Shown: positions 1-64,000 of the stretch, piece by piece
Numbering within the stretch: the stretch's first letter is position 1
How the letters are laid out: each line of letters starts with the position of its first letter
Assembly (NCBI GenBank): GCA_031376385.1
Contig: JANMDQ010000018.1
Location: forward strand, 12,673-76,672
Length of the DNA stretch: 64,000 nucleotides
Source of the DNA: Sphingomonadales bacterium
GTDB taxonomy: Bacteria > Pseudomonadota > Alphaproteobacteria > Sphingomonadales > Sphingomonadaceae
Direction: 5' to 3'
Position numbers and translations under genes: made by a program
Notes under the pieces: generated by a model
Seen by the model: only the letters and a program-made list of their open reading frames with translations
Told to the model about the DNA's origin: nothing
Databases searched by the model: none

Positions 1-231
1 AACCCCCGCACCGAAGATCCTGCCCTTATCCGCCGCGCGATCATGGTGGCGGCTGTTGGGGCCACTGAAATTGGCGACCGGCGCGAAGCCATTGATACTG
101 CGATAGATCATGCCGGTGCGGACGACATTGTTCTGATTGCAGGCAAGGGCCATGAAACGGGCCAAGAGGTGAATGGCCTCAAACTGCCGTTCAACGATGT
201 CGAAGTCGCGCGGGAATGTGCCGCATGGTAA
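1..231 (+). CDS. murE: UDP-MurNAc-tripeptide synthetase MurE, C-terminal fragment (5' truncated by window)
   Basis: Frame open from base 1: NPRTEDP (DNPR motif) ... [10 protein letters not shown]; lies directly before murF. Confidence 0.93.
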
Positions 232-1601
232 CTTTATGGACCTCCGCTGACATTGCGCAGGCGGTTGGCGGCAAAGCATCCGTTGATTTCGTTGTGACCG
301 GTGTTGCGTTCGATAGCCGCGAAGTGGGGCCGGGTGATTTGTTCATTGCGCTCACTGGCGAAGTGACAGACGGGCATAGGTTTGTTGACGGCGCATTTGC
401 CCAGGGTGCCGCTGGAGCGATTGTCTCGCAATCCGTCGCGCATCCCCGTGTCCTAGTCGCTGACACAACCGCGGCTTTGAACGCACTTGGCATTGCCAGC
501 CGCGCGCGCACCCAAGCACGGGTCGCGGGCGTGACGGGATCTGTTGGCAAAACAGGCGTTAAGGAGGCCCTCGCCGCTTCCCTTGCACGCGCCAACAAGG
601 GCCCGGTTCATCGATCAGTCAAAAGCTATAACAACCATACTGGCGTTCCCCTTAGCCTCGCACGGATGCCGTTGGACAGTGCGTTTGCTGTGCTGGAAAT
701 GGGAATGAACCATAGCGGGGAAATCGCCGCGCTCACGCAGATGGTTCGGCCCCATGTCGCGATCATTACAGCGATTGCGCCAGCCCACATCGAAAACCTC
801 GGCTCTATTGAGGCCATCGCTGACGCAAAGGCAGAGATTTTTGGCGGTCTCGAACCCGGCGGTACCGCAATCATCCCGTTCGACAGCCCTCAGTTCGCGC
901 GCCTAGCGGCCGCAGCCCAATCGGCTGGCGCGAAAATTGTGACGTTTGGACGCAGCGAAGGCGCGGATGTCTGCCCGCTGGATGTCGTGGAAACCGATAC
1001 TGGCACCATGATTATGGCGCGCGTGGGCGATGTTGAATTATCTTTCACGCTTGTTTATCCCGGCGATCATTGGGTCTCAAACGCAATGGCTATCCTTGCG
1101 GCCGTTCAGGCGATGGGTGGAGATTTGGCGGCGGCTGGTCTGGCACTGGGTGAAATGGAGGGACTGGCCGGACGCGGCGCGCGCCACCGTGTCGCGACAC
1201 CGGACGGCGGCACTGCGACTATCATCGACGAAAGCTATAATGCCAATTCAGCGTCCATGGCCGCCACGCTGGCTGTGCTAGGGGCAACCCCTGCAACGCG
1301 CCGGATTGCCGTGTTGGGCGAAATGCGCGAACTGGGTGCGCAGAGCGAAGCGCTTCACGGCGGCCTTGCCGATCCAATTACGCAAGCGGGCGTGGATTTT
1401 GCTCTGCTGGTCGGCCCCGCCATGCGTCCTCTTGCAGTGGCGCTTGAGGGCAAGTGTGAAACCCGCCATGTGGCAGACGCCGCCGCGGCGCTTGAGCTTT
1501 TGATGACCGAGCTTTCCGGCGGCGACACCATCCTGATCAAGGGTTCGAATGCGGTTGGCCTCAGCCAGATCGTATCCGCACTCATAAGTGGAACACACTG
1601 A
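225..1601 (+). CDS. murF: UDP-MurNAc-pentapeptide synthetase MurF
   Basis: [10 protein letters not shown]-loop, [24 protein letters not shown]; ATG at 225 overlaps the murE 3' end. Confidence 0.96.
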
Positions 1602-2671
1602 TGCTTTACGAAATCGCACATTATCTGGGGTTTCCGGGTGTCTCTCGGCTCCTGCAGTTTCTTTCCTTTCGCACAGGGGGTGCCGTGGCGACGGCGCTGG
1701 TCATTGGCTTGTTGATCGGTCCCAAATTCATTGGCTGGTTGCGGGTGCGACAGGGTAAGGGGCAGCCGATCCGTGATGATGGGCCGCAATCGCACCTCGC
1801 CAAAGTTGGCACGCCCACGATGGGCGGCCTGATGATTCTGACGTCCATCGGCATATCGATGCTGTTGTGGATGGACCTCAGCAATCTCTACGTGCTTGCG
1901 TGCCTTTTGGTTCTCGCGGGCTTTGGTTTGGTTGGTTTTGTGGATGATTATGACAAGGTCAAAAAACGCAGTCACAAGGGCATTTCTGGACGGTCGCGAC
2001 TGGCGCTGGAATTTCTGATTGCCGGCGCTGCGGTAACCCTAATCGTATGGAAATCGGGCGGCAATCTCTATGTGCCGTTTGTCAATGGGCCAGTTGCTGA
2101 TCTGGGCTGGTTCTACGTGCCCTTTGGTGCCTTCGTGATCGTTGCGTTCGGCAATTCGGTCAACCTGACGGACGGGCTGGACGGCCTGGCCACGATGCCG
2201 GTCATCATTGCGTCCATTGCGTTCATGATGATTGCCTATCTTGTTGGTAACGCAAAATATTCTGAATATCTGGGCATCCCCTTCATTCTGGGGGCAGGGG
2301 ATTTGTCGATCCTGTGCGGCGCGATTGTGGGCGCGGGGCTCGCGTTCTTGTGGTTCAATGCGCCGCCTGCGTCTGTGTTCATGGGCGACACGGGCAGCCT
2401 CGCGCTGGGCGGCGTTCTGGGCACGATATCGGTTGTCGCGCATCATGAATTTGTGCTGGCGATCATCGGCGGCTTGTTTGTTGTCGAGGCGCTGTCCGTC
2501 ATCATTCAGGTCTTCTGGTTCAAACGGACAGGAAGGCGCGTGTTTCGTATGGCGCCCATTCATCATCATTTCGAGCAAATGGGATGGTCAGAGCCAACAG
2601 TCGTCATCCGATTCTGGATCGTCTCTTTCGTGCTGGCCTTGGCTGGCCTTTCAACATTGAAGCTGCGGTGA
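1601..2671 (+). CDS. mraY: Phospho-MurNAc-pentapeptide transferase MraY
   Basis: [37 protein letters not shown]; multi-pass membrane protein. Confidence 0.98.
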
Positions 2672-3954
2672 TTACAAGTCCCGCCTTTCGCGGTAAACGC
2701 TATGCGGTGCTCGGGCTGGCGAGGTCTGGCATTGCCACGGTGCGCGCATTGCTGGCGAGTGGCGGCGAGGTTGTGGCTTGGGATGAGCGGGAAAAGGCAC
2801 GTGCCGGACTTGGTGAAGTGGAAGGGCTTTTCTTTGCCGACCCGATGACCATTGATCTGAGCGGCTTCGACGGCATTGTTGTGTCGCCTGGCGTGCCGAT
2901 CAACCGGCATCCCATTGCTGGTGCAGCGCGGGTCGCCAATGTGCCTCTCATTGGTGACATCGAACTGTTTTCAATGGCTCGCGCCACTTTGCCTTTGCAC
3001 AAAGTGGTTGGCATCACAGGAACAAACGGCAAATCGACCACGACCGCGCTCATACATCACATCCTGAAAACGGCGGGTGTTCCGACGATGATGGGCGGCA
3101 ACATCGGCCTGCCTATTTTGGCGCAGCAGCCGCTACCGGAAGGCGGCGTCTACGTGCTGGAACTGTCGAGCTTCCAGATCGACCTGACCTATTCGCTCGA
3201 TTGCGATGTGGCGGTGCTGCTGAACATCACGCCGGATCATCTCGATCGGTACGATGGGTTTGAGGCTTATGCGGCTAGCAAAAGAAGATTGTTTGAAATG
3301 CAATCATCCGATCATCCAATCGCGGTTTCAACGAGCACGCAAACGGCGCTTGATCAGTTGAACGGATTTGACAGGACGATCTGGAGAATGTCGCCCGACA
3401 TCGATGAACCGTTGCAGGCAAACTGGCCGTCGCTTCAAGGACCGCATAACCTGGAAAACGCTCAACTTGCGCGTATTACATGCTGGTGCCTCGGCCTTAA
3501 CCATATCCAGATCAACAACGCATTAGCGACCTACCCTGGTCTGCCGCACCGCATGGAACGATCCGCCGAAATCAACGGCGTCCTTTACGTCAATGACAGC
3601 AAGGCCACCAACGCGACATCAACCGCGCCTGCGCTTGCAGCCTATCCGGCGATCCACTGGATCCTCGGTGGGCGCGCCAAGACCAATGAGCTTGATGCCT
3701 GTGCGCCGCATTTCGGCAACGTCCGCGCGGCCTATACGATTGGCGAATCAGGCGCGATGTTTGCGGAGCTTCTTTCACCGCATATGCCAACGCAAAACTG
3801 CGTCACGTTAGAGGTGGCGGTTGAGGCCGCGCGCGCCGCAGCGCAACCCGGTGAAGTGGTTCTTCTCTCCCCCGCCTGCGCATCCTTTGACCAGTTCAAA
3901 GATTTTGAAGCACGCGGCGAAGCATTTCGTTCGTTAGTGGAGGCCTTGGCATGA
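2668..3954 (+). CDS. murD: UDP-MurNAc-L-Ala-D-Glu ligase MurD
   Basis: [44 protein letters not shown]; GTG start overlaps mraY TGA (GTGA). Confidence 0.96.
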
Positions 3955-5168
3955 CGACAGCAACTGCCCCTGTGACGCCCGCACCTGCACGTCCGCGTGG
4001 AAAAGTGGCGGCGCGATTGGGTCGTGCTGACCGTTCGGCCTCAGGCTTGTGGTTCTGGGAAATCGACCGCGTTCTCTTGACGCTGGTGATTGTTCTCCTG
4101 TCGATTGGCCTGGTCGCCATCGCTGCGGCTTCGCCTGCCACGGCACAGCGCTATTCCGGCGGCAGCGTCACGATTTCGCCTTTGCTCTATTTCTGGAAGC
4201 AATTGATCTGGGTTGGAATTGGAGTGCCGGTGATGATCGTCGTTTCGATGATGCCGCATAAGCTGGCGCGGCGTTTTGCGATGGGCGGTGCGGCATTTTT
4301 TAGCGTCTTCATCGCTGTTGCCCCCATGATTGGCATGGAAGTCAACGGCGCAACGCGCTGGATCGATGTGGGCATTGGCCAGTTTCAACCTTCCGAATTC
4401 TTTAAACCCTTTTACATCGTGACGCTGGCCTGGTTCTTGTCACTGCGCGCAAACGATCCTGATCTGCCGGTCTTTGCGCTGTCGGGATTCATCACAGTGG
4501 CCATCGCTGGCTTCCTGATGCTCCAGCCCGATTTTGGTCAGACGATTATCTTGCTGACCATGTGGATGGCGATGGTCATGATCGCGGGCATCCCCGGACG
4601 TTTCATCACCATGCTGCTGGGCAGCGGCGTTTGCTTTGTCTTGCTGGCCTATGTCACTTATCCGGTCGCCACGACGCGGATCAATAACTTCCTGTTTGGG
4701 GACGGGGACAGTTATCAAGTCGATATGGCCCACGCGACGATCAGCGGCGGAGGGTTCCTTGGCACCGGCCCGGGCGGCGGCGTTCACAAATTCCGTCTTC
4801 CAGAGGCCCATACTGATTATATCTTCTCTGTCATCGGCGAAGAGTTTGGCTTGATTGCCTGTATGGCCGTGGCGTTCGTATTCCTTGCCATAGCGGTCCG
4901 CGTGTTTCTGCGATTGCTTGATGAGGAAGATGGTTTCATCATCCTTGCAGCTGGCGGCCTTGCAATGGAAGTCGTTGTGCAGTCCATGATCAACATGGCG
5001 GTGAACGTCGGAATTGCGCCTTCCAAGGGCATGACACTGCCTTTCGTCAGCTACGGCGGATCGTCGATGCTCGCGCTGTGTATTGGCTGGGGTTTGCTCC
5101 TCGCCTTCACGCGCAAAAACCCCTATCTTGGTCGCTCACCCTATGTGGTCAAATGGAGGGATAAATGA
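3951..5168 (+). CDS. ftsW: SEDS glycosyltransferase FtsW
   Basis: GATRWI, QPSEF, LQPDFG, LPEAHTDYIFS, LPFVSYGGSS. Confidence 0.96.
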   Translation: MTTATAPVTPAPARPRGKVAARLGRADRSASGLWFWEIDRVLLTLVIVLLSIGLVAIAAASPATAQRYSGGSVTISPLLYFWKQLIWVGIGVPVMIVVSMMPHKLARRFAMGGAAFFSVFIAVAPMIGMEVNGATRWIDVGIGQFQPSEFFKPFYIVTLAWFLSLRANDPDLPVFALSGFITVAIAGFLMLQPDFGQTIILLTMWMAMVMIAGIPGRFITMLLGSGVCFVLLAYVTYPVATTRINNFLFGDGDSYQVDMAHATISGGGFLGTGPGGGVHKFRLPEAHTDYIFSVIGEEFGLIACMAVAFVFLAIAVRVFLRLLDEEDGFIILAAGGLAMEVVVQSMINMAVNVGIAPSKGMTLPFVSYGGSSMLALCIGWGLLLAFTRKNPYLGRSPYVVKWRDK

Positions 5169-6325
5169 GCGTCAAGCGGCATTACGTATTGGCAGCAGGC
5201 GGCACTGGCGGGCATATGATGCCGGCCCACGCCCTAGCTGTTGAACTGATGGAGCGCGGCCATCATGTTGCGCTTATTACGGATGAGCGCGGTGCGAAAA
5301 TCCCTGGGCTGTTTGAAGGCGTTCCCGTCCACATCCTTCCTGCGGGTCGCATGGGCAGCAATCCGCTGAGCCTGTTCCGCGCGGCGCGCGCGATCTGGGC
5401 AGGAAGAGGGATGGCGCTGCGGCTCTACGAAACATTTCAGCCGAGCGCCGTGATTGGATTTGGTGGCTATCCCGCACTTCCGGCGTTGCTGGCCGCATTC
5501 AAAGCCAAAGTGCCTACCGCAATCCACGAACAAAATGCAGTGCTGGGTCGCGTCAATCGCTACGTCGCGGGTAAGGTTAACGCGATTGCGCTTGGCTTTC
5601 CGGCTGTCCAGCGTTTGAAGCCGCGCGATGCCGGCAAGACCCACGTCGTTGGCAATCCCGTTCGCCCGGAAGTGCTCGCTTTGCGAGACCAACCCTATCC
5701 AGCGATTGACGGCGAAGGTGTGCTGCGGGTGATGGTCATTGGCGGCAGTCAAGGCGCTTCGATCCTGTCTGAAATTGTTCCAGATGGCCTCGCGATGCTT
5801 CCCCCCAGCCTCAAACGCCGTCTGCAAGTCACCCAGCAATGTCGCCCCGAAGATATCGATGCCGTGCGCAAACGCTATGCCGACCTTGCCATTCCCGCAG
5901 ACTTGGCGACTTATATGGAGGACATGCCGGAGCGACTGGCCTGGACGCACCTCATGATTGCGCGGTCCGGCGCGTCAACCATTGCAGAATTGACTGCCGC
6001 TGGCCGTCCGGCAATTTTTGTGCCCTTGCCCAGTGCCACTGACGATCATCAGACGTTCAACACGGCTGAAATGGTTGAATCCGGCGGCGCACGGATGATC
6101 CATCAGCGCAATTTCACGCCTGTCGAGCTTGCCAAGCAAATGCAGAAACTGGGCCTAGAAACCGAAGGGCTGATCGTGGCGGCGAAGCGCGCCTGGACCT
6201 GCGGGCGGCCCCATGCGGCAAAGGACTTGGCGGATATTGTCGAAGGCCTTAGCAAGCCCCCGGTGCAGGACGGCCTTGGCGCAGAAGGCTGGCAGGGCGG
6301 CACTCTTGCCGGGGCAAGCGCATGA
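5165..6325 (+). CDS. murG: GlcNAc transferase MurG
   Basis: AGGTGGH, GFGGY, HEQN, GGSQGA, RSGAST. Confidence 0.97.
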
Positions 6326-7731
6326 ACGGCGTCGGAACCGATATTGGCACGATCCACTTCATCGGCATTGGCGGCATCGGCATGTCGGGTATTGCCGAAG
6401 TGATGCACAATATGGGCTATAAGGTGCAAGGCACTGACATTGCCGAAGGCTATGTGGTGGAAGGCCTGCGCAAGCGAGGCATCCCTGTGATGATTGGTCA
6501 TGACGCGACGAACTTGGGCGACGCGGCTGTTGTCGTGACGTCCACTGCAGTCAGCCGGAAAACCAACCCCGAAGTGGAAGCCGCTTATGAGCGCCGCATA
6601 CCAGTGGTGCGCCGCGCGGAAATGCTCGCTGAACTGATGCGGCTAAAACGCACAGTCGCCGTTGCGGGCACTCACGGGAAAACGACGACGACATCCATGA
6701 TTGCAGCGATGCTGGATGCTGGCGGGATTGACCCCACTGTCATCAACGGCGGGATTATCAACCAATATGGCTCCAACGCGCGTCTCGGTGATAGCGACTG
6801 GATGGTGGTTGAGGCCGATGAAAGCGACGGCAGTTTCCTGCGGCTTGATGGCACCATAGCCATCGTGACGAATATCGATCCCGAACATCTTGATCATTAC
6901 GGCGATTTTGACGGGGCAAAGAAAGCCTATGTCGAGTTCATCGAAAATGTGCCGTTTTACGGCGTGGCGATCCTTTGCCTAGATCACCCTGAAGTGCAGG
7001 CCATCATCCCGCGCATCCGGGACCGGCGGATCACGACTTACGGCTTTGCGGCGCAGGCGGATATCCGGGGCGAAAATGTCACGCCCGTTCCCGGCGGCAA
7101 CCAGTTCGATGTCGTCGTGCGGTCGCGCGACGGTGTCCAACGCACGATTAGCGAAATCATACTTCCCATGCCCGGACGGCATAATGTGCAGAACGCGTTG
7201 TCGGCTATTGCAGTTGGCCTTGAAATGGGGATGAGCGACGCGGACGTTGCACGCGGATTTGCCAATTTTGGCGGCGTCAAACGGCGCTTTACCAAGGTGG
7301 GCGAAATGGATGGTATTACCGTGATCGATGATTACGGCCACCACCCTGTTGAAATCCGTGCCGTGCTTTCAGCGGCACGTGAAGGGGCTACGGGCCGCGT
7401 TATCGCCGTCTGCCAACCGCACCGCTATTCGCGTCTTGGCGGATTGATGGAGGAATTTGCGACAGCCTTTAACGATGCAGACATGGTCTACATTGCGCCT
7501 GTTTATGCCGCTGGCGAAGCGCCGATTGAAGGCGTGGATGCAGCTGCACTTGTTGGCAAAATCAAACGGCGCGGGCATTATTCCGCAAGCGAAGTCGCCG
7601 ACGCGGCAGAACTGGCGCGGGTGATTGCCGACGTTGCTAAGCCTGGCGACACAGTTGTGTGTCTGGGGGCCGGGGATATCACGAAATGGGCCGCTGGGCT
7701 CGCTGATGCCGTCCGCGGGGTGCGGGGATGA
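6322..7731 (+). CDS. murC: UDP-MurNAc-L-Ala ligase MurC
   Basis: [32 protein letters not shown]. Confidence 0.98.
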
Positions 7732-8726
7732 GTTGTGAACGCGGCACTTTACTCCCCTCCCCTTCAGGGGAGGGGTTGGGGGTGGGGAGTGCCCAACACT
7801 CTGCGCTCGACGTGACACTCCCCACCCCAACCCCTCCCCTGAAAGGGAGGGGCTTAGTGCGAGGCAAACTCACCCCCAACGCCCCGCTCGCCCCACTGGT
7901 CTGGTTCAAATCGGGCGGGCGCGCAGAGTGGTTGTTCGAACCCAAAGACACAGCTGACTTGCAACATTTCTTGCGCACTCTTGATCCTGCCGTGCCTGTC
8001 ATGGCGTTGGGCCTGGGTTCAAACTTGATCGTCCGCGATGGCGGCGTGCCCGGCGTTGTCGTGCGGCTGGGCAAAGCTTTTGGGGCGGTTGCGCCGCAGG
8101 ACGATTTCGTCCTGTCTTGCGGGGGCGGGGCGTCTGGCATTCTTGTGTCATCGACTGCGCGCGACGCAGGCATTGCGGGCCTTGAATTTCTGCGATCCAT
8201 CCCTGGCACGGTCGGGGGCTTCGTGCGCATGAACGGCGGCGCTTACGGGCGTGAGACGAAGGACATCCTTCTCGAGTGCGATCTTGTTCTCCGGTCGGGG
8301 GACATAGTGACGCTGTCGGCCGATGACCTTGGTTACACTTATCGCCATTCTGAACTGCCCGCAGGAGCGATTGTTGTTGCGGCCCGGTTTCAAGGCCAGG
8401 CTGGCGTTTCTGCCGCCATTCAGGAGGAAATGGACCGCATTTCTGCCGGCCGTGAAGCGTCCCAACCGCTCAGATCCAAAACCGGCGGATCGACCTTCAA
8501 GAATCCTGAAGGTCACAAGGCCTGGGAACTGGTTGACGCGGCGGGATGTCGAGGCCTGCAAATCGGTGGTGCGCAGGTTTCAGAAAAGCACACCAATTTC
8601 CTGATCAACACAGGCGACGCGACCAGTGCGGATATCGAGGCGCTGGGCGATGAAATCCGCGCACGCGTGCTGGCCGCGTCCGGGGTGGAATTGCAGTGGG
8701 AAATTCAACGGGTGGGGGTGAAATGA
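7728..8726 (+). CDS. murB: UDP-GlcNAc-enolpyruvate reductase MurB, with a palindrome-encoded N-terminal insert
   Basis: [37 protein letters not shown]; ATGA overlap with murC; alternative in-frame GTG start at 7857. Confidence 0.95.
7754..7852. repeat. REP-like nested inverted repeat (family A) inside the murB 5' region
   Basis: Arms 7754-7791 and 7816-7852 are reverse complements with one mismatch and one indel; each arm carries its own CCCCTCCC-N-GGGAGGGG hairpin. Confidence 0.9.
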
Positions 8727-8747
8727 TGATCCGTTGTTTAAAACTCA

Positions 8748-8837
8748 CCGTTCGAATTGAGCTTGTCGAAATGCTCCCTTCTCGCTGTGTAACCAAAAAT
8801 CAGAAAGGGAGGACTTCGACAGGCTCAGTCCGAACGG
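8748..8837. repeat. REP-like inverted repeat (family B) in the murB-ddl spacer
   Basis: ccgttcgaattgagcttgtcgaaatgctccctt ... aagggaggacttcgacaggctcagtccgaacgg form an imperfect long stem. Confidence 0.85.
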
Positions 8838-8864
8838 CGTTTTTGGGGTTGACGGAGATTGCAG

Positions 8865-9791
8865 ATGACTAACGCCACCCTCATCCATGTCGCCGTCCTG
8901 ATGGGCGGATGGTCGAGCGAACGCTCGGTCTCGCTTTCCAGTGGCAATGGTATTGCTGAAGCGCTCGAACGCGTCGGCTACCACGTCACACGGATCGACA
9001 TGGATCGCGACATTGCGCTGCGCCTCTTTGAGATCAAGCCAGATGTCGTTTTCAATGCGCTCCACGGCACGCCCGGCGAAGACGGCACGGTGCAGGGCAT
9101 GATGGACCTGATGGGCATCAAATATACGCACAGCGGCCTCGCCACATCCGTCATCGCGATTGACAAACAGCTGACCAAACAGGCGCTGACGCCGCACGGC
9201 ATCCGGATGCCTGGCGGCCATATTGTGAAAAGCGAAAGCCTGTATCTCAGCGACCCGCTGCCGCGCCCTTATGTGCTCAAGCCTGTCAATGAAGGCTCTT
9301 CTGTTGGCGTCGCGATTGTGACGAAGGAAAGCAATTACGGTGATCCCATCGGTCGTGATGCCGCGGGGCCTTGGCAGACCTTTGATGAATTGCTGGCTGA
9401 ACCGTTTATCCGCGGCCGCGAATTGACCGTCGCCGTGCTGGGCGACCGCGCGCTGTGCGTCACAGAATTGCAGCCTAAAACCGGCTTTTATGATTTTGAT
9501 GCCAAATATACCGACGGAATGACGGATCATATCTGCCCGGCAAACATCCCAGCCGATGTCGCCACTGCGATGATGGAAATGGCGTTGAAGGGCCACCGCG
9601 TGCTGGGCTGCAATGGCACGTCTCGGTCAGACTTTCGCTGGGATGATGAAAAGGGTGTCGAAGGCGTCTTCCTTCTCGAAATCAATACGCAGCCCGGCAT
9701 GACGCCCCTAAGCTTGGTGCCCGAACAGGCCAAGCAGATGGGCATATCTTACGAACAATTGGTCGATATCATCGTGAAGGACGCCCTCTAA
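8865..9791 (+). CDS. ddl: D-alanine-D-alanine ligase
   Basis: GGWSSERSVSL, ALHGTPGEDG, KPVNEGSSVG, EINTQPGMT. Confidence 0.97.
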   Translation: MTNATLIHVAVLMGGWSSERSVSLSSGNGIAEALERVGYHVTRIDMDRDIALRLFEIKPDVVFNALHGTPGEDGTVQGMMDLMGIKYTHSGLATSVIAIDKQLTKQALTPHGIRMPGGHIVKSESLYLSDPLPRPYVLKPVNEGSSVGVAIVTKESNYGDPIGRDAAGPWQTFDELLAEPFIRGRELTVAVLGDRALCVTELQPKTGFYDFDAKYTDGMTDHICPANIPADVATAMMEMALKGHRVLGCNGTSRSDFRWDDEKGVEGVFLLEINTQPGMTPLSLVPEQAKQMGISYEQLVDIIVKDAL

Positions 9792-10738
9792 TGGCCACGC
9801 GAACAGCAACACGAGTGCCAAGCCGTACCAAAGTCACGCGCAAACCTGCACGCAAGGGCACGGCGAAGCGTGTCCGCGGAAAGGGCAAGTCCTGGTTTCC
9901 CAAAATGACGTTCCTCGACCGCGTTCCCGTGAGCGAACGGTTCATTGACCGGGCGATCACGGGATTGACGGTTGGGATCATCGGATTGGCGGCAGTCGGT
10001 TTTGCCTGGGTATCCGGGTTGCCGGGATATGTCGGCACCGAGTTAGCGCAGGCCGCGGGACGTGCAGGCTTCGCTGTCAAGCGGGTAGAACTGACCGGGC
10101 TCGACCGGATGGACCGGTTGACCGTCTATAATATTGCGCTGGATCAACATTCAATGGCCATGCCGTTGGTTGATTTGGAAAAGGTGCGCAGCCAGTTGAT
10201 GCGGTACGGCTGGGTGGAAGATGCGCGGGTATCGCGCCGTTTGCCCGATACGCTGGTGGTCGACATCGTGGAGCGCAAGCCCGCTGCAATTTGGCAGAAT
10301 AACAAGAAACTGAGCTTGATTGATGCGAAAGGTGTCGTCTTGGAAAGGGTCAATCCGGATACCATGCCAGCACTACCTGTCCTTGTGGGGGCAAATGCCA
10401 ATCGCGAAGCTGTCGCGCTCAATAGTCTGATCGCGCAGGCCCCCTCACTCAAATCCTCAATTACATCGGCGAGCTGGATCGGCAATCGGCGTTGGGACAT
10501 GCAATTCAAATCGGGCGAAATACTGGCACTCCCCGAAGGTGAAGAGGCCGCAGGAAAGGCGATGATGCGCTTTGCCAGGATAGACGGCGTCGAACGGCTG
10601 CTGGGACGGGGCTTTGTTCGTTTCGATATGCGAGATCCTAAGAAAATGGTCGTTCGTGTCGCCAAAAAGGATGCAGCAAAGGCTGAACCGGCACGCGCGG
10701 ATGCCGTCGCTGCGGCAAACAAGGGGAGTGACGGATAA
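9791..10738 (+). CDS. ftsQ: Cell division protein FtsQ
   Basis: Basic N-terminus, one TM, POTRA-like region (WVEDARVSRRLPDTL.V.IVERKP); position between ddl and ftsA. Confidence 0.92.
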   Translation: MATRTATRVPSRTKVTRKPARKGTAKRVRGKGKSWFPKMTFLDRVPVSERFIDRAITGLTVGIIGLAAVGFAWVSGLPGYVGTELAQAAGRAGFAVKRVELTGLDRMDRLTVYNIALDQHSMAMPLVDLEKVRSQLMRYGWVEDARVSRRLPDTLVVDIVERKPAAIWQNNKKLSLIDAKGVVLERVNPDTMPALPVLVGANANREAVALNSLIAQAPSLKSSITSASWIGNRRWDMQFKSGEILALPEGEEAAGKAMMRFARIDGVERLLGRGFVRFDMRDPKKMVVRVAKKDAAKAEPARADAVAAANKGSDG

Positions 10739-12000
10739 TGGCATATGCAAACACAGGATCACTGATCACTGCGTTGGACGTTGGATCATGGAAAGTCTCC
10801 GCCCTGATCGCAGAACGCGTCGAAGGCGGGGATATCCAGGTATTGGGCACGGGGCAGCGTGAAAGCAGGGGGGTGAAACGCGGTTACGTTGCCGATGTCG
10901 GCCTGACTGAACAGGCCGTGTGCGAGGCGATGGAGCAGGCCGAGCGCATGGCAGGCACCAACATAGAGGATGTTTGGGTGAGCTTTTCAGCAGGCGGATT
11001 GGCGAGCGACATTGCGTCGGTTGAGGTGGAGTTGGGTGGCCACCGGATTGAACAAGATGATATTGATGAACTGCTCGCTGCAGGCCGCAATACGCTTGAT
11101 CCCGATGGCCGGATGATTCTCCACGCGCAGCCGACGCTTTACACATTGGACGGTCTGACAGGCGTGAAACAACCACTGGGCTTGCACGCTGACACCCTCG
11201 GCGTAGATATTCATGTCGTGCTGGCGGACGGATCGCCCGTGCGCAATCTCGATCTGTCGGTCCGCAGCGCGCATTTGGACGTGAAGTCTATTGTCGCAGC
11301 TCCGGTGGCAACGGGCTATGCCTGCTTGTCTGAAGAAGAGCGCGAACTAGGTGTGGCCGTGATCGAAATGGGCGCAGGCATCACCAATGTGTCGCTCTTC
11401 ATTGGTGGGATGCTGGTTGGGTTGCAGTCCATCCCCTACGGCGCATCAGACATAACCGATGATATCGCGTCGGCCTTTGGAACGCGGCGGGATCAGGCGG
11501 AGCGGATGAAGTGCTTTTATGGTTCGGCGACTGCCTCTCCGCGTGACAATCATGACATGATTGATGTCGCGCCGATCTCTGCTGATGATGAAGCAGGCGA
11601 GGGGCACCGTATCACGCGGGCGCAGTTGATTGCAGTCATTCGCCAAAGGTTGGATCATTTAATGACGGAAGTATCGCGCGCACTCAAAGACCTTGGCTTT
11701 GCCGGCCCTGTCGGTCGTCAAGTGGTGTTGACCGGCGGTGGGGCGGATCTTCGCGGTATTGCAGATTATGCGCAAAGTGCGCTGGGTCGAGCTGTTCGCA
11801 TCGGTCGTCCGCGCGGGCTAGTAGGCTTGCCGCCAGCGCATAGCGGACCCGGTTTTGCGACGCTGGCTGGCCTTGTTCATTACGCTGCATCTAATCCTGT
11901 AGATCTTCGGGCTCTAATGCCAGACACGCAATTAGTGCATTCGGTGAAGAAAGAAGGATTTGTTCAACGGCTAGTCGCGGCCTTTAGAACTGGATATTGA
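10738..12000 (+). CDS. ftsA: Cell division protein FtsA
   Basis: ALDVGSWK, IEMGAGIT, VVLTGGG; C-terminal amphipathic helix. Confidence 0.96.
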   Translation: MAYANTGSLITALDVGSWKVSALIAERVEGGDIQVLGTGQRESRGVKRGYVADVGLTEQAVCEAMEQAERMAGTNIEDVWVSFSAGGLASDIASVEVELGGHRIEQDDIDELLAAGRNTLDPDGRMILHAQPTLYTLDGLTGVKQPLGLHADTLGVDIHVVLADGSPVRNLDLSVRSAHLDVKSIVAAPVATGYACLSEEERELGVAVIEMGAGITNVSLFIGGMLVGLQSIPYGASDITDDIASAFGTRRDQAERMKCFYGSATASPRDNHDMIDVAPISADDEAGEGHRITRAQLIAVIRQRLDHLMTEVSRALKDLGFAGPVGRQVVLTGGGADLRGIADYAQSALGRAVRIGRPRGLVGLPPAHSGPGFATLAGLVHYAASNPVDLRALMPDTQLVHSVKKEGFVQRLVAAFRTGY

Positions 12001-12152
12001 GGGTAGCATAGTTGTGACCCCCTTGATATTGGGGCGAACGATTCTAAAAACGCGGTGAATGGTTACTAATTCGCGTGATTGAAGTGTAGTGTTGGTGCAA
12101 GATGATTTTGGGGGGCGATTTCGCCCAGCAAAACTAGGTTGGGAGAAAGCAA

Positions 12153-13640
12153 ATGAGCATCGAATTTATGTCGTCAGAAATTGATGAATTGCGTCCTCGG
12201 ATCAGCGTGATTGGTGTCGGCGGTGCTGGCGGCAACGCCATCGCCAATATGATTGCCAATCAGGTTCAGGGCGTTGATTTTATCGTCGCGAATACCGATG
12301 CTCAGGCTCTGAATGCAGCGTCGGCAGATCAGCGGATTCAGTTGGGTCTTAAGATCACGCAGGGTCTTGGCGCTGGATCGCGCCCTGAAATTGGCCGCGC
12401 TGCTGCCGAAGAAGCACTCGACTCTGTTGAGAAAGCTCTCGAAGGTGCACATATGTGCTTCATCGCCGCCGGCATGGGTGGCGGCACCGGGACAGGGGCT
12501 GCTCCGGTTATCGCCAAGGCTGCTCGAGATCGCGGCATCCTGACTGTTGGCGTCGTCACGAAGCCATTTAGCTTTGAAGGCTCGCGCCGGATGAAGTCAG
12601 CGGAGGCCGGCATTGCTGAACTGCAAAAGCACGTCGACACACTGATTGTCATTCCCAACCAAAACTTGTTCCTGATCGCCAATCCGCAAACCACGTTCAA
12701 AGAAGCCTTTGAGATGGCTGATGAAGTTCTGCAGCAGGGCGTGCGCGGGATTACCGATTTGATGGTCATGCCCGGCCTTATCAACCTCGACTTTGCCGAC
12801 GTTCGTACCGTGATGAGCGAAATGGGCAAAGCGATGATGGGTACCGGCGAAGCTGAAGGCGAAAATCGCGCGATTGCGGCGGCCGAAAAGGCTATCGCCA
12901 ACCCGCTGCTTGACGGTGTGTCGATGAAGGGTGCGAAGGGCGTCATCGTTTCTATTGTTGGCGGCGAAGACATGCGCCTGATGGAAGTGGACGAAGCGGC
13001 TAGCCATATCAAAGAATTGGTCGATCCTGATGCGAATATCATCTGGGGGTCGGCATTCAATTCCGCTCTTGAGGGCAAAATCCGGGTCTCCGTGGTTGCA
13101 ACGGGTATTGAGGCCGATGCTGCAAGCGCGCCAGAGCCTGCCCGGGTGTTCTCTTTCCCTAAAGCGACGAAGAAGATAGAAATAGTCCCGGTGGCTGCGG
13201 TCGCCGCACCGGCACCAGGCTTTTCGGTCGCGATGACCGCGGAACCAGAGGCTGCTCCAGTGGTTGCAGAGGCCCCTGTTGTGTTCGCTGATCCGTCAGT
13301 TGAAGATATGCCAACAGTTGTCGAACAAAGGGTCGAAATCGTTCTTACAGCGCCCGAACCGATCGAGACTGAGATGAAAGAAGTGGAAGCCGAGGCTGGT
13401 GACGATGAACTGCTGCTTACCCCGCAAGTCATCGTAGATGATTCGATTATAGGCATTCCAATTGGGCCAACGGCAATAGCCGAGGAAGAGCGTCCTGCTC
13501 CGCGCATGCCCGCAGGCGGCGGAACTTTGTTTGAGCGTATGTCCAACATCGCACGGACAGTGGCGAAGGCCGATCACGAAGAGGGGACTAGGGACCCACT
13601 TGACATCCCGCGCTTCCTGAACCGTCAGAATAACTCTTAA
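12153..13640 (+). CDS. ftsZ: Cell division protein FtsZ with long acidic linker
   Basis: GMGGGTGTG tubulin signature, NLDFAD, C-terminal LDIPRFL peptide. Confidence 0.99.
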
Positions 13641-13733
13641 CAGCTTGCCTTGACGCTAAACCGTCACATTCTGCCGTGATCTCAGTGCGCTCCCCTTGAA
13701 ACTCAAGGGGGGCTTGCTGTATATAGCTTTGAT

Positions 13734-15953
13734 ATGAAACAGAGTTCCATTGCCTTTTTTCTGGCTGCATCAACAGCTGCTTCCTTCTTCCCTCCAGCCC
13801 AAGCGCAAACTGGCGGAGAGGTAATTACAACTGGTGGGGTGTTACCTGCCGCGCTAAACAATAGCCTCGACCCGGCGGAAAGGCTTGCATCCAGTCTGCG
13901 CCTACTGTCTCAAAACCCTTATGACGTCACAGCCCTGAGTCAGGCTGGCGAAAGCGCGCTTGCAGTTGGCGATGCAAACGCAGCAATCAGTTTTTTGGCG
14001 CGTGCAGAAGAGTTAAACCCGGGCAACGGACGGATCAAAGCCAGCTTGGCCAGTGCGCTGGTGATGGTTGAACGGCCCACAGAGGCATTTCGCCTGTTTC
14101 AGGAGGCTTTGGCGCTTGGCGTCCCAGAACATCAAATCGCCAAAGATCGCGGGCTTGCCTATGATCTGACGGGCGATACCAAGCGAGCTCAAAAGGATTA
14201 TACTGTTAGCTTGCGTCACGACAGCGACGAAGAAGTTACGCGGCGCATGGCGCTGTCGCTCGGGATCGCAGGCGATAAGGACGACGCACTTCGCACTCTT
14301 GAACCGCTGATCCGCCAAAAGGATCAGGCTGCATGGCGCGCTCGTGCGTTTGTGTTGGCCATGAACGGCGATATGCGGGGGGCGGAGAAAATTGCCGAAC
14401 AGACCACCCCCGCCGCCATGGTAGGCAGCATGTCGCAGTTTATGAGGCGGCTTGGAACACTAACTCCGGCGCAGCGAGCCTATGCCGTGAATTTCGGAAC
14501 AATGCCAGCCACCGACGCGCGCATGGCATCGGCACAAACCACGGATCCGTTCCGTCCAATTGGTGATGGCGCAGCTTCCGTTCTTACCCCTTTCAGCGAA
14601 CAACCGAGACCTGCCCCAGCGGCACTTACGACTTTGCCCGAACGGGTAATCAAAGCGGCGCGCCGCCGTCCCGGTCGTGATGAGATCGCGCCCGTCGCAC
14701 CGCGCCCAGTGTCCAAACCAGTTGAATTGGTAGTTGCTCAACCGGTTAAGCCAAGCTGGAGCACAGAACCTGTCTCTCGCCGCCTTGGCGCGCGGATAGG
14801 GCCTGTCGATCCGAACAGGTTGCCCGATGAGTTGAAACCTGCCCAAGGCATAGACCGCAACGTCGCTGCACGTTCGCCTGTTTTTGTTCGAACTGATTTA
14901 AAGGTTATGCCGCCGCCGTCTGGCACACCTGCGATCGTTACCACTTTTCCGCCGCCCGTCGCGCCACAAACTGTTGCAGCAACGCCGGCATTCGTAATGA
15001 TCGCACCGGTTATTTCACCTGCTGTTCCAACGGCAATGCCAGCCCCAGCGTTGTTTGAAGTCCCAAGCGCCGCGCAACAAGTGGTGCGTGTTGTTGACGC
15101 ACCTCCTGCAGCCGCCTCTATTTCACCCGGGATCTCTGCCGCTCAGCCTCAATTGGCGTCCTCATCGGTTTTGCCTTCGCCAGTTGCAACGGCACCAGTC
15201 TTGGCAACGCCGATTTTGGTTGGGTCTCCGCCAGCGGCAGTGCTTGCACCCGCGACATCAAATGTGCCTGTGTCATCTCAGCCCGTTACCCAGATTGCCG
15301 CAGCGTTGCCGCCGGCACCCGGATTTTCCGACGGAGTGATGCCAGCCGCAGTTGTTGTAGAACCAGCGCTTGCGCCGGTGGTTACAAATGCTGTTTCGCA
15401 GACTGGAGCTGAAGCGTCATTCCCTCAATCAGCACCGCCGCAAGCGATTGTTCAGGCCGTTCCTGCGGCTCCCGAAGGTCTAGTATCTGTCCTGTCTTCA
15501 ATAGAATTGGAGGCTGAAAGCAGCGGCGGCGCTGTGATGTCTGACAGTGAATTCCGTAAGGCTCGGCTTGCTGCAAAACGGAAGGCAGATGCGCAAGATG
15601 CCAAGCTTGTTGAGGCAGACGCTGCCACAAAGCTAAAAGCCAAAGAGGAAGATGAAAAACGCCGCATTTCTGATGCCAATCCGGCAAGGCTCTGGGTGCA
15701 AGTTGCCACTGGTGCCAATGAAGCTGGCCTATCGCGCACGTTAAGTCGCGTTAGGGAACAGGCGCCTGTCGCGCTTAAAGGCGTCGGTGGTGCCAGCGTG
15801 CCGTTCAAATCCACCAATCGCGTGCTTGTTGGCCCCTTCAAATCTGCCAGCGAAGCCCGCGCGATGATGAACAAGTTGACTAAGGCAGGCATCTCAGCCG
15901 CAACCTTCAGCAGCACTGCGGGGCAAAAAGTGAGCAAGCTTCCGTCACGCTGA
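13734..15953 (+). CDS. Exported TPR + Pro/Ala-rich linker + SPOR-domain protein
   Basis: Signal-peptide-like N-terminus, TPR-like helical repeats, long low-complexity P/A/V linker, C-terminal WVQVATG...RVLVGPF SPOR-like motif. Confidence 0.75.
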   Translation: MKQSSIAFFLAASTAASFFPPAQAQTGGEVITTGGVLPAALNNSLDPAERLASSLRLLSQNPYDVTALSQAGESALAVGDANAAISFLARAEELNPGNGRIKASLASALVMVERPTEAFRLFQEALALGVPEHQIAKDRGLAYDLTGDTKRAQKDYTVSLRHDSDEEVTRRMALSLGIAGDKDDALRTLEPLIRQKDQAAWRARAFVLAMNGDMRGAEKIAEQTTPAAMVGSMSQFMRRLGTLTPAQRAYAVNFGTMPATDARMASAQTTDPFRPIGDGAASVLTPFSEQPRPAPAALTTLPERVIKAARRRPGRDEIAPVAPRPVSKPVELVVAQPVKPSWSTEPVSRRLGARIGPVDPNRLPDELKPAQGIDRNVAARSPVFVRTDLKVMPPPSGTPAIVTTFPPPVAPQTVAATPAFVMIAPVISPAVPTAMPAPALFEVPSAAQQVVRVVDAPPAAASISPGISAAQPQLASSSVLPSPVATAPVLATPILVGSPPAAVLAPATSNVPVSSQPVTQIAAALPPAPGFSDGVMPAAVVVEPALAPVVTNAVSQTGAEASFPQSAPPQAIVQAVPAAPEGLVSVLSSIELEAESSGGAVMSDSEFRKARLAAKRKADAQDAKLVEADAATKLKAKEEDEKRRISDANPARLWVQVATGANEAGLSRTLSRVREQAPVALKGVGGASVPFKSTNRVLVGPFKSASEARAMMNKLTKAGISAATFSSTAGQKVSKLPSR

Positions 15954-15970
15954 CTATTGGGGTACGAGGA

Positions 15971-17140
15971 GTGATGTTATCCCGCGCTTCCTTCGCCTGT
16001 GATCCTGACAAAAGCCGGGGGCGACATCATGCAGAACCTGACCTTGGCGCACGCGGACCCAGAACCGCGTTTCAGCGTGACCGTGACCGGATCATCCACT
16101 CCATCGCCTTCCGCCGGTTGCGGCACAAAACGCAGGTGTTTGTCGCGCCAGATGGTGACCATTACCGGGTTCGCTTAACCCATAGCCTAGAAGTCGCGCA
16201 AATTGGTCGCGCCATGTCGCGCGCGTTGGGGCTGGATGAAGATCAAGCAGAAGCGTTGTGCCTCGCGCATGATCTGGGGCATCCGCCCTTTGGCCATGCC
16301 GGGGAGGACGGACTGTCCGCGGCGATGGCAGGCGCAGGCGGGTTCGACCATAATGGCCACACCCTGCGCATTCTGACCAAGCTGGAATGCCCCTATCCGC
16401 TGTGGGACGGCCTCAACCTCAGCTGGGAGACGCTTGAAGGCCTTGCCAAGCATAACGGCCCCGTTCTGTCACCCAGCTGGGCCATGGCCGAAGTCAACGC
16501 TGCTTACCCCCTAGACCTGACCAGCCACGCGTCGCTGGAGGCCCAAGTCGCAGCGATTGCCGATGACATTGCCTATGACAATCATGACATTGATGACGGC
16601 CTGCGCTCTGGCCTTCTCGATTTTGACGAGCTGCTCACACTGCCCCATGTCAAGCGCGGGTGGGACCGCGTGAGCGCCCAATATCCCGGCGCAGACCCCC
16701 GCCGCCTGCGCGCAGAGCTGGTCCGCCAACAAATCGGCGAAATGGTGAATGACGTCATCACCACCACGACCGAACGGATCGGCGCACTCGGCATCAAGAC
16801 AGTGGACGATGTGCGGACCGCAGGCACCACAATCGCGGGCTTCTCAGATGAAATGCAAGCCGCAGAGACGACGCACAAAGCCTTCATGTATGACCGCCTT
16901 TATCATCACCCGTCCCAAATCGAGATCGCGGAGACCGCGCGCGGCGTCGTAACGGCGCTGTTTGCCGCCTATTCCGATGATCCAAGCGCCCTGCCGCCCG
17001 AATGGCGAGAGTCAGTGCCGGATGATTCCATTCCCCGCGCCCGCCACATCGCGGATTTCATCGCGGGGATGACGGACCGCTATGCGATATCCCGCCACCG
17101 CGAACTGGTGGGCGATGTGGCGTTACCGGACGGGTTCTGA
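15971..17140 (+). CDS. dgt: Deoxyguanosinetriphosphate triphosphohydrolase (HD family)
   Basis: RTAFQRDRDRIIHS, RTR-like RVRLTHSLEVAQ, AHDLGHPPFGH, DDIAYDNHDIDDG, DFIAGMTD. Confidence 0.93.
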   Translation: MMLSRASFACDPDKSRGRHHAEPDLGARGPRTAFQRDRDRIIHSIAFRRLRHKTQVFVAPDGDHYRVRLTHSLEVAQIGRAMSRALGLDEDQAEALCLAHDLGHPPFGHAGEDGLSAAMAGAGGFDHNGHTLRILTKLECPYPLWDGLNLSWETLEGLAKHNGPVLSPSWAMAEVNAAYPLDLTSHASLEAQVAAIADDIAYDNHDIDDGLRSGLLDFDELLTLPHVKRGWDRVSAQYPGADPRRLRAELVRQQIGEMVNDVITTTTERIGALGIKTVDDVRTAGTTIAGFSDEMQAAETTHKAFMYDRLYHHPSQIEIAETARGVVTALFAAYSDDPSALPPEWRESVPDDSIPRARHIADFIAGMTDRYAISRHRELVGDVALPDGF

Positions 17141-17145
17141 CCCAA

Positions 17146-17625
17146 TCAATCGCTGGGCGGTTCTGATTGCAATTGCGAATAATTTTGCACGCCCATCTGG
17201 CGGATCAGGTCAATCTGCGTTTCCAATATGTCGACATGCTCCTCCTCACTGGTGAGGATATATTGGAACAGATCGCGAGATACGAAATCGCGCACCTTTT
17301 CGCAATGTTCAATCGCATCGCGCAACGGGGGCAGAGCCTCATATTCCAGTTCCAGATCAGCCTTCAGCACTTCCTCAACATTTTCGCCAATGCGCAGGCG
17401 GCCGAGCAATTGAAAATTCGGAAGGCCGTCTAAAAAGAAGATCCGCTCCGCCAGTTTATCGGCATGCTTCATCTCATCAATGGATTCGCCATATTCAAAT
17501 TTGGCAAGCTTCGTCAGGCCCCAATTGTCCAGCATCCGGTAGTGCAGAAAATATTGGTTGATCGCCGTCAACTCATTCTTGAGGATGATGTTAAGATGTT
17601 CAATTACTTTGGCGTCGCCCTTCAT
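17146..17625 (-). CDS. bfr: Bacterioferritin
   Basis: [29 protein letters not shown]; 159 aa. Confidence 0.97.
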
Positions 17626-17727
17626 GGTGCGTCCTTTGCTTGGGGAAGTCCGGCATGTGATACAATGTCACTCACCCAAATAACAGCCAGAAAATGGCAG
17701 AATTGAAGGATTTCTAAGCTATTGAGA

Positions 17728-17901
17728 CTAACAAGCGATTGCGCGTTCGGCATTGATAATGCTTCGCGCAAAGGGCACGCACTGCCCACATTTCAAAGCG
17801 CAGCCCAACTGCCGATAGGCCCTACCCGGGCTCCGCGCCCCGTCCCGCGCGGCTCCGCGCACATCACGTTCTTTCAGGGCATTACAAACGCAGACGACCA
17901 T
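17728..17901 (-). CDS. bfd: Bacterioferritin-associated ferredoxin Bfd (57 aa, below the ORF-track cutoff)
   Basis: Manual translation MVVCVCNALKERDVR...KCGQCVPFARSII...; CxC and CxxC motifs; directly upstream of bfr. Confidence 0.9.
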   Translation of the reverse strand: MVVCVCNALKERDVRGAARDGARSPGRAYRQLGCALKCGQCVPFARSIINAERAIAC

Positions 17902-17912
17902 GTGGCTAGTTC

Positions 17913-17958
17913 CTATTGCGAATCATTGTCTACAAGAGATGATAGTCGTTCGCAATAG
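17913..17958. promoter_or_regulatory. Putative iron-responsive (Fur/Irr-type) operator upstream of bfd
   Basis: Inverted repeat CTATTGCGAA (17913-17922) ... TTCGCAATAG (17949-17958) just upstream of the bfd start. Confidence 0.5.
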
Positions 17959-18100
17959 CTTTTTGCATCTAGGGCTGCTTGGCTTGTGATGCGGCTATCG
18001 CGCTAAAGAGGGTCGCCGTGCCACTGGCATTCGTTTCCTGAAGCGAGTCCTCTAATATCGGTGCCCAGTCCAAGTTTGGGCTGAACAGGATGCGTAGCCA

Positions 18101-18529
18101 TTAGGAAAATGTTGCCGCAATCGTCGCCATGTTTTTGACAAAGCCGTCTCGTGCCTCATTGGGCAGAGATGCGAGCATTTGTGTGCAGTTTTTAAGGTTC
18201 TGGACTTGCATCTCTTGCCGGAATTTCATCCCCTCTTCCGTGAGGCTCAGGGCAACAGCACGCCCCTTCAATGCCGCTTTGTCGCGCCGTAATAGCCCCC
18301 GTTTATGCAAACGATCCACTGCGGACTGCATTGTTGTGGACCGGACGCCAAGATAAGTTGCAACATTTTTGGCAAGCGATCCGGGGTGACGATGCAGAAA
18401 TGAGAGAGTCTCTAAGTCGATAGGATTGAATGGAACTGATCCGAGGTTGGACGACGACCGTCGCTCATCGATGGTCAGCACCCGCAATAGCGTGCTGATC
18501 GCTGCATCAAGTTGCCCAATTTGATCCAT
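18101..18529 (-). CDS. MarR-family transcriptional regulator
   Basis: wHTH pattern (TTMQSAVDRLHKRGLLRR ... RAVALSLTEEG); divergent from SDR; start could be 18529, 18535 or 18541. Confidence 0.85.
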   Translation of the reverse strand: MDQIGQLDAAISTLLRVLTIDERRSSSNLGSVPFNPIDLETLSFLHRHPGSLAKNVATYLGVRSTTMQSAVDRLHKRGLLRRDKAALKGRAVALSLTEEGMKFRQEMQVQNLKNCTQMLASLPNEARDGFVKNMATIAATFS

Positions 18530-18540
18530 GCTCATCTCCA

Positions 18541-18579
18541 AATACGAATATCGTATTTACTAATTACGATATTCGTATT
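18541..18579. promoter_or_regulatory. Palindromic operator between marR and SDR
   Basis: Perfect 15-bp arms AATACGAATATCGTA-N9-TACGATATTCGTATT; each arm is itself quasi-palindromic. Confidence 0.75.
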
Positions 18580-18630
18580 AACTAGCATCCAAGCGCCCTT
18601 GCTTGCAAGATTTTCCGCGGGACACAGCAT

Positions 18631-19551
18631 ATGACTCAAAACAAGTTTTACCTGATTACCGGAGCAACATCGGGGATAGGGTTGGAGGTGGCATTGCACT
18701 TGGCCGCTGCTGACCCAACGAATTTCATCATTGTAGGGGCCCGTGATCCAGAGCGAGCCGAAGCATTGCGGAAAGCGGTGCCGCCTGAGCAATTGCTTAT
18801 CTTGGAACTCGACACGTCATCGCTCAGGTCCGTCAAGTCGTTCGCAACTAAGGTTCACGCCGCCCTCGCGACCAAGAAGCTATCTGGCGTGGCATTGAAT
18901 GCAGGTGTTCAAATCATCAGCGGCAATCAATATTCCGAAGATGGTTTTGAGCTGACTTTTGCGACCAACGTGCTGGGGCATATCGCCCTAGTTGAGATGC
19001 TCCAGCCAAGCTTAGCATCTGCTTCGGTCATTATTTCTACTGCGAGCGGAACGCATGACAAAGACCATAAACTTGCCAAGCCCTACAGGTTCTATGGGGG
19101 TTATTTCCCGTCGGCGGAAGACGTGGCGGCGGGTAAAGTGTCGAACAGCACTGACAAGGCGCAGTTGGGAAGGGACAGATATGCCACGTCAAAGCTATGT
19201 AACATTCTCTACACCTATGCGATGGCCCGGAAAGTTGGAGAAGGCGGGCCGCGCTTTATCGCTTTTGATCCGGGGTTGATGCCGGGAACAGAGCTGGCAA
19301 GGGACCAGCCCGCCGCACTGCGCTTTGCCTGGAAAAACATCTTGCCAGCTGCCGCAAAATTGATCGACGGGGCCAGCACCGCCAAACGATCCGGCGCGGT
19401 ATTGGCGCAGCTGCTATCCCAAGAGCGCTATCCCACTGGCACGGGTCTGCACATTGAGTTCACTGGCAAAGAAATTCCGTCGTCACACCTATCGCATGAT
19501 CAAGCGCTTCAGGACGAACTCATGGCGTTTGCCTTAACGGCAGCATTTTAG
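18631..19551 (+). CDS. Short-chain dehydrogenase/reductase (protochlorophyllide-reductase/retinol-DH-like subgroup)
   Basis: TGATSGIG, NAG, FATNVLGH, YATSK catalytic YxxxK, DPGLMPGT. Confidence 0.9.
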   Translation: MTQNKFYLITGATSGIGLEVALHLAAADPTNFIIVGARDPERAEALRKAVPPEQLLILELDTSSLRSVKSFATKVHAALATKKLSGVALNAGVQIISGNQYSEDGFELTFATNVLGHIALVEMLQPSLASASVIISTASGTHDKDHKLAKPYRFYGGYFPSAEDVAAGKVSNSTDKAQLGRDRYATSKLCNILYTYAMARKVGEGGPRFIAFDPGLMPGTELARDQPAALRFAWKNILPAAAKLIDGASTAKRSGAVLAQLLSQERYPTGTGLHIEFTGKEIPSSHLSHDQALQDELMAFALTAAF

Positions 19552-19682
19552 GTTATTTTACCCAAAACTTGCCTGTCAGCACCCCCCAACATCGCCGCCA
19601 CGCTTAACCCAGACACTAAATTCCGGCGACATTGGGTGATTGATGCCACAGTTGGTGCCATCCATGCGGTAACGGCGCCCTA

Positions 19683-20183
19683 TCATTCCCGCCGGGTACA
19701 AATGACCTGCCGATAATTCACGCCATATTTGTTGTTGTAGGGCGCTTCTTCGCACTTTGTGATGTTCGCCTCCAATGGCGCATCTAGCGTGACGTCTGTT
19801 CCCTTATATCGGCAAACATAGTGGATGCCTTCGCTGGACGAAAATTCCCAGCGGTTTATTTTGCCATAGCGGTCCGGCTTCAATTGCGCCTGGCCGCGCG
19901 CGGGGCCGGAATAGAAATCTATCATTTCCAGATTATTTCTGCGCGTCGATTTTGTTTCCGCCAGCGCTGCGATATGCGCATTCACAACAGCATCATTTGT
20001 CGCATGCAATTCTTGTTTCGTAAAAATATAGTCGGGGCAGTATGATTTGCCTGTTTGCGGGTTGATGGTTTTGAACAAATCGATTTGATTGCTTTTGGTA
20101 ATACGCTCGCTGCGGGCGGCTGCATTACAAGTCATGCCAAAGAGCAGAGCCACAGTCAGAGCGCAATTGATCACAATTTTCAT
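19683..20183 (-). CDS. Secreted Cys-containing hypothetical protein (possibly STY0301-like)
   Basis: AAGGAG SD before ATG 20183, signal-peptide-like N-terminus; CP...FYSGP...LKPD...W...CRY...C pattern; visibly more AT-rich than neighbours. Confidence 0.6.
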   Translation of the reverse strand: MKIVINCALTVALLFGMTCNAAARSERITKSNQIDLFKTINPQTGKSYCPDYIFTKQELHATNDAVVNAHIAALAETKSTRRNNLEMIDFYSGPARGQAQLKPDRYGKINRWEFSSSEGIHYVCRYKGTDVTLDAPLEANITKCEEAPYNNKYGVNYRQVICTRRE

Positions 20184-20234
20184 ATTCAAACTCCTTGAAC
20201 TGTCTAAAGCGAATTGCTCGAAATGTGAATCACA

Positions 20235-20350
20235 ACTGTCACCCTGAACTGGTTTCACGGTCCATGCCTCGATTTTCATGCAAGACTGGATCTATCAATT
20301 TCGGCAGCGAAATTGAGGCATGGATGCTGAAACCAGTTCAGCATGACAGT
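20235..20350. repeat. REP-like inverted repeat (family C)
   Basis: actgtcaccctgaactggtttcacggtccatgcctc ... gaggcatggatgctgaaaccagttcagcatgacagt; arms carry internal hairpins. Confidence 0.88.
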
Positions 20351-20374
20351 GGAGCAGATTTTACGCAATCCGCT

Positions 20375-21349
20375 CTATCCCGAACAGCTCGCGCCGCCGA
20401 GTACGCAGAAGCGGGCGCAGTGGGGGTGGTTGAGTTTGATGGGGCGCGACGCCTCCACCAACGTCTGGCCCAGATCAAATTGCGGATCATAGGGCAGTAA
20501 TGTGCAGGCGGCGACGCGGGGGGTGGGTTCTCCCTTGCGCTTCACGACCATCCGGCTGGACGCGCACATGATGGACGAAGGCGCGACATCCAAAATGCCC
20601 CAGCAGGCCGTGGTGATTTCGGGGACGTCCGCGCCTGCATCCATTTCGGGAAAAAGGGTCAGCGCCGCATCGTCTTGCGCATCTATCGGCAGATGGTGTT
20701 TAGCAAAGAGTGCATGATAGCCAGCCCGCGCATTGCGCTCGCTTTCTATGGGCAAATGTCGCCCGGCGACCGCGATCCGAAACCCGTTGGAGGCTAACCA
20801 GCGAAGGCCATCAATCGCTTTATCCCAGCTATTGGCACCGCGTTCATTCTCATGGACTGCCTTTGTGTGGTGATCGAGGCTGACGCGATATGTCAGGCGG
20901 TCGCGGTGGGGCAGGGCCAACAGTTGCGCCTCAAATCTCCGCATCGGGCGCATCGCGTTGGTGAGTACGAGTACATTGAATCCGCGCTCTAGGCACAGCA
21001 CGACCATCGCCACGCAATCCTTATTCATGAACGGCTCGCCGCCGGTAAACCCGATTTCGCGGGTGGGCAGTGCCTCCCGCGCGATCTCATCAAGATAAGT
21101 GCGAACGTCTGCGAGTGTTAGATAGACAAGGGCGTCATTGGTGGGTGAGCTTTCGATATAGCAGCTTTTGCATGCCAGATTACAGAGCGTGCCAGTGTTA
21201 AACCATAATGTCGTCAGGCCCGCCATAGCGACACTGGCGCGCGGTTCCCCCTTTGCGGTCAGGTCAGCATGTTTGAACTTTTGCGGATCGAGCGTCGTCC
21301 GCAGGGGCATCATGAAGGGTGAGGCCGCGAAATCCTGAGTGATCTGCAT
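20375..21349 (-). CDS. Radical SAM protein of unknown function
   Basis: CNLACKSC (CxxxCxxC), FTGGEP, LTN; Cys-rich C-terminus HCARFCVLGGASCSG. Confidence 0.9.
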   Translation of the reverse strand: MQITQDFAASPFMMPLRTTLDPQKFKHADLTAKGEPRASVAMAGLTTLWFNTGTLCNLACKSCYIESSPTNDALVYLTLADVRTYLDEIAREALPTREIGFTGGEPFMNKDCVAMVVLCLERGFNVLVLTNAMRPMRRFEAQLLALPHRDRLTYRVSLDHHTKAVHENERGANSWDKAIDGLRWLASNGFRIAVAGRHLPIESERNARAGYHALFAKHHLPIDAQDDAALTLFPEMDAGADVPEITTACWGILDVAPSSIMCASSRMVVKRKGEPTPRVAACTLLPYDPQFDLGQTLVEASRPIKLNHPHCARFCVLGGASCSG

Positions 21350-21364
21350 GTTTCCCTCTTCCTC

Positions 21365-22609
21365 CTATCGCCGCAGAGGGACAAGCGCCCCGCGCGTTAG
21401 GCATCGCCATAACCATTCGAGCGGACCGTGGCGGTGTCGGTCCATCCAGGGTTTTGACCAAAGCAGCATCACGGCCCACGCGGCGAAGACAAAAGCGTAA
21501 ACTGTTGCGCGCGATACATGGCCGAACAGACCAAAGCCGTAGCCGTAGAAGATTGTCGTCATGATGAGGGATGAGGCGATGTAGTTGCTGAACGCAACTT
21601 GGCCCGCCGCTATGATCCGCGCCATCAGATGAGGCCAGACGCCGGATTGAAGGATGAGGATCGCGACTGCTGCGTGCGCCATGGCAATGGGCACCCGAAA
21701 CGGCGTTGACCAAGCCGCAACGCTGCCGCCGACGACCAGAGTGTCATAGCCCGACACGACGCACCAGATGGCGAGCGCAGCCATGCCACTGATCCCAACC
21801 GCATAACCCATGCGTATGACGCGGATATAGGCTTCGCGGCTCCACTCTCCCGTCATGAATCCATTGCGGAACAACGCCATGCCGAGCGCCATGAGGCCGA
21901 GTGTTTCAGCCCCGTAGGCAATCACCAAAGCGATCGGGCCAAAGGCTTCCGTAACCACGCGGTCGTGCACGATGATGCTGTAGCTTGATCGCAGTGTCGC
22001 GACTTCCTGAGTGATGTCGGCGCTTCCCGGTGCGCCAAGGCCGGCAAGGGCGCTGGCTGCATCCACTGCCATTTGCGGATCTGCGCCGGGCGCTGTCGCC
22101 ATATGGACGAAGACCGCCATGCCGCCGATAATCCCCGCCCACAGCAGAAATCCAGCGCCAATGAATATCACCGCGCGAGTGATAAGAGCAGAGGCATCGC
22201 GGCCCCGCCACCGCCACGCGATCATCCCTGCAATGGCGTAAAGGAACAGGATATCGCCGTACCAGATAAGGCCGTAATGCAGCAGGCCGAACAGCGCGAG
22301 CCAGCCCATCCGCCTGAAATGCATCGCCTTTGCGCTGCCGGGAAGGGCAGCCTCCGCCCGGTCAATGAACAGCAGCATCGAAGTGCCGAACATGATCGAA
22401 AACAACGCGCGAAACTTCGCGTCGACCAAGATGAAGTTGACGACCCAGACGGATTGGTCCGCTATCGTTAGTCCCCTCCAAGCCAGCGGATTGATATAGG
22501 CGGCGGACGGCATCGCAAACGCAATGATGTTCATCAACAGGATCCCCATCACCGCGACCCCGCGCAAAAAATCAAGGGTAAGCAGGCGGGGCAGGGGGGA
22601 TATGTTCAT
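21365..22609 (-). CDS. DUF418 / YeiB-like membrane protein
   Basis: LDFLRGVAVMGIL, KFRALFSIMFG, GDIL..Y, FSNYI, GPLEWLWR. Confidence 0.88.
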   Translation of the reverse strand: MNISPLPRLLTLDFLRGVAVMGILLMNIIAFAMPSAAYINPLAWRGLTIADQSVWVVNFILVDAKFRALFSIMFGTSMLLFIDRAEAALPGSAKAMHFRRMGWLALFGLLHYGLIWYGDILFLYAIAGMIAWRWRGRDASALITRAVIFIGAGFLLWAGIIGGMAVFVHMATAPGADPQMAVDAASALAGLGAPGSADITQEVATLRSSYSIIVHDRVVTEAFGPIALVIAYGAETLGLMALGMALFRNGFMTGEWSREAYIRVIRMGYAVGISGMAALAIWCVVSGYDTLVVGGSVAAWSTPFRVPIAMAHAAVAILILQSGVWPHLMARIIAAGQVAFSNYIASSLIMTTIFYGYGFGLFGHVSRATVYAFVFAAWAVMLLWSKPWMDRHRHGPLEWLWRCLTRGALVPLRR

Positions 22610-22701
22610 TCCGTTTGATGACGCGGTGGGAACGGGGTGTAAAGTGCGCGCGCTCCGCGCTCATCTATGTTAAGGGGAGGCTTGTCGATTAGGAGCCTCC
22701 G

Positions 22702-23481
22702 TTGCAAACCGTTTCCGTCACTGCCTCTCTCATTTACACACTTCCCCAATCCTCTGATATCCTCCTCTCTGTCGAAGCGATTCCGATGGCGGATCAGCGT
22801 CTCATCAGCGACAATCTGACCGTGTGGGGGTGCGGGCCAATGACGCCTGTGGCGTGTATGGACGGGCTCGGTCAGCGCACATGGTTCACCGTCAGCGGTC
22901 GGCTGGACATTGTTTACACAGCAGTTGTGGAAATTGACCGCGCACCAACGGCCATTGCGGGGTTGGACCCTGGCCCCCACGCGGCCTTACCGCCTTATGT
23001 GATCCCCTATCTGATGCCGAGCCGATATTGCCCGTCTGACCTGCTTGAAAATTTTGTGATCGATACGTTCACCGCAACCAACAAAGGCGCGTTGATCCTT
23101 GAAATGGCGGAATGGATTTATACGCACATCGATTATGTGCCCGGAAGTACCGGATACCGCGCCACGGCGAGTGATGTTTTCCTTGGGCGGCGCGGGGTTT
23201 GCCGGGATTTTGCGCATTTGCTGATTGCCTTTGCCCGCGCTGCGGATGTGCCTGCTCGGATGGTGTCGGCTTATGCATTGGGCCTTGATCCGCCGGATTT
23301 TCATGCTGTGGTAGAAGTGTGGCTGGATGGCCGCTGGCACTTGGTTGATCCCACTCGTCTTGTCCCCGAAACCAACCTCGTCCGCATCGCCGTTGGCCGC
23401 GATGCCACTGACGTGGGTTTCATGACCATCTTTGGGACGGCAACGATGATGGAACAGTCTGTTGTCGTGACGGCAGTCTAA
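22702..23481 (+). CDS. Transglutaminase-like family protein
   Basis: RYCPSD, GVCRDFAHL (catalytic Cys), DFHAVVEVW.DG.W...D, GRDATD; AGGAG SD before TTG. Confidence 0.9.
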   Translation: MQTVSVTASLIYTLPQSSDILLSVEAIPMADQRLISDNLTVWGCGPMTPVACMDGLGQRTWFTVSGRLDIVYTAVVEIDRAPTAIAGLDPGPHAALPPYVIPYLMPSRYCPSDLLENFVIDTFTATNKGALILEMAEWIYTHIDYVPGSTGYRATASDVFLGRRGVCRDFAHLLIAFARAADVPARMVSAYALGLDPPDFHAVVEVWLDGRWHLVDPTRLVPETNLVRIAVGRDATDVGFMTIFGTATMMEQSVVVTAV

Positions 23482-23487
23482 GAAGCG

Positions 23488-23697
23488 ATGGCCCGCATGC
23501 TCTCCCCCGCCATCATCAGCGAAATCATTGAGATGGCGCTGAGTGATCATGTCAGCTTTGCCACAATCAAGCAGCAGCACGGGGTGAGTGCGGATGAAGT
23601 GAAAGCGCTCATGCGCTCTTCTCTAAAGCCCGGAAGCTACCGTGCGTGGCGAAAGCGGGTGCGGGATTTTGGGGACCGGAGGGAGCATTATAAATGA
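23488..23697 (+). CDS. TIGR03643 / DUF2805-like small protein
   Basis: IIEMALSDHVSF..I....G....EVKALMR..LKPGSYRAWRKRV pattern. Confidence 0.8.
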   Translation: MARMLSPAIISEIIEMALSDHVSFATIKQQHGVSADEVKALMRSSLKPGSYRAWRKRVRDFGDRREHYK

Positions 23698-23716
23698 AGC
23701 CGGGCAGGCTTCGTGG

Positions 23717-23745
23717 TTGACGCAAAGCTGTGCTGAGGCTAATGG
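23717..23745 (+). promoter_or_regulatory. Putative housekeeping promoter of the str/S10 superoperon
   Basis: TTGACG-N15-GCTAAT about 200 nt upstream of rpsL. Confidence 0.4.
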
Positions 23746-23946
23746 CCTCCTCGTCCGGTGGGTGCATCCTTTGCTTTGAGCGAACGGGGCAACCACAATA
23801 AACGGACATTTTACAGCGCTTGAACACTGTTTGTGCGGGTAAGGGCCGGGGGGCATCTGCTTCCATGGTCCTTTGTGTTTTGGGGGAAACCCTGATTCGC
23901 AGTCCTGTTCATCAGAGTAACTTCAAAAGAGAAGGTGAAGGGCTTC

Positions 23947-24318
23947 ATGCCAACAATCAATCAGCTGGTCCGCAAGGGCCGGGCGCCTCAGAAGGCGAAA
24001 TCAAAAGTTCCCGCAATGGAGCAAAACCCGCAAAAGCGCGGTGTTTGCACGCGTGTCTATACGACAACCCCTAAGAAGCCGAACTCGGCTCTCCGCAAGG
24101 TTGCCAAGATCCGCCTCACGAACGGGCGCGAAGTCATCAGCTATATTCCCGGTGAAGGGCATAATCTTCAGGAGCACTCTGTGGTTCTGATCCGTGGCGG
24201 TCGTGTTCGCGATCTTCCCGGTGTGCGTTATCACGTATTGCGCGGCGTTCTGGATACTCAGGGCGTCAAGGACCGTAAACAATCGCGTTCCAAATATGGC
24301 GCGAAGCGTCCTAAGTAA
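23947..24318 (+). CDS. rpsL: 30S ribosomal protein S12
   Basis: [27 protein letters not shown]. Confidence 0.99.
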
Positions 24319-24333
24319 GAAGGGAATAGAGAA

Positions 24334-24804
24334 ATGGCACGTCGTCGTCGCCCCGAAAAGCGGGTTATCTTGCCTGATCCCAAATTTGGGGATGAGGTTC
24401 TTTCCAAATTCATGAACAGCGTCATGCTGGACGGTAAAAAAGCCGTTGCAGAAGGGATTGTTTACACAGCCCTCGAAGTCATCGAAACCAAAGCGAAGAA
24501 GGACCCGATCGGCGTGTTCCATGATGCGCTGAACAATGTGAAGCCGGGCATCGAAGTCCGTTCACGTCGCGTTGGCGGTGCCACCTATCAGGTGCCTGTC
24601 GAAGTGCGGACGGAACGCGCTCAGGCGCTGGCCATTCGCTGGTTGATCACCGCTGCGCGTAATCGCAGTGAAAAGACCATGTCAGCACGGCTTTCAGCTG
24701 AACTGATGGATGCTTCCACCAACCGCGGTAACGCGGTGAAGAAGCGCGAAGATACACACCGGATGGCAGAAGCCAACCGCGCCTTCAGCCATTACCGCTG
24801 GTAA
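24334..24804 (+). CDS. rpsG: 30S ribosomal protein S7
   Basis: [24 protein letters not shown]. Confidence 0.99.
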
Positions 24805-24860
24805 CAGCGGGCTTATCGGACACCGTTGGTAATTGCACTTAAACTCTCGGAGTAATTGAC

Positions 24861-26936
24861 ATGGCACGCAGCCATCCACTTAGCATGTATCGCAATATCG
24901 GGATCATGGCGCACATCGACGCGGGTAAAACCACGACGACGGAGCGGATCCTGTATTACACCGGCAAATCCTATAAAATTGGCGAAGTGCACGAAGGCAC
25001 AGCGACGATGGATTGGATGGAGCAGGAGCAGGAGCGTGGGATCACGATCACTTCTGCTGCGACGACATGTTTCTGGAATGATCACCGGATCAACATCATC
25101 GACACGCCCGGCCACGTGGACTTCACGATTGAAGTTGAGCGTTCGCTGCGCGTGCTCGATGGTGCGGTTGCGTGCTTTGACGGTGTGGCAGGCGTTGAGC
25201 CTCAGTCTGAAACCGTTTGGCGTCAGGCCGAAAAATATAAAGTGCCGCGGATGTGCTTCATCAACAAGCTAGACCGCACCGGCGCGAATTTCGACATGTG
25301 CGTGGATATGATCAAGGACCGGCTGGGCGCTCGCCCACTGGTGCTTTATTTGCCCGTGGGCATCGAATCGAGCCTGAAGGGCCTTGTCGATCTGGTCGAA
25401 AACCGCGCCATCATCTGGGCGGACGAGTCACTCGGCGCTAAGTTTGAATATGAAGCTATTCCAGATGACTTGGCTGCCAAGGCTGCTGTTGCACGTTCCG
25501 AACTGATCGAAATGGTTGTCGAGCAAGACGATGACGTGATGGAAGCCTATCTGGAAGGCACAGAGCCTGACGTGGCGACGATCAAGCGTTTGATCCGCAA
25601 GGGAACGCTTAACTTCTCCTTCGTTCCCATTCTTTGCGGTTCGGCGTTCAAGAATAAGGGCGTTCAGCCTCTGCTGGATGCTGTCGTCGATTATCTGCCT
25701 TCGCCGCTCGACATTCCTGATATCGAAGGTTTGAAGCTGGACGGCGTCACTGTTGAAACACGTGCGGCCGCTGATGATGCTCCGTTCTCCGCGCTGGCCT
25801 TCAAGATCATGAACGATCCGTTCGTGGGAACGCTGACCTTTGCCCGTATTTATTCCGGATCGCTTGAAACAGCGACGCAAGTGATGAATTCGGTGAAGGA
25901 CAAGAAGGAAAAGGTCGGCCGTATGCTTCTTATGCATGCCAACGACCGCGAAGACATTCAGGTGGCTTATGCTGGCGACATTGTGGCGCTGGCGGGCCTT
26001 AAGGATACGACGACTGGGGATACACTTTGTGCCCTTAATGCGCCGATCATTCTTGAGCGGATGGAATTTCCTGATCCCGTCATCGAAGTGGCCGTGGAAC
26101 CAAAGACCAAGGCTGACCAAGAAAAGATGGGCATTGCGCTTAATCGCCTTGCCCGCGAAGATCCGTCGTTTCGCGTCACGTCAGACCATGAATCTGGCCA
26201 AACGATCATCAAGGGTATGGGTGAGCTTCACCTTGAAATCCTGGTTGACCGTATGCGTCGCGAATTCAAGGTGGAGGCCAATGTTGGCGCGCCGCAGGTC
26301 GCTTACCGCGAATATCTGGGTAAAAAAGTTGATATCGACTATACCCATAAGAAGCAGTCGGGCGGTTCAGGCCAGTTTGGCCGCGTGAAATTCACTGTTG
26401 AGCCCGGCGAACGGGGTTCAGGCGTGGTGTTCCATGATGAAGTCAAGGGCGGGAATATTCCAAAGGAATATATTCCATCAGTGGAAAAGGGCATGCGCGA
26501 AACCGCAGAGTCCGGATCGCTGATTGGTTTCCCGATCATCGATTTCGCGATCCGCCTCTATGATGGTGCCTATCATGACGTCGATTCTTCGGCATTGGCG
26601 TTTGAAATTGCAGGCCGTGCAGCGATGCGTGAAGCGGCGCAAAAATCTGGCATCAAGTTGCTGGAGCCGATCATGAAAGTCGAAGTCGTCACTCCTGAGA
26701 ATTTCTTGGGCGATGTCATCGGTGACATGAACAGCCGTCGTGGCCAAATTCAAGGCACTGATACGCGCGGAAATGCTCAGGTTGTGGAGGCAATGGTGCC
26801 ACTCGCCAACATGTTTGGCTATGTGAATCAGTTGCGTTCTTTCACGCAAGGGCGTGCGCAATATTCGATGCACTTCTCCCATTATGACGAAGTTCCATCG
26901 AACGTCGCAGAAGAGGTGAAGGCAAAGCTTGCCTGA
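24861..26936 (+). CDS. fusA: Elongation factor G
   Basis: [23 protein letters not shown]. Confidence 0.99.
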
Positions 26937-27026
26937 TTTGGAAACACAGACTAATGGCGACGCCTGATTCAGACGGCGTCCGCCAGAGTTGATCAACTTA
27001 AACGTAAGAAAAACGAGGACAGTATA

Positions 27027-28217
27027 ATGGCCAAGGCTAAATTTGAGCGGAACAAGCCGCACTGCAACATCGGAACCATCGGTCACGTCGATCATGGTAA
27101 GACATCGCTGACCGCAGCGATTACCAAGATTCTCGCCGAATCTGGCGGCGCAACTTTCACGTCTTACGATAATATCGATAAGGCCCCTGAAGAGCGTGAG
27201 CGCGGCATCACGATTTCGACGGCTCACGTTGAATATGAAACCGAAGCGCGTCACTACGCGCACGTCGATTGCCCAGGCCACGCTGACTATGTGAAGAACA
27301 TGATCACGGGTGCGGCGCAAATGGATGGCGGCATTCTGGTTGTGTCCGCAACCGATGGCCCAATGCCACAAACGCGCGAGCACATTCTGCTCGCCCGTCA
27401 GGTCGGTGTGCCTCAGCTCGTTGTATTCATGAACAAGTGCGATCTGGTCGATGACCCAGAAATCATCGAACTGGTTGAAATGGAAATCCGTGAGCTGCTC
27501 TCGAAGTATGACTTTGACGGCGACAACATCCCTGTCATTCAGGGTTCGGCGACTTGCGCTCTGAACGACAGCGATCCTGTGCTGGGCCGCGAAGCTGTGC
27601 TGAAGCTGATGGCTGCAGTCGACAGCTTCATTCCTCAGCCTGCGCGTCCTCTGGACCTCGCATTCCTGATGCCAATCGAAGACGTGTTCTCGATCTCGGG
27701 CCGCGGTACGGTTGTTACAGGTCGCGTTGAACAAGGTATCGTGAAGGTTGGTGAAGAAGTTGAGATCGTTGGTCTCAAGGACACCAAGAAGACGGTTGTG
27801 ACGGGCGTTGAAATGTTCCGCAAGCTGCTCGATCAGGGTCAAGCTGGCGACAACATCGGCGCACTCATCCGCGGCGTTGGCCGTGATGAAGTTGAGCGTG
27901 GGCAGGTTCTTTGCAAGCCCGGCTCGATCAAGCCACACACTGAATTCACTTCAGAAGTTTATGTGCTGTCGAAGGATGAAGGCGGGCGTCACACGCCATT
28001 CTTCGCCAACTATCGCCCACAATTTTACTTCCGCACGACCGACGTGACGGGTGAAGTTGTTCTGCCAGAAGGTACCGAAATGGTCATGCCTGGTGACAAT
28101 GTTCAACTCGGCGTCAAGCTCATTGCCCCAATCGCAATGGAGCAAGGCCTGCGCTTCTCAATTCGTGAAGGCGGTCGTACCGTTGGATCAGGGGTTGTGG
28201 CAGCAGTCACGAAGTAA
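27027..28217 (+). CDS. tuf: Elongation factor Tu
   Basis: [25 protein letters not shown]. Confidence 0.99.
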
Positions 28218-28232
28218 GCTCTCATATCAAAG

Positions 28233-28273
28233 CCGCCCGGCACTCATTTGAGTGCCGGGCGGTTTATTCGTTT
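28233..28273 (+). terminator. Terminator-like GC hairpin after tuf
   Basis: CCGCCCGGCACTC-attt-GAGTGCCGGGCGG followed by tttattcgtttt. Confidence 0.6.
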
Positions 28274-28304
28274 TAACTCGCTCTTTCTCATCGGTGGTAG
28301 GTAA

Positions 28305-28616
28305 ATGGAAACGCAGAATATCCGTATTCGTCTGAAGGCTTTTGATCATCGTGTTCTTGATCAGGCAACGGGCGATATCGCCGATACAGCAAAGCGCACA
28401 GGTGCTTTGATCCGCGGTCCTATTCCTCTTCCGACGAAGATTGAAAAGTTCTGCGTCAACCGTGGTCCCCATGTCGATAAAAAGTCGCGGGAACAGTTTG
28501 AAGTCCGCACGTACAAGCGCTTGCTTGATATCATTCAACCTACCCCGCAAACGGTCGATGCTTTGATGAAGCTTGATCTTGCAGCAGGGGTTGATGTTGA
28601 AATTAAACTAGCCTAA
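28305..28616 (+). CDS. rpsJ: 30S ribosomal protein S10
   Basis: [26 protein letters not shown]. Confidence 0.99.
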
Positions 28617-28811
28617 CGATCCTGTGTCTCCGCAAGGGGATTCGGGATACCGCACGTCTTTACGGCGTGGCTGCGTCCCCCGCTTTTTCCGCTCCTTTAC
28701 AGGAGCAGAAGCTCAGCCCGAGCGGGGCGATGTTCACATTTCTGGGTTGAAGACACGCCCGTGGGGAATGGTTCCTCATGGGCCTCTGTTCGTATTGGAA
28801 GGTAGTAGATC

Positions 28812-29627
28812 ATGCGCACTGGCGTGATCGCGAAGAAGGTCGGAATGACGCGCATCTTTAATCAAGATGGCCGCCACGTTCCTGTTACCGTTCTCTCGCT
28901 TGAAAAATGTCAGGTCGTTTCGCACCGGACTGCAGACCGTGACGGTTATGTCGCGCTGCAATTGGGGGCAGGCGCGGCTAAGGCTAAGAATGTTGCGAAG
29001 CCGCAACGAGGCCACTTCGCCAAGGCAGAGGTTGAGCCCAAAGCTCGTCTCGTCGAATTCCGGGTATCAGAAGACGCAATGGTTGCGGTTGGCGCGGAAA
29101 TCGCCGCCAGCCACTTTGTCGCGGGCCAAATGGTCGATGTTGCTGGTCACACGCAAGGTAAAGGCTTTGCCGGCGCTATGAAGCGTTGGGGCTTCGGCGG
29201 CTTGCGCGCGACGCACGGTGTGTCCGTGTCTCACCGTTCGCACGGTTCGACGGGCCAGCGTCAGGATCCAGGCAAGGTTTTCAAGAATAAGAAAATGGCC
29301 GGCCACATGGGCGACCGTGAACGCACACAGCAAAATCTCGAAATTGTCCTGACGGATGAAGAGCGCGGTTTGCTGTTCGTGCGGGGTTCGGTTCCCGGCG
29401 CAAAGGGTGGCTGGTTGACTGTGATCGATTCTGTGAAGGTCGCTCGCCCAGCGGACGCGCCGTATCCAGCTGCGATCCGCTCGGCTGGTGCTCCAGCTGC
29501 TGAAGAAATCGCCGAAGATGTTGTTGTCGAAGAAGTCGCTGTTGAAGCGATTGCCGAAGACACAGCAGCTGTCACTGAAACCGCAGTGGAGGCAGCCGCC
29601 CCCACGCAAACACCGAAGGAGGGCTAA
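28812..29627 (+). CDS. rplC: 50S ribosomal protein L3 with acidic C-terminal tail
   Basis: [28 protein letters not shown]. Confidence 0.98.
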
Positions 29628-29630
29628 GCC

Positions 29631-30257
29631 GTGAAGGTGAAACTTCAAACCCTCGACGCGAGTGGCAAAGGCGATGTGGAACTGTCTGACGACATTTTCG
29701 GTATCGATCCCCGCGCGGACATTTTGCACCGTGTCATCACGTGGCAGCTTGAAAAGCGCCGTGCGACAGCCCGCGGAGCGCGTGAGCGGTCCGATGTGGC
29801 CCGCACAGGTAAGAAATTCGGCAACCAAAAGGGCGGTGGTACGGCTCGGCATGGTAACCGTCGTGGTCCAACTTTCGTTGGTGGCGGTAAGGCGCACGGT
29901 CCTCGCGTTCGTGACTTTAACCCATCGCTCAACAAGAAGATCCGTACCCTCGGCCTGAAGATGGCTTTGTCATCCAAGGCGATGGACGGCTCGCTTGTCG
30001 TGATGGACTCAATTGCGGTTGCGGAAGGTAAGACCAAGTCATTGGCTCTGTCCTTTGCAAAGCTGGGCTTTTCAAAGCGCACGCTGGTGATTGACGGCAC
30101 TCAAGTGGAACAAAGCTTCGCGCTTGCTGCGTCCAACCTGATCGGTGTTGATGCCATGCCTGCCATGGGTGCCAATGTGTATGACATCATTCGGGCCGAA
30201 ACGCTGGTTCTGACCCGCGCTGGCCTCGAACAGCTGGAGGCGCGTCTCAATGGCTAA
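29631..30257 (+). CDS. rplD: 50S ribosomal protein L4
   Basis: [18 protein letters not shown]. Confidence 0.98.
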
Positions 30258-30564
30258 GCAACCCAAAGCGAGCGTGAAGCTCAGTCAATATGACGTGATC
30301 CGCAGCCCGCACATCACCGAAAAGGCCACCATGGCATCTGAATATAACGCTGTTGTATTCAAAGTTGCCAATGATGCGTCGAAGCCGGAAATTAAGGCAG
30401 CGGTAGAGGCCCTTTTCAATGTGAAGGTTCTGACCGTCAACACCATTGTCCAAAAGGGAAAGACCAAAAAGTGGAAGGGCACGCCCTACACTCGGTCCGA
30501 CTTCAAAAAAGCAATCGTGCGGTTGGCTGAAGGCCAATCAATCGATGTGACCACGGGGATTTAA
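30250..30564 (+). CDS. rplW: 50S ribosomal protein L23
   Basis: [27 protein letters not shown]. Confidence 0.97.
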
Positions 30565-30569
30565 GCGCC

Positions 30570-31406
30570 ATGGCACTAAAGCATTATAATCCAACCAGCC
30601 CGGCTCGCCGCGGTCTGATCTTGGTGGATCGTTCCGCCCTGCACAAAGGAAAGCCCGTCAAGGCGCTGACTGAAGGCAAGCGTAAAACGGGTGGCCGCAA
30701 TAATAAGGGCCATGTGACATCGCGCGGCATCGCTGGTGGTCACAAGCAACGCTATCGCATTATCGACTTTAAGCGTCGGAAATGGGATGTCGAAGCCACA
30801 GTTGAGCGTCTGGAATATGACCCCAACCGCACCGCGTTTATCGCACTGGTCAATTATCCAGACGGTGAACAGACTTATATCATCGCGCCGCAGCGTCTTG
30901 CCCCTGGTGACAAGGTTATTGCTGGCAAGAAAACCGATGTGAAGCCTGGCAACGCCATGGAACTCGGCCAAATGCCTGTTGGTACCATTGTCCACAATGT
31001 GGAAATGAAGCCCGGCAAAGGTGCTCAGATCGCTCGTTCGGCAGGCACTTATGTGCAAGTCGTTGGTCGCGATAAGGGCATGGTCATTGTCCGCCTGAAC
31101 TCAGGCGAGCAACGCTACATCCGTTCGGATTGCATGGCGACTGTTGGTGCTGTCTCTAACCCAGACAACGCCAACACAAATCTTGCCAAGGCTGGCCGCA
31201 ACCGCTGGAAGGGCATTCGTCCTCTTACGCGCGGTGTGGCAAAGAACCCAGTCGATCACCCTCATGGTGGTGGTGAAGGCCGGACCTCTGGTGGTCGTCA
31301 TCCTGTGACGCCGTGGGGCAAGCCGACCAAGGGCGCACGCACTCGCAACAACAAATCGACTGACAAGATGATCATCCGGTCACGTCACGCGAAGAAGAAG
31401 AGGTAG
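30570..31406 (+). CDS. rplB: 50S ribosomal protein L2
   Basis: [20 protein letters not shown]. Confidence 0.99.
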
Positions 31407-31408
31407 TC

Positions 31409-31687
31409 ATGGCTCGTTCCGTCTGGAAAGGTCCGTTTGTTGACCTTCATCTCTTGAAGAAAGCCGAAGCTGCTGTTGAAGCAGGCAGCCGCACTGGCCC
31501 GATCAAAACTTGGTCGCGTCGTTCGACAATCCTGCCTCAGTTCGTTGGCCTCACTTTCAGCGTCTATAATGGCCGCAAGTTCATTCCTGTTTCGGTTAAC
31601 GAAGACATGGTGGGCATGAAGCTTGGCGAATTTTCACCGACGCGGACTTTTCCGGGTCATGCCGCTGATAAGAAGGGCAAACGCTAA
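31409..31687 (+). CDS. rpsS: 30S ribosomal protein S19
   Basis: [27 protein letters not shown]. Confidence 0.99.
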
Positions 31688-32067
31688 TGGGTAAGCAAGT
31701 CGCCCCGCGCCGCGTTGCTGAGAACGAGGCTCTTGCCGTCGCTACGATGGTTCGTGGTTCTGATCGCAAGCTCAACCTTGTTGCGGGCCTGATCCGCGGC
31801 AAGAAAGTAAGTCACGCCCTCAACATCCTGTCCTTCTCAAAGCGCGCTATGGCGCTTGATGTGAAAAAGGTGCTGGCATCGGCAATTGCAAACGCAGAAA
31901 ACAACCATAACCTGGATGTGGATGCTCTTGTCGTTGCAGAAGCCAGCGTTGGCAAGTCAATGTCGATGAAGCGGTTCGCCACACGTGCGCGCGGCCGTTC
32001 ATCGCAGATCGTGAAGCCGTTCAGCCGCATTCGTGTGGTTGTCCGCCAGATCGAAGAGGAAGCATAA
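31687..32067 (+). CDS. rplV: 50S ribosomal protein L22
   Basis: [15 protein letters not shown]; operon position. Confidence 0.97.
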
Positions 32068-32068
32068 T

Positions 32069-32764
32069 ATGGGTCAGAAGAGCAACCCGATTGGCCTTCG
32101 CCTGCAAATCAACCGTACTTGGGACAGCCGCTGGTTTGCCCGGGGCGCTGAATACGGGCGTTTGCTTCTCGAAGATTTGAAGCTGCGCGAATTCATCTTC
32201 AAGACGCTGCCACAGGCTGCGATTTCGAAGGTCGTGATTGAGCGTCCGGCCAAGAATTGCCGTGTATCCATCTATGCTGCGCGCCCCGGTGTGATCATCG
32301 GCAAAAAGGGCACGGATATTGAAAAGCTGCGCAAGCAGCTGGCCGCAATGACAAAGAGCGATGTGTCTTTGAACATTGTCGAAATCCGCAAGCCAGAAGT
32401 TGATGCGCGTCTTGTCGCGCAAGGTATCGCTGATCAGCTGGAGCGCCGGATTGCTTTCCGTCGCGCCATGAAGCGCGCCGTGCAATCTGCGATGCGTTTG
32501 GGTGCTGAAGGCATTCGGATCAATTGCGGTGGCCGCTTGGGTGGCGCAGAAATCGCGCGGACTGAATGGTACCGCGAAGGCCGCGTTCCGCTCCACACGC
32601 TGCGTGCCAATGTCGATTATGCTGAAGTGCAAGCGCATACAGCTTATGGCGTTTGCGGCATCAAGGTTTGGATTTTCAAGGGCGAAATTCTGGGTCATGA
32701 CCCGATGGCGACTGATCGCCTGATGGTTGAGGCGCAGACATCCGGCGTCCGCCCGGCACGCTGA
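32069..32764 (+). CDS. rpsC: 30S ribosomal protein S3
   Basis: [29 protein letters not shown]. Confidence 0.99.
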
Positions 32765-32774
32765 GGAACAGAAA

Positions 32775-33206
32775 ATGTTGCAACCAAAGAAAACCAAATT
32801 CCGCAAGGCGTTTAAGGGTCGTATTCACGGCGATGCGAAAGGCGGCACTGCGCTCAACTTCGGGTCTTATGGCCTGAAAGCGATGGAGCCGGACCGTCTG
32901 ACAGCCCGTCAAATCGAAGCTGCTCGTCGTGCCATCACCCGCGCGATTAAGCGTCAGGGTCGTTTGTGGATCCGCATTTTCCCAGACGTGCCTGTCTCAG
33001 CCAAGCCTGCCGAAGTTCGCATGGGTAAGGGTAAGGGCTCGCCTGAATATTGGGCCGCTCGTGTGAAACCAGGTCGTATCCTGTTTGAACTTGACGGCGT
33101 TCCTGGCCCCGTTGCCGCACTTGCCTTTGAGCGTGCGGCAATGAAACTGCCAATCAAAGTGAAGGTTGTTGCCCGTCTGGGTGATACCTCGCATTTGGGA
33201 GCCTGA
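32775..33206 (+). CDS. rplP: 50S ribosomal protein L16
   Basis: [18 protein letters not shown]. Confidence 0.99.
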
Positions 33207-33208
33207 TC

Positions 33209-33415
33209 ATGACCAAATTTGCAGACATCAAGGTCAAGACTGATGACCAAGTTGCAGAGCAGCTGGGCGAACTGAAGCGTGAGGCGATGAACCTTCGCTT
33301 TCAGGCTGCGACCAGCCAGCTGGAAAAGCCGTCACGTGTGCGCGTTGTGCGCCGTGACATTGCCCGCCTCAAGACGCTTCAGGGCCAACGCGCCTCTGAC
33401 GCTGCCAAGGCATAA
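33209..33415 (+). CDS. rpmC: 50S ribosomal protein L29
   Basis: NLRFQ, RRDIAR. Confidence 0.96.
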
Positions 33416-33425
33416 GGAAAACGAC

Positions 33426-33692
33426 ATGCCAAAACGTGTACTCACAGGGACAGTCGTTTCCGATAAAAACGATAAGACCGTCGTGGTGAAGGTTGAGCGC
33501 AAAGTGAAGCATCCGCTTTACGGCAAGATCATCCGTCGCTCGAAAAAATATCATGCCCATGACGAAGCCAATCTGGTGAAGGAAGGTCAAACCGTTCGCA
33601 TTGAAGAATGTGCACCGATCTCCAAGAACAAGACATGGCGCGTGATCACCGATGTTGCGGCTCCTGCTGCTGCTCCAGTTGCGGAGGGTTAA
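33426..33692 (+). CDS. rpsQ: 30S ribosomal protein S17
   Basis: GTVVSDK.DKT, HPLYGK, AHDE, PISK.K.W. Confidence 0.98.
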
Positions 33693-33695
33693 TCC

Positions 33696-34064
33696 ATGAT
33701 CCAGATGCAATCCAATCTTGATGTCGCGGACAACTCTGGCGCTAAGCGCGTTCAGTGCATTAAAGTCCTTGGCGGATCAAAGCGTCGTGTTGCTGGCGTT
33801 GGAGACATCATTGTGGTGTCAATCAAGGAAGCTGCTCCACGCGGTAAAGTGAAGAAAGGTGACGTGCACCGTGCCGTCATCGTTCGCACACGCAAAGACA
33901 TCCGTCGTGCCGATGGGTCCACCATCAGGTTCGATACAAATGCCGCTGTTCTGGTCAACAAGAACGCAGAGCCCATCGGAACCCGTATTTTCGGCCCCGT
34001 GGTTCGCGAACTTCGCGCCAAGAATTACATGAAAATCATCAGCCTTGCGCCGGAGGTGCTCTAA
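33696..34064 (+). CDS. rplN: 50S ribosomal protein L14
   Basis: [22 protein letters not shown]. Confidence 0.99.
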
Positions 34065-34384
34065 TGGCCGCTGCTAAAATCAAAAAGGGTGACGCTGTTG
34101 TTATCTTGTCTGGCAAGGACAAGGGCAAGCACGGTGTTGTGACTATGGCCATTCCCAAGGATGGCAAAGTCGTTGTCGGCGGCGTGAACATGATCACCCG
34201 TCACGTGAAGCCAAGCCAGGGCAATCCTCAGGGTGGTCTTGACCGCCGCGAAGCGCCGATGGCCGTTTCCAATGTAGCAATCGAAGACCCAAAGACTGGC
34301 AAAGCCACACGCGTTCGTTTTGAAACACGTGACGGCAAAAAGGTCCGGGTCGCCGTTAAGTCGGGGGAAGTGATCAGTGGCTAA
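34064..34384 (+). CDS. rplX: 50S ribosomal protein L24
   Basis: [18 protein letters not shown] motif. Confidence 0.98.
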
Positions 34385-34952
34385 GGATTACACACCGCGC
34401 CTCGAAGGCCTCTATAATGACATGATCATCAAAGCGATGACGGAGAAATTTGGTTACACCAACACGCTCCAAGTTCCTCGCCTTGGTAAGATCGTGCTCA
34501 ATATGGGTGTCGGCGAAGCGACGCAGGACAAGAAAAAGGTCGATATTGCGGCTGCTGAAATGGAATTGATTGCAGGCCAAAAGCCAGTGATCGCCAAGGC
34601 CAAGAAATCGGTTGCTCAGTTCAAACTGCGCGAAGGCATGCCAATTGGCTGCAAGGTCACATTGCGCCGTTCGCGCATGTATGAATTCCTTGACCGGTTG
34701 ATCACCATCGCTCTGCCCCGCGTTCGGGATTTCCGCGGGCTGAACGAAAAGTCATTCGATGGTCGTGGCAACTATGCCATGGGGTTGAAGGAACAGCTGG
34801 TTTTCCCGGAAATCAGTTATGACAAGATCGAAAAGATCCGTGGCATGGACATCATTGTCACCACAACCGCACAGACCGACGATGAAGCACGTGAACTGCT
34901 TCGTTTGTTCGGTTTCCCTTTCCCTCAAGAAGAGATGCAACAGGCAGCGTAA
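34377..34952 (+). CDS. rplE: 50S ribosomal protein L5
   Basis: [24 protein letters not shown]. Confidence 0.99.
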
Positions 34953-34993
34953 TGCTGTCTTTCCATCGACAAGGAAGGACGAGGACTTAAGTC

Positions 34994-35299
34994 ATGGCGA
35001 AACTGAGTTCCATTAACAAAAACGAACGTCGTAAGAAGATGGTGAAGAAATACGCCAGTCATTACGCGAAGTTGAAGGCTATTGCCGGTGACGAGAAGCA
35101 GGACGATACAGATCGCCTGATGGCTCGGCTGAAGATGGCTGAGATCCCCCGCAACGGTAACCCCACGCGGGTTCGCAATCGTTGCGAACTCACCGGGCGC
35201 CCACGCGCTTATTATCGCAAATTCCGGCTCTGCCGTATTCAGCTGCGTGATCTGGCCAACAAAGGCATGATCCCCGGTGTGACTAAGTCGAGCTGGTAA
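34994..35299 (+). CDS. rpsN: 30S ribosomal protein S14 (long, Zn-ribbon-lacking type)
   Basis: [11 protein letters not shown], 101 aa. Confidence 0.98.
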
Positions 35300-35310
35300 G
35301 GGAAACTATA

Positions 35311-35706
35311 ATGGCATTGACCGATCCCTTGGGTGATATGCTCACCCGCATTCGTAATGGCCAGCGGGCTAAGAAGGACAGCGTCGTGACGCCTGCTTCT
35401 AAACTGCGTGCCAATGTTCTCGAAGTGCTGAAGCGCGAAGGCTATATTCGCGGTTACACCGAAGAGGAAGTCGCTGGACATCCTGGTCTGCGCGTTGAAC
35501 TCAAATATTTTGAGGGTCAGCCCGCAATCAAGCATGTCGCCCGCGTTTCTAAGCCCGGTCGCCGTGTATATTCGGGCAGTTCAGAACTTCCCACGATCCG
35601 CAACGGTCTGGGCATCACCATCGTATCGACGCCGCGCGGTGTTCTTTCCGATGCCGAAGCCCGCGACGCCAATGTTGGCGGCGAAATTCTGGCGGAGGTT
35701 TTCTGA
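35311..35706 (+). CDS. rpsH: 30S ribosomal protein S8
   Basis: [25 protein letters not shown]. Confidence 0.99.
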
Positions 35707-36239
35707 TGAGCAGGACTGGCAAAAAGCCCGTTACCATACCCGCAGGTGTCACAGCGACGCTTGATGGTGGTATGGTTTCGGTGAAGGGCCCCAAGGGTGC
35801 CCTCTCCATTCCCATGGTTCCCGAAGTGACTTATGCTTTGGATGATGGCTTGCTGACGGTGCGTCCTGCGAATGAGACCAAGCGGTCTCGCGCATTTTGG
35901 GGCATGCAGCGGACTTTGCTTCAAAACCTTGTCACGGGTGTGACGACTGGTTTTTCCAAAGTGTTGGAAATTACCGGCGTTGGTTACCGCGCCAATTCTC
36001 AGGGCAAGAACCTGAAATTGCAGCTTGGTTACAGCCACGACGTTGATATGCCAGTGCCCGAGGGCCTGGAAGTGAAGACACCCGATCAGACCACGATTGA
36101 GATATCGGGGGCTGATGCTCAACTGGTTGGTCAATTCGCCGCTGAAATCCGCCGCTGGCGGAAGCCTGAGCCGTACAAGGGCAAGGGCATCAAGTATCGC
36201 GGCGAGTATATCTTCCGCAAGGAGGGTAAGAAGAAATAA
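35706..36239 (+). CDS. rplF: 50S ribosomal protein L6
   Basis: [21 protein letters not shown]. Confidence 0.99.
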
Positions 36240-36595
36240 TGGCAAAGAAACTGACATCTTTCCAAAAGCGCCGTCAGCGCGTTCGCACGGGCTTAGTGTC
36301 TCGTGGTGGTGCGCGGCCTCGTTTGTCCATCCACCGTTCTGGTCGTCATATCTATGCGCAGGTGATTGATGATGCAGCGGGCAAGACAGTGGCAGCAGCA
36401 TCCAGCATCGAAAAGGATGCTCGCGCGTCCACCGGTGCGACCAAGGATGCAGCAGCAGCTGTCGGCAAAGTGGTTGCTGAACGCGCCATGAAAGCTGGCG
36501 TGACCAAAGTTGTTTTCGATCGCGGGGGGTTCCTCTTCCACGGTCGCGTCAAGGCGCTTGCAGAAGCAGCGCGCGAAGGCGGATTGGAGTTCTAA
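36239..36595 (+). CDS. rplR: 50S ribosomal protein L18
   Basis: RLSIHRS..HIYAQ, VFDRGG..FHGRV. Confidence 0.98.
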
Positions 36596-37329
36596 TGGCT
36601 GACGAAATCGAAAATACAGTCGCTGCCGTTGGTGCGGGTTCCGCACCTGAAGGCGAAAGCGCGCCTCGCGGTCGCGGCGGTCCACGTGGTGGTCGCGGTG
36701 GCGGCGCTGGTGGTGGTCGTGATGGTGGTCGCGGTGGCAACAACCGTGGTCGTCGTGATGACAAGCGGGGTGGCGCTGGTGCCGACGATGGTGGCGAAGA
36801 ACTGATTGAGAAACTGGTTCACATCAACCGCGTGTCCAAAACTGTGAAGGGCGGTAAACGTTTTGGCTTTGCAGCTCTGGTGGTTGTGGGCGACGGTAAG
36901 GGCCGGGTCGGTTTTGGCCACGGTAAAGCGCGCGAAGTTCCTGAGGCGATCCAGAAGGCCACAGCTGCTGCAAAGCGTGCGATGGTCCGGGTTCCGCTAA
37001 AGGAAGGCCGCACGCTTCATCATGACGGTGCTGGCCATTTTGGTGCTGGTCGCGTGAATGTTCGCTCGGCTCCGCAGGGGACAGGCATTATCGCTGGTGG
37101 CCCAATGCGTGCCGTGTTTGAATCGCTGGGCGTTGCTGACGTGGTGACTAAGTCAGTCGGAACATCAAACCCCTACAATATGATCCGGGCAACCTTTGAG
37201 GCTCTCAAAGAACAAACCAGCCCGAAATCAGTGGCACAGCGTCGCGGCAAGAAAATTGCTGATCTGCTGCGTCGCGGTGGCGCAAGCGTTGTTGAGGCGG
37301 AAGCTGACGCAGCGGCAGTGGTGGAGTAA
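36595..37329 (+). CDS. rpsE: 30S ribosomal protein S5 with Gly/Arg-rich N-terminal extension
   Basis: [19 protein letters not shown]. Confidence 0.98.
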
Positions 37330-37333
37330 GATC

Positions 37334-37522
37334 ATGGCCGACACAAAGAAAACAGTGACGATCAAGCAGACGGGGTCGCCCATCCGCCGCAAGCATGACC
37401 AGCGCGAAACGCTGATTGGCTTGGGTCTGAACAAAATGAACCGGGTCCGTGAACTGGAGGATACCCCTTCGGTGCGCGGCATGATCCGCAAGGTCCAACA
37501 TATGGTGACAGTGGTTAGCTAA
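37334..37522 (+). CDS. rpmD: 50S ribosomal protein L30
   Basis: [20 protein letters not shown]. Confidence 0.96.
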
Positions 37523-37567
37523 CGACCTCTTCCACCAGCGCGAACAAAGCGAAAGCGAGTGCAGACT

Positions 37568-38098
37568 ATGAAACTTAACGACATCAGTGACAACCAGGGT
37601 GCCCGTAAGCGCCGTATGCGCGTGGCGCGCGGTATCGGTTCGGGCAAAGGCAAGACCGCTGGTCGCGGCCAGAAAGGCCAGACGAGCCGCTCAGGCGTCT
37701 CGATCAACGGATTTGAAGGCGGCCAGATGCCCCTTCACATGCGCCTTCCAAAGCGCGGCTTTAACAATATCTTCGCCAAGGATTGGGCCGAAGTGAACCT
37801 CGGCATGATCCAGAAGCTGATCGATCTGAAGAAGCTTGATGCGAAGGCTGTGATCGACCACGCGACGTTGCAGGCTGCTGGTCTGGCGCGCGGTGGTAAA
37901 GATGGTCTCCGTCTGCTCGGCAAGGGTGCGATCACTTCGAAGCTATCCTTCCTCGTGCACGGCGTATCTGCTGGCGCGAAGGCCGCTGTTGAGGCGGCTG
38001 GTGGCACTGTGGAAATCATTCACGTTGTGCCAGCGGCGGAAAAGGCGCTTGCGAAAAAGGGGCTCGTTCGCGCGGAACGTCTCGCGAAAAGAGTTTGA
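37568..38098 (+). CDS. rplO: 50S ribosomal protein L15
   Basis: [24 protein letters not shown]. Confidence 0.98.
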
Positions 38099-38201
38099 TT
38101 GGTTAATTGGCCTTAGACATGGGCCAAAGCTTCACTATATAGCAGCGATGGGGGGCAATTTGCTTTCCGTCGCTGTTTAGTTTTCTGGGTTTGAACCGCA
38201 T

Positions 38202-39572
38202 ATGGCATCTTCTGCAGACCAAATGGGCGCAAGCCTCAGTCTCAACAATTTCGCGCAAGCAACGGAGCTGAAGCGCCGGCTGTGGTTCACACTTGGCGCG
38301 TTGATCATTTTCCGTTTTTTGAGCTTCGTGCCGCTTCCCGGCATTGATCCAGTTGCATTGCAAGCCCAGTTCGCGACGACACGCGGGGGCGTGCTCGATT
38401 TCTTCAATATGTTTTCGGGCGGCGCGCTGGAGCGGATGAGCATCATCGCGCTCGGCGTGATGCCCTATATCACTGCTTCGATTGTGGTGCAGTTGGCAGG
38501 TTCCCTGTCGCCTCAGCTTGCTGCTCTCAAGAAAGAGGGCGAGAGCGGGCGCAAGAAGCTTAATCAATATACACGATACGGAACGGTTGGCCTTGCCTGT
38601 GTGCAGGGTTATTTCATCGCCGTTGGCCTGGAAAATTGGGGCGCGCAGACCGGGCAATCCGCTGTGGTTGAGCCGGGTCTGCTGTTCCGTGTCGCCTGCG
38701 TTGTTGCGCTGGTGGGCGGTACAATGTTTTTGATGTGGCTAGGCGAACAAATCACCAGTCGCGGCATTGGCAACGGCATTTCTCTCATCGTCATGGCCGG
38801 GATCGTGGCGCATCTGCCGACGTCGCTTGCCAACCTGTTTGAGGGCGGACGCACCGGCACTATGTCGCCGCTGCTGATCATCGGCATTGTCATCATGGTC
38901 GTCGGGCTGATTGCGTTCATCTGCTTCATGGAGCGCGCGCAGAGACGTGTCCTCATTCAATATCCTAAGCGGGCCTCGGCGCGTGGCGGCATGCAGCAGG
39001 ATAAGAGTTTCCTGCCGCTTAAAATCAACACAGCCAATGTCATTCCGCCTATCTTCGCATCGTCGCTGTTGCTGATGCCACTCACCATTGCGCAGTTCGC
39101 TGGCCAAGGTGCGGCAGCAGGGGACAGTGCATGGGGCGATTTCGTCCTCGCAGTCACCACATCGCTGCAGCACGGATCGCCGCTTTACATGACGCTGTAC
39201 GGCGCGGGCATTATCTTCTTTTGCTTTTTCTACACGGCCGTCGTCTTCAATCCGGAGGAAACGGCTGAGAATTTGAAGAAATATGGTGGCTTCATTCCCG
39301 GCATTCGCCCTGGCAAAAATACCGAGGAATATCTCGATTATGTGCTGACGCGGATTACGGTGCTGGGGGCAGCCTATCTGACCTTCATCTGCCTCGTGCC
39401 CGAATTTGCAGTCGCGCAGGCAGGGATCCCCTTCTACCTTGGGGGCACCAGCTTGCTCATTGTCGTCAACGTCACGATTGATACTGTGTCGCAAATCCAA
39501 AGCCATCTGCTCGCCCATCAATACGGCGATCTCATCAAGAAATCGAAGCTGAAAGGCGGCGGACGCCGTTAA
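38202..39572 (+). CDS. secY: Preprotein translocase SecY
   Basis: ALGVMPYITASI, WLGEQIT.RGIGNG, IPGIRPG, GGTSLLIVV. Confidence 0.99.
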   Translation: MASSADQMGASLSLNNFAQATELKRRLWFTLGALIIFRFLSFVPLPGIDPVALQAQFATTRGGVLDFFNMFSGGALERMSIIALGVMPYITASIVVQLAGSLSPQLAALKKEGESGRKKLNQYTRYGTVGLACVQGYFIAVGLENWGAQTGQSAVVEPGLLFRVACVVALVGGTMFLMWLGEQITSRGIGNGISLIVMAGIVAHLPTSLANLFEGGRTGTMSPLLIIGIVIMVVGLIAFICFMERAQRRVLIQYPKRASARGGMQQDKSFLPLKINTANVIPPIFASSLLLMPLTIAQFAGQGAAAGDSAWGDFVLAVTTSLQHGSPLYMTLYGAGIIFFCFFYTAVVFNPEETAENLKKYGGFIPGIRPGKNTEEYLDYVLTRITVLGAAYLTFICLVPEFAVAQAGIPFYLGGTSLLIVVNVTIDTVSQIQSHLLAHQYGDLIKKSKLKGGGRR

Positions 39573-39608
39573 TTTTAGCCGCTAAGTTCAGCTAGGGGGA
39601 ACCTGCCA

Positions 39609-40253
39609 ATGAATATCATCCTGTTGGGCCCCCCGGGGGCGGGCAAGGGAACACAGGCGGGCCGACTGGTAGATGGCCGCGGTATGGTCCAGCTCTCCAC
39701 AGGTGACATGCTGAGAGCTGCGGTAAAGGCGGGGACGCCGACGGGCCTAAAAGCCAAAGCGGTAATGGAGTCCGGTGCGCTGGTTTCCGACGAAATCGTG
39801 TCAGGCATCATTGGTGAGGCGCTCGATCAACTCCCTGCAGCCACAGGAGTAATCTTTGACGGCTATCCCCGCACAGAGGCGCAGGCCCATTCGCTGGACA
39901 TGATCCTAACGGCGCGTGGCCGCACACTTGACCATGTGATTGAACTGGAAGTGAATGAGGATGAACTGGTCACGCGGATAGTAGGGCGGTTCACCTGCGG
40001 CAATTGCGGGGCGGGCTATCATGACAGCTTCCACTTGCCGACATCACCCGGCATCTGCGACAAATGCGGCGGTACAGAGTTTAAGCGTCGGCCCGACGAT
40101 AATGAGGAAACTGTCCGCACCCGTATGGCCGAATATCGCGGCAAAACGGCGCCGATCCTGCCGATTTATGAAGCGCGTGGCCTGGTAAGCCGTGTTGATG
40201 GCATGGCTGATATGGAGTCAGTAAGCTCCGCAATAGGAGCGATCCTTGCATAA
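39609..40253 (+). CDS. adk: Adenylate kinase (Cys4 zinc-type LID)
   Basis: GPPGAGKGTQ, STGDMLR, DGYPR, RPDD. Confidence 0.99.
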   Translation: MNIILLGPPGAGKGTQAGRLVDGRGMVQLSTGDMLRAAVKAGTPTGLKAKAVMESGALVSDEIVSGIIGEALDQLPAATGVIFDGYPRTEAQAHSLDMILTARGRTLDHVIELEVNEDELVTRIVGRFTCGNCGAGYHDSFHLPTSPGICDKCGGTEFKRRPDDNEETVRTRMAEYRGKTAPILPIYEARGLVSRVDGMADMESVSSAIGAILA

Positions 40254-41022
40254 GCTGCTTATCGCGACTGCATTGGCATTGGTGAGCGCTGGGCCAGCCG
40301 CAGCGGACGATTTTACGCCATCCCTGTTCAAGACTTGGGCAGACGCTCGCATTGGCACAGGGCAGCCTGTTTATTGGTATTCGGTCGGCACTGTCCGATC
40401 ATACCCAGACGGAAAATTGCTGTACCGCATGGAAGGCTATGACACAGCCCGAGTTGGCTATCCAGATCCGGCGAAGCGGATCGTTCACCAATATAACCGC
40501 AAAATCTACATCGCGCGTCACCCAGACACCAACGCTGTCTTGCGCGAATGGAATGGCAAAAAGGTTGAACCCATCGCTTACCCGTATCAGTTTATCACAT
40601 ACGAACTGAAAGGGACTGCCGTCGAGACTATGGTAGAGCAGGGCTCTGGCACGAGCGTTCGCCGTATCGGCCCGGGCAAGGACATCATCGTCCGCACCTT
40701 AGGCGACGCAACGGTTTTTACGGCTCCTGTCTATCTCGATTTTCCCATCGGCGGGGGCAAACGGTATCAGGCGTTTGAGAATTATGATTTCTTCATCCAA
40801 CCCAAGGGTAAGGTAAAGGTGCCGCATCAACTCAGCTGGCTGCGTTATGGCAACGCGCCAGATTGGGCGGGCGGCGGCCTCACCATCATGCATTTGGTCA
40901 CATGGCGGATTGACCGGTATCAAGATGTTCCTGCAACACTGCGCGACTATATTGAGAGCGACGCGCCACTGTGGAAAGCACCGCCGGCGGATCTTGCCGA
41001 TATCCGCAGGTTACAAAAATAA
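40246..41022 (+). CDS. Secreted DUF1838-like protein
   Basis: GGAG SD before TTG, signal peptide MHKLLIATALALVSAGPAAA; YWY..G.V....G..L..MEG, Y...E pattern; overlaps adk stop. Confidence 0.65.
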   Translation: MHKLLIATALALVSAGPAAADDFTPSLFKTWADARIGTGQPVYWYSVGTVRSYPDGKLLYRMEGYDTARVGYPDPAKRIVHQYNRKIYIARHPDTNAVLREWNGKKVEPIAYPYQFITYELKGTAVETMVEQGSGTSVRRIGPGKDIIVRTLGDATVFTAPVYLDFPIGGGKRYQAFENYDFFIQPKGKVKVPHQLSWLRYGNAPDWAGGGLTIMHLVTWRIDRYQDVPATLRDYIESDAPLWKAPPADLADIRRLQK

Positions 41023-41134
41023 CCGGGCTTCCCATCTCGGAAATCCCTGCTAATCTCAACTCACACGTAACGGCCTCAATCGAAGGCTGATCGACTGGGC
41101 CGCACAAACAATCATCCTGTTAGGGGGAAGTGCA

Positions 41135-42490
41135 ATGGCCGTGTCTGATCATGTTGATCTCAATACATTTGTTGAAGGTGTAAAGAAGCGTAATCCGGGG
41201 CAACCGGAATTCGTCCAGGCCGTGACGGAGGTTGCCGAGGATATATTCGGCTTCATGGAAGATAAAGAGCAATATCATACCGGCCAAATCCTCCGTCGTA
41301 TTGCAGAACCTGACCGCGTGATCAGCTTTCGCGTCTGCTGGCAGGATGATAAAGGCAATATCCGCGTGCAGCGCGGCTGGCGGGTTCAGAATAACAACGC
41401 GATTGGCCCTTATAAGGGCGGCATTCGCTTTCACCCCTCCGTCACGGAATCGGTTCTGAAATTCCTCGCCTTTGAACAGACGTTCAAAAATGCGCTTACT
41501 GGCCTTCCGATGGGCGGCGGCAAGGGCGGATCAAATTTCAATCCCAAAGGCAAATCTGATGGCGAAGTGATGCGCTTCTGCCAATCGCTGATGACGGAGC
41601 TTTACCGCCACATCGGCGCGGACGTAGATGTGCCCGCCGGTGACATTGGCGTGGGTGGTCGTGAAATTGGTTATATGTTTGGCCAGTATAAGCGGATCAC
41701 GGGCGAATTTACCGGCGTGCTCACTGGTAAAGGCTTGGAATATGGTGGCTCGCTTATTCGCACAGAGGCCACAGGGTACGGGGCAACCTATTTCCTCCAG
41801 AATATGCTGTCGACCAAAGGCCAGTCACTGGAGGGTAAGACGGCGGTTGTGTCTGGCTCTGGCAATGTGGCGACACACGCGGCGGAAAAAATCACGCGAC
41901 TGGGCGGCAAAGTGCTCACGCTGAGCGATAGCGCGGGCTTCATCCATGATCCTGATGGCATCACTCAAGAGAAAATCGATTGGGTGAAGGACCTGAAGAA
42001 CAAGCGTCGCGGTCGCATTGAGGAATATGTGAAGGAGTTTAAGGGCGCGAGCTTCCACGCGGGTAAAACGCCGTGGAGCGTCGCCTGCGATGTTGCCATG
42101 CCGTGTGCGACGCAAAATGAGTTGCTGGGCGCAGACGCGGAAATGCTCATAAAGAATGGATGTATCGCGGTCAGCGAAGGCGCGAATATGCCCACCGATT
42201 TGGACGGAGTGCATGTGTTCAAAAAAGCAAAAATCCTGTTCGCGCCGGGCAAAGCTGCCAACGCAGGCGGCGTTGCGGTCTCTGGCTTAGAAATGAGCCA
42301 GAACAGCGCACGGATATCGTGGAAAGAGGAAGAACTCCAACGCCTCCTCCTTGACATCATGTCCGGCATCCACAGCCGCTGCCAGGAATATGGCACGGAT
42401 AAGGATGGCTATTGCGATTATGTGAAAGGCGCAAACATCGGCGGGTTCAAGAAGGTCGCCGACGCCATGTTAGCCTTTGGGGTAGTGTAG
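41135..42490 (+). CDS. gdhA: NADP-specific glutamate dehydrogenase
   Basis: GPYKGG.RFHP, GGGKGG, DVPAGDIGVG, GSGNV, EGANMP. Confidence 0.97.
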   Translation: MAVSDHVDLNTFVEGVKKRNPGQPEFVQAVTEVAEDIFGFMEDKEQYHTGQILRRIAEPDRVISFRVCWQDDKGNIRVQRGWRVQNNNAIGPYKGGIRFHPSVTESVLKFLAFEQTFKNALTGLPMGGGKGGSNFNPKGKSDGEVMRFCQSLMTELYRHIGADVDVPAGDIGVGGREIGYMFGQYKRITGEFTGVLTGKGLEYGGSLIRTEATGYGATYFLQNMLSTKGQSLEGKTAVVSGSGNVATHAAEKITRLGGKVLTLSDSAGFIHDPDGITQEKIDWVKDLKNKRRGRIEEYVKEFKGASFHAGKTPWSVACDVAMPCATQNELLGADAEMLIKNGCIAVSEGANMPTDLDGVHVFKKAKILFAPGKAANAGGVAVSGLEMSQNSARISWKEEELQRLLLDIMSGIHSRCQEYGTDKDGYCDYVKGANIGGFKKVADAMLAFGVV

Positions 42491-42597
42491 GGAAAATCGG
42501 GTCGCGTCGTAGGGGAATAGGGAAGGGGCGTGATTGCAGTCACGCTCCACCATTACCACTTGAGTTCATGTATCAATGATCTTTGAGGAGAAGTGCG

Positions 42598-43137
42598 ATG
42601 GTGACTGTACCAAAGGCTTATAAATGGCTCCCAACTCTCGACCCGCTGCCTCGCATGGTCCGAGAGGCACTTGCCCTGTTTGGCACTGTCGAAACGCCAG
42701 GCAAGAAAAGCAATGTCATCATTATGGCTTGGGCCAAAGAAGTCAGCGAAAAGGTGCAGCACACCTATTACGCCGATGAAGTCCCTTGGTGCGGCCTCTT
42801 TGCGGCTGTCATCGCCAAGCGTGCGGGCAAAACTCCTCCGGTTGATCCGCTCTGGGCGCTCAACTGGAATAAGTTCGGCGTTGACGCAGGTCAGCCGGCG
42901 TTGGGCGATATCCTCACCTTTCAGCGCGAAGGCGGCGGGCACGTCGGTCTTTACGTTGGGGAGGATAAGGACTGTTATCATGTTCTTGGTGGCAACCAGT
43001 CCGATCAGGTCTGCTTCACGCGGATCGTGAAGGGTCGGCTCAAGGGTGCGCGGCGGCCCTATTATCAAAATCAGCCAAAGACAGTGAAGCCGTATATTCT
43101 GGCCGCGACGGGGGGGATTTCATCGAACGAGGGATGA
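42598..43137 (+). CDS. TIGR02594-like CHAP/NlpC-P60-type cysteine peptidoglycan hydrolase
   Basis: DEVPWCG (Cys), GGGHVG (His), LGGNQSD; GAGGAG SD. Confidence 0.85.
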   Translation: MVTVPKAYKWLPTLDPLPRMVREALALFGTVETPGKKSNVIIMAWAKEVSEKVQHTYYADEVPWCGLFAAVIAKRAGKTPPVDPLWALNWNKFGVDAGQPALGDILTFQREGGGHVGLYVGEDKDCYHVLGGNQSDQVCFTRIVKGRLKGARRPYYQNQPKTVKPYILAATGGISSNEG

Positions 43138-43151
43138 GGAAGTCTTTGACC

Positions 43152-43236
43152 AAAGTGCTCCGGGCTAGACCCGGAGCCCAAGGGTCACATACTCTTCCGC
43201 GCCCCACTGGACTCCGGGTCAAGCCCGGAGCACTTT
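43152..43236. repeat. REP-like inverted repeat (family E) between convergent genes
   Basis: aaagtgctccgggctagacccggag ... ctccgggtcaagcccggagcacttt; nested hairpins. Confidence 0.88.
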
Positions 43237-43261
43237 TGTGTTAGTGAAGCCGTAGTCGCTG

Positions 43262-44404
43262 TCACCTAACCAAGCGTCCCCACGTTCGCAATTCGTCGAC
43301 AAACAAATCCGGCACCTCAAACGCGGCGAAATGACCGCCCTTTGGCAATGTGTTGAAGTGGATGAGGTTGGTGTAGACTTTCTCCGCCCAGCGGCGAGAG
43401 GGGCGGAAAATTTCTTGCGGAAACACGCTGATGCCCGTGGGGATTTCCACCTTTGAGGCAGAGAATTGCCCAAAACTTTCCCAGTAAAGCCGCGCGGATG
43501 AAGCGCCGCTGTTGGTGAGCCAATAGAGCATGATATTGTCGAGGATCGCATCGCGGCCAAATGCGCCGTCGGGATCATCGCCTGCATCGCTCCACCCGTG
43601 GAACTTTTCATAAATCCAGGCCGCTTGGCCGACGGGTGAATCCGCAAGGCCGTATCCCAGAGTCTGGGGCCGCGATTTCTGTTGTTGCGCATAGCCGTTT
43701 CCGTCGGTCGCATAGGCTTGCAGGCTGGCGAGTGAGGCTTTCTCCGCGACTGTCATATCGACCATATCTTCGGGCGAAGGACGCGTGACAGCCATGTTGA
43801 CATGGATTGCGGCAAGGCCGGTCGGAGCCTGCGTACCCATCGTCGCAGTGACAGCACTGCCCCAATCTCCGCCTTGTGCCGCGTAATGACCCCCGTAGCC
43901 CAATCGCTGCATCAGTTCCGCCCAAGCGCGACCGATGCGATCCAAATTCCACCCGTTGTGGGTTGGCTTGCCGGAAAATCCATATCCGGGAAGGGACGGC
44001 AAAACGAGATGAAAGGCATCCTCAGCGCGTCCCCCGAACGCAGTCGGATTGGTCAGCGGCCCTACGACATGGCAAAATTCGATGATCGACCCCGGCCAAC
44101 CATGCGTCATGATCAGCGGCAGAGCACCCTCGTGTGGCGACCGGATGTGGCAGAAATGGATATCCAGACCGTCAACTTCCGTGACATGCTGGCCCCAGCC
44201 ATTGAGCATCGCCTCACACCGCCGCCAATCATAATGATGCTGCCAATGATCCACGAGCGCGCGAACCTTGGCGAGCGGCGCGCCTTGCGTCCAATCATCC
44301 ACGCATTCGCGCTCTGGCCAGCGCGTCATAGCAAGGCGCGTTTGCAGGGTGTCGAGCTCCGACTGGTCGATGGCGAGCGTGAAAGCGTGGATCGCGGTGC
44401 TCAT
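43262..44404 (-). CDS. Epoxide hydrolase (EHN + alpha/beta hydrolase)
   Basis: HGWPGS, PSLPGYGFS, QGGDWG, GGHFAAFE. Confidence 0.95.
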   Translation of the reverse strand: MSTAIHAFTLAIDQSELDTLQTRLAMTRWPERECVDDWTQGAPLAKVRALVDHWQHHYDWRRCEAMLNGWGQHVTEVDGLDIHFCHIRSPHEGALPLIMTHGWPGSIIEFCHVVGPLTNPTAFGGRAEDAFHLVLPSLPGYGFSGKPTHNGWNLDRIGRAWAELMQRLGYGGHYAAQGGDWGSAVTATMGTQAPTGLAAIHVNMAVTRPSPEDMVDMTVAEKASLASLQAYATDGNGYAQQQKSRPQTLGYGLADSPVGQAAWIYEKFHGWSDAGDDPDGAFGRDAILDNIMLYWLTNSGASSARLYWESFGQFSASKVEIPTGISVFPQEIFRPSRRWAEKVYTNLIHFNTLPKGGHFAAFEVPDLFVDELRTWGRLVR

Positions 44405-44440
44405 GGGAAAGTTCCTAATAGGTTTGCCTCGAAAGGCCTT

Positions 44441-46366
44441 TTAAGCCCGCACTTCCTCTACAACGCCGATGCTGTTCATGCGGAGAGCCTTGAGCACTGA
44501 CTCTACAATCGCAGCAGCATCCAGGCCCGCATCGGCATATTGCTTCACAGGGTTGTCATGTTCCTGAAACTTATCCGGCAGGCGGAGTGTGCGGAGTTTG
44601 AGGCCATTGTCGATTAGGCCCTCGTCGCTTGCCATGGTCAGCACATGCGCCCCGAACCCACCGATGCTCGCCTCTTCGACGGTTACAGCAACTTCGTGAG
44701 TGGTGAGCAGTTCACGGATCAGCTTTACGTCCAACGGTTTGGCAAAGCGGAGGTCAGCGACCGTTGTGGATAGCCCCTTGGCCTCCAACTGGTCAGCCGC
44801 TTTCATAGCTTCTTCCAATCGCGTGCCGAGCGAGAGTATCGCAACCTTTTTGCCGTGGCGGACGATGCGACCCTTACCAATTTCGAGCGCTATTGGGGCT
44901 GTGGGCAGGTCCACGCCTGTACCATTGCCGCGCGGATATCGAAGCGCAATCGGGCCCGTGTCATGGCAGGCGGCGGTATAAGTCATATGCACCAGCTCAG
45001 CCTCGTCAGACGGCGCCATCACTACGAAATTGGGGAGCGTGCAGAGATAAGCGAGATCGAACGATCCAGCGTGGGTGCTGCCATCTGCACCCACAAGCCC
45101 GGCGCGGTCTATCGCAAAGCGCACCGGCAGATTTTGGATTGCCACATCATGGACCACTTGGTCATAAGCGCGCTGAAGGAAAGTCGAATAAATCGCGCAA
45201 AAGGGCCGCATTCCTTGGGCGGCAAGCCCCGCAGCAAAAGTCACAGCATGTTGTTCAGCAATACCGACGTCAAAGGCGCGGTCTGGATGCGCCTTTGCAA
45301 ATTTGTCAACGCCGGTGCCCGACGGCATGGCAGCGGTAATGGCGCAAATGCGGGGGTCAGTATTAGCAAGCGTCGCCAGAGTCTCACCGAACACATTCTG
45401 ATAACTGGGCGGGCCAGCGGCAGCTTTCGCCTGTTCGCCCGTTACAACATTGAATTTCTGGACGCCGTGATATTTGTCAGGTGCAGCTTCAGCAGGCGCA
45501 TAGCCATGGCCTTTTTTGGTCACGACGTGGATCAGGCAGGGCCCTTCTGCGGCATCGCGCACATTTTCGAGGACGGGAATCAGATGCTCAAGATTATGAC
45601 CATCGATGGGGCCGACATAATAAAAGCCAAGTTCTTCAAAAAACGTCCCGCCCATGGCCATGCCGCGCGCATATTCATCGGTTTTCTTGGCCGCTGCGTG
45701 GAGAGGCTGGGGCAGCTTACGCGCCAGCCGCTTTGCCAGATCGCGCAGTTCAAGGAACGGGCGTGACGACACCAGCCGCGCGAGATAAGCCGAAAGCCCA
45801 CCGACCGGCGGCGCGATGGACATATCATTGTCATTGAGAATGACGATCAGGCGGTTACCGGCCTGCGCGGCATTATTCATCGCCTCATAAGCCATGCCCG
45901 CTGACATGGAGCCATCGCCAATTACGGCGATGCCGCGTCCGGGCTTGTTGGCCAGCTTGTTCGCGACTGCAAAGCCCAAGGCGGCGCTGATAGACGTGGA
46001 GCTGTGCGCCGCGCCAAACGGATCATATTCGCTTTCGGTGCGCTTGGTGAAGCCGGAAAGGCCTCCGCCGGTGCGCAGAGTGCGGATCCGGTCCCGCCGC
46101 CCTGTTATGATTTTATGGGGGTAGCATTGGTGACCAACATCCCAGACCAAACGGTCTTCAGGCGTGTTGAACACATAATGGATGGCCGTTGTCAGTTCTA
46201 CCACGCCTAAACCTGCGCCCAAATGCCCACCCGTGACGGAAACCGCAGAAATAGTCTCGGCACGAAGCTCATCAGCGAACTGACGGAGTTGTTCGGGCTT
46301 TAGTGACCGCAGATCGGCGGGGAACTGAACAGTGTCGAGCAGCGGAGTGTTTGGTTTGTCAGACAT
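44441..46366 (-). CDS. dxs: 1-deoxy-D-xylulose-5-phosphate synthase
   Basis: [42 protein letters not shown]. Confidence 0.99.
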
Positions 46367-46458
46367 AGACCACATTCTTAGCGGCTAGAGTGTGCGCTGT
46401 CGAACGGGATTCTTGTGCCCGAGTGTTGCAGAAATGGTGCACTCTTAGGTGAACCAGA

Positions 46459-46923
46459 CTACCCGCAGTCCGCACATGTCCCGTGCACTTCCATCACCGG
46501 GCGCACTGGATTGAACCCTGCTTTGCGGGCAGCGGCGCGGAGGCCGTCGGAGATTTTGTCATCGTCAACATGCGTTGCTGATCCGCACCCACTGCACACC
46601 AGAAAGATGCAGTCATGCATACAGTCTGGATGAGCGTTGGCGATATAGGCATTTTTGCTCTCCACGCGCATCGCCACGTTGGCGCCGACGAACAGGTCTA
46701 AGATGCGGTAAACGCTGTTGGCAGCGACGCGGCGTTGCTGGCTTTTGGAAACGGCCTCCGCAATGTCGTAGGCAGAGGCAGGTTTCTCAAACTGAGACAA
46801 AGCCTCAAATACGCTGGCCCGCATGGTGGTCCACTGTTCCCCAGCCTTTTCTAGCGCGGTTTGCGCGGCATTAGACAGTGCTTCGCCTTCGTGGAGTTGG
46901 TGGTTATGTGCGGTTGTTACCAT
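46459..46923 (-). CDS. Fur-family (Zur-like) transcriptional regulator
   Basis: R..VFE.L, SAYDI, NSVYRILD, LVC..CG, GTCADC. Confidence 0.85.
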   Translation of the reverse strand: MVTTAHNHQLHEGEALSNAAQTALEKAGEQWTTMRASVFEALSQFEKPASAYDIAEAVSKSQQRRVAANSVYRILDLFVGANVAMRVESKNAYIANAHPDCMHDCIFLVCSGCGSATHVDDDKISDGLRAAARKAGFNPVRPVMEVHGTCADCG

Positions 46924-46941
46924 AACCTGAAAGTAAGGCAG

Positions 46942-46973
46942 ACGGGCAGGGAGCGCAACTGTTCCCTGCCCGT
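46942..46973. terminator. GC hairpin between thiolase and the Fur-family gene
   Basis: ACGGGCAGGGA-N10-TCCCTGCCCGT; weak U-tract. Confidence 0.4.
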
Positions 46974-46981
46974 AAGTCAAA

Positions 46982-48160
46982 TTACAAGACCTCAAACAGC
47001 CCCGCAGCCCCTTGTCCGCCGCCGATGCACATGGTGATGACGACATATTTCACGCCGCGACGCTTGCCTTCGATCAGCGCGTGGCCAACCATGCGTGCGC
47101 CGGACATGCCGTAAGGATGGCCGATAGAAATCGCGCCGCCGTTAACGTTCAGCTTTTCCATGGGAATGCCCAGCTTTTCCGCGCAGTAAATCACTTGCAC
47201 GGCAAAAGCTTCGTTGAGTTCCCAAAGACCAATGTCATTCATGGTCAGGCCGTTGGCCTTCAGCAGCTTGGGGATCGCGAACACAGGGCCAATGCCCATT
47301 TCGTCGGGCTCAGTGCCTGCCACGGCCATACCGATGTAACGACCGAGTGGCGTCAAGCCTTTGCGGACTGCAACGGATTCTTCCATCAACACGCTGGCCG
47401 ACGATCCGTCCGATAGCTGGCTGGCATTGCCTGCAGTGATGCAATTGTCTGGCCCCATGACGGGTTTCAGGGATTTGAGTCCCTCAAGCGTCGTATCGGC
47501 ACGGTTGCCTTCATCCTTGGTCAGCGTCACTTCCTTATACGTGACGTCTTTGGTTTCCTTGTTCACCACAGCCATTGTCGCCGTAGCGGCGACGATCTCG
47601 TCATCAAATTTACCAGCGGCTTGCGCGGCAGCAGTGCGCATTTGCGACTGATAGCCATATTCGTCTTGGGCATCGCGAGAGATGCCGTAACGGGCTGCAA
47701 CCACTTCAGCCGTTTGCAGCATCGGCATGTAGATATTTTCGTGCATTGCGATCAGTTCACGGTCGGGCGCAACGCGCATTTCCGGCGTCTGCACCAGACT
47801 GATCGATTCAACACCGCCGCCAATCGTAATGTCCATGCCGTCGCAGATGATCTGCTTGGCCGCAGTGGCAATCGCCATCAGCCCGGACGAGCACTGGCGG
47901 TCAATGGTCATCCCGGGAACAGTGACGGGAAGGCCAGCACGCAACAAAGCCGTGCGCGCTGTGTTGCCAGCCTGGCTCCCCTGTTGAAGGGCTGAACCCC
48001 AGCAGACATCATCCACTTCCGCGCCATCAATGCCCGCGCGCTCAACAGCGGCACGGATCGACATGGCCGAAAGTGTGGGCGAGGCTGTGTTGTTAAACGC
48101 CCCGCGATAAGCGCGGCCGATGGGGGTGCGGGCGGTGGAAACGATGACGGCTGAACGCAT
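46982..48160 (-). CDS. Acetyl-CoA C-acyltransferase (thiolase)
   Basis: RQCSSGL, NEAFA, GHPYG, CIGGGQG. Confidence 0.96.
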
Positions 48161-48200
48161 GGTTTAGTTTTCCTTCGGGAATAGGGGGAGGGGATCAGGA

Positions 48201-48653
48201 TCAAACGAACGTCTGGGAAATCCATTCGCAGATGAGGGCAGGCTTGTCTTCGCCTTCGATTTCAATGCTGACTTCCTGCGTTTGCTGGATTTGACCCGGG
48301 CGCTTTTCTTCAAACGCGGCGAGTTTGAAATGCGCGCGAACGCGCTTGCCGGATTTGACGGGCGAAAGGAAACGGAGCTTGTCCGATCCGTAATTCACAC
48401 CCATCTTGATATTATCCAGATGAGGCAATTTCGCCATCGCCGAAAGCATAGGGATGAGCGAGAGCGTCAAGAACCCGTGCGCAATCGTCTGGCCGAAGGG
48501 CGTGTGCTTGGCCTTTTCAATGTCGATGTGAATGAACTGATGATCGCCCGTGGCGTCGGCGAATTTGTTGATCATGTCCTGATCAACCAGTACCCAATCG
48601 GATGTGCCGATATTCTCGCCGATCAAGGCCTTCATCTCATCTATCGTTGCCAT
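48201..48653 (-). CDS. MaoC-family dehydratase
   Basis: FADATGDHQFIH, AHGFLTLS, NYG.DK.RF..PV. Confidence 0.93.
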   Translation of the reverse strand: MATIDEMKALIGENIGTSDWVLVDQDMINKFADATGDHQFIHIDIEKAKHTPFGQTIAHGFLTLSLIPMLSAMAKLPHLDNIKMGVNYGSDKLRFLSPVKSGKRVRAHFKLAAFEEKRPGQIQQTQEVSIEIEGEDKPALICEWISQTFV

Positions 48654-48758
48654 TTTCTGTCTCCGTCAAAAAGGGTGCAAAGGCCGCGCAACTTTATTAC
48701 AAAGGCAACCATCGCGATATCACCCCCTAGGCCCCAAAAAGACTGTGAGTCAAAGATC

Positions 48759-51749
48759 ATGGATTCCCCAACGTCATTGATGCGCAAACTTCACCGGATG
48801 GCAGAGCCTGATGTGCTTGGCCCGTTGTTAGCAGGCGCTGAATCGCCCCCGGAGGAGCGCACACGGATCGTATCGCAGGCTAAGGGCCTGCTGATTGATT
48901 TGCGGGCCGCGCAATCATCAGGCTGGGTCAATCAGTTCCTGACTGAGTATCGCCTAAACACCGCTGAAGGAGTCGCGCTGCTGAGCTTAGCCGAAGCTTT
49001 TCTGCGCGTTCCTGATGCCGAAACCGCAGATGCCCTCATCGCGGACAAGCTGGGCGATGCCAATTGGCGCGCCCATTCGGGCAAGTCTCATTCCAATCTG
49101 GTGAATTCTGCGACATGGGGCCTGGTGATTGGTCGCGCCTTAGTGAACGACAATGGCGAAGCGGGCGTCCTGCGCCGACTGGTGTCACGTGCGGGGGAGC
49201 CCTTCGTGCGACAGGCTGTCGGCGCGGCAATGAAAATGATGGGCGAAATTTTCGTCATGGGCCGCACAATATCTGAAGCCAGCGACAGGATGCGCAAGCC
49301 TGAGAACCGGGGCTTTACGGCAAGTTTTGACATGTTGGGTGAAGCCGCGCGGACTTATGCTGATGGCGAACGCTATTTCAAATCCTATCTCGATGCCATT
49401 GAGGCGGTGGGGCGCGAACCCGGCACGGGTCATTCGATATCGGTCAAACTTTCAGCACTTCACCCCCGCTATGAGGTTGCCCACTGGGCCTCCTGTGTTC
49501 CGATGCTGTCTGACTTGCTGGAGGGGCTGTGCCTAGCTGCCGCAAAGGCCGGGATTGCTCTGACGGTTGACGCCGAAGAATCGGAGCGGCTTGAGATGAG
49601 CCTGGATATCATCAGCCGGACCGCGCGGCTGCCATCGCTCAAAGGGTGGGATGGCCTCGGCATGGCCGTGCAGGCCTATTCTAAACGCGCGGTTGCTGTC
49701 ATCGCCTGGGCTGACAGCCTGGGCGCGGAGACGGGGCGGCGGATCGCAGCACGGCTGGTGAAGGGGGCCTATTGGGATAGTGAGATCAAGCGCACGCAGG
49801 AATGGGGCCTGTCCGACTATCCCCTCTTCACGCGCAAAGCCGCGACGGATGTGTCGTGGCTGGCCTGTGCCAAGGACATGCTGCGCGCCAAGAATATCCA
49901 CCCGGCCTTTGCGACGCACAACGCCCTGTCCGTCGCAACGGTGCTGGAATGGGCGGGCGACGCGCGGGATTTTGAATTCCAGCGCTTGCACGGCATGGGC
50001 GAGGGACTTTATGAGACGCTGGTACGCGAACAGGGCTACCAATGCCGCATCTACGCACCCGTCGGCGGCCACCGCGATCTTCTGGCCTATCTGGTGCGGC
50101 GCTTGCTGGAAAATGGCGCGAATTCAAGCTTTGTGCATCAGCTGGCCGATGCAGACGTGAATGATGATGTGCTGCTGGCCGACCCTGTGGCGAAGGTGAT
50201 GGCTGTTGGCGGTAGGCGGCATTCGAGCATACCATTGCCCATTGATTTGTTTCCGGGGCGAAAAAACAGTTCGGGCCTGGATTTGCAGGATAACGATATT
50301 CTTGCTGATACTGCGCGGCTCCTCTGCGCCTCTGCGCCTCTGCGCGAACAAAAGAAAATTGGGCTCGCGCAGAGGCGCAGAGGCGCAGAAAACAATGTGG
50401 CCGCTGCAGTGGCAAGCTTTCCAAATTGGACGGCGTCATCGATCGACAGCCGATGCGTCAAAGTTGAACGCCTTGCTGATCTTCTTGAAACTCACCGCAT
50501 CGAACTCATGTCGATCCTCGTTCATGAGGCGAAGAAGACCATCCCCGATGCGTTGGGCGAAGTGCGGGAAGCTGTTGATTTTTGCCGCTATTATGCGGCG
50601 CAGGCGCGAACCGGATTACAACCCATCGAGCTTCCCGGCCCCACGGGAGAGCGCAATGTTCTGCGCTACGGCGGTCGCGGGGTGTGGGTTTGCATTGCAC
50701 CTTGGAATTTCCCGCTGGCGATATTCCTCGGTCAGGTCGCAGCGGCTTTGGTGACTGGTAACACAGTGATTGCCAAGCCCGCACCGCAAACACCGTTGAT
50801 TGCAGAACGGGCCGTTGCGCTGGCGCATGAGTCAGGCATTGCAGCAGATGTGCTTGTACTCGCGCTCGGCGGTCCAGAAGTTGGGGCCGCACTGGTCGCT
50901 GATCCTCGTATCGCTGGCGTGGCCTTCACAGGGTCAACCGCAACGGCCAAACGGATTGCGCGAGCGCTGGTGGAGGAGGATTCGCGGCCACTTATTCCGT
51001 TCATTGCAGAAACCGGCGGTATCAATGCGATGATCGTCGATTCCACCGCTCTGCCCGAACAAGTGGTGCAGGACGTAGTGACATCGGCGTTCCGGTCTGC
51101 GGGGCAACGCTGCTCCGCTTTACGGCTGCTATTGCTGCAAGAGGATGTGGCGGAACGGACGCTGGAAATGCTGGCAGGCGCGATGGACGCGCTGGTAGTC
51201 GGTCATCCGGCTGATCCGGCGACAGATGTCGGACCCGTGATTGATCAGGCGGCTTATGATCTGTTGATGGGATATAGGGAGAGCAAGCGCGCTGATTGGG
51301 TGCATACCCTTGCCTCGGGTGATACGAACTGCGCTTTCTTTGTGCCTCCCACCATCATCCGTCTCTCCTCCATCGAAGATCTAAGCACCGAATGGTTCGG
51401 CCCCATCCTCCACGTCGCCACGTGGAAAGCAGGGGCGCTTGCGGAGACGGTGCAGAGGATCAATGCCAAAGGCTACGGCCTCACCATGGGCCTGCACAGC
51501 CGCATCGCGCGGACGGCGGACGAAGTTGAGGCGCTGGCGCGGGTCGGCAATCTTTATGTGAATCGGTCGATGATTGGGGCCATTGTGGGTTCTCAACCGT
51601 TCGGCGGAGAGGGGTTGTCAGGCACGGGGCCAAAGGCAGGCGGGCCAAACTATCTTCACCGCTTTTGTGTGGAGCGAGTGACGAGCACAGATACCACAAG
51701 TGCAGGCGGTAATGCGTCGTTACTCAGTCTGGATGAGGTTGGGGCTTAG
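48759..51749 (+). CDS. putA: Bifunctional proline dehydrogenase / P5C dehydrogenase PutA (no RHH domain)
   Basis: SFDMLGE, RLVKGAYWD, QRLHGMGE, YLVRRLLENGANSSF, PWNFP, AFTGST, ETGG, SAGQRCSA, FGGEGLSGTG; ORF-track start 48282 is an antisense overlap of MaoC. Confidence 0.96.
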   Translation: MDSPTSLMRKLHRMAEPDVLGPLLAGAESPPEERTRIVSQAKGLLIDLRAAQSSGWVNQFLTEYRLNTAEGVALLSLAEAFLRVPDAETADALIADKLGDANWRAHSGKSHSNLVNSATWGLVIGRALVNDNGEAGVLRRLVSRAGEPFVRQAVGAAMKMMGEIFVMGRTISEASDRMRKPENRGFTASFDMLGEAARTYADGERYFKSYLDAIEAVGREPGTGHSISVKLSALHPRYEVAHWASCVPMLSDLLEGLCLAAAKAGIALTVDAEESERLEMSLDIISRTARLPSLKGWDGLGMAVQAYSKRAVAVIAWADSLGAETGRRIAARLVKGAYWDSEIKRTQEWGLSDYPLFTRKAATDVSWLACAKDMLRAKNIHPAFATHNALSVATVLEWAGDARDFEFQRLHGMGEGLYETLVREQGYQCRIYAPVGGHRDLLAYLVRRLLENGANSSFVHQLADADVNDDVLLADPVAKVMAVGGRRHSSIPLPIDLFPGRKNSSGLDLQDNDILADTARLLCASAPLREQKKIGLAQRRRGAENNVAAAVASFPNWTASSIDSRCVKVERLADLLETHRIELMSILVHEAKKTIPDALGEVREAVDFCRYYAAQARTGLQPIELPGPTGERNVLRYGGRGVWVCIAPWNFPLAIFLGQVAAALVTGNTVIAKPAPQTPLIAERAVALAHESGIAADVLVLALGGPEVGAALVADPRIAGVAFTGSTATAKRIARALVEEDSRPLIPFIAETGGINAMIVDSTALPEQVVQDVVTSAFRSAGQRCSALRLLLLQEDVAERTLEMLAGAMDALVVGHPADPATDVGPVIDQAAYDLLMGYRESKRADWVHTLASGDTNCAFFVPPTIIRLSSIEDLSTEWFGPILHVATWKAGALAETVQRINAKGYGLTMGLHSRIARTADEVEALARVGNLYVNRSMIGAIVGSQPFGGEGLSGTGPKAGGPNYLHRFCVERVTSTDTTSAGGNASLLSLDEVGA
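50323..50389. repeat. Perfect 25-bp inverted repeat (family D) inside putA
   Basis: (TCTGCGCC)2TCTGCGCGA-N17-TCGCGCAGA(GGCGCAGA)2. Confidence 0.92.
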
Positions 51750-51765
51750 TTCTCCCCCTTTCCAC

Positions 51766-52905
51766 TCACTTCGCCTGAGCATAAGGCATCACTAACGTGC
51801 CATCGGGCGACGCTGTATAGGTCGTCTGCGTTGGGTAGGCGAAAGCAATGCCGCGTTTTGCGAATTCCTGCAAAATACCAATGTTCACGCCATTCTTACA
51901 CGCCAGGATCTCATCAGGATCATCGGCAGCAATGTCATAGATCAGCGTGAAATCCAGACTGGACGGGGCAAATGTTTCCAGTCCGCAGCGGATGAAGCGG
52001 CACTTGTCATTGGCGTTGACCAAAGGGGCAACAATCTCCCCCAGTTGCGCGCAAATTTCTGGCGGCGTGTTAAACACTAAGCTGAGGATTTGACTGAACC
52101 GTCGCGTATCGACCCGCGCGAAATTCCGGAGTTCCTTGCCCAGAAGGTTGGCGTTGGAAACGATAATTTCTTCACCCGAAAGCGCCCGGATGCGGCTGGA
52201 TTTCAGGCCAATGGCTTCAACAGTGCCGGTCGTTGTGTCCCAACGGATCACATCGCCTTTGCGGAACGGCTTATCAAACAAGATTGAAAGGGCCGCGAAC
52301 AGGTCAGAAAATATTCCCTGCGCGGCGAGGCCAATGGCAATGCCGCCAATGCCGAGCCCGGCAAGAAGGCCCGTCACATCCACCCCCAGATTGGCGAGGA
52401 TGACGATGGCGGCAAGGATTAAGATGCCCCCCGTGACAAGTAAACGGATAAGCCCAACTGCGCTTTGCAAGCTGCCATTGGGGTCCGTTTCCGCCGCGCG
52501 CATTTGGACGATGCCTAAGATCAGTGAGCGGATCCATATGGCCGATTGCAGGACCGCAGCAATAATGAACAGCGCGTGGATTGGGGTTGCAATTTCGGTA
52601 GGAGCTTTCCCAACAACAGCAATGACTTGCGCCGCGACTGCGACTTTGAACCAGACGCGCGTTTTACTGAGCGCGCGGCCAATGACTGTCGGCCAGCGGC
52701 TGACACTGCGGCCGGGCCGAAGCAACCAAATGCCAAGCAGTTTTGCGCTGTAAAGCAAGCCCACGATGATGGCGCCAACGACGATGGAAAGGATGATCTG
52801 GTTGGCGTGGCCATCCACCCAGTCAGAAGCCTCGAAAGCGATTTCGCTCAATTGGTCAGTTAGCGGGCGATTGTCGCCAAGAAACGGAATGCTGGGCTTC
52901 GTCAT
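51766..52905 (-). CDS. MscS-family mechanosensitive channel
   Basis: GLGIGGIAIGLAAQ..FSDLFA, DKPF..GD, IGLKSSR. Confidence 0.93.
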   Translation of the reverse strand: MTKPSIPFLGDNRPLTDQLSEIAFEASDWVDGHANQIILSIVVGAIIVGLLYSAKLLGIWLLRPGRSVSRWPTVIGRALSKTRVWFKVAVAAQVIAVVGKAPTEIATPIHALFIIAAVLQSAIWIRSLILGIVQMRAAETDPNGSLQSAVGLIRLLVTGGILILAAIVILANLGVDVTGLLAGLGIGGIAIGLAAQGIFSDLFAALSILFDKPFRKGDVIRWDTTTGTVEAIGLKSSRIRALSGEEIIVSNANLLGKELRNFARVDTRRFSQILSLVFNTPPEICAQLGEIVAPLVNANDKCRFIRCGLETFAPSSLDFTLIYDIAADDPDEILACKNGVNIGILQEFAKRGIAFAYPTQTTYTASPDGTLVMPYAQAK

Positions 52906-52914
52906 CCGCCGCGT

Positions 52915-54030
52915 TTAGCGCCTGACGGTCTTTCGCTCAACCCGCTCAAACTGCCTCAGGAAAGCAGGACTGTGCGCCTGCATCCATTTTCGCCCCGGAT
53001 TTTCGACGGCGCGGTAAAGGATTTCTGACGCCGCGTAGGTAAGGGCGGCGAAGCCCATCATCATAAGGAGAGGAACCGTTGTCGGGTCGCTCACAAAGAA
53101 GAGTTTGAACAGGATCCACAGGAAGAAATGAACGAGGTAGGTGGAATAGCTGATGTCGCCGATATGGACAGCAATGCGCGAGGTGAGGGGATTACCGGGC
53201 CAGAAAGAGGTTTGGGCCAGAAAATAGACAATAGCCGCAAACATAGTCGGGACAGCTGCCATTTCACTAAGACCGCCACATGACCAGCCAGCGCCTGCAA
53301 TAACAGCGATTAGCGCAGAAAGGGCCAAAAGCAATCGGTGCTGACTGGCAGTCGCCTGTTGCCAAATCGAACAGATGAAGACGCCGATGAGGAATTGGAA
53401 GAGACAGCGAATCAAACCATTTTCAGTGATGCCACCGCCCATCGTTGTCGCACCGCGTGTGCGCAGGATGAAGGCGAATGTGATGCAGAGCATGGCAATT
53501 GCAGCCAGATTGACCGCCACGCCGCGTTTCCAGCGGAGTAGGACGATTGCTGCAAAGGGGAGGAGGAGATAGGCGCCAAACTCTGTTGAAATCGACCAAG
53601 AGGGATCGTTCCATGTCAGTGCGCTGGTGAAGCCCCAATTCTGGATAAGCAGCAGATGAAGCGGCAATTCTGAAAGCGGATAATGGTTTGGATCAGATCG
53701 CCCCGTTAACGCCATCAGCCCGACAAAACCCGCCATCGAGCAGAGAATGAACAGGTGCAGCGGGTAAATCCGCGCTAGCCTTCGCCAGAGGAAGTCAGGG
53801 GCCGCGCGCAGCCCGTCCTGTTCAAACTTCGTCCCGTAATTCAGCCACATCACGAAGCCGGAGAGAATGAAGAACAGATCAACTGCTAAATAGCCTTTGG
53901 AGAAAAAGCTGATGGCTCCCGACGGCACTTCAGGTCCGAATGCGTCGCGGATGTGATAGAAAACGACGTACCAAGCCGCCAGGCCGCGCGCGCCGGTCAG
54001 CGCATCCAGTTGCGGCTTAGTCCCGTTCAC
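52915..54030 (-). CDS. Acyltransferase-3 (OafA-like) membrane O-acyltransferase
   Basis: LTGARGLAA..VV.YH, VDLFFILSGFV, RRLARIYP, WSIS.E, G.ISYS.YL.H; GTG 54030 overlaps upstream TGA. Confidence 0.9.
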   Translation of the reverse strand: MNGTKPQLDALTGARGLAAWYVVFYHIRDAFGPEVPSGAISFFSKGYLAVDLFFILSGFVMWLNYGTKFEQDGLRAAPDFLWRRLARIYPLHLFILCSMAGFVGLMALTGRSDPNHYPLSELPLHLLLIQNWGFTSALTWNDPSWSISTEFGAYLLLPFAAIVLLRWKRGVAVNLAAIAMLCITFAFILRTRGATTMGGGITENGLIRCLFQFLIGVFICSIWQQATASQHRLLLALSALIAVIAGAGWSCGGLSEMAAVPTMFAAIVYFLAQTSFWPGNPLTSRIAVHIGDISYSTYLVHFFLWILFKLFFVSDPTTVPLLMMMGFAALTYAASEILYRAVENPGRKWMQAHSPAFLRQFERVERKTVRR

Positions 54031-55412
54031 GCTGCGGGCGTCCAGTGGGGCTGTTTCCCCCAGCCTTGCGGTGCGGCTCTCCATTCAGGCCCATCGTCAC
54101 TCTCTTGGGCGCGGCGGCGCTGGGCATAGCTGTCCAGCCCGATTTGCATGCCGACCAGCAGATAGATGAAAGGCTGATACGCAACGCCGACAAATGTTGC
54201 GCCAATCAAGTAAATGACATGCGCATGTTGCAGAGCTTCGGCCAGACTGCCCATCCATTGGCCATTTTGTTCATCGCGCTTTTTGTAGCGCCTACGGATG
54301 ACTTCCATACGGAACAAGCCGACGACATGGATGGTCAGCCAGAGGATGAGACCGGGATAGCCTTGTTCGCCCAGCACTTCGAAATAGGCACTGTGATAGG
54401 CGCGGGCCTTATCCTCCACGACATTGGCTTCGATGTTCACTTGACCGCCTGCCTCGCTGGAGCTGACAGTTTCAAAGCGTATTTTGTTGCCGCGATAAGC
54501 GTCAAAGCCTCCCCCCAAGGGGTGGTCTGCAGCATAGTCAATGGTCCATTTCCAAACGGCGATTCGCGTGGCTGCGGATTGATCGCCCTTATAGGTTTTG
54601 ATTGTGCCCATCCGGTCTGAAAAGCTGCTGGGGAGCAAAGGAACAGCGACTGCTGCGGCAGCACCCATCAGGAAGATATAGAGGAAGCGGCGCTTTGTGC
54701 TGCGCAACGACAGCAGGGCAAGCACCGCTATACAAATGAGTCCCGTGCGGGCCTGCGTTCCAATCGGGATCAGCAGACAGGCGAAGATGAACGCGGCGCA
54801 AAACAGATTGGCGGGCCAGCCTTTCGGGAAAATCGTATTATATTTGCGCAAATAGAGGATGAGCGGAATGATACAGATTGCCGCCATCGAGATACTGCTC
54901 GATTCGTACAGACCGACATTGTTGGCGATCATGAGGTTGAGCACGCCGTATCCGCCTCCCGATGCCAGCGTCTTAACGCCACCAACAATGATGATCGCGG
55001 CGGCAGAAAGGGTCATGAATAGCGCCAAGGCCTCCATCCGCAGCCGCGTGGTGAGTGTGAAGGGCAGGAATATGGCAAAGGCCAGTGATTTCCAGACCCA
55101 TCCCCACTTGTCACTGGCGGGCAGGGGGAAATCCGCCATGGTCGTGGTGATGCCGCAATAAATCAGGAACAGGATCATCACCACTTGGCGAAACGTGATG
55201 CGGGTATGCTTGTGACTGTCCGCGACTGCCCATCCAAGGACCGCCAAGCCAATGGCAATCTGGGACACGGGCACGCTATTCAACAGGAAATAGGTCAGTC
55301 GTTGCGGCGCGACGATATCGATATAGACATAGGCAAGCACAAAAATGAAAGGCCGCCTAAACCCCATGCCTAGGATGACGGCCAGAAAACCAAGGAACGC
55401 AAGATCACGCAC
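54027..55412 (-). CDS. Exosortase-A/PEP-CTERM-associated O-glycosylation ligase (Wzy/WaaL-like)
   Basis: RDLAFL, Y.YIDIVAPQ, DHPLGGGF, AYHSAYFEVLGEQG; multi-TM. Confidence 0.82.
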   Translation of the reverse strand: MRDLAFLGFLAVILGMGFRRPFIFVLAYVYIDIVAPQRLTYFLLNSVPVSQIAIGLAVLGWAVADSHKHTRITFRQVVMILFLIYCGITTTMADFPLPASDKWGWVWKSLAFAIFLPFTLTTRLRMEALALFMTLSAAAIIIVGGVKTLASGGGYGVLNLMIANNVGLYESSSISMAAICIIPLILYLRKYNTIFPKGWPANLFCAAFIFACLLIPIGTQARTGLICIAVLALLSLRSTKRRFLYIFLMGAAAAVAVPLLPSSFSDRMGTIKTYKGDQSAATRIAVWKWTIDYAADHPLGGGFDAYRGNKIRFETVSSSEAGGQVNIEANVVEDKARAYHSAYFEVLGEQGYPGLILWLTIHVVGLFRMEVIRRRYKKRDEQNGQWMGSLAEALQHAHVIYLIGATFVGVAYQPFIYLLVGMQIGLDSYAQRRRAQESDDGPEWRAAPQGWGKQPHWTPAA

Positions 55413-55545
55413 GGCGCCCAAAACCCTTGGTCTTTTCGTCCGGCTCGGCGCTTTCTTCGCTGTCCAAGTCGGGCCGCAACATCAGGCGCACAGCGACGTA
55501 GAAGAGCAACGCGTGACTAAGCGCCAGAGAGAAAGTGTCGATCAT
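55405..55545 (-). CDS. 46-aa single-TM small protein (not in ORF track)
   Basis: Manual translation MIDTFSLALSHALLFYVAVRLMLRPDLDSEESAEPDEKTKGFGRRA; overlaps the ligase start by 8 nt. Confidence 0.7.
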   Translation of the reverse strand: MIDTFSLALSHALLFYVAVRLMLRPDLDSEESAEPDEKTKGFGRRA

Positions 55546-55608
55546 TGGCCTGCATTAGCAACAGTCGGTTGACGTGACGTTAAGTTTAACTGTGCAAATG
55601 CAATCCGC

Positions 55609-56814
55609 ATGACGCTTCGCATTCTCCATGTTCTGGATCACAGCCTTCCGCTGCACAGCGGCTACACCTTTCGCACTCGCGCGATAATGAAGGCCCAGCA
55701 AGCGCGCGGTTGGGACGTTGTGGGTGCTACAAGCGTGCGCCACAGCGCGAAAGGGCCACCCTGCGAAGAGGTGGACGGGCTCACATTCTACCGCACTGAT
55801 CCCATCAAGTCCGCGCCAAGCCCTCTCGGCGAATGGCGCGAGATTGCGGCCCTTGCAGCTTCGATAAAGCGCGTCGCGGCGGTGTTTAAGCCGGATATCA
55901 TTCATGCGCATTCGCCTGTGCTGACCGCTCTAGGCGCGATGAAAGCCGCTGTTCCTGACGTGCCACTGCTGTATGAAATTCGTGCCTTTTGGGAGGATGC
56001 CGCCGTTGGCAATGGCACAGGCACAGAAGGATCAATCAAATACCGCCTGACCAAAGCGATCGAAACATGGACCGTGCGCCGCGCGGATGCGGTCGCGGTC
56101 ATTTGCGAAGGCCTGCGGGGCGATTTGATCAAGCGTGGCATTGATCCCGACAAGATCATGGTTTCCCCGAACGGCGTTGATCTGGACCTTTTTGGCGATC
56201 CGCCCCCTGCCGATCTGGCGCTACAAGCGAAACTGGGCCTCACCGGTGCTGAAGTCATTGGCTTTGTCGGCAGCTATTATGACTATGAAGGGTTAGATGA
56301 TCTGATCGCTGCCATGCCTGCACTTGTCGCATCGCGACCATCGCTTCACCTTTTGCTTGTTGGCGGCGGTCCGATGGAGGCGGCGCTCAAAGCTCTCTCT
56401 TCAGCTCCGGGTTTGTCTGACCGTATCCATTTCGTCGGTCGTGTGCCCCATGAGGAGGTCGAGCGCTATTACGGCCTGATCGATATCCTTGTTTACCCGC
56501 GCAAGAAAATGCGGCTGACCGATTTGGTGACACCGCTGAAGCCTCTGGAGGCGATGGCGCAGATGCGGCTAGTGGCAGCGTCTGACATTGGCGGCCACCG
56601 CGAACTGATCAAAGACGGCGTCACTGGCACTTTATTTGCGCCTGACAGCCCGCAGCAACTGGCAGAATCAGTCGCCGAAATGTTCACCCACCGCGATTTG
56701 TGGCCGGAACGACGCGAAACCGCCCGCAAATATGTTGAACAGGATCGTAACTGGTCGTCAAACATTTCGCGTTATGAACCCATCTACCGGAAATTGACCG
56801 GCAAGTCTGTTTAG
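55609..56814 (+). CDS. GT4 glycosyltransferase, TIGR04063-like (PEP-CTERM/XrtA system)
   Basis: LHVLDHSLPLHSGYTFRT, YEIRAFWEDA, PLKPLEAM, SDIGGHREL. Confidence 0.88.
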   Translation: MTLRILHVLDHSLPLHSGYTFRTRAIMKAQQARGWDVVGATSVRHSAKGPPCEEVDGLTFYRTDPIKSAPSPLGEWREIAALAASIKRVAAVFKPDIIHAHSPVLTALGAMKAAVPDVPLLYEIRAFWEDAAVGNGTGTEGSIKYRLTKAIETWTVRRADAVAVICEGLRGDLIKRGIDPDKIMVSPNGVDLDLFGDPPPADLALQAKLGLTGAEVIGFVGSYYDYEGLDDLIAAMPALVASRPSLHLLLVGGGPMEAALKALSSAPGLSDRIHFVGRVPHEEVERYYGLIDILVYPRKKMRLTDLVTPLKPLEAMAQMRLVAASDIGGHRELIKDGVTGTLFAPDSPQQLAESVAEMFTHRDLWPERRETARKYVEQDRNWSSNISRYEPIYRKLTGKSV

Positions 56815-56823
56815 GAGCCAGCA

Positions 56824-57774
56824 ATGGCAAAGCGTTTCAAAGATGTACCCAATGTGCCGTTCGCGCCGGTGGCCGCCGTGCTGTTCGCGCTGGTCGTAAC
56901 CGCGCTGATGTTTGCGACGCCAGCTTGGCGGCTCGAACGGCTCGTGACCTTTACGGGCCTGTCCGACATTCTTTCGGCTGCGCGTCCGCCACTGGGTGAT
57001 ACAGCGCGCACTTTGATGGCCATCACATCGGGCCTTTTCACCTTCATTTTCCTATGGGCTGTTCTGCGACCGCTTGAAAAGCTCATTCACAATCGCGGCA
57101 GGGGGGCTCTCACGCGCTCTTACACTTTCGGAACGAAGCAAAACGTGGAAACTGCCCCGGTAGCTGCCAACACCAATGCTCCATCGCGCAAGCCGATTTT
57201 TGCAGCGGGAGATTTGGGTGCGCCGCTCATGTCAGATGCGGCTTTGTCCTCCGGGGGGGAGCTGTTTCTTGATGCCGCGATGATTGATGCACCTCTACCC
57301 GGCTCAAACTCAATTCCCGTTGACGCTGAATTACTGCATGATCATCTGCCTGCCGATGATATTCAGCAAATACCTTCGATACTGATCGACACGCCTGAAC
57401 CGGTTGTGGCGGAAACCGAAGTCGCTGCGTTCGAACCAGCCCCACAAGAAACAGTCATTGAATGGCTGTCGCCCGAAAAAGTGGCTGTGCCTGAAATCAT
57501 CGCCCATGAAGTTGCTGAGCCGCTGATGGAACCTTTTGTAGCGCCAGCGCCTGAAGTGGTTCATCCTTCGCCTGCAGAACCTGAGCCGATCTTTCCAGAA
57601 CCTGTATCTGCCGCTGTGCCAGAGCCCACCCTTCGCGAATTGCTTGTGAAGTTTGAGGCTGCGTTGAAGAGGCGTGAAGCCGTGGCAGGTCAGGACCGCG
57701 GTCCGTCGGCACAGATGCCTGAAACCACGGCCCAGTCTTTGCGAGATTTACTGGCCCATGGTCGCTTACGCTGA
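56824..57774 (+). CDS. Membrane-anchored hypothetical protein with acidic Pro/Glu-rich region
   Basis: Two N-terminal hydrophobic segments, PPLGDTAR and PIFA..DLG motifs, low-complexity middle, short C-terminal helices. Confidence 0.7.
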   Translation: MAKRFKDVPNVPFAPVAAVLFALVVTALMFATPAWRLERLVTFTGLSDILSAARPPLGDTARTLMAITSGLFTFIFLWAVLRPLEKLIHNRGRGALTRSYTFGTKQNVETAPVAANTNAPSRKPIFAAGDLGAPLMSDAALSSGGELFLDAAMIDAPLPGSNSIPVDAELLHDHLPADDIQQIPSILIDTPEPVVAETEVAAFEPAPQETVIEWLSPEKVAVPEIIAHEVAEPLMEPFVAPAPEVVHPSPAEPEPIFPEPVSAAVPEPTLRELLVKFEAALKRREAVAGQDRGPSAQMPETTAQSLRDLLAHGRLR

Positions 57775-58044
57775 CTCGACGGTCAGAGCCTCCACCATGA
57801 TGCGCATGGCGGGCCCCGTTAGATCAAGACGCGCCGTAATATCGGCCAGCAGGTGACCGCTGAGTGTGAAGACAGCCTCTGATATCGCGTCCAATTTGCC
57901 TTGTATGCAGCCATTTGGCGCAATCCGTTCAATCGTGACTTCATGCCTGGCCCCCGAAAATGTGATGCTGGCCCATGGGGTGTGGCGACTACCCACCAGC
58001 GCAAATTTGTCGCGACCAAAATAGCCTAGGATGACCGCTATCAG
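57766..58044 (-). CDS. Hypothetical protein (WASITFSGARH motif); start codon uncertain
   Basis: Frame open 57766-58257; plausible folded part begins near DPSRQL; candidate starts ATG 58257, CTG 58044, GTG 57996. Confidence 0.6.
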   Translation of the reverse strand: MIAVILGYFGRDKFALVGSRHTPWASITFSGARHEVTIERIAPNGCIQGKLDAISEAVFTLSGHLLADITARLDLTGPAMRIMVEALTVESA

Positions 58045-58253
58045 TTGACGGCTGGGGTCTCCTTGGCCTGTGGGCGGTCTTGAGCGCTGGCGACTAGATA
58101 AGCCTCGATCCTTATTCGCAAGCGCGGCCCCGGCTGTCGGCCGTTCCGCAAATCCTTCATCAGATTGGGGTCTCGCGCCACGCGACGACCAAATTGGCAG
58201 GGGCGTTCCCTGCTGTCTTTCAGGTGTTGCTCGATTCGCTTCAACAAAATCAT
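58041..58253 (-). CDS. Cro-like small HTH protein
   Basis: 70 aa, LLKRIEQHL...FGRRVARDPNLMKDLRNGRQP; GGAG SD 6 nt before ATG; divergent from the CI-like repressor. Confidence 0.72.
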   Translation of the reverse strand: MILLKRIEQHLKDSRERPCQFGRRVARDPNLMKDLRNGRQPGPRLRIRIEAYLVASAQDRPQAKETPAVN

Positions 58254-58281
58254 ACATGTCTCCATTCCTTCTTCGACTCGT

Positions 58282-58296
58282 GTTCTAGGAATGTTC
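58282..58296. promoter_or_regulatory. Alphaproteobacterial LexA (SOS) box
   Basis: Exact GTTC-N7-GTTC (gttc taggaat gttc), about 30 bp upstream of the Cro-like start. Confidence 0.7.
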
Positions 58297-58350
58297 CTAT
58301 CTCAACATGATTTTCCTACTTGTCTAGGAATATTCTTATCGCTATAGGAT
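58286..58350. promoter_or_regulatory. Operator array of TAGGAA/TTCCTA half-sites
   Basis: TAGGAA-tg-TTCCTA (58286-58299), TTCCTA (58313-58318), TAGGAA-ta-TTCTTA (58325-58338), TAGGAT (58345-58350). Confidence 0.7.
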
Positions 58351-58354
58351 TTTT

Positions 58355-58996
58355 ATGGATAATGTTCGTGAAACGCTGGACCGGTTGATCCGGGAGCAAG
58401 GAGATGACTATGCGTCTATCTCGCGCCTATTGGGTCGTAATGCAGCTTATGTGCAGCAGTTCATCCGTCGGGGAACGCCCCGCAAACTGGATGAAGATGA
58501 CCGCCGCCTGCTCGCGCGCTATTTTGGCGTTGATGAAGGTGTGCTGGGTGGTTTTGGCGCCCCTGTTGTTGCCGCAAAATTTCCTCTGAAACTTGTTCCG
58601 CGCTACGCCCTCGGTGCGTCGGCGGGGCCAGGCAGTCTGCCAGAGGATGAGGCCGCCATGGGCCAAATTGCCTTTGATCCCAAATGGCTCCGCACGCTGG
58701 GCGTATCCGCCACAGTCCTCTCAATGATCCGTGTCACAGGTGACTCTATGATGCCCACCCTGTCTGACGGGGATGAGATCATGGTCGACAGCAGTGACGC
58801 GGCGGAGGCGGTGCGCGATGGTATTTATGTGCTGCGGATGGATGATGCCCTGATCGTGAAGCGGATTGCCCCGAATCCCGCGACGCGGCGCTTTGCCATT
58901 CGCAGCGATAACCCGGCCTATCCCGATTGGCCCGATTGTGATCCTGCTGCCGTTATCATCATTGGCCGCGTCGTCTGGGCTGGGCGCAAGCTTTAG
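58355..58996 (+). CDS. CI/LexA-like repressor (HTH + S24 peptidase)
   Basis: N-terminal HTH (ASISRLLGRN.AY.QQFI.RG.P), ASAG cleavage-type site, GDSM catalytic Ser, VKR catalytic Lys. Confidence 0.93.
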   Translation: MDNVRETLDRLIREQGDDYASISRLLGRNAAYVQQFIRRGTPRKLDEDDRRLLARYFGVDEGVLGGFGAPVVAAKFPLKLVPRYALGASAGPGSLPEDEAAMGQIAFDPKWLRTLGVSATVLSMIRVTGDSMMPTLSDGDEIMVDSSDAAEAVRDGIYVLRMDDALIVKRIAPNPATRRFAIRSDNPAYPDWPDCDPAAVIIIGRVVWAGRKL

Positions 58997-59084
58997 GGTC
59001 AACACTTTATTCACTTAAAAAAATGGCGATGCCTTAGGCACTTCAGGTTAGTACGAAGGCACAATGGAATGTAAGGGTAGCGAC

Positions 59085-59297
59085 ATGACGGAATCTGCAC
59101 TCACGGTGAATCGCACCTCTGCGGATTTGGCAACAGAGATGATGGCTCTGTTCGGGAATGAGGCAGGCGGAGAGGCTGCTCGCCGCGCCAACTACTCCCG
59201 CAATTCTGGTAATGTCGTCGGCTATTGCGCATGGCGTCAGGCGCAGCGGCTTATCATTATTCTGGGGGCTGATGTGTCTGCGGGCACAATTCATTAA
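59085..59297 (+). CDS. Small helical hypothetical protein
   Basis: 70 aa: FG..AG.EAA.RA..SR..GN...YC.WRQ..RLI..L...GTIH; co-oriented downstream of the repressor. Confidence 0.6.
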   Translation: MTESALTVNRTSADLATEMMALFGNEAGGEAARRANYSRNSGNVVGYCAWRQAQRLIIILGADVSAGTIH

Positions 59298-59389
59298 ACT
59301 ATGATTGAACATATTTCGCTCTGGCGAGTTTAGGGCTGTGGTCGGCGATTAGCGCTGGCGACTGCGAGACCCACCAGCTAAGGCGAGCC

Positions 59390-61372
59390 ATGTTCAGTAT
59401 AGCCCACTGCACCGCGACGGTGGCAGTGATATTGTCAATTTGTCCGTTGCCCAACCAAGGCTTGGCCATGGCACAGCAGCCTGCGCCAACGGAATCCGCA
59501 CAGCCCGCGCCTTCTGCTCCGCCTGCACTTGAACCTGAAACGCCAATGGCAGACTTGCCCGATATCGGCGTGAATTGGCCCGATATGTCAGCGCCTGCCG
59601 CGTCGGAAGCCCCCGAAACTATTACAACAACTGATGCAACTGACAGCGGGGAACGCAAATATTCTTTCACGATTGAAGGCGCAGACAAATTAAGCGCTGT
59701 GCCTCTTAAGGAGCGATTTAGTGCGCTGTCTGCGCTTAAAGCTGGGCAAAAAGACCGGGCCAATACCGCCCAGATTGACCGCCGGGTCCGCGAAGATCGG
59801 GATTTGCTGGAACAGATTTTGAAAACATCGGGCTATTATGATCCCGATGTGGAATCGATCGTCGAAAGCAGCGGGACAGGGGACATACTGGTCCGCTTCA
59901 TCGTGAATGCGGGGCCGCTCTACCGGTTTGACAGTGTGCGCGTGGACGGCCTTGAAGGCACAGGCGTCAAAGCGCCCGAACTTGAAGCGACCTTTGGTGT
60001 GGCTGCTGAAGATGCAGTGGATGCTGATGATGTGGTTGCAGGGCGTGATGCGCTGGAAAAGACGCTGAAGGACGGCGGCTATCCCTTTGCCAAAGTGTCT
60101 GAGCCAGAAGTGGTGGTGGATCATGATGCGCGGTCAGGGGTGCTCGCCATGAATGTCGAAACCGGCGGACTGCGCAATTTCGGCGCGATAAAAATTACAT
60201 CCGCCAATCCGCCCTTTGATGCCAAACATGTAGGTGTAATTGCCAGGTTCAAGGCCGGGCAGCCTTTTGATCAAACTAAGATTGAGGATTTGCGCCGTGC
60301 ACTGGTGGCAACGGGCATTGTTGGCAGCGTCGCGATCACGCCGGTTCCGGCCGCTGATGTGACAGCGGCAGACATACAAGTGGCCCTGGAAAAGGCCCCC
60401 CTTCGCACCATCGCAGGTGAAATTGGTTATGATACTGGCGAAGGCATCCGTGCGGAGATTAATTGGACGCACCGAAACTTCATCAAACCTGAAGGGGCGC
60501 TTACTCTGCGCGGCGTGGCCGGAACGCAGGAACAGTTGGCAGGCATCATCCTGCGCCAATCGAACTTTCGCAAACGTGATCATGTATTGAATGCAGCGCT
60601 GCTCGTCAGCAATCTGAACCGTAACGCTTTTGATGCGCGGACAGTGGAATTGTCGGCCAGTCTTGGGCGGCAATCCAACATCATTTGGCAAAAGCGCTGG
60701 ACGTGGAGTGGGGGGATCGAGCTGCTCGCCACTGACGAACGCGATATGACGCGCGGCTTGCTTGCCGGTCGCACGACTTTCCTGATTGCTGCAGTACCGC
60801 TTTCAATCGGCTATGACCGTTCCAATGATTTGCTTAACCCCACAAAGGGCTTTCGCCTTTCAGCCCGAGTATCGCCTGAGATATCGCTGAGGAATGGAAC
60901 GAACAGTTATTTGCGCACACAAATTGATGGCAGTGCTTATCTGCCATTCGGAGACAGGCTTGTCATTGCTGCGCGCGCACGAATGGGTTCTATCTTTGGG
61001 GCGGATACGTTCAGCTTGGCACCGTCACGTCGTTTCTATTCCGGTGGCGGTGGATCAGTGCGGGGCTATGGCTATCAAAGCATTGGCCCGCGTGATGCAT
61101 TTAACGACCCTGTTGGTGGCCGCAGCTTGGCGGAATTCGGTTTGGAAGCGCGGATACGGTTTGGTGATTTTGGCGTGGTGCCGTTCATTGATGGCGGCAG
61201 TATTTACGATACCCGCATCCCCAAATTCTCTGACTTTCGCTTAGGCGCTGGCATCGGTGGGCGTTATTATTCCAGCTTTGGCCCGATCCGCATTGACGTC
61301 GGCACCCCGATCAACCCGCGCAAAGGGGATCCAAAACTAACGGTGTTTGTCTCATTGGGTCAGGCATTTTGA
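59390..61372 (+). CDS. tamA: Translocation and assembly module TamA (Omp85 family)
   Basis: Signal region, POTRA-like repeats, RFYSGGGGSVRGY, C-terminal GPIR.D...SLGQAF. Confidence 0.93.
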   Translation: MFSIAHCTATVAVILSICPLPNQGLAMAQQPAPTESAQPAPSAPPALEPETPMADLPDIGVNWPDMSAPAASEAPETITTTDATDSGERKYSFTIEGADKLSAVPLKERFSALSALKAGQKDRANTAQIDRRVREDRDLLEQILKTSGYYDPDVESIVESSGTGDILVRFIVNAGPLYRFDSVRVDGLEGTGVKAPELEATFGVAAEDAVDADDVVAGRDALEKTLKDGGYPFAKVSEPEVVVDHDARSGVLAMNVETGGLRNFGAIKITSANPPFDAKHVGVIARFKAGQPFDQTKIEDLRRALVATGIVGSVAITPVPAADVTAADIQVALEKAPLRTIAGEIGYDTGEGIRAEINWTHRNFIKPEGALTLRGVAGTQEQLAGIILRQSNFRKRDHVLNAALLVSNLNRNAFDARTVELSASLGRQSNIIWQKRWTWSGGIELLATDERDMTRGLLAGRTTFLIAAVPLSIGYDRSNDLLNPTKGFRLSARVSPEISLRNGTNSYLRTQIDGSAYLPFGDRLVIAARARMGSIFGADTFSLAPSRRFYSGGGGSVRGYGYQSIGPRDAFNDPVGGRSLAEFGLEARIRFGDFGVVPFIDGGSIYDTRIPKFSDFRLGAGIGGRYYSSFGPIRIDVGTPINPRKGDPKLTVFVSLGQAF

Positions 61373-64000
61373 AGAAGGTCCTTAAATGGGCGCTCATCCT
61401 GCTGATCGCAGTGCTGGTGATGGCGGGGGCGGCGCTGTTTTTGGCGGACACGGCGTGGGGCCACCGTCAGATCATTGCCCAGATTGAGGGGCAGCGGCCC
61501 AAATCGGGCCTGCGGATAAAGATCAAAGCGATTGAAGGCAGTATCTACGGCCAAGCCAAAGTGAAAGGGCTGACGCTCAGCGACCCCAAGGGCGTGTTTC
61601 TGTCCGTCCCAGCGGCGGACCTTGATTGGGCGCCTGCGGCTTGGCTATCGAACCGGCTGGAGATCAGTCGGCTGGAGGCAAGCGAGGCCGTGCTGCTCCG
61701 CCTCCCCAAACTCATCCCCAGCGCCACTAAGCAGCCGATCTTGCCCAGCTTTGACATCCGGCTCGACGCGTTTCGCATTGCAAAACTGATCATCGAACCG
61801 GGCGTTGCAGGCGAACGGCGCATTGGTTCTGTCTCTGGAAAATTGATAACGGCAGCGGGCAAAGCCAAGCTGAGCCTGCAAGCCGATGCTGCGCTGGGTG
61901 ACCGGCTTTCGGTGATGCTTGATGCAGAGCCTGACCGGGACAAGTTTGATTTAGAGGCGCAATTGACCGCTCCGTCAGGCGGAGTTTTTGGTGCCATCAT
62001 CGGTACGGCCAAACCCACTGCGCTGTCGGTCACTGGCGATGGCAGCTGGACGCGCTGGCAGGGAAGTGGGCATGCCGTGATGGGCGGCGTCCGTATTGCT
62101 GACTTAACGCTGACAGCCAAGGACGGTCGCTTTGGATTAAACGGCATTCTCTCACTTGTGAGCATCACGCAAGGCAAGGTGCAGGCGCTGACAGGCCCGG
62201 TGACGCGCATGAAGGGGGAGGCGCGTTTTCTCAACCGACGGCTAACAGGCTCACTATCCGCCGCTTCTTCAGCCGTTTCTGTGAACGGGACGGGCACTGT
62301 CGATTTGGCCCGAAATAGTTTTGATAATCTGCTGGTGACGGCGCGCTTGGTTCAGCCTGCCAAGCTCTTTCCCAATATGAGCGGTGAGCCCGTGGCTCTG
62401 AAGGCGCGGCTGAACGGTGCATTCGGCAGTGCTGCATTTGACTATTTACTTACGTCTCCGCGCATCATTTTTGGCACGACGGGTCTGGATGATGTGCGCG
62501 CGTCGGGGCAGGGGCGACTATCCAAATGGCCAGTCTCTCTGCCGCTTAAATTCACCGCAACACGGATCACTGGCGTCGGCGATGTTGCGGGCGGCATCTT
62601 GGGCAATGCAAAGGTGGAAGGCCTGCTGCGCATTACCCCGCAAGTCATCACAGGCGATGATCTGAAGCTGACATCGGATAAACTGTCGGGCCGGTTGCAA
62701 CTGTTTGTAGACCTGAAGACCGGCACCTACGACATTGGCCTCGCGGGCCAACTGCTCAGCTATTACATCCCGGGCCTTGGCATTGTGGACGTGAAAAGCG
62801 ATCTGCGCATTGTTCCCGGCTTGGGCGGTAACGGCACACGCGTTGTCGGCACTGGTGAGGCGCGGGTGCGGCGATTTGACAATAGCTTCTTTGCCGGAGT
62901 GGCAGGCGGGTTGCCGGTACTGCGCACGAATTTGGAACGCGGCGCGGACGGGGTGATGCGCTTTACCAAGCTGCAAATCAGCGCGCCGCGATTGGCCTTC
63001 AGCGGCAATGGGTTGCGCCGTCTGGATGGAACGCTGTTCGTTGAAGGCAGCGGCAGGCAAGGCCAATATGGCCCCTTCCGCCTGACGCTGGACGGGATGA
63101 TTGACCGGCCAAAGATTGATATTGTGCTTGCCCGGCCCGCCGATGCGATGGGATTGGCCAATGTGCGCCTGCTGCTTGATCCGAATGCATCTGGTTTTGC
63201 ATTTCGGACGGTGGGTCGTTCGACGATTGGGGCTTTTACTGGCAACGGACAGATCCTCATTCCCAAGGGCGGCAATGCCGTGATCGATATTGCGGAACTC
63301 AGAACATCTGGCCTTCGTGCCTCTGGCCGGTTGGTGGCGCAAACTGGCGGGCTGGCAGGCCGGATGACGCTGGCGGGTGGCGGCGTATCCGGCACGCTTG
63401 ATATGTCGATAGCGCGCGGGCTTCAAGTGCTGGAGGCGCATGTGAACGCGCGTGACGCACGGCTTGATGGCCCGCCGCTGCTTGTGGCGCGCCGCGCCCA
63501 GTTTGACGGGGTAATCACCCTTGATCCAGCGGGGCTTATTATCGACGGCACCGTAACCGGGCAGGGTCTGGCCAGTGGTGATCTCTCGCTGGCACGCTTG
63601 GCCGCTAATGTTCGCCTGCGCGGTGGGGTGGGAGAGATTAAGGCCTCCTTCGCGGGGTCACGCGGGCGCAGTTTCGATTTGCAAACAGTGGCTCAAGTCA
63701 GCCCCAATCGCTGGCAAGTGGTCGGGTCTGGCACGATTGACCGCAAGCCTGTGGCGCTCACCAGTCCAGCGATCCTCACCCGCGAAAGCAGCGGGTGGCG
63801 ATTGGCCCAGGCAGAACTGAGCTTTGCCAGCGGAAAAGCCCGCTTGTCTGGCCTGTTTGGCGATAACGCCAACGAACTGGATGCAACGCTGAGCCAAATG
63901 CCGCTGGCCATTGTTGATATCTTCTCACCGGGACTGGGGCTTGGCGGCGTGGCCAATGGGTCGCTTTCTTATCGGCAAGCAGCGGGTGGCCGCGCGACCG
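61369..64000 (+). CDS. tamB: TamB (AsmA-like), 3' truncated by window; absent from ORF track because no stop is reached
   Basis: TTG overlaps tamA TGA; MKKVLKWALILLIAVLVMAGAALFLADT..G, then SGLRIKIK.IEGSIYG; Gly-rich beta-taco-type sequence. Confidence 0.88.
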   Translation, partial: MKKVLKWALILLIAVLVMAGAALFLADTAWGHRQIIAQIEGQRPKSGLRIKIKAIEGSIYGQAKVKGLTLSDPKGVFLSVPAADLDWAPAAWLSNRLEISRLEASEAVLLRLPKLIPSATKQPILPSFDIRLDAFRIAKLIIEPGVAGERRIGSVSGKLITAAGKAKLSLQADAALGDRLSVMLDAEPDRDKFDLEAQLTAPSGGVFGAIIGTAKPTALSVTGDGSWTRWQGSGHAVMGGVRIADLTLTAKDGRFGLNGILSLVSITQGKVQALTGPVTRMKGEARFLNRRLTGSLSAASSAVSVNGTGTVDLARNSFDNLLVTARLVQPAKLFPNMSGEPVALKARLNGAFGSAAFDYLLTSPRIIFGTTGLDDVRASGQGRLSKWPVSLPLKFTATRITGVGDVAGGILGNAKVEGLLRITPQVITGDDLKLTSDKLSGRLQLFVDLKTGTYDIGLAGQLLSYYIPGLGIVDVKSDLRIVPGLGGNGTRVVGTGEARVRRFDNSFFAGVAGGLPVLRTNLERGADGVMRFTKLQISAPRLAFSGNGLRRLDGTLFVEGSGRQGQYGPFRLTLDGMIDRPKIDIVLARPADAMGLANVRLLLDPNASGFAFRTVGRSTIGAFTGNGQILIPKGGNAVIDIAELRTSGLRASGRLVAQTGGLAGRMTLAGGGVSGTLDMSIARGLQVLEAHVNARDARLDGPPLLVARRAQFDGVITLDPAGLIIDGTVTGQGLASGDLSLARLAANVRLRGGVGEIKASFAGSRGRSFDLQTVAQVSPNRWQVVGSGTIDRKPVALTSPAILTRESSGWRLAQAELSFASGKARLSGLFGDNANELDATLSQMPLAIVDIFSPGLGLGGVANGSLSYRQAAGGRAT

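Follow-up and report, generated by a model that had tools for sequence, protein, structure and literature searches.

The window analysed here is a stretch of 64,000 nucleotides from a Sphingomonadales bacterium, and within it we focused on the junction of two essential genes, murC and murB (Table 1). The TGA stop codon of murC (7729-7731) overlaps the ATG of murB. Between this murC-coupled ATG and the conserved VRGKLTP motif of MurB lies a nested palindrome of 99 nt (7754-7852). Its inverted arms (7754-7791 and 7816-7852) are 37 nt long and 24 nt apart, with 76% complementarity over the whole arm and 91% over the inner 33 nt. Each arm is itself a hairpin, namely CCCCTCCCC-TTCA-GGGGAGGGG on the left (7754-7775) and CCCCTCCCC-TGAAA-GGGAGGGG on the right (7831-7852), and the pattern CCCCTCCC N3-6 GGGAGGGG occurred twice in the window against 0.00 expected. 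The predicted RNA fold of 7720-7880 reached -105.3 kcal/mol, compared with -65.5 +/- 4.7 kcal/mol for shuffled sequences (z = -8.6), and 0 of 200 shuffles were as stable as the native sequence. The original prediction had placed a 99-bp nested palindrome at this site, in frame with murB, and had called it a second, unrelated palindrome. The palindrome was found at its coordinates, the open reading frame from the ATGA overlap (7728-8726) is free of stops, and "unrelated" is a fair description, as another repeat family accounts for the palindrome between murB and ddl (8746-8839).

Table 1. Features at the murC-murB junction, with positions counted in the window.
Feature	Position	Strand	Basis or detail
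murC (UDP-N-acetylmuramate-L-alanine ligase)	6322..7731	+	ORF list; tail conserved in relatives up to xTGA
ATGA overlap, translationally coupled murB start	7728..7731	+	plain junctions of relatives: xTGA, then 7-8 codons
murB long ORF, 332 aa	7728..8726	+	Pfam FAD_binding_4 and MurB_C
Inserted repeat element	7748..7856	.	comparison with empty junctions; ends from the family copies of this genome
Left end unit	7754..7791	+	C-run 7754-7762, loop TTCA, G-run 7767-7775, TTG, second G-run GGGGTGGGG 7779-7787, AGTG
Spacer between end units	7792..7815	.	24 nt, non-repeated; position of the DUF559 gene in the cassette form
Right end unit, inverted copy	7816..7852	-	CACT, CCCCACCCC 7820-7828, AA, CCCCTCCCC 7831-7839, TGAAA, GGGAGGGG 7845-7852
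GGAGG, SD-like, part of the repeat end	7846..7850	+	paired in the long and local hairpin folds
GTG, Val codon of VRGKL, possible secondary start	7857..7859	+	GTN in most relatives

Comparison with related genomes revealed how the palindrome came to lie there. Only 7-8 codons were found at the junction in 20 of 23 same-genus relatives, where xTGA is followed by 23 nt (20 or 2 nt in single cases) before VRGKL, and in the present genome xTGA is followed by 125 nt, in frame. Therefore, the murB repeat is an insertion. An equally long, non-palindromic N-terminus in relatives, which had been named beforehand as the finding that would speak against this, was looked for with a negative result. Repeat-free relatives start murB at the same xTGA overlap, and in the wider family 107 of 194 junctions likewise have xTGA and then only 7-8 codons before VRGKL. 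By sequence comparison, the start at 7728 is the ancestral murB start in both genus and family. The insert amounts to a net gain of 102 nt over the 23-nt ancestral spacer, and the element is about 105 nt long, its exact ends and any target duplication being uncertain by a few bases. Defined from the family copies of this genome, the ends read TAAAG-CCCCTCC... and ...GGAGGGG-CTTTA. The flanks are ...CACTTTAC on the left and GGGGCTTA GTG on the right, and a possible TTA or TA duplication would be indistinguishable from the terminal TAAAG/CTTTA. Genome G009 (locus L003) and L097 carry an insertion of the same repeat family with identical position and frame, and the family is present at murB in the opposite arrangement in L064, L109 and L169.

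The 38-nt end units of this family consist of a C-run, a loop, a G-run and a second G-run, that is, CCCCTCCCC, loop, GGGGAGGGG, TTG and GGGGTGGGG. It is a low-copy family, with about 14 significant end units at no fewer than 7 loci in this genome, and the strict end-unit pattern was detected in 38 of 51 genus genomes, while the reversed control gave 0. The murB palindrome is a gene-less, MITE-like copy of this small repeat family. It measures about 105 nt, its 37-nt arms show 76-91% complementarity, and the 24-nt spacer between them lacks an ORF of its own. As read directly from the sequence, the end unit has no stop in 5 of 6 reading frames. A further in-frame copy was found in uvrA of the same genome, whose ORF of 1012 aa also runs without a stop. 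PDB 2r6f aligns on both sides of this UvrA insert, with about 48 extra residues between, and for 22 of 24 relatives the match was split and skipped the insert. The 11 empty sites that we read at the sequence level carry a linker of 22-24 aa; because the element replaced part of this variable linker, no clean uvrA empty site was found.

Inverted pairs of the same ends also bracket a DUF559 (Vsr-like) nuclease gene in this genome (C11:44344-44783). Such bracketing of DUF559 genes was seen in at least 12 of 30 genus loci and in at least 5 chromosomal contexts, and a literature search on DUF559 found no paper tying it to repeats. The ends shared with DUF559 cassettes are a further instance of an unpublished association of BoxC-like repeats with DUF559 nucleases. 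A RAYT as the partner enzyme was rejected: no unit of this family was found within 500-600 nt of the sole Y1_Tnp gene, the single PF01797 match of the genome (C18:44473-44802), and the repeat at its flanks is another one, GTTCCGGGGACACTATA.

As translated from 7728, murB crosses the repeat in frame and without a stop and gains 34 codons. Residues 1-9 of the long protein form a native-like N-terminus, residues of about 10-43 are repeat-coded, and the conserved MurB sequence begins at about residue 43-44. Homology to PDB 9dtk starts at residue 43. In the AF2 model, residues 1-41 had pLDDT values below 50 and no secondary structure, and the core was folded. The remaining two frames across the insert hold two stops (besides the murC TGA) and one stop, respectively. 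MurB is probably made from 7728 with a disordered, repeat-coded N-terminal tail of 34 residues.

Another reading is that MurB is produced mainly from the GTG at 7857 by means of the GGAGG of the repeat, with the 7728 frame serving as a leader whose murC-coupled translation melts the hairpin and exposes the site. The original prediction had pointed to this GGAGG, 6 nt before an in-frame GTG, and had described it as buried in the hairpin. Both statements held: the two are separated by GGCTTA, within the SD-to-start spacing of 5-9 nt, and the GGAGG is predicted to be paired whether the whole region folds (-105 kcal/mol) or just the local hairpin 7831-7852 forms (-20.5 kcal/mol). A ribosome-binding site supplied by the repeat is physically possible and has precedents, since starts of murB in L084 and L216, ruvC in L138, L121, and dnaG in this very genome follow the right end of the family at a distance of 4-11 nt. 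Because the same repeat end precedes real starts elsewhere by this distance, genes are apparently expressible from behind the hairpin. The bridge-type junctions described below show that translation through a repeat to a point of restart is a common solution here.

However, GTG is merely one of the four Val codons (GTC, GTT, GTA and GTG) at the conserved Val in relatives, and all copies of the repeat bring a GGAGG with them. In the family's other in-frame insertions at murB, the codons are CTG (L003), ATC (L097), CCG (L109), CGT (L064) or CTG (L169) at this position, which leaves the present genome as the only one among six fusions with a start-capable codon there; L064 and L109 carry in-frame GTG codons 1-5 codons upstream of the Val position. 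Moreover, with the left arm kept unpaired the site is still enclosed in the local hairpin of -20.5 kcal/mol, and a ribosome reading through the same frame meets no stop at which to terminate and restart. A supplied ribosome-binding site is thus unneeded here, and we regard it as an unlikely main route to MurB; a restart at GTG 7857 may occur, but it is the less favoured option. The comparative data, with a conserved start and 34 codons without a stop, favour the other reading put forward in the original prediction, in which about 35 residues of MurB derive from the repeat. The structure, the insertion, its in-frame state, the repeat family with its DUF559 link and the continuity of the frame across the Sphingomonadaceae are shown by the data, and the start in use and any influence on the amount of MurB are inferred.

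Further points run against synthesis of MurB from 7728. This genome, unlike the five with the other in-frame copies, combines the GTG with a well-spaced GGAGG. A hairpin of -105 kcal/mol in the coding region could slow or stall ribosomes. In-frame survival would also be expected if what mattered were the frame alone, for example for a leader peptide, rather than the fused protein.

We then surveyed the murC-murB junctions of the Sphingomonadaceae. Among 194 distinct junctions, 107 were plain and 87 (~45%) carried repeats of many families, in counts that are not phylogenetically independent and include many MAGs. The frame of the murC-coupled start was unbroken in 81 of the 87 repeat-bearing junctions, which comprised 52 stop-free in-frame fusions to murB, 29 mini-ORFs and 6 exceptions. 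These 29 bridge mini-ORFs begin at the murC xTGA and end in a second xTGA at the retained start of murB; in bridge-type junctions of other repeat families, 3-6 nt including the TGA are duplicated. Conservative sequence clustering gave 24 clusters with fusions and 14 with bridge ORFs. In the first 34 insert-bearing junctions, the frame used was open in 34/34, and the other two frames were open in 18/34 and 13/34. Junctions keeping the native start fell into spacing classes in the ratio 25 : 5 : 3, and the bias between class 1 (3 junctions) and class 2 (25 junctions) had a binomial p = 3e-5 at the locus level. Among the first 23 fusions, 11 had no in-frame ATG, GTG or TTG at the Val codon or up to 12 codons upstream, and three more had only a TTG without an SD-like motif. 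Some relatives have a gene of 64-75 aa between murC and murB, for which no Pfam family was found.

The unbroken frames across invaded junctions indicate that the murC-coupled start remains active after such insertions. Because translation is kept continuous in nearly all invaded junctions, the comparative evidence points to selection on the termination-reinitiation coupling of murC and murB, and it suggests that hairpin repeats are filtered for translatability. In the single family sampled, a 4-nt stop/start overlap of two essential genes has been invaded in ~45% of species, and the invaded junctions are nearly always arranged so that translation stays continuous.

The same survey bears on the idea that the element is a neutral, untranslated spacer, with murB expressed from its own downstream promoter and start and the open frame being a coincidence of G+C-rich sequence. 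The end unit is indeed stop-free in most frames (5/6), and in a few junctions (L243, L084 and L208) the repeats do sit in an uncoupled spacer. Nevertheless, the other two frames across the murB insert contain stops, the coupled frame is continuous in 81/87 invaded junctions, the ancestral start at 7728 is intact, and no promoter-like site was found in 7700-7860. We therefore consider a neutral spacer very improbable.

An effect at the RNA level was also considered, in which the hairpin is cut by RNase III, blocks 3' exonucleases or slows elongation and so sets the murC:murB ratio whichever start is used; such a role would be compatible with MurB being made from 7728. Hairpins of the REP type are known for protecting the mRNA upstream of them from decay, the stem here is about 37 bp with a z of -8.6, and about 30 of 106 relatives have an invaded murB-ddl junction next to this one as well. 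On the other hand, the promoter and terminator scan of 7500-8000 gave nothing in or beside the element, neither a promoter-like site nor a terminator-like T-run, and the lack of a T-run rules out an intrinsic terminator. An Rfam search by E-value of 7000-9000 returned generic hairpin matches only, namely sub-threshold miRNA hairpin models, and no known RNA family at threshold. In addition, the many unrelated repeat families at this site fit tolerance better than a specific, evolved regulator, and 20 of the 23 same-genus relatives do without the element. A regulatory role of the RNA is therefore doubtful and, in our judgement, quite improbable.

Synthesis of the fused MurB from 7728 can be pictured as follows. 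Normally, murB would be translated by ribosomes that finish murC and start anew at the ATGA overlap. One repeat copy was inserted some 21 nt beyond the ancestral coupled start, inside a dispensable N-terminal peptide of 8 codons and just before VRGKL. Because murB is essential and translated by murC-coupled restart, presumably only a frame-preserving insertion could survive. Ribosomes would still start at 7728 and melt the hairpin during elongation, and the product would be a MurB with a Pro/Gly/Ser-rich, disordered N-terminal tail of 34 residues. The GTG at 7857 together with the GGAGG of the repeat may add a minor short form, most plausibly in the moment that follows the opening of the hairpin by a ribosome from upstream. 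On this account, the annotated start and the protein make-up of MurB would change for this gene, and the murB repeat would be a clear example from nature in which an essential enzyme tolerates a tail encoded by a selfish element.

A broader proposal can be put forward tentatively. The murC-murB overlap may be a recurrent landing site for unrelated hairpins, governed by the rule that murC ribosomes must be able to cross them; the ends of the present family, which encode Pro/Gly/Ser in 5 of 6 frames, may be built to survive translation, and the DUF559 nuclease may spread the repeats. We hold this to be possible, though still on the doubtful side. If true, REP/RAYT would have a parallel in a system that combines a nuclease with repeats and routinely reshapes essential proteins at their ends and linkers.

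Among known systems, the Rickettsia palindromic elements (RPEs) come close in their mode of action. They are described as palindromic repeats of 100-150 bp that lie in frame in housekeeping genes, with the host protein gaining a peptide (PMC10969869), and as inserting into protein parts predicted to be tolerant. The repeat in murB and uvrA is similarly palindromic, in frame and stop-free and would add a repeat-coded peptide; the sites concerned are the N-terminal tail in MurB and, in UvrA, a variable linker. The likeness proposed here is one of mode of action and not of family membership, as the host order and base composition differ: the present repeat is probably unrelated in sequence, is G+C-rich, has C-run/G-run ends, and occurs as about 14 end units in a free-living sphingomonad. 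Unlike RPEs, for which we know of no partner gene, its ends also bracket the DUF559 nuclease gene, and its insertion at murB lies in a translationally coupled gene overlap.

BoxC/PIT/TMECO repeats are G+C-rich motifs forming intrastrand triplexes (Holder et al. 2015, PMC4666352); in E. coli, TMECO was reported to be always intergenic, and no partner gene was reported (PMC4666352). Their units, which often occur as inverted pairs, run from a 9-nt C-rich block over a short loop (N3-6) to the complementary G-rich block, after which a 3-nt loop leads to another G-rich block, and the murB unit follows the same three-block arrangement (CCCCTCCCC TTCA GGGGAGGGG TTG GGGGTGGGG). Exact membership in TMECO was rejected by a regex search, in which the murB units deviated from the consensus CCCTCNCCC N3-6 GGGNGAGGG N3 GGGNGAGGG at 2 positions per block; the one exact match to this consensus in the genome (C15:559197) lies outside the murB units. 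In contrast to the intergenic TMECO, copies of the present family are found inside ORFs (murB and uvrA). REP/REPIN-RAYT systems resemble it in their short hairpins, which occur in inverted pairs, are dispersed and flank a single small enzyme gene, but the flanked gene here encodes a DUF559 PD-(D/E)XK nuclease and not a Y1 (HUH) transposase.

Our literature search found no description of repeats in coupled gene overlaps or of coupling across an inserted repeat. Translational coupling at overlapping stop and start codons (ATGA) is a general bacterial mechanism. The murC and murB genes conform to it in sharing the xTGA overlap across the family, and invaded junctions either retain that start or have the overlap twice, once at each side of the repeat. 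What differs from ordinary coupling is that here it apparently spans an inserted selfish repeat, through a fusion or by way of a bridge mini-ORF.

The palindrome at the 5' end of murB consists of two inverted arms separated by 24 nt, and each arm folds on itself as a CCCCTCCCC-loop-GGGGAGGGG hairpin followed by TTG-GGGGTGGGG. The murB ORF that opens at the ATGA overlap with murC crosses the palindrome without a stop and continues up to the conserved VRGKLTP, whose Val codon is an in-frame GTG located 6 nt after GGAGG. The nested palindrome, the kept frame and the GGAGG spacing of the original prediction were each found to be correct by inspection of the sequence, the ORF and the aligned arms. 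The predicted RNA fold of the region reached -105 kcal/mol (z = -8.6 against shuffles). The source genome (36 contigs, 3.12 Mb, G+C 56.7%) has its nearest named MurB relatives among the Sphingomonadaceae Novosphingobium, Sphingorhabdus and Sphingopyxis, both MAGs and isolates.

Positions of the features discussed (plain numbers count within the window; C-numbers are contigs of the source genome)
Feature	Position	Strand	Remark
ftsW	3951-5168		dcw cluster (cell division and cell wall)
murG	5165-6325		dcw cluster
murC	6322-7731		dcw cluster
murB	7728-8726		dcw cluster
ddl	8859-9791		dcw cluster; ftsQ and ftsA next
Left arm of murB palindrome	7754-7791
Right arm of murB palindrome	7816-7852
GGAGG	7846-7850
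In-frame GTG	7857
murB-ddl spacer	8727-8858
Second palindrome	8746-8839		within the spacer
DUF559 cassette	C11:44344-44783
Repeat in uvrA	C22:34518-34620	minus
Y1_Tnp gene with repeats	C18:44473-44802
ORF with in-frame end units	C22:109300-110130	minus
ORF with repeat-like stretch	C11:80457-80999	minus

When the murB 5' ends of 23 same-genus relatives were aligned, 20 showed an xTGA overlap of the murC stop and murB start and a short N-terminus, with 23 nt (8 codons) ahead of VRGKL in 18, 20 nt in one and 2 nt in one; none of the 20 was long. The source genome has 125 nt at this place, 102 nt (34 codons) more than the 18 relatives with 23 nt. Judged from these alignments, the repeat was inserted within the 5' part of the murB coding sequence. 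The remaining three relatives also carry inserts, all in frame: G009 holds the murB-type repeat at the identical point and frame with CTG as the Val codon, while those of G020 and G010 derive from unrelated repeats. The match to solved MurB structures starts at residue 43, and AF2 predicts residues 1-41 to be unstructured and the core to be folded. G020 (MAG Sphingomonadales VAR_78_metabat_496; locus L002, the same as L031) is the closest relative by MurB, and its 186-nt in-frame insert at the same murB position comprises four tandem 21-nt units (CACTCCGCTCAGGCATCACCC, peptide SPHSAQA) and a GCTTCGACAAGCTCAGCCTGAGCGG-type repeat.

The survey was extended to 194 distinct murC-murB junctions of Sphingomonadaceae, many of them from MAGs and all counted without regard to phylogeny; 107 were plain and 87 (45%) carried inserts. 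The inserts belong to many different palindromic repeat families, told apart by their encoded peptides (PEPVEGL/FDKLSPNG, VRVERSRDT/STSLDTNG, FVPSEVEG/PRLRSGRT, HAELVSAS/TLKQVQGD, ILPACGEGD and that of the murB-type repeat). In 52 of the 87 the murC-coupled frame runs stop-free into murB, giving a fusion, and in 29 it ends in a second xTGA overlapping an in-frame start codon, which in 25 of these lies at a native-like 15-48 nt ahead of the Val codon. As read from the junctions, the repeat then makes up a bridge mini-ORF that is coupled to murC on one side and to murB on the other. Only 6/87 junctions break the rule, and four of the six harbour an additional small gene (64-75 aa). This conserved gene (MSDWFSTAIEMQREIL... 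/ MNDFFAPFVAMQKQLI..., ending ...W..W..LWG.K) was observed between murC and murB at L061, L084, L202, L208 and L216, its start likewise coupled to the murC stop, and a Pfam search assigned it to no family.

None of the first 34 junctions with an insert had a stop in the frame in use; the two alternative frames were open in 18 and 13 of them. Where the native xTGA start was kept, the spacing was 2 mod 3 (the bridge class) in 25 cases, 0 in 5 and 1 in 3. Conservative single-linkage clustering placed the fusions in 24 insert clusters and the bridge ORFs in 14; hence the pattern does not stem from one lineage. The simplest reading would be that the coupled start remains active after invasion, and that arrangements do not persist if its ribosomes would cross the murB start in a wrong frame.

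In the source genome the murC tail and ATGA are intact, the frame is open, and the base of the hairpin starts ~21-25 nt 3' of the coupled ATG, which should place it beyond the footprint of an initiating ribosome. Of the first 23 fusions examined, 11 have no in-frame ATG, GTG or TTG at the Val codon or within 12 codons upstream, and the Val-position codon is a non-start in 5/6 in-frame murB copies of the murB-type repeat. In these genomes it must be the fusion that works as MurB. Restart at the GTG has precedents, as the right end of the murB-type repeat lies 4-11 nt before the starts of murB (L084, L216), ruvC (L138) and, in the source genome, dnaG. However, relatives use four different Val codons at this position (GTG among them), GGAGG belongs to every copy of the repeat, and the right-hand local hairpin (-20.5 kcal/mol) alone is predicted to cover it, in agreement with the buried Shine-Dalgarno sequence originally proposed. 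Weighing the fusions together with the weak points and precedents of the GTG, we consider the long form from the coupled ATG to be probably the main MurB product and restart an unlikely main route. Thus a MurB with repeat-derived residues is supported by the insertion, the open frame and the fusions without another start, and the other earlier reading, a repeat supplying the ribosome-binding site, is not favoured despite its precedents. Whichever start is used, the hairpin may in addition act at the RNA level.

The proposed genome-wide search recovered ~14 copies of the ~38-nt end unit in the source genome (BLAST and a small nhmmer profile), mostly paired, inverted and 24-50 nt apart. A strict end-unit pattern occurred in 38/51 genomes of the genus, and the reversed-pattern control gave 0. 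One inverted pair flanks a 135-aa ORF with a DUF559 domain (Vsr-like PD-(D/E)XK; Pfam E = 1.5e-29). This cassette is located between a yqeY-like gene and dnaG, its right end 9 nt upstream of the dnaG ATG, and relatives hold it there in the opposite orientation. Most of the 30 DUF559 loci inspected in the genus are flanked by inverted hairpin repeats, and the murB-type end unit brackets at least 12 of the 30, in at least five chromosomal contexts and both orientations. Because the same end unit brackets DUF559 genes, the murB element is, by its sequence organisation, an end-DUF559-end cassette minus its gene. The sole Y1 (RAYT-like) transposase gene of the source genome has a different flanking repeat; this single Y1_Tnp (RAYT or IS200-like) gene with tandem GTTCCGGGGACACTATA repeats on both sides is a separate repeat-plus-enzyme pair. 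Single end units of related repeats were also seen in frame (GPGPSPSPEGVGS) in an ORF whose N-terminus we take to resemble a Mu-type transposase, with another just 5' of its start.

The uvrA ORF of the source genome likewise has the murB-type repeat in frame in its interior (...SPSPPEEGLGVGTVQSESGSDKPHANPSLQGEGL...): two blocks aligning to the UvrA structure 2r6f are separated by ~48 extra residues. Split matches skip this insert in 22/24 relatives, and in the 11 insert-free sites whose sequence was read the variable linker measures 22-24 aa. At the same site G012 carries the murB-type family and G005 another palindrome. A further in-frame repeat-like stretch (PSPLEGEGQRREAAQGEGAGVPNVGAPDPSPGAGAPSSPSRGEGL) was noted in an ORF presumably resembling the C-terminus of the glycyl-tRNA synthetase beta chain.

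Neighbouring junctions were affected as well. The second palindrome, between murB and ddl, belongs to a different family (GAGCTTGTCGAA...TTCGACAGGCTCAGTCCGAACGG type); the two genes abut or overlap in most relatives and ~30/106 have spacers of 46-553 nt, so this junction is often invaded too. In at least one relative (L102) a murB-type end unit (CCCACCCCAACCCCTCCTCTGAAGCGGAG...) lies just 5' of the murC start, hence the murG-murC junction can also be invaded.

A literature search found no description of the coupled-overlap setting or of the fusion/bridge regularity. The setting, a translationally coupled overlap of two essential genes, therefore looks new, as does the regular occurrence of fusions and bridge ORFs across the family. 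Nearest in function are the Rickettsia palindromic elements (RPE), in-frame repeats within housekeeping genes (PMC10969869). Nearest in architecture are the BoxC/PIT/TMECO triplex motif repeats, composed of a C-block, a loop, a complementary G-block, a 3-nt loop and a second G-block (PMC4666352); the murB end unit has the identical block layout but does not match their published consensus, and in E. coli they are reported to be always intergenic (PMC4666352). REP/RAYT systems have a similar genome organisation, with a transposase where the murB-type family has a DUF559 nuclease. The murB element is a sequence member of none of the three, and its likeness to RPE is one of insertion mode.

Follow-up and report, generated by a model that had tools for sequence, protein, structure and literature searches.

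The in-frame insertion of palindromic repeats into genes is textbook knowledge for Rickettsia. To our knowledge, such repeats are little documented outside Rickettsia, and we know of no enzyme assigned to the Rickettsia palindromic elements (RPEs). RPEs are dispersed palindromic repeats of Rickettsia, about 100-150 nt in length, which reside in frame within unrelated housekeeping genes, others being intergenic (PMC10969869). In-frame fusion with host open reading frames has also been described for MITEs of the Correia/ERIC type (PMC10969869). Two further systems lend themselves to comparison, namely the REP/REPIN sequences with their RAYT transposases (Bertels & Rainey 2011, PMC3116915) and the Ssn/NTS system, in which small GIY-YIG single-stranded DNA nucleases are framed by repeats that they cut (PMC11893778).

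The palindrome described here lies within an intact putA gene of a Chakrabartia genome (G000), in the window of 64,000 nt which we analysed (Table 1). The open frame 48282-51749(+) comprises 1155 stop-free codons, and the start codons of orthologues line up with ATG 48759. Pfam matches to Pro_dh (1.6e-91; aa 335-620, model positions 3-278 of 278), Aldedh (3.1e-100; aa 701-1129, model positions 30-456 of 461) and Pro_dh-DNA_bdg (1.7e-38) identify the product as a PutA, a single uninterrupted polypeptide containing the PRODH barrel as well as the ALDH-superfamily domains. Over its full length it can be aligned with B. japonicum PutA (3HAZ, E = 1e-130), and the region 49599-50900 (434 aa including the connector) aligns unbroken to 3HAZ residues 290-724. 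Pfam and translation place the palindrome between the PRODH and P5CDH domains, where the original prediction had located it: the encoded peptide LLCASAPLREQKKIGLAQRRRGAENN comes after GRKNSSGLDLQD, in whose region N503, S504, G506 and D508 are invariant among 44 PutAs. In the AF2 model, a structural check which that prediction had proposed, the 23 residues of the element form a low-confidence helix-turn segment (pLDDT 51-68) between two confident helices (pLDDT 85 and, for residues 543-559, 87-93).

Table 1. Coordinates of the putA element and of its surroundings within the window.
Feature	Position	Strand	Details
putA CDS, bifunctional proline dehydrogenase / P5C dehydrogenase	48759..51749	+	probable start ATG 48759 (MDSPTS...); frame open from 48282
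Conserved motif GRKNSSGLDLQD, end of PRODH-side linker, left anchor of variable connector	50256..50291	+	orthologue alignment
Whole foldback element	50322..50390	+	69 nt, 23 codons, translation LCASAPLREQKKIGLAQRRRGAE; architecture recurs at other genome loci
Left arm	50322..50345	+	CTCTGCGC x3, phased 8-nt units; 8 codons = LCASAPLR
Inner ends and loop	50346..50366	+	GAAC-AAAAGAAAATTGG-GCTC
Right arm	50367..50390	+	GCGCAGAG x2 + GCGCAGAA; translation AQRRRGAE
NNVAAAVASFPNW, first confidently modelled P5CDH (Aldedh) helix, right connector anchor	50391..50429	+	Aldedh match from aa 701; AF2

The anatomy of the element turned out as initially proposed. The perfect inverted repeat at 50323-50389 consists of two 25-nt arms (50323-50347 and 50365-50389), 100% complementary and each built from tandem 8-nt units, which end inwardly in GAAC and GTTC and enclose an A-rich loop of 17 nt; within these 67 nt no stop codon is present in any of the six frames. 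We refined the extent of the element to 50322-50390, so that its first base opens a codon and its length of 69 nt, exactly 23 codons, keeps the putA frame. Since three units of 8 nt amount to 8 codons, an arm read in any phase encodes one and the same stop-free octapeptide, in the form of a cyclic permutation of LCASAPLR for the left arm and of AQRRRGAE for the right; this is a structural rule for obtaining a frame-independent peptide. The strong mid-gene mRNA hairpin is likewise borne out as a prediction (-58.7 kcal/mol, z = -10.1, none of 200 shuffles being as stable). An Rfam search with the element returned no family above threshold but only sub-threshold generic miRNA-precursor hairpins, and neither an internal terminator or promoter nor a terminator-like tail was found in it. 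In 64 kb, chance cannot be expected to produce a perfect inverted repeat with 25-nt arms. The element is spanned with zero differences by contigs of two metagenome runs (X1 record 8, X3 record 23), the runs which hold its sequence being DNA metagenomes only. Because these contigs are identical and orthologues in independent assemblies carry the element as well, an assembly artefact is excluded.

Clearly, the palindrome belongs to a dispersed family. Arms of the putA type occur at about 14-20 loci of G000, mostly intergenic and in most cases 5-30 nt from gene ends, with in-frame copies in putA and ribD; the family is found in related genomes too. A search with the arm allowing at most 2 mismatches gave 26 matches at ~14 loci, and a degenerate arm pattern gave 29 exact matches versus 0 for the reversed control. 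A family arm contains 8-nt units (CTCYGCGC or CTTCGCGN), three of them in phase, and is terminated by GAACC, and two arrangements coexist in which the GAAC ends point inward or outward. Identical copies of the 19-nt arm end CTCTGCGCCTCTGCGCGAA are found at C14:53505, C15:431698, C15:431728, C15:442851 and C23:1686, while loops resembling that of putA, which fits the family pattern of GAAC followed by an A-rich stretch and TTGG(G)TTC, are present at C15:442851, C26:53327 and C21:28342 (reverse strand). One might suppose that the palindrome belongs to no family, having either evolved on the spot out of the GC-rich connector with its Ala, Pro and Arg codons or resulted from a sequencing or assembly artefact. 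The total connector length, which is near that of Bradyrhizobium / B. japonicum PutA, and the GCGC, CTCC and GGAG fragments scattered in short connectors would suit this view. It is, however, hardly credible given that more than 13 other loci contain the same arms with loops of similar type, compared to none for the reversed-pattern controls, and that the element recurs unchanged in the contigs of both runs and is present in the orthologues of independent assemblies.

The second in-frame copy, an 87-nt insert in ribD, is missing from all 25 of 25 congeners. This insertion is recent, and its being in frame and absent from every congener shows that members of the family can insert into genes without disrupting the frame. 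The insert has ATTGG on either side, but its flanks have diverged too. The multicopy family and the ribD copy thus support the earlier view of an RPE-like in-frame repeat which is tolerated in the connector. A third candidate, C28:493069-493137, was not counted as in-frame, its most likely position being immediately upstream of a signal peptide or at its beginning.

In those copies of the family which carry a gene, the enclosed gene encodes a GxxExxY/PDDEXK_3 protein of ~125 aa, a predicted nuclease. In the cassette C14:53070-53527, the arm GGGTTCGCGCACAGGCGCAGAGGCGCAGAG and its inverted partner, which are of the same sequence as those of the family, bracket the PDDEXK_3/TIGR04256 (GxxExxY) gene C14:53119-53466 (PF13366 2e-35, TIGR04256 2e-34), and no gene type other than PDDEXK_3/TIGR04256 was found between such arms. 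Inverted arms of phased units, a design seen with three 8-nt units per arm at putA and other loci, surround most of the 24 PDDEXK_3 genes in the genus and 16 of 22 across Alphaproteobacteria. Furthermore, arm counts track the presence of PDDEXK_3 (Mann-Whitney p = 4e-4, Spearman rho = 0.72; 26 genomes, some of them incomplete MAGs). A RAYT was rejected as partner of the family: the only Y1_Tnp (PF01797) gene of G000 (C18:44473-44802) has on its flanks not CTCYGCGC arms but another repeat, AGTTCCGGGGACACTAT. As regards the REP-like mobile repeat originally envisaged, the family resembles REPs in its inverted doublets, hairpins and mostly extragenic distribution, its partner gene is PDDEXK_3 rather than RAYT, and it is presumably mobile. 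In the literature we found GxxExxY / PDDEXK_3 mentioned only in passing, with its function listed as unknown, and no publication on GxxExxY/PDDEXK_3 phased-arm cassettes. The predicted nuclease may contribute to spreading or maintaining the repeats, and the link to them, which rests on evidence at the genus level, gives this large protein family a testable role.

The connector harbouring the element is a hot spot for palindromic repeats. Among 81 Sphingomonadaceae PutAs its length ranges from 99 to 246 nt; 29 of the 81 connectors contain strong palindromes, among which at least six families unrelated to each other are represented, and strong inverted repeats are absent from every connector of up to 120 nt. 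The segment joining PRODH and P5CDH thus accommodates arbitrary sequences of between 33 and 82 residues. Since, across 81 genomes, one and the same enzyme site is found vacant, filled, decayed or taken by other families, it offers a measure of how a protein absorbs selfish DNA. Our literature search revealed nothing on palindromes in PutA connectors or on sphingomonad REPs in genes.

Within the genus, the putA genes of sister species also contain a palindrome, in the identical position. In the alignment of 8 PutA orthologues 84.9% of cells are paired, as against 34-57% upon sliding of the partner columns, and both sides have changed in 12 of 29 pairs. The unit subfamily at putA differs between lineages (CTCTGCGC versus CTTCGCGN), and the connector measures 126 nt in seven of the eight carriers and 123 nt in the remaining one. 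Most Chakrabartia, including C. godavariana, possess neither the palindrome nor its peptide and feature a shorter, unrelated 'A..IA..PLP' connector; palindrome-less orthologues with the same peptide, the finding which would have contradicted the original prediction, were not encountered. Compared to this short form, which we take as ancestral, the connector has gained 24 nt net. At the outset a linker in which the repeat is tolerated, or one which it has replaced, had been considered; here the element replaced the connector rather than merely lengthening it. A simple insertion with target duplication is not supported, since the net change is only +24 nt and direct repeats are missing; the alignment with relatives, from which insertion ends and a target duplication at putA had been hoped for, defined neither.

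Conservation of the element is seen at the nucleotide and not at the peptide level. Between G000 and G020 hand counts give 61 of 69 identical bases, 9 of 9 identical four-fold sites versus 52% over putA, and only 17 of 23 identical residues versus 91% gene-wide; it is DNA or RNA which is preserved, not peptide. One fully compensated C-G to T-A change, non-synonymous on both sides, separates the two genomes. One could therefore argue that putA recruited a repeat copy as an adaptive hairpin, which selection at this locus now maintains, be it as an mRNA pause which lets PRODH fold first, as a means of tuning mRNA decay or processing, or as a DNA site for a host protein. Nucleotides conserved far above neutral beside a drifting peptide, this compensated change, the pairs altered on both sides in eight species and the exact location at the PRODH/P5CDH junction would agree with such a role. 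The same holds for the putA copy of G020, which is still of the CAGAG type although most other copies in this genome are of the CGAAG type, a retention more readily reconciled with selection or slow vertical decay than with routine overwriting. Selection for pairing alone, however, does not predict a loop which is conserved to the same degree as the stem (11 of 13 nt between G000 and G020). Intergenic copies are likewise conserved above neutral while their flanks are not. At the orthologous sites metG-tatD and sufC-sufD the subfamily is switched, G000 having CAGAG/CGGAG arms and G020 CGAAG arms with similar loops; in other species these sites are empty, and the stop codon there adjoins or overlaps the start codon. 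Moreover, many congeners, including the type species, lack the hairpin and have an intact putA, unrelated palindromes occupy the same spot in other genera, the arms are identical to those of dispersed copies, and the element has neither a terminator-like tail nor an Rfam family. Taken together, we regard a locus-specific adaptive function as improbable.

With about as little confidence we view a single ancient insertion in the ancestor of Chakrabartia followed by strictly vertical inheritance, where symmetry would be maintained by correction within the element only, i.e. repair between the arms of a hairpin or cruciform, with slippage homogenising the units; neither the nuclease nor copies elsewhere would play a part. 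The identical position and near-uniform connector length in the carriers are in line with this, as are the subfamily and loop common to the putA copies of G000 and G020 and the decayed putA versions in genomes which have lost the family (G007 with 0 arms, G024 with 1 arm). Self-correction, however, preserves complementarity and not sequence; it leaves unexplained both the 19/19 match of the arm end with further loci of the same genome, observed in G000 as well as in G018, and the wholesale difference between CTCTGCGC and CTTCGCGN lineages. In addition, the short connector of a nested clade and of G022 looks ancestral rather than like a deletion product because it resembles the connector of outgroup genera. 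On the PutA tree a single origin of the putA copy was rejected, monophyly of the carriers giving an AU p of 1.6e-69 (0.004 with G022 added). Since the carriers do not form one clade there, at least three gains, losses or transfers are needed. In a rough RibD+TatD+SufD tree, which has weak deep support and no outgroup, all carriers fall into one of two genome groups. Among nine genomes, preservation of the putA hairpin shows no clear trend with family size (G013: 0 arms, -65 kcal/mol; G006: 60 arms, -56 kcal/mol).

We consider it probable that the palindrome is a gene-less hairpin copy of the dispersed foldback family, tolerated in the variable PutA connector and kept uniform by family-wide processes. 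It would represent the hairpin-form derivative of a family whose gene-carrying copies enclose the GxxExxY/PDDEXK_3 gene, and it would have settled in a short, poorly constrained connector which palindromic repeats have colonised repeatedly in Sphingomonadaceae. The ribosome presumably translates through the element, the frame being maintained. Its near-perfect symmetry would stem from re-insertion or from other copies acting as templates in copying or gene conversion, processes possibly set off by the nuclease of the family, and would not reflect any need of PutA for the peptide, which the enzyme may merely tolerate. A bolder version, which we deem rather unlikely, holds that GxxExxY cassettes and gene-less hairpins constitute a selfish system which overwrites existing copies in a homing-like manner, by arm cleavage and repair from another copy. 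If true, this would explain the switching of subfamilies at orthologous sites between sister species and a perfect palindrome in an essential-type enzyme gene despite saturated silent sites. It would further explain connectors such as the PutA PRODH/P5CDH junction as permanent safe harbours for palindromic DNA, and the 8-nt phasing with its same stop-free octapeptide in every frame would be an adaptation to survive inside genes.

Among the known systems, RPEs share with the putA family the dispersed occurrence, in-frame copies in open genes (here putA and ribD) which add a peptide segment, and further copies in intergenic DNA. With 69 nt versus about 100-150 nt, the putA element is set apart by length as well as by lineage, its host being a free-living freshwater member of the Sphingomonadaceae and not an obligate intracellular bacterium. 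It also differs in its arms, which are arrays of three phased 8-nt units encoding a frame-independent octapeptide, and in the tie of its family to a small PD-(D/E)XK nuclease gene. Like REP/REPIN sequences, the family forms short, mostly extragenic inverted doublets which fold into hairpins, comprises subfamilies within one genome, and flanks a single-copy protein gene with the same repeats in inverted orientation. In contrast to the REP/REPIN-RAYT system, that gene is of the GxxExxY/PDDEXK_3 type instead of a Y1 (IS200-like) transposase, and the arms are arrays of units, not themselves palindromic REPs. Terminal inverted repeats, a non-coding short form, occasional in-frame fusion and a larger gene-carrying relative are reminiscent of MITEs. 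Unlike these, the putA family has no recognised transposase which could denote an autonomous parent, and its arms occur in two arrangements, with GAAC inward or outward; the hint at a target duplication is limited to the ATTGG flanking the ribD insert, with none at putA. With Ssn/NTS it has in common a stand-alone small nuclease gene bracketed by a dispersed repeat of many copies. The fold is, however, PD-(D/E)XK as opposed to GIY-YIG, and NTS repeats have not been reported as in-frame gene inserts. What the present case offers is an orthologous series across a genus, with conservation measured against four-fold sites and subfamily switching at orthologous sites, together with a single connector within an enzyme into which six families without mutual relationship have moved.

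The palindrome within putA is, as the original prediction described it, a perfect inverted repeat whose two arms, both built of tandem 8-nt units, are 100% complementary across a 17-nt gap. The Pfam domains of the enclosing open frame bracket the element, which places it at the junction of PRODH and P5CDH, and the translation agrees with the peptide proposed for it and with the preceding GRKNSSGLDLQD motif. The ATG at which orthologues begin probably represents the start codon. Bounded by its units, the element runs from three CTCTGCGC units via GAAC and an A-rich loop ending in TTGGGCTC to three GCGCAGAG-type units, and it is found unaltered in contigs from two metagenome runs. Its 67-nt palindrome contains no stop codon in any frame, and the predicted RNA fold (-58.7 kcal/mol, z = -10) bears out the strong hairpin that had been postulated. 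Since three 8-nt units equal eight codons, each arm encodes the same octapeptide in all three frames, cyclically permuted by the frame (LCASAPLR, SAPLRLCA or LRLCASAR on one strand, AQRRRGAE on the other). Phased arms are stop-free in every phase, and the only condition for in-frame residence is a total length divisible by three, as given for the 69 nt in putA and the 87 nt in ribD.

Coordinates of the described features (window positions unless a contig is named; C, contigs of the genome under study; G020, sister genome)
Feature	Position	Strand	Details
putA frame	48282-51749	+	1155 codons; Pro_dh-DNA_bdg; Pro_dh aa 335-620; Aldedh aa 701-1129
Probable putA start	48759		ATG
Palindrome arms	50323-50347 and 50365-50389		25 nt each
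Full element	50322-50390	+	69 nt = 23 codons, first base on codon boundary
Nested palindrome	7754-7852		CCCCTCCCCTTCAGGGGAGGGGTTGGGGGTGGG; 33-nt arms, 91% complementary
Unrelated long inverted repeat	43149-43239		32-nt arms
Unrelated long inverted repeat	20235-20350		41-nt arms
RibD	C15:486068-487141		deaminase and RibD_C domains
GxxExxY/PDDEXK_3 gene	C14:53044-53481	-	145 codons; PF13366 PDDEXK_3 2e-35, TIGR04256 GxxExxY 2e-34
CGAAG-type hairpin	C28:493069-493137		outside the window
Y1 transposase gene and flanks	C18:43900-45500		outside the window
Sister's PDDEXK_3 gene	G020:C236:25981-26317		two matching pieces in different frames

The genome under study (G000; a freshwater-sediment MAG of 3.12 Mb, 36 contigs and 56.7% GC, assigned through named records to Chakrabartia, Sphingomonadaceae, with the window at C24:12673-76672) contains 26 matches to the arm CTCYGCGCCTCYGCGCGAA at about 14 loci (at most two mismatches), while a degenerate pattern including the CTTCGCGN subfamily yields 29 matches versus none for the reversed control. 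In every copy an arm consists of about three units, is terminated on one side by GAAC/GTTC and adjoins an A/T-rich stretch with TTGG. At eight loci the GAAC ends point towards the loop, as in putA; in a second, coexisting arrangement they point outward and enclose 20-430 nt of other sequence. The majority of copies lie 5-30 nt from gene ends, e.g. in the metG/tatD and sufC/sufD gaps and upstream of a TonB-dependent receptor. In G000 as well as in its congener G018, several further loci of the respective genome share an identical 19-nt arm end with the putA copy. A CGAAG-type hairpin on C28 directly precedes the hydrophobic core of a signal peptide (…FTRRRKGAKRTAWAGLLLAVLPLHALAQE); its right arm may form the positively charged N-region of this peptide or merely belong to the 5' UTR. 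Overall, perfect inverted repeats whose arms measure 20 nt or more number at least 41 in the genome and belong to several unrelated REP-like families; the window itself contains three further long inverted repeats.

The family has entered a second gene in frame. RibD of G000 holds an outward-facing copy, read as DSPRGAEAQRISATHPRLRASARTD, which accounts for 87 additional nucleotides (29 codons) and is flanked by ATTGG on both sides. RibD of the 25 remaining genomes of the genus, the sister G020 (86% identity) among them, aligns as two near-adjacent pieces with a gap of 0-15 nt, so this entry postdates the split of G000 and G020. The empty ribD site of G020, ATTGGGTTC, resembles the arm terminus. 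The arm-ending tetranucleotide GTTC or GAAC is present at all three empty sites, namely at ribD (L129) and, as TAATGTTC and CGTGAAC, at the intergenic sites metG-tatD (e.g. L182-L190) and sufC-sufD (e.g. L211, L212), which may reflect a target preference, microhomology or chance.

Measured from G(L/I)DLQD to F..W in 81 PutAs, the connector between the two catalytic domains ranges from 99 to 246 nt. A short form of 99-111 nt with the motif ILA..A..IA..PLP is likely ancestral, being shared by other genera and by the majority of Chakrabartia, C. godavariana among them. Eight orthologues (G000, G020, G006, G018, G011, G013, L049, L064) carry a palindrome of 8-nt units at the same position, in a connector of 126 nt (123 nt in L064), and G007, G024 and G021 a decayed one. 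The element measures about 69 nt while the connector has grown by only 24 nt over the short form; hence about 45 nt of native connector have been replaced. In 29 of the 81 connectors, none of them 120 nt or shorter, strong inverted repeats are present, which together represent at least six unrelated families. One family, AGCCCCTCCCCTTCAGGGGAGGGGTTGGGG, translated into stretches of 11 and 10 residues, is that of the nested palindrome in the window, whose arm sequence is also read in frame within PutA connectors, in roughly 12 genomes of Allosphingosinicella and Sphingomonas. Relatives of the type GTGCTCCGGGC...CCCGGAGC, present in G000 in at least eight perfect copies, occupy the connectors of L053, L062 and L086. 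In a divergent PutA (L016, G005:C261; 56-59% identical) this junction contains a perfect palindrome of a different kind, CTCGTCGCTCCGGCGAAGGCCGGGGCC...GGCCCCGGCCTTCGCCGGGGCGACGAG, some 27 nt long, and the connector folds with -118 kcal/mol. Together with this palindrome, the diversity of families identifies the connector as a repeated landing place. The element region aligns to about residues 528-556 of B. japonicum PutA (3HAZ), downstream of the PRODH-side linker and ahead of the first P5CDH helix, total lengths being nearly equal. An AlphaFold2 model (44 orthologues, mean pLDDT 71, pTM 0.74) predicts three helices, at 512-524, 529-538 (short) and 543-559, with a turn between the first two, and pLDDT values of 51-68 for element residues ~522-544 compared to 85 and 87-93 for the flanks.

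Among the eight carriers 84.9% of the alignment cells are paired, both sides having changed in 12 of 29 pairs, compared to 34-57% with partner columns slid. Between G000 and G020 one change (C-G to T-A) is fully compensated, being non-synonymous on both sides. Such covariation would be expected if the hairpin held a selected role in putA, which we nevertheless consider improbable. The loop (11/13) is conserved as well as the stem, and the peptide (17/23 identical, versus 91% over the whole protein) less, indicating a constraint on the nucleotide sequence of the entire element rather than on peptide or pairing alone. By hand count, 61 of 69 bases are identical between both genomes; merely two of 23 third positions differ, and all nine four-fold sites agree (0.52^9 ~ 0.003), given that putA shows 52% identity at four-fold sites in this pair and only 36-44% between G000 and other carriers.

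The intergenic sites metG-tatD and sufC-sufD, occupied in G000, G020, G006, G018 and in G005, G022 or G010, behave likewise, their elements being conserved far above the flanks; in the remaining species the sites are empty, and the stop codon of one gene adjoins or overlaps the start codon of the next. In either gap G000 possesses CAGAG/CGGAG arms and G020 CGAAG arms around similar loops, so the units of one copy change together, which favours replacement by, or conversion from, other copies over point mutation. At putA, CTTCGCGN units in G006 and G018 stand against CTCTGCGC units in G000 and G020. When the PutA tree is computed with the connector removed, carriers occupy four places and their monophyly is rejected (AU p = 1.6e-69, or 0.004 with G022 added). 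A rough RibD+TatD+SufD tree (no outgroup, weak deep support) places all carriers in one of two genome groups, together with nearly all PDDEXK_3 genes and the occupied intergenic sites. The history calls for a minimum of three events, be they gains, losses or transfers. Purely vertical inheritance with self-correction is considered unlikely.

On C14 a nuclease-family gene (GxxExxY/PDDEXK_3) is bracketed by the left arm GGGTTCGCGCACAGGCGCAGAGGCGCAGAG and its inverted partner; its frame overruns the domain into the flanking arm (RPLCASAPVREP), the last residues RPLCASAPVREPSLRSQHV being repeat-encoded. Across the genus, inverted arrays of 8-nt units, with an own variant at each locus, bracket most of 24 PDDEXK_3 loci. 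Among 200 further Alphaproteobacteria, the loci that could be tested numbered 22, of which 16 are bracketed in this way, with scores far exceeding those of shuffled flanks. Arm count tracks PDDEXK_3 presence over 26 genomes (Mann-Whitney p = 4e-4, rho = 0.72); G020 has five arm matches versus 29 in G000. The PDDEXK_3 gene of G020 is possibly a pseudogene. In the literature searched, PDDEXK_3/GxxExxY function is given as unknown and flanking repeats are nowhere mentioned. A RAYT was rejected as partner, since the sole RAYT-like gene of G000, on C18, has a different flanking repeat. This Y1 transposase gene, with tandem AGTTCCGGGGACACTAT repeats upstream and inverted copies downstream, appears to interrupt an IS110-like transposase gene (MTIYAGLDVSDKTTHVCVV...).

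The interpretation of the putA palindrome is thus supported. With regard to the REP-like mobile repeat that had been proposed, multicopy occurrence and the in-frame entry into ribD would be in keeping with mobility. We infer that the peptide is translated as part of PutA, and that the nuclease may contribute to the mechanism of mobility. The organisation is similar to that of REPIN/RAYT systems, yet the partner is a PD-(D/E)XK nuclease cassette and not a RAYT. Although length, lineage and design set the putA element apart from the Rickettsia palindromic element, the latter is the closest known phenomenon, and the putA element behaves alike.

Follow-up and report, generated by a model that had tools for sequence, protein, structure and literature searches.

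A vertically inherited, phage-type CI/Cro module in the sphingomonad order

Results

A repressor gene faces a small divergent operon between host genes

The DNA analysed here (64,000 nt, hereafter the window) belongs to a 3.12-Mb metagenome-assembled genome from freshwater sediment, whose sequence was recovered in metagenomic DNA runs only. It contains a gene for a predicted self-cleaving repressor, which faces a two-gene operon, cro-dn, across a short spacer and is followed by a gene for a small conserved protein (Table 1). The flanks encode a glycosyltransferase and a 316-aa protein (p316) on one side, TamA (Omp85) and TamB on the other, and no phage genes were called within ~5 kb of the module, as the initial annotation of this DNA had described.

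Table 1. Features of the module, numbered from the first base of the window.
Feature	Position	Strand	Remarks
Spurious 163-aa ORF (ORF163)	57766..58257	-	automatic gene call
dn, tail terminator/completion-like protein, 92 aa	57766..58044	-	behind cro
cro, Cro-type HTH protein, 70 aa	58041..58253	-	first gene of the divergent operon
Spacer between cro and repressor gene	58254-58354		101 bp, 36.6% GC versus 56.7% for the window
GANTC (CcrM-type methylation site)	58275..58279	.	between cro RBS and cro-side operator
LexA-type box GTTCTAGGAATGTTC (GTTC-N7-GTTC)	58282..58296	.	shares bases with cro-side operator
Putative cro-side operator TAGGAATGTTCCTA (TAGGA-N4-TCCTA)	58286..58299	.	overlaps likely cro promoter
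Repressor promoter -35, TTGTCT	58320-58325		predicted
Putative CI-side operator TAGGAATATTCTTA	58325..58338	.	one mismatch to cro-side copy
Repressor promoter -10, GCTATAGG	58341-58348		predicted
CI/LexA-type self-cleaving repressor (predicted), 213 aa	58355..58996	+	putative N-terminal DNA-binding region
Repressor Ala90-Gly91 (ASAG)	58622-58627	+	putative cleavage site
Repressor Ser131 (GDSM)	58745	+	putative catalytic residue
Repressor Lys169 (VKR)	58859	+	putative catalytic residue
Small conserved protein, 70 aa	59085..59297	+	77 aa from upstream ATG at 59064

The repressor has the hallmarks of the S24 class

The repressor matched Peptidase_S24 (Pfam PF00717, E=1.1e-16, residues 88-207) and the PHROG family phrog_4, 'transcriptional repressor' (E=1.8e-38, residues 10-212). 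Its N-terminus gave no Pfam HTH match, yet the phrog_4 profile aligns from residue 10, and the most conserved stretch among 33 orthologues is residues 17-58. Proteins of the LexA/CI class carry an Ala-Gly or Cys-Gly linker site ~35-40 residues ahead of the catalytic Ser; here, the spacing between Ala90-Gly91 and Ser131 is 40 residues. The catalytic dyad is kept in nearly all orthologues (Ser in 32/33, Lys in 31/33), and the motif A-[SA]-A-G-x-G in ~30/33. Peptidase domain, Ser-Lys dyad and Ala-Gly site are thus all present, placing the predicted protein in the S24 class and bearing out the first reading of a CI-like gene with ASAG, GDSM and VKR motifs. Relatives occur in 310 phage records, where they are annotated as c repressors and none reaches 60% identity. 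PDB sequence searches with the repressor, Cro or Dn gave no meaningful match.

A Cro-type gene lies beneath a spurious ORF

The Cro-like HTH gene that had been proposed to face the repressor was confirmed. It starts at an ATG 6 nt 3' of the RBS GGAG, and the AlphaFold2 model of its product has four helices (pLDDT 82.6). The best Foldseek matches were the DNA-binding domains of the 434 and P22 c2 repressors, SinR and 434 Cro, with TM scores of about 0.6, probabilities up to 0.96 and non-significant E-values, as is usual for 55-residue domains. In phage MinM1, an unannotated homologous ORF of the same Cro family is likewise divergent to an S24 repressor gene.

Gene finders called ORF163 here in 6/6 contigs looked up. 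The real dn gene makes up the last 92 codons of this ORF, and its initial 69 codons lie across cro in a different frame. In that overlap, dN/dS was 0.11-0.14 in the cro frame versus 1.4-4.8 in the ORF163 frame; ORF163 is a gene-calling artefact. Because it is called instead, almost no public annotation shows cro, and of 5.8 billion recorded proteins just 3 are such Cro proteins.

A probable tail terminator homologue, shortened, follows cro

The CTG start of dn shares bases with the stop codon of cro (CTGA). In relatives, this position is occupied by TTGA, or dn begins at an ATG 4 nt past the cro stop. The C/TTGA overlap implies translational coupling, and since CTG is a weak start dn may be barely expressed in the present species. 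The gene had originally been listed as unknown, and alone it indeed matched no Pfam or PHROG family at E<=0.1, but its longer orthologues reveal its affiliation. Comparison by hhalign of 19 dn orthologues from the genus with the longer orthologues of other families gave a probability of 98.4% (E=5e-15), and the latter match PF11367 (E 5e-5 to 1e-21, 2/3 above the Pfam cut-off) and phrog_176, 'tail terminator' (2.8e-8). The core W-x-S-x-T-F-x-G-x-x-H ... G-H-x-(V/L)-x-D ... A-L-T-V, common to Dn and the longer orthologues, likens both to PF11367/phrog_176 proteins and to g8 of RcGTA. Dn is shorter than these orthologues (122-137 aa), an alignment block of ~24 columns being absent from its N-terminal half; it is ~30-40 residues shorter than PF11367 proteins and falls below the Pfam threshold by itself. 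By sequence, Dn is probably a truncated member of the phage tail terminator/completion family (PF11367).

Whereas g8 of RcGTA lies between head-completion and tail-tube genes, dn stands alone beside regulators, apart from any structural gene cluster. It is a paralogue of the g8-type gene of a gene transfer agent (GTA) cluster elsewhere in the same genome. The presence of a tail-terminator paralogue points to a former phage or phage-like element from which the module probably stems. The initial statement that there is no prophage here therefore describes the surroundings of today, which are free of phage genes, and not the likely origin of the module.

On the other side, orthologues of 67-70 aa place the start of the small protein at Met8, which yields the 70-aa gene first reported downstream of the repressor. 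Its AlphaFold2 model (pLDDT 82.5) is a predicted two-helix hairpin with no PDB fold match. The protein is represented by 188 clusters in 1.84 billion representatives, no Pfam domain was found in its relatives, and the gene adjoins the module at genus level only.

Repeated putative operators overlap both predicted promoters

The AT-rich operator region and palindrome described at the outset are both real. The spacer holds two palindromes 39 bp apart, with additional half-sites at 58314 and 58345; TAGGA/TCCTA half-sites number 5 in 101 bp, against a genome background of 0.054 per 130 bp. The cro-side palindrome recurs at <=1 mismatch in 23/24 genus loci, and on the CI side the block TCCTACTTGTCTAGGA is invariant across the six closest genomes. 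A strict sigma-70 scan found no promoter, and both divergent promoters are predictions; the CI-side operator sits between the -35 and -10 of the one assigned to the repressor. Since 6 nt separate the end of this -10 from the ATG, the repressor mRNA is probably leaderless. The sequence of the spacer thus indicates that the divergent repressor and cro genes share repeated putative operators overlapping both predicted promoters. GANTC precedes the repressor gene in 22/24 genus loci, and an Rfam search gave no match in the locus.

The core of the LexA-type box, GTTC-N7-GTTC, also precedes lexA (C25:6281) and imuA (C29:9748) in the same genome, which has 128 such sites, a number inflated by an unrelated 11-copy element. 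The four closest relatives share the box, and other lineages of the genus carry boxes with different spacers; altogether, boxes were found in 11/24 genus loci, where about 0.005 per locus would be expected, and are absent from over half. A link of the module to DNA damage, as suggested initially, is in keeping with the cleavage site and dyad retained in ~30/33 orthologues and with GTTC-N7-GTTC at the cro-side operator.

The module is inherited vertically and kept under purifying selection

Using tblastn, we found the layout GT - p316 / dn <- cro / CI -> small -> tamA in 18/19 genus genomes, with the same host-gene neighbours; the 19th is a contig-end fragment consistent with it, and 5 metagenomic relatives share it. 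The repressor is single-copy in 24/24 genus genomes and present in 13/16 genomes from other families of the order, most of these families being represented. The order-wide arrangement is CI / cro - X - gp17-like, in which protein X belongs to no Pfam or PHROG family; gene X was lost in the present genus.

Distances between repressors follow those between TamA proteins (Mantel r=0.77, 0/2000 permutations), with the repressor slower to diverge (mean p-distance 0.37 versus 0.51 for tamA). The coding GC of the module is that of the genome, and reading frames are intact in every genome examined. All four genes are under purifying selection, with dN/dS of 0.05-0.10 for the repressor, 0.08-0.12 for the small gene and 0.12-0.25 for dn (0.05-0.25 for the four). 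Across the whole order, then, the module has descended vertically, and purifying selection has maintained it. Host domestication had been put forward for this locus, and fixed genus position, codivergence with tamA, selection and host-like GC all support it; within the order we observed neither a patchy distribution with adjacent phage genes nor dN/dS near 1. Outside the order the repressor family is patchy and sometimes multi-copy (34/301 genomes), and the depth of domestication is thus the order, not the class.

Exact and paired operator sites are confined to the locus

The initial annotation had envisaged action in trans on a GTA or other distant targets, to be recognised by TAGGAA-N2-TTCCTA sites. 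A genome scan did not uphold this idea. The exact operator is present in a single copy in the 3.12-Mb genome, at the module locus, which is also the sole paired site. Operator-like sites with <=1 mismatch number 20, fewer than in shuffled sequence (56-75), and two weak near-operators, at C15:483712 (by an integrase fragment) and at window position 44404 (where a hydrolase gene starts), are probably fortuitous. The GTA cluster and gafZ have no palindromic operator, the gafZ spacer containing one isolated half-site. With no second exact copy and no second pair outside its own locus, a distant repressor regulon is unsupported; judged by its sites, the repressor appears to act on nothing beyond its own gene and the small operon beside it.

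The GTA cluster is RcGTA-like and lies on contig C36 (terminase, portal, capsid, tail tube, DUF2460, hub, Rcc01698_C, DUF2793). Like it, the gafZ homologue is encoded away from the module, and it has a conserved adjacent divergent XRE regulator. PF13547 (GTA_TIM) was absent from 41/41 genomes. To read this as absence of GTAs from the order would be misleading in view of the C36 cluster, because the TIM barrel of that cluster is classed as PF23845 and fused to DUF2460. In genome G013, no GTA genes were found in 66 kb around gafZ. We also considered Cro as a missing GafY and rejected it: the fused GafA N-termini of other families are unlike Cro, and those families also have Cro.

RogA of Caulobacter (CCNA_00080) is a 213-aa protein with an HTH and an S24-like fold without catalytic residues; it binds GGAA-N4-TTCC at gafYZ, and its homologues are reported to be enriched in Rhizobiales, Rhodospirillales, Rhodobacterales and Caulobacterales, sphingomonads not being among these groups (PMC9632790). 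In three Caulobacter genomes obtained via a CtrA look-up, we found no orthologue of our repressor: sp. D5 and KR2-114 gave no match at E<=0.01, and AP07 a weak S24-only match (E=2.9e-5). Nor did the gafZ-adjacent XRE protein find an orthologue in them. Searches of these genomes with PF00717 yielded LexA and, in 2/3 of them, no more than one further S24 protein. Judged by these three genomes, the parallel with RogA drawn initially holds as an analogy, not as orthology.

Discussion

A co-opted phage fragment as the favoured reading

We favour the view, with a probability of roughly 0.6, that the module derives from a temperate phage or phage-like element, of which it retains the immunity region and one tail gene, and that this fragment was co-opted and now serves as a host module. 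The fragment would have been fixed in the ancestor of the sphingomonad order. The repressor would bind TAGGA-N4-TCCTA, keeping cro-dn off and limiting its own, probably leaderless, transcript. Upon DNA damage, RecA filaments would stimulate self-cleavage at Ala90-Gly91 via Ser131 and Lys169. In the present lineage LexA would also leave the overlapping GTTC-N7-GTTC box, so that the cro-side promoter would be doubly unlocked. The freed operon would produce the Cro-type HTH protein and, by termination-reinitiation at CTGA, a little Dn, and Cro would probably feed back on the shared operators. As to output, our best guess is a role induced by damage and connected either with phage-like particles (GTA or phage tails) or with immunity to related phages. 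Several observations weigh against this view: the repressor N-terminus matches no Pfam HTH family, over half of the genus loci have no LexA-type box, the CTG start of dn is weak, a truncated tail protein is conserved by itself, and the repressor family is patchy outside the order.

A stronger form of this view would make the module an order-wide second DNA-damage arm, that is, a LexA-gated, RecA-cleavable switch with a Cro that commands a distant regulon of its own and a re-used relic. The relic might then help to finish or cap particles of the GTA or tailocin-like type, or act against infecting phages by blocking their tails, and dn might replace g8 in genomes without a canonical g8. We regard this extension as unlikely.

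Alternative explanations

We find it similarly doubtful that the module is a GTA accessory, in which a damage-gated tail-terminator paralogue (elsewhere together with X) completes or modulates RcGTA-like particles, perhaps with action of Cro as well. The genome has a full RcGTA-like cluster and a gafZ homologue, Dn is paralogous to the g8-type protein of that cluster, and the repressor as well as gafZ occurs widely across the order. However, the cluster retains its own PF11367 gene (C36:59542), a palindromic operator is absent both from the cluster and from the gafZ spacer with its one isolated half-site, and gafZ already has a conserved divergent XRE partner. Moreover, 12/24 genus genomes, including the complete G013, keep the module without a canonical PF11367 match, and two genomes of family f4 have PF11367 and no repressor.

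An orphan repressor might instead be kept to silence incoming phages that share its operators, its neighbours being passengers. The repressor family is indeed a common phage c repressor type and, outside the order, is distributed like mobile immunity genes. A separate prophage with its own CI/Cro is present on C22, and temperate phages are therefore a live pressure on this genome. Against such superinfection immunity, cro, dn and the small gene are likewise under purifying selection, and a cleavable repressor would drop immunity during damage. Furthermore, an arms race should diversify specificity, and operators and autocleavage apparatus are conserved although repressors of the genus share only ~60% identity. 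We consider this explanation rather improbable.

Neutral decay of a prophage remnant that no longer has a function would fit a small island of phage-type genes, the truncation and CTG start of dn in the present genome and the loss of X in the genus. It is contradicted by the selection and conservation data, namely low dN/dS and intact frames throughout the genomes examined, order-wide retention with fixed genus synteny, and a repressor that evolves more slowly than tamA, and we judge it very unlikely. Least probable of all is RogA orthology, with the repressor taking the place of RogA in sphingomonads and repressing gafYZ directly: equal length, a putative HTH plus S24-like layout and a site resembling the module half-sites speak for it, but the Caulobacter searches, the catalytic residues retained here and lost in RogA, the enrichment of RogA homologues in other orders and the absence of an operator at gafZ speak against it.

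Relation to known systems

The module resembles the lambda, 434 and P22 switches in that a predicted self-cleaving S24 repressor and a small Cro-type HTH protein, each with phage relatives, are encoded divergently, and in that the short AT-rich spacer between them repeats a palindromic putative operator over both predicted promoters; the repressor mRNA is probably leaderless, like that from lambda PRM. The module differs from these switches in its fixed chromosomal position and vertical inheritance and in lacking integrase, replication, packaging and lysis genes. It has two full operators plus half-sites, not three per side, and its 'early operon' is reduced to cro and a structural-gene fragment.

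Compared by description, the closest counterparts of what we propose to be a co-opted phage immunity unit are the FddR-type units of Francisella, FddR being a co-opted phage S24 repressor that controls itself and divergent genes (PMC13148647). Both have an S24 phage-type repressor fixed in a lineage and a palindromic operator in its own promoter; autoregulation, divergent genes, a self-contained unit and a link to DNA damage are also shared, here as predictions. By contrast, the FddR operator is GTG-N11-CAC, and the module has TAGGA-N4-TCCTA, a divergent unit made of a Cro-type HTH gene and a tail-terminator relic, and conservation across an order.

With RogA-GafYZ, the module shares an alphaproteobacterial, host-kept repressor with HTH and S24 fold that silences phage-derived genes (for our repressor, both the HTH and this role are predictions), but RogA lost the catalytic residues and acts on gafYZ at a distance (PMC9632790), whereas the module repressor keeps them and has sites at its own locus only. 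In addition, gafZ is paired here with a different XRE regulator.

Co-opted phage repressors are known from a few lineages, the cases being RogA, FddR and UmuDAb. What is new here is the order-wide survival, beside a normal LexA, of a whole CI/Cro core with cleavage apparatus and a structural-gene fragment. The module offers a compact natural case of a phage decision circuit turning into a host circuit, and is a candidate for an extra SOS layer in a group important for bioremediation. Finally, the annotation of sphingomonad genomes needs correction at two points, the cro gene hidden by ORF163 and the CTG/TTG start of dn.

Anatomy and domestication of the module

Both the anatomy and the domestication of the module are well supported. 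The initial annotation had described a phage-type CI/Cro pair facing each other across an AT-rich spacer, with no phage genes on either flank, and profile matches, sequence motifs, the Cro fold and the flanking genes confirmed this description. Over residues 10-212 the repressor matches a PHROG family of phage transcriptional repressors (E=1.8e-38), and it carries the motifs ASAG (Ala90-Gly91), GDSM (Ser131) and VKR (Lys169) at LexA-like spacing. An AlphaFold2 model of Cro comprises four helices (pLDDT 82.6, confident) and superposes on DNA-binding domains from the 434 repressor, the P22 c2 repressor, SinR and 434 Cro.

Features of the CI/Cro module and its control region (window coordinates)
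Feature	Position	Strand	Description
dn (gene behind cro)	57766-58044	-	92 aa; CTG start overlapping the cro stop (CTGA)
cro	58041-58253	-	70 aa; start 6 nt 3' of GGAG
LexA-type box GTTCTAGGAATGTTC	58282-58296		core GTTC-N7-GTTC of the alphaproteobacterial LexA box
cro-side palindrome TAGGAATGTTCCTA	58286-58299		overlaps the only plausible cro promoter
CI-side palindrome TAGGAATATTCTTA	58325-58338		between TTGTCT and GCTATAGG
Intergenic spacer, CI to cro			101 bp; 36.6% GC vs 56.7% in the window
CI-like S24 repressor	58355-58996	+	213 aa; Peptidase_S24 E=1.1e-16

The repressor is single-copy in 24/24 genomes of the genus and is found in 13 of 16 genomes spanning nine other families of the order; at class level its family is patchy, with 34/301 genomes positive at E<=1e-15, a few of which carry several copies. 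The genus flanks consist of a glycosyltransferase, p316 (a 316-aa protein of unassigned function), TamA and TamB. The order glycosyltransferase, p316, dn and cro (transcribed leftwards), CI and the small gene (transcribed rightwards), tamA is identical in 18 of 19 genus loci. The 19th is a contig-end fragment consistent with the same layout, which five metagenomic relatives share. Other families have different flanks and keep the core either as CI, cro, X and a gp17-like gene or as CI and a gp17-like gene. Protein X (150-220 aa, motif RRKRKGWAR; loci L022-L026), for which no Pfam or PHROG family was found, separates cro from the gp17-like gene and is lost in the window's genus.

For the four genes of the module, dN/dS was 0.05-0.10 (repressor), 0.05-0.19 (cro), 0.12-0.25 (dn) and 0.08-0.12 (small gene). 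Repressor distances follow tamA distances (Mantel r=0.77, 0/2000 permutations), the repressor being the slower-evolving of the two, and the coding GC of the module is that of the genome. Taken together, the fixed position and common layout across the genus, the co-divergence with tamA, the dN/dS range of 0.05-0.25 and the host-like coding GC bear out the earlier proposal that the switch has been domesticated.

The gene behind cro and a phage origin

Gene finders called a 163-aa ORF (ORF163; 57766-58257, minus strand) in the window's own genome and in five relatives. Where ORF163 overlaps cro, dN/dS was 0.11-0.14 in the cro frame as against 1.4-4.8 in the ORF163 frame, showing that cro is the real gene. 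Calling of ORF163 over cro accounts for the near-absence of the Cro family from protein databases, with 3 entries only among 5.8 billion proteins.

Close relatives show TTGA in place of the CTGA overlap, or an ATG four bases past the cro stop, a pattern typical of translational coupling. The initial annotation had rightly placed a gene here and had left it as unknown, a label that profile comparison now replaces. Equivalents of dn in other families of the order are 122-137 aa long and match phrog_176 'tail terminator' as well as PF11367 (Tail_completion_gp17), the latter with E-values from 5e-5 to 1e-21 and with two of the three clearing the Pfam cut-off. A profile of the 19 genus dn proteins matched these longer equivalents with a probability of 98.4% (E=5e-15), about 24 columns being absent from the N-terminal half of dn in the alignment. 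Such matches point to dn as a shortened tail-terminator paralogue.

Relatives of the repressor occur in 310 phage records; all of them carry c repressor annotations and none reaches 60% identity. A 74-aa, unannotated homologue of the Cro family was found in Synechococcus phage MinM1 (ON981384.1; L153:3983-4207), where it adjoins the phage's S24-like repressor in divergent orientation and the annotated CDS lies on the opposite strand. Together with the tail-terminator paralogue, these phage relatives of repressor and Cro show that the module is a retained fragment of a phage or phage-like element. The window's genome harbors a separate prophage-like region (C22:93800-116000, L002), which encodes a ParB-like protein and an HK97-type capsid and carries a PF11367 gene; this region has its own 235-aa HTH_3+S24 repressor and a divergent 94-aa HTH gene.

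Operators and promoters

Besides the two palindromes, the spacer contains additional half-sites at 58314 and 58345. Within the genus, 23/24 loci have the palindrome (<=1 mismatch), as do roughly half of those from other genera and families, and half-sites were 40-100x above genome background. A single exact copy of the palindrome exists in the whole 3.12-Mb genome, and the sole pair of sites is that of the module; sites with <=1 mismatch numbered 20, compared with 56-75 in shuffled sequence. No repressor regulon is thus seen beyond its own locus, contrary to the initial suggestion that the repressor acts in trans on distant targets. TAGGA-N4-TCCTA-like sites are ∼3x rarer across the genome than in shuffled sequence, presumably through avoidance of CTAG-type words, and this scarcity makes the operator cluster more conspicuous. 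One site with a single mismatch to the operator, TGGGAAAGTTCCTA (window 44404-44417), lies across the start codon of an epoxide-hydrolase-like gene (380 aa) directly downstream of dxs and is probably due to chance.

Since a strict E. coli-type scan of the locus found no promoter, the CI and cro promoters are predictions only. The TTGTCT and GCTATAGG pair of the CI promoter fits the Caulobacter-type sigma-70 consensus, and its predicted -10 stops 6 nt short of the repressor ATG, which suggests that the repressor is probably translated from a leaderless mRNA. The cro RBS and the operator flank a CcrM-type methylation site (GANTC, 58275-58279) that 22/24 genus loci retain and that hints at methylation or cell-cycle input at the predicted cro promoter.

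Putative links to DNA damage

Among 33 orthologues of the repressor, the cleavage motif A-[SA]-A-G-x-G was conserved in ∼30, the Ser in 32 and the Lys in 31, which argues for selection on self-cleavage. The GTTC-N7-GTTC core found at the module also lies directly 5' of lexA (C25:6281) and imuA (C29:9748) in this genome, a freshwater-sediment MAG, and recA is preceded by a one-mismatch version. The box is common to the four closest relatives, and other lineages of the genus have LexA-type boxes with differing spacers at the cro start or close to it, giving 11/24 loci in total vs ∼0.005 expected per locus. Judged from sequence, both the cleavage site and the LexA-type box would link the module to DNA damage; a damage-sensing mechanism is plausible.

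The genome-wide count of LexA-type boxes (128) is inflated by a promoter-like repeat present in 11 copies (e.g., C5:34923, C22:78733, C7:95822 and C4:6060). It reads TTGACA-N9/10-TGTTCATCTAATGTTCC followed by conserved GCTCTTTGAAACCCTGCCGCC..CGCGCAGCAGAT, with a perfect LexA-type box between -35 and -10; no conserved ORF was found 3' of the copies, and an Rfam search gave no match.

The nearest analogue in the literature is FddR of Francisella, described as a co-opted phage S24 repressor which controls itself and divergently transcribed genes in a self-contained, DNA-damage-linked unit (PMC13148647), and the module would work in the same way. Unlike FddR, the module belongs to bacteria that have a normal LexA, has kept Cro and a tail-terminator relic, and is conserved order-wide.

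Relation to RogA and the gene transfer agent

The initial annotation had cited RogA as a domesticated regulator and had named a gene transfer agent (GTA) among possible distant targets of the switch. In Caulobacter, the 213-aa repressor RogA combines an HTH with an S24-like part, lacks the catalytic residues and binds GGAA-N4-TTCC at gafYZ (PMC9632790). In the window's genome, contig C36 does carry an RcGTA-like cluster, and a homologue of gafZ lies on contig C15. When the repressor was searched in three Caulobacter genomes, two gave no match at E<=0.01 and the third a weak S24-only match. A divergent 187-aa XRE regulator of its own accompanies gafZ, both here and in another member of the genus, and likewise in one further family of the order. 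Neither gafZ nor the GTA cluster has the palindromic operator; only one isolated half-site lies in the spacer of gafZ. Finally, the module persists in the half of the genus where canonical PF11367 genes are lacking. The repressor is therefore unlikely to act directly in the manner of RogA; some looser tie of the module to GTA tails is conceivable.

In the GTA cluster (C36:50176-67800, L160), a single 772-aa protein joins DUF2460 to the TIM-barrel domains PF23844/PF23845, the homologue of g15 has only 728 aa and no GTA_TIM, and a 437-aa gene lies between terminase and portal. Because of this TIM-barrel fusion and the g15 without GTA_TIM, PF13547 misses GTAs of the order. gafZ (DUF6456, 161 aa; C15:300181-301337) has no adjacent gafY in the genus, and in other families of the order it is a fused GafA-like protein of 250-320 aa. 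Wherever examined, gafZ is divergent from the 187-aa XRE protein, whose C-terminal half resembles a degenerate S24 fold; as a RogA-like GTA repressor, this XRE protein is a better candidate than the repressor of the module.

Follow-up and report, generated by a model that had tools for sequence, protein, structure and literature searches.

In bacteriophage lambda, the cI mRNA transcribed from PRM is leaderless, and in coliphage 186 host LexA is wired into the decision between lysis and lysogeny through Tum. A direct connection of host LexA to such a phage-type decision is also described for gp7-LexA of the Bacillus phage GIL01 (PMC4551915). The closest precedent for the locus reported here is the rstR-rstA region of CTXphi, the divergent spacer of which is jointly controlled by the element-encoded RstR and by host LexA (PMC3323433). 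There, the LexA site is selectively retained as the surrounding promoter changes (PMC3323433, with reference to Quinones et al. 2005 and Kimsey & Waldor). Occupation of one binding site by LexA and a second regulator, LuxR, is known from the luxR promoter of Vibrio fischeri (PMC3323433), and a study on Francisella reports a domesticated phage-type S24 repressor that serves as a DNA-damage regulator of the host (PMC13148647). The alphaproteobacterial LexA motif GTTC-N7-GTTC is listed for Caulobacter (PMC9578287). GANTC is the methylation site of CcrM, and YGAKTCK has been proposed as the sequence context in which GcrA activates (PMC7987155).

The spacer analysed in this study (58254–58354) is located in a stretch of 64,000 nucleotides, referred to as the window, from a Sphingomonadales genome of 3.12 Mb that was assembled from a sediment metagenome. 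It is flanked by the gene of a 213-aa S24 (cI-like) repressor on one side and by a divergent Cro-like gene (gene A) and a second gene (gene B) on the other side (Table 1). With a probability of roughly 60%, we consider this spacer to be the control region of a cI/Cro-type chromosomal switch, in which the repressor mRNA is leaderless, LexA and the local repressor serve as alternative locks and induction is joint. All motifs listed in a preliminary description of this DNA were recovered at their positions.

Table 1. Features of the divergent locus (window positions).
Feature	Position	Strand	Remarks
Gene B	57766–58044	−	Follows gene A in the divergent operon; about 92 aa, given a start at CTG 58044
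Gene A, Cro-like HTH, 70 aa	58041–58253	−	ATG at 58253; GGAG 6 nt upstream
CcrM site GANTC (GACTC)	58275–58279	−	Reads CGAGTCG on the strand of gene A, i.e. YGAKTCK context
LexA box GTTC-N7-GTTC	58282–58296	+	Reads GTTC-TAGGAAT-GTTC
Operator O1, perfect palindrome TAGGAAtgTTCCTA	58286–58299		Shares 11 bp with the LexA box
TTCCTA	58313–58318		Seen in the window
Half-site TCCTA	58314–58318		Directly upstream of the −35 hexamer; within the order-conserved 15-mer TCCTACTTGTCTAGG
−35 hexamer TTGTCT	58320–58325	+	Repressor promoter
Operator O2 TAGGAAtaTTCTTA	58325–58338		Fills the −35/−10 spacer (−30 to −17)
−10 hexamer TATAGG	58343–58348	+	T58343 = −12 and A58344 = −11 relative to A58355
Half-site TAGGA, lineage-specific	58345–58349		Overlaps the −10 hexamer
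Repressor gene, 213 aa, Peptidase_S24 and putative HTH	58355–58996	+	Predicted leaderless; TSS at or next to A58355
ORF of 77 aa, conserved, 3' of the repressor gene	59064–59297	+	tblastn in orthologous loci

A core locus of the Sphingomonadales

The S24 domain of the repressor was identified by Pfam (PF00717, 1.1e-16), and residues 10–212 align to the PHROG family phrog_4 'transcriptional repressor' (1.8e-38). The putative HTH region has no Pfam match, and the N-terminal 65 residues are highly conserved. In the S24 domain, the complete set for self-cleavage, consisting of an Ala-Gly site and a Ser/Lys dyad, is present, and the motifs ASAG, GDSM and VKR are each at least 90% conserved among 117 repressor orthologs.

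Of 61 related genomes, 57 have the repressor gene, as do 35 of the 36 genomes of the genus. The loci of the relatives are flanked by the same neighbouring genes, which encode, as read from their translations, a glycosyltransferase and TamA/TamB-like proteins. Residence of the repressor gene in a prophage or mobile element was not found. Since the module occurs in single copy, is syntenic and is present across the genus and the order, it is a core locus of the Sphingomonadales and not a prophage; the repressor works like cI and is not a prophage repressor.

Gene A is conserved in 87 loci with the invariant residues F21, G22, D28, P29, G38 and R39. Its structure model (pLDDT 83) is closest to the 434 repressor domain, P22 c2, SinR and 434 Cro (TM about 0.6, rmsd 1.7–2.4 Å), with weak E-values for these matches, and the modelled fold is of the Cro/cI type. 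A word-index homolog search with gene A returned just three close relatives, none of them with a name. With CTG 58044 as its start codon, gene B would overlap the TGA of gene A. A set of 76 orthologs of gene B shares the motifs WASxTFxGxRH, GHxVADI and EALTVE, and gene B is predicted to encode a small alpha/beta protein (pLDDT 92.5) with a weak resemblance of the model to phage tail-completion and neck proteins. It hardly occurs beyond the order, being present in 8 of the 301 genomes that were sampled from the class. For neither gene was a match obtained in Pfam, NCBIfam, PHROGs or PDB sequence searches. By tblastn, the 77-aa ORF, which has no Pfam match, was detected at 37–68% identity in more than 70 of the orthologous loci. 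It usually follows the repressor gene directly and may be part of the module.

Operator palindromes and the LexA box

The words TAGGA and TCCTA occur five times in the 97 nt from 58258 to 58354, where 0.04 are expected, and nowhere else in the genome are four or more of them found within 97 nt. The arrangement TAGGA-N4-T[CT][CT]TA is present twice in the 3.12-Mb genome, both times in this spacer. Half-sites start at 58315, 58325, 58335 and 58345, that is with an exact 10-bp phasing and in alternating orientation. The right half of O2 has one mismatch in the window, and TAGG-N6-CCTA is conserved at the position of O2 across the order. At least 120 genome records contain the exact 15-mer TCCTACTTGTCTAGG; the Sphingomonadales account for about 90% of them, with many genera represented.

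The preliminary description had reported a LexA box superimposed on O1, and this overlap of 11 bp is confirmed. The box is located at −73 to −59 from the predicted start of the repressor transcript and 28 nt upstream of the ATG of gene A. All eight core bases match the SOS box, and a T precedes each repeat. In the same genome, the promoter of lexA (C25:6314) carries GTTCCGCGTTCGTTC 33 nt upstream of the gene, and the same motif precedes uvrD, dinB, imuA, rmuC and, with one mismatch, recA. About 50 further high-quality LexA boxes are located on a repeated element in this genome, for which no family was found in Rfam; they could titrate LexA.

It is rather unlikely that the local S24 repressor acts alone here and that GTTC-N7-GTTC is an accident of the palindrome and a fortuitous GTTC upstream of it, which LexA would not usefully bind in vivo. 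Several observations fit such an accident. The TTC of TTCCTA supplies three of the four bases of the second repeat, and the motif by itself is not significantly enriched (3 copies in the window versus 1.77 expected, with 23 of 100 shuffles reaching 3; 128 copies in the whole genome). The spacer of the box, which contains GG, is atypical. A matrix built from nine host SOS boxes assigns the modest score of 11.6 bits to it (training sites 14–27 bits; 188 genome positions score as high), but this matrix suffers from its small size and mainly reflects spacer composition, and our conclusions do not rest on this value. Furthermore, a LexA box at O1 is missing from most spacers of the same genus, in which the palindrome has unrelated bases on its flanks or a box occurs at another position.

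However, about five specific bases beyond the palindrome are needed for the box, and none of the 20 other spacers bearing O1 comes close. The box is retained in a sister genome with 90% identity, even though the neighbouring bases changed. In addition, its offset of −38 from the −35 hexamer and its distance of 2 nt from GANTC equal those of boxes in lineages devoid of the palindrome.

These lineages became apparent from the comparison of 114 distinct orthologous spacers. Among them, 17 contain only an exact LexA box, 27–38 nt upstream of the −35 hexamer of the repressor, and no palindrome, while 20 contain only the palindrome TAGGA-N4-TCCTA at the same place and no LexA box. Two contain both, and the superimposed form was found only in the source genome and its closest relative. 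Sphingosinicella terrae KCTC 52780 and Novosphingobium profundi F72 are cultured carriers of the LexA box alone, and Parasphingopyxis lamellibrachiae DSM 26725 is one of the palindrome alone. A metagenome scan with the 20-mer hybrid site gave a single match, in unrelated surroundings 3' of a gene for a substrate-binding protein, which is about the number expected by chance. With up to one mismatch, the O1-position palindrome was present in 20 other lineages at an offset of −33 to −35 from the −35 hexamer. The boxes of the LexA-only group span at least eight genera at the position of the palindrome; all have one orientation and lie 2–7 nt from the conserved GANTC. Their GTTC tetramers are invariant across lineages while the N7 spacers differ. 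The density of exact boxes in the 220-nt regions upstream of the orthologs is 12 times that in flanking DNA (10 in 20 kb versus 19 in 462 kb), and 9 of 89 such regions contain one, compared to 0.58 in shuffled sequences. Within the genus, two further solutions were seen. In four genus lineages O1 is lost and an exact box covers the Shine-Dalgarno (SD) sequence and the start codon of gene A. Four states of the locus were seen: the palindrome alone, the LexA box alone, a LexA box shifted to the ribosome-binding site, and a fusion of the two sites.

The conservation of both motifs, on which the preliminary description had made its claim of competition between LexA and the local repressor depend, therefore holds in one respect and fails in another: a box over the palindrome is missing from most spacers of the same genus, and a box at this place is present in 17 lineages. 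Because the exact box replaces the palindrome at the same position in these 17 lineages, it does not derive from the palindrome, and input of LexA into the spacer would be a recurrent, selected feature.

The repressor promoter and its transcript

Upstream of the repressor gene, TTGTCT is followed after 15 nt by GCTATAG (58341–58347) and after 7 further nt by the ATG. Relative to this ATG the −35 hexamer occupies −35 to −30, with a spacer of 17 nt to the −10 hexamer. The promoter consensus of Sinorhizobium meliloti is CTTGAC-N17-CTATAT, and the repressor promoter fits the alphaproteobacterial pattern with CTTGTC-17 nt-CTATAG (58319–58324 and 58342–58347). Positions 0–8 of the −35 region (TTGTCTAGG) show little or no variation among all 56 sequences of the main spacing class. 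T at −12 was found in 55 and A at −11 in all 56 sequences, and the other four positions of the −10 hexamer as well as the next 6 nt before the ATG are variable. Among 115 orthologs, 84 have their ATG at a distance of 33–37 nt from the −35 hexamer. This geometry lends good support to the earlier suggestion of a leaderless repressor mRNA; probably, the repressor is transcribed without a leader, starting at the A of its own ATG. A search of RNA runs detected neither the locus of the source genome nor its ortholog from a Sphingomonas paucimobilis MAG.

An unlikely alternative is a transcript that starts further upstream and has a leader, so that TTGTCTAGG...CCTA would be operator DNA only and TAGGA/AGGA 5 nt before the ATG would be the ribosome-binding site. 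AGGA at 58346–58349 is at a workable distance and could serve as SD sequence on such a transcript, just as the half-site TAGGA could act as a weak SD sequence as well. SD-like words are present in 30 of the 84 orthologs, and a scan of the region for E. coli-type promoters gave nothing, the −10 hexamer scoring no such promoter because it lacks the final T. However, 54 of the 84 orthologs are devoid of an SD-like word, and from O2 to the ATG no bases other than the TA, placed exactly at −12/−11, are invariant. The spacing is fixed at 35 ± 1 nt despite sequence drift. Moreover, the start codon is nearly always ATG in the main class (82 of 84; GTG or TTG in 2), whereas GTG or TTG occurs in 4 of the 26 variants with a longer distance, 13 of which have an SD-like word (e.g. 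GAGG in L015 and L020).

On the other side of the spacer, GANTC was found at the same place in 107 of 114 orthologous spacers. Read on the strand of gene A, it is preceded by Y in 105, has K in the centre in 92 and is followed by G in 97 of these 107 cases. It lies within 60 nt of the start of gene A in 72 of 87 loci, with a peak at −28. For the divergent promoter no −35 hexamer was recognisable, and the candidates TTGAGA and TAGACA on the minus strand have no consistent distance to a −10 hexamer across lineages. Since neither a −35 hexamer nor an E. coli-type promoter is recognisable, an overlap of O1 and the LexA box with the core of the divergent promoter is a deduction from distances.

The proposed switch and known systems

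The S24 repressor would be transcribed from TTGTCT-17 nt-TATAGG as leaderless mRNA and probably shuts off its own promoter by binding to O2. The gene A-B operon is predicted to start near the YGAKTCK site, and O1 would cover a TA-initiated hexamer just upstream of it. At the position of O1, lineages of the order have either the palindrome of the local repressor or a LexA box. As the two sites share 11 bp in the source genome, the fused site would have one occupant at a time, LexA or the repressor and never both together. Both proteins are likely to undergo RecA-stimulated self-cleavage, with the Ala-Gly, Ser and Lys residues being conserved; therefore, full induction of the divergent operon would require that both repressor pools are depleted, which may result in a higher damage threshold or a delay in comparison to a single lock. 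That the divergent promoter is locked alternatively by LexA and by the local repressor is a well-founded inference and not a demonstration. It is highly improbable that some other protein than LexA recognises the direct repeat, for example the gene A product or a winged-helix response regulator. An 11-bp period of direct repeats would be suitable for OmpR/PhoB-type proteins, but GTTC-N7-GTTC is the established alphaproteobacterial SOS box (PMC9578287) and precedes the SOS genes of the same genome named above, and gene A is present in all lineages while the repeat occurs in only about one sixth of them.

A more far-reaching interpretation of the proposed switch is put forward only tentatively. 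The locus might be an ancient domesticated cI/Cro switch that provides, next to the SOS response and interlocked with it, a second checkpoint for DNA damage, with interchangeable LexA and cI operators that repeatedly replaced each other and are fused here. The GcrA-type methylation site would read the replication state, and the output would be two order-specific proteins, one Cro-like and one small alpha/beta protein faintly resembling phage neck proteins, with an undescribed damage-induced function.

Judged from its sequence, the promoter of the gene pair appears to combine SOS control, a private cI-like repressor and CcrM methylation. The locus thus points to an uncharacterised and presumably damage-inducible gene pair in many genera, among them Novosphingobium, Sphingopyxis, Sphingomonas and Erythrobacter. 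In CTXphi, control is shared between LexA and a repressor encoded by the element; here, such an arrangement appears within the core genome of a large and environmentally important order, and the comparison of lineages shows rewiring in progress. The four states of the locus form a tractable natural series for the question of how a promoter passes between repressors that sense the same signal, and the locus allows a test of what a lock of two repressors adds, for example a higher threshold or a delay.

In its general organization the locus resembles the immunity region of lambda (cI, Cro, OR and PRM), with a divergent S24 repressor and Cro-like HTH protein, palindromes predicted to overlap both promoters and a repressor mRNA that is predicted to be leaderless like that of cI. 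Unlike lambda, there is no prophage; one operator is located in the −35/−10 spacer and another about 39 bp away, in addition to the 10-bp phased half-sites, and a host LexA site, a conserved CcrM site and, in the Cro-like operon, a second gene for an uncharacterised protein are present. In coliphage 186 (Tum) and GIL01, LexA controls an antirepressor or is the sole repressor, whereas here it probably shares its site with a cleavable resident repressor. The second regulator at the luxR promoter of V. fischeri is an activator, and that locus is not a cI/Cro-type switch. The Francisella study reports the absence of LexA from some intracellular lineages (PMC13148647), whereas a canonical LexA is present here and apparently interlocked with the additional repressor. 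CTXphi, finally, is a mobile filamentous phage, the RstR of which is not an S24 self-cleaving protein, whereas the module described here has a fixed place in the chromosomes of a whole order; both repressors are predicted to be RecA-sensitive, and their sites are fused or replace each other between lineages.

Genes, operators and genomic position of the module

The spacer between the S24-type repressor gene and the divergent gene A (58254-58354) contains two palindromes, O1 and O2, which are putative operators of the local repressor, and a LexA box that overlaps O1 by 11 bp. All motif positions of the preliminary description were found again. GTTC-N7-GTTC by itself has an unsurprising frequency (three in the window versus 1.77 expected; 128 in the genome). 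The palindromes are surprising against chance: TAGGA-N4-T[CT][CT]TA occurs twice in the whole 3.12-Mb genome, both times in this spacer, and the 97-nt stretch 58258-58354 holds five TAGGA/TCCTA words versus 0.04 expected, whereas nowhere else in the genome are four such words present per 97 nt. Half-sites start at 58315, 58325, 58335 and 58345, in exact 10-bp phasing and alternating orientation, so that two binding registers (TAGG-N6-CCTA or CCTA-N6-TAGG) would be possible. Within 58315-58348 they read CCTA, TAGG, CTTA and TAGG and extend over the repressor promoter from its -35 through the spacer to its -10; the last TAGG is peculiar to the lineage of the window.

Features of the module (window positions) and examples of a repeated LexA-linked element outside the window (contig positions in the same genome)
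Feature	Position	Strand	Description
Gene B	after gene A	-	~92-105 aa
Gene A	58253-58044	-	70 aa, divergent from repressor gene
GANTC site	58275-58279		GACTC
LexA box	58282-58296		GTTC-TAGGAAT-GTTC
O1	58286-58299		perfect palindrome TAGGAAtgTTCCTA
Half-site	58313-58318		TTCCTA
-35	58320-58325		TTGTCT; then 15 nt, GCTATAG, 7 nt, ATG at 58355
O2	58325-58338		TAGGAAtaTTCTTA, one mismatch
Half-site	58345-58349		TAGGA
Repressor gene	58355-58996	+	213 aa, Peptidase_S24 domain
Element, locus L115	G000:C28:375800-378200		copies at ~621 and 915
Element, locus L118	C5:12800-14600
Element, locus L119	C21:46800-48800
Element	C22:78533-78782

Residues 10-212 of the repressor align with a PHROG family of cI-type repressors. 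Across 117 distinct orthologs, the motifs ASAG (with the Ala-Gly site), GDSM (with Ser) and VKR (with Lys) reach a conservation of at least 90%. The model of gene A (pLDDT 83) is a four-helix bundle with the 434 repressor domain, P22 c2, SinR and 434 Cro as best fold matches (TM ~0.6; rmsd 1.7-2.4 A; weak E-values). Gene B (confident model, pLDDT 92.5) is only faintly similar to phage tail-completion and neck proteins, matched no protein family and is nearly restricted to Sphingomonadales (8 of 301 genomes sampled across the class). At its start (58041-58046), no ATG, GTG or TTG lies near the stop codon of gene A; a CTG overlaps the TGA of gene A (C-TGA) where relatives have an ATGA overlap, and the sole ATG in frame (58257) would overprint the entire gene A. 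Downstream of the repressor gene, a 77-aa ORF (59064-59297) without family match is conserved at over 70 orthologous loci; the module may include it as a fourth gene.

Of 61 related genomes, 57 have the repressor (within the genus, 35 of 36), in most cases as a single full-length copy, and relatives share the neighbouring genes, with flanking glycosyltransferase, O-antigen-ligase-like and TamA/TamB-like genes (read by eye from ORF translations). The 15-mer TCCTACTTGTCTAGG, which comprises a half-site, the -35 and the left half of O2, has exact matches in no fewer than 120 genome records, of which some 90% are Sphingomonadales (Croceicoccus, Rhizorhabdus, Erythrobacter, Novosphingobium, Sphingobium, Sphingopyxis, Sphingosinicella, Sphingomonas and other genera). 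This presence in relatives, the constant neighbours and the order-wide 15-mer rule out a prophage locus. A single further copy of CTTGTCTAGG exists in the genome outside the window (G000:C5:106315, context GGACTTGTCTAGGAAAAGCATCATG), where a half-site and a -35-like word lie shortly 5' of an ATG; chance may explain this copy, or the local repressor may have a second target there.

LexA boxes in the spacer and in the host genome

The host lexA is canonical, with GTTCCGCGTTCGTTC 33 nt upstream. The SOS motif also lies 5' of recA (one mismatch) and of genes read by eye as uvrD, dinB, imuA and rmuC. The preliminary description had regarded missing conservation in orthologous spacers as a sign that the box is a by-product of the palindrome. 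In the nearest relatives this outcome was indeed obtained, as only the sister genome (90% identical) retains the box over O1; the wider comparison of the order reverses it. The exact box was present in 9 of 89 distinct 220-nt upstream regions versus 0.58 in shuffles (maximum 4), and boxes are 12 times as dense there as in the adjoining 462 kb of these loci.

The earlier loci and extra loci found via the 15-mer gave 114 distinct spacers, which were sorted into four classes: an exact box 27-38 nt upstream of the -35 without palindrome (17), the palindrome with at most one mismatch at -33 to -35 without box (20), both sites (2, the window and its sister genome) and neither (75). These counts are phylogenetically non-independent, although the separate box positions or sequences number at least five or six. 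The first class comprises, by record titles, Rhizorhabdus, Erythrobacter, Allosphingosinicella, Sphingosinicella, Sphingomonas, Porphyrobacter, Novosphingobium and Altererythrobacter, as well as two members of the window's genus. In these boxes all N7 spacers differ and the GTTC tetramers are invariant; they have a single orientation and lie 2-7 nt from a conserved GANTC. The box of the window has an offset of -38 and lies 2 nt from GANTC. In four lineages of the genus that have lost O1, an exact box covers the Shine-Dalgarno sequence and start codon of gene A; where their relatives retain an O1-like site, this box deviates by one mismatch. None of the other 20 O1-bearing spacers has anything GTTC-like in the four bases preceding TAGGA. 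Because the box recurs at the same place without palindrome and these bases are missing in the other O1 spacers, an origin as by-product is rejected. With a small matrix from nine host SOS boxes, the window box scored 11.6 bits versus 14-27 for the training sites, since its spacer is the palindrome. At the level of sequence, the module, its putative operators, the LexA box and palindrome as alternative or fused elements at one position, and the predicted promoter geometry are established.

Outside the window, a non-coding element of 200-300 nt occurs about 50 times in the genome, often in tandem, and forms two subfamilies, both starting with a strong SOS-type promoter (TTGACA-17 nt-TAATGT with the LexA box ATGTTC-N5-ATGTTC over spacer and -10, or ATGTTC-N5-ATGTTCTTGCAAnGTAGGAnATTTTCTGGTG) and ending with GGTGTCAACCATGTGTCAACTTTG or GTGTGACCTTTGTGACC. 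Rfam gave no match, and BLAST yielded 32 matches in the own genome and 0-1 in 40 relatives, sister genome included. A mobile or sRNA-like element under LexA control thus seems to have multiplied in a lineage-specific burst, and its copies could titrate LexA. Another LexA box (TTGTTCATCCTTTGTTCGA; G000:C15:300666, also outside the window) is flanked by an XRE-type HTH gene of 187 aa and a divergent gene of 161 aa, a pair that by eye resembles the sphingomonad gene-transfer-agent control pair; if so, this switch would be under SOS control.

Promoters of the repressor gene and of gene A

Among 115 distinct orthologous promoters, 84 have the start codon at a distance of 33-37 nt from the first T of TTGTCT, and 56 of these at exactly 35 nt. 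In these 56, TTGTCTAGG is invariant and the CCTA of O2 conserved; from O2 to the ATG the only invariant bases are a T (55/56) and an A (56/56) exactly at -12/-11 from the A of ATG, and the remaining hexamer bases and the next 6 nt vary. Such a geometry is that of a promoter with its +1 at the A of AUG. ATG is the start codon in 82 of the 84 main-class promoters, and just 30 have a Shine-Dalgarno-like word, which is present in 13 of 26 longer-distance variants (e.g. GAGG in loci L015 and L020); GTG or TTG starts occur in 4 of these 26 versus 2 of the 84. The leaderless repressor mRNA suggested previously is thus favoured and quite probable. A leadered mRNA is the less likely alternative, kept in consideration for the AGGA 5 nt before the repressor ATG in the window. 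O2 fills the -35/-10 spacer (-30 to -17), a classical position for autorepression.

Relative to the predicted repressor start, the LexA box and O1 occupy -73 to -56, beyond the core of the repressor promoter, and they are 28 nt upstream of the ATG of gene A. On the gene A strand the order is constant: LexA box or O1, 2-7 nt, GANTC, about 20-30 nt with Shine-Dalgarno sequence, start codon. GANTC, present in 107 of 114 spacers, is among the best conserved spacer features, with the context C-GA-K-TC-G on the gene A strand (Y 105/107, K 92/107, G 97/107). For Caulobacter, YGAKTCK has been put forward as the context of methylated promoters that GcrA activates (PMC7987155), and its conservation in the orientation of gene A suggests that the divergent promoter receives a CcrM/GcrA input.

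At the gene-A-proximal end of O1, or else within the LexA spacer, there is always a hexamer beginning with TA (TAGAAC in the window, minus strand, 58287 down to 58282), which would place the start point of gene A about at GANTC. No consistent -35 of the divergent promoter was found across lineages, and an E. coli-type promoter scan of the region yielded nothing. CTTGTCTAGG at 58319-58327 reads TAGACA on the minus strand (5/6 match to TTGACA), so the repressor -35 shares bases with a hexamer that resembles a -35 directed towards gene A; comparison of the lineages gave no consistent -10 to pair with this hexamer. That O1/LexA lies over the -10 of the divergent promoter, as deduced from distances, has about even odds; that the site controls genes A and B in general is more probable than this detailed placement.

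Proposed control and known systems

In the proposed mechanism, the S24 repressor would bind the palindromes and LexA the direct repeat, and since both sites share 11 bp, the proteins would exclude each other. Either protein would suffice to close the gene A-B promoter. After RecA activation both repressors would be cleaved, and full induction would consequently require depletion of both pools. Two locks might therefore raise the threshold or delay the response relative to one lock, and GANTC may contribute an input of the replication state.

Lambda has a repressor/Cro layout and a leaderless repressor message, and the module parallels both, the latter by prediction. The module lacks a feature that defines prophage immunity regions, location within a prophage. 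Our literature search retrieved no paper on this Sphingomonadales module. The nearest precedent is CTXphi, where LexA and the phage repressor RstR jointly control the divergent promoters of rstR and rstA, and where changes of the promoter have left the LexA site in place (PMC3323433). The same paper describes one site common to LexA and LuxR in the luxR promoter of V. fischeri.
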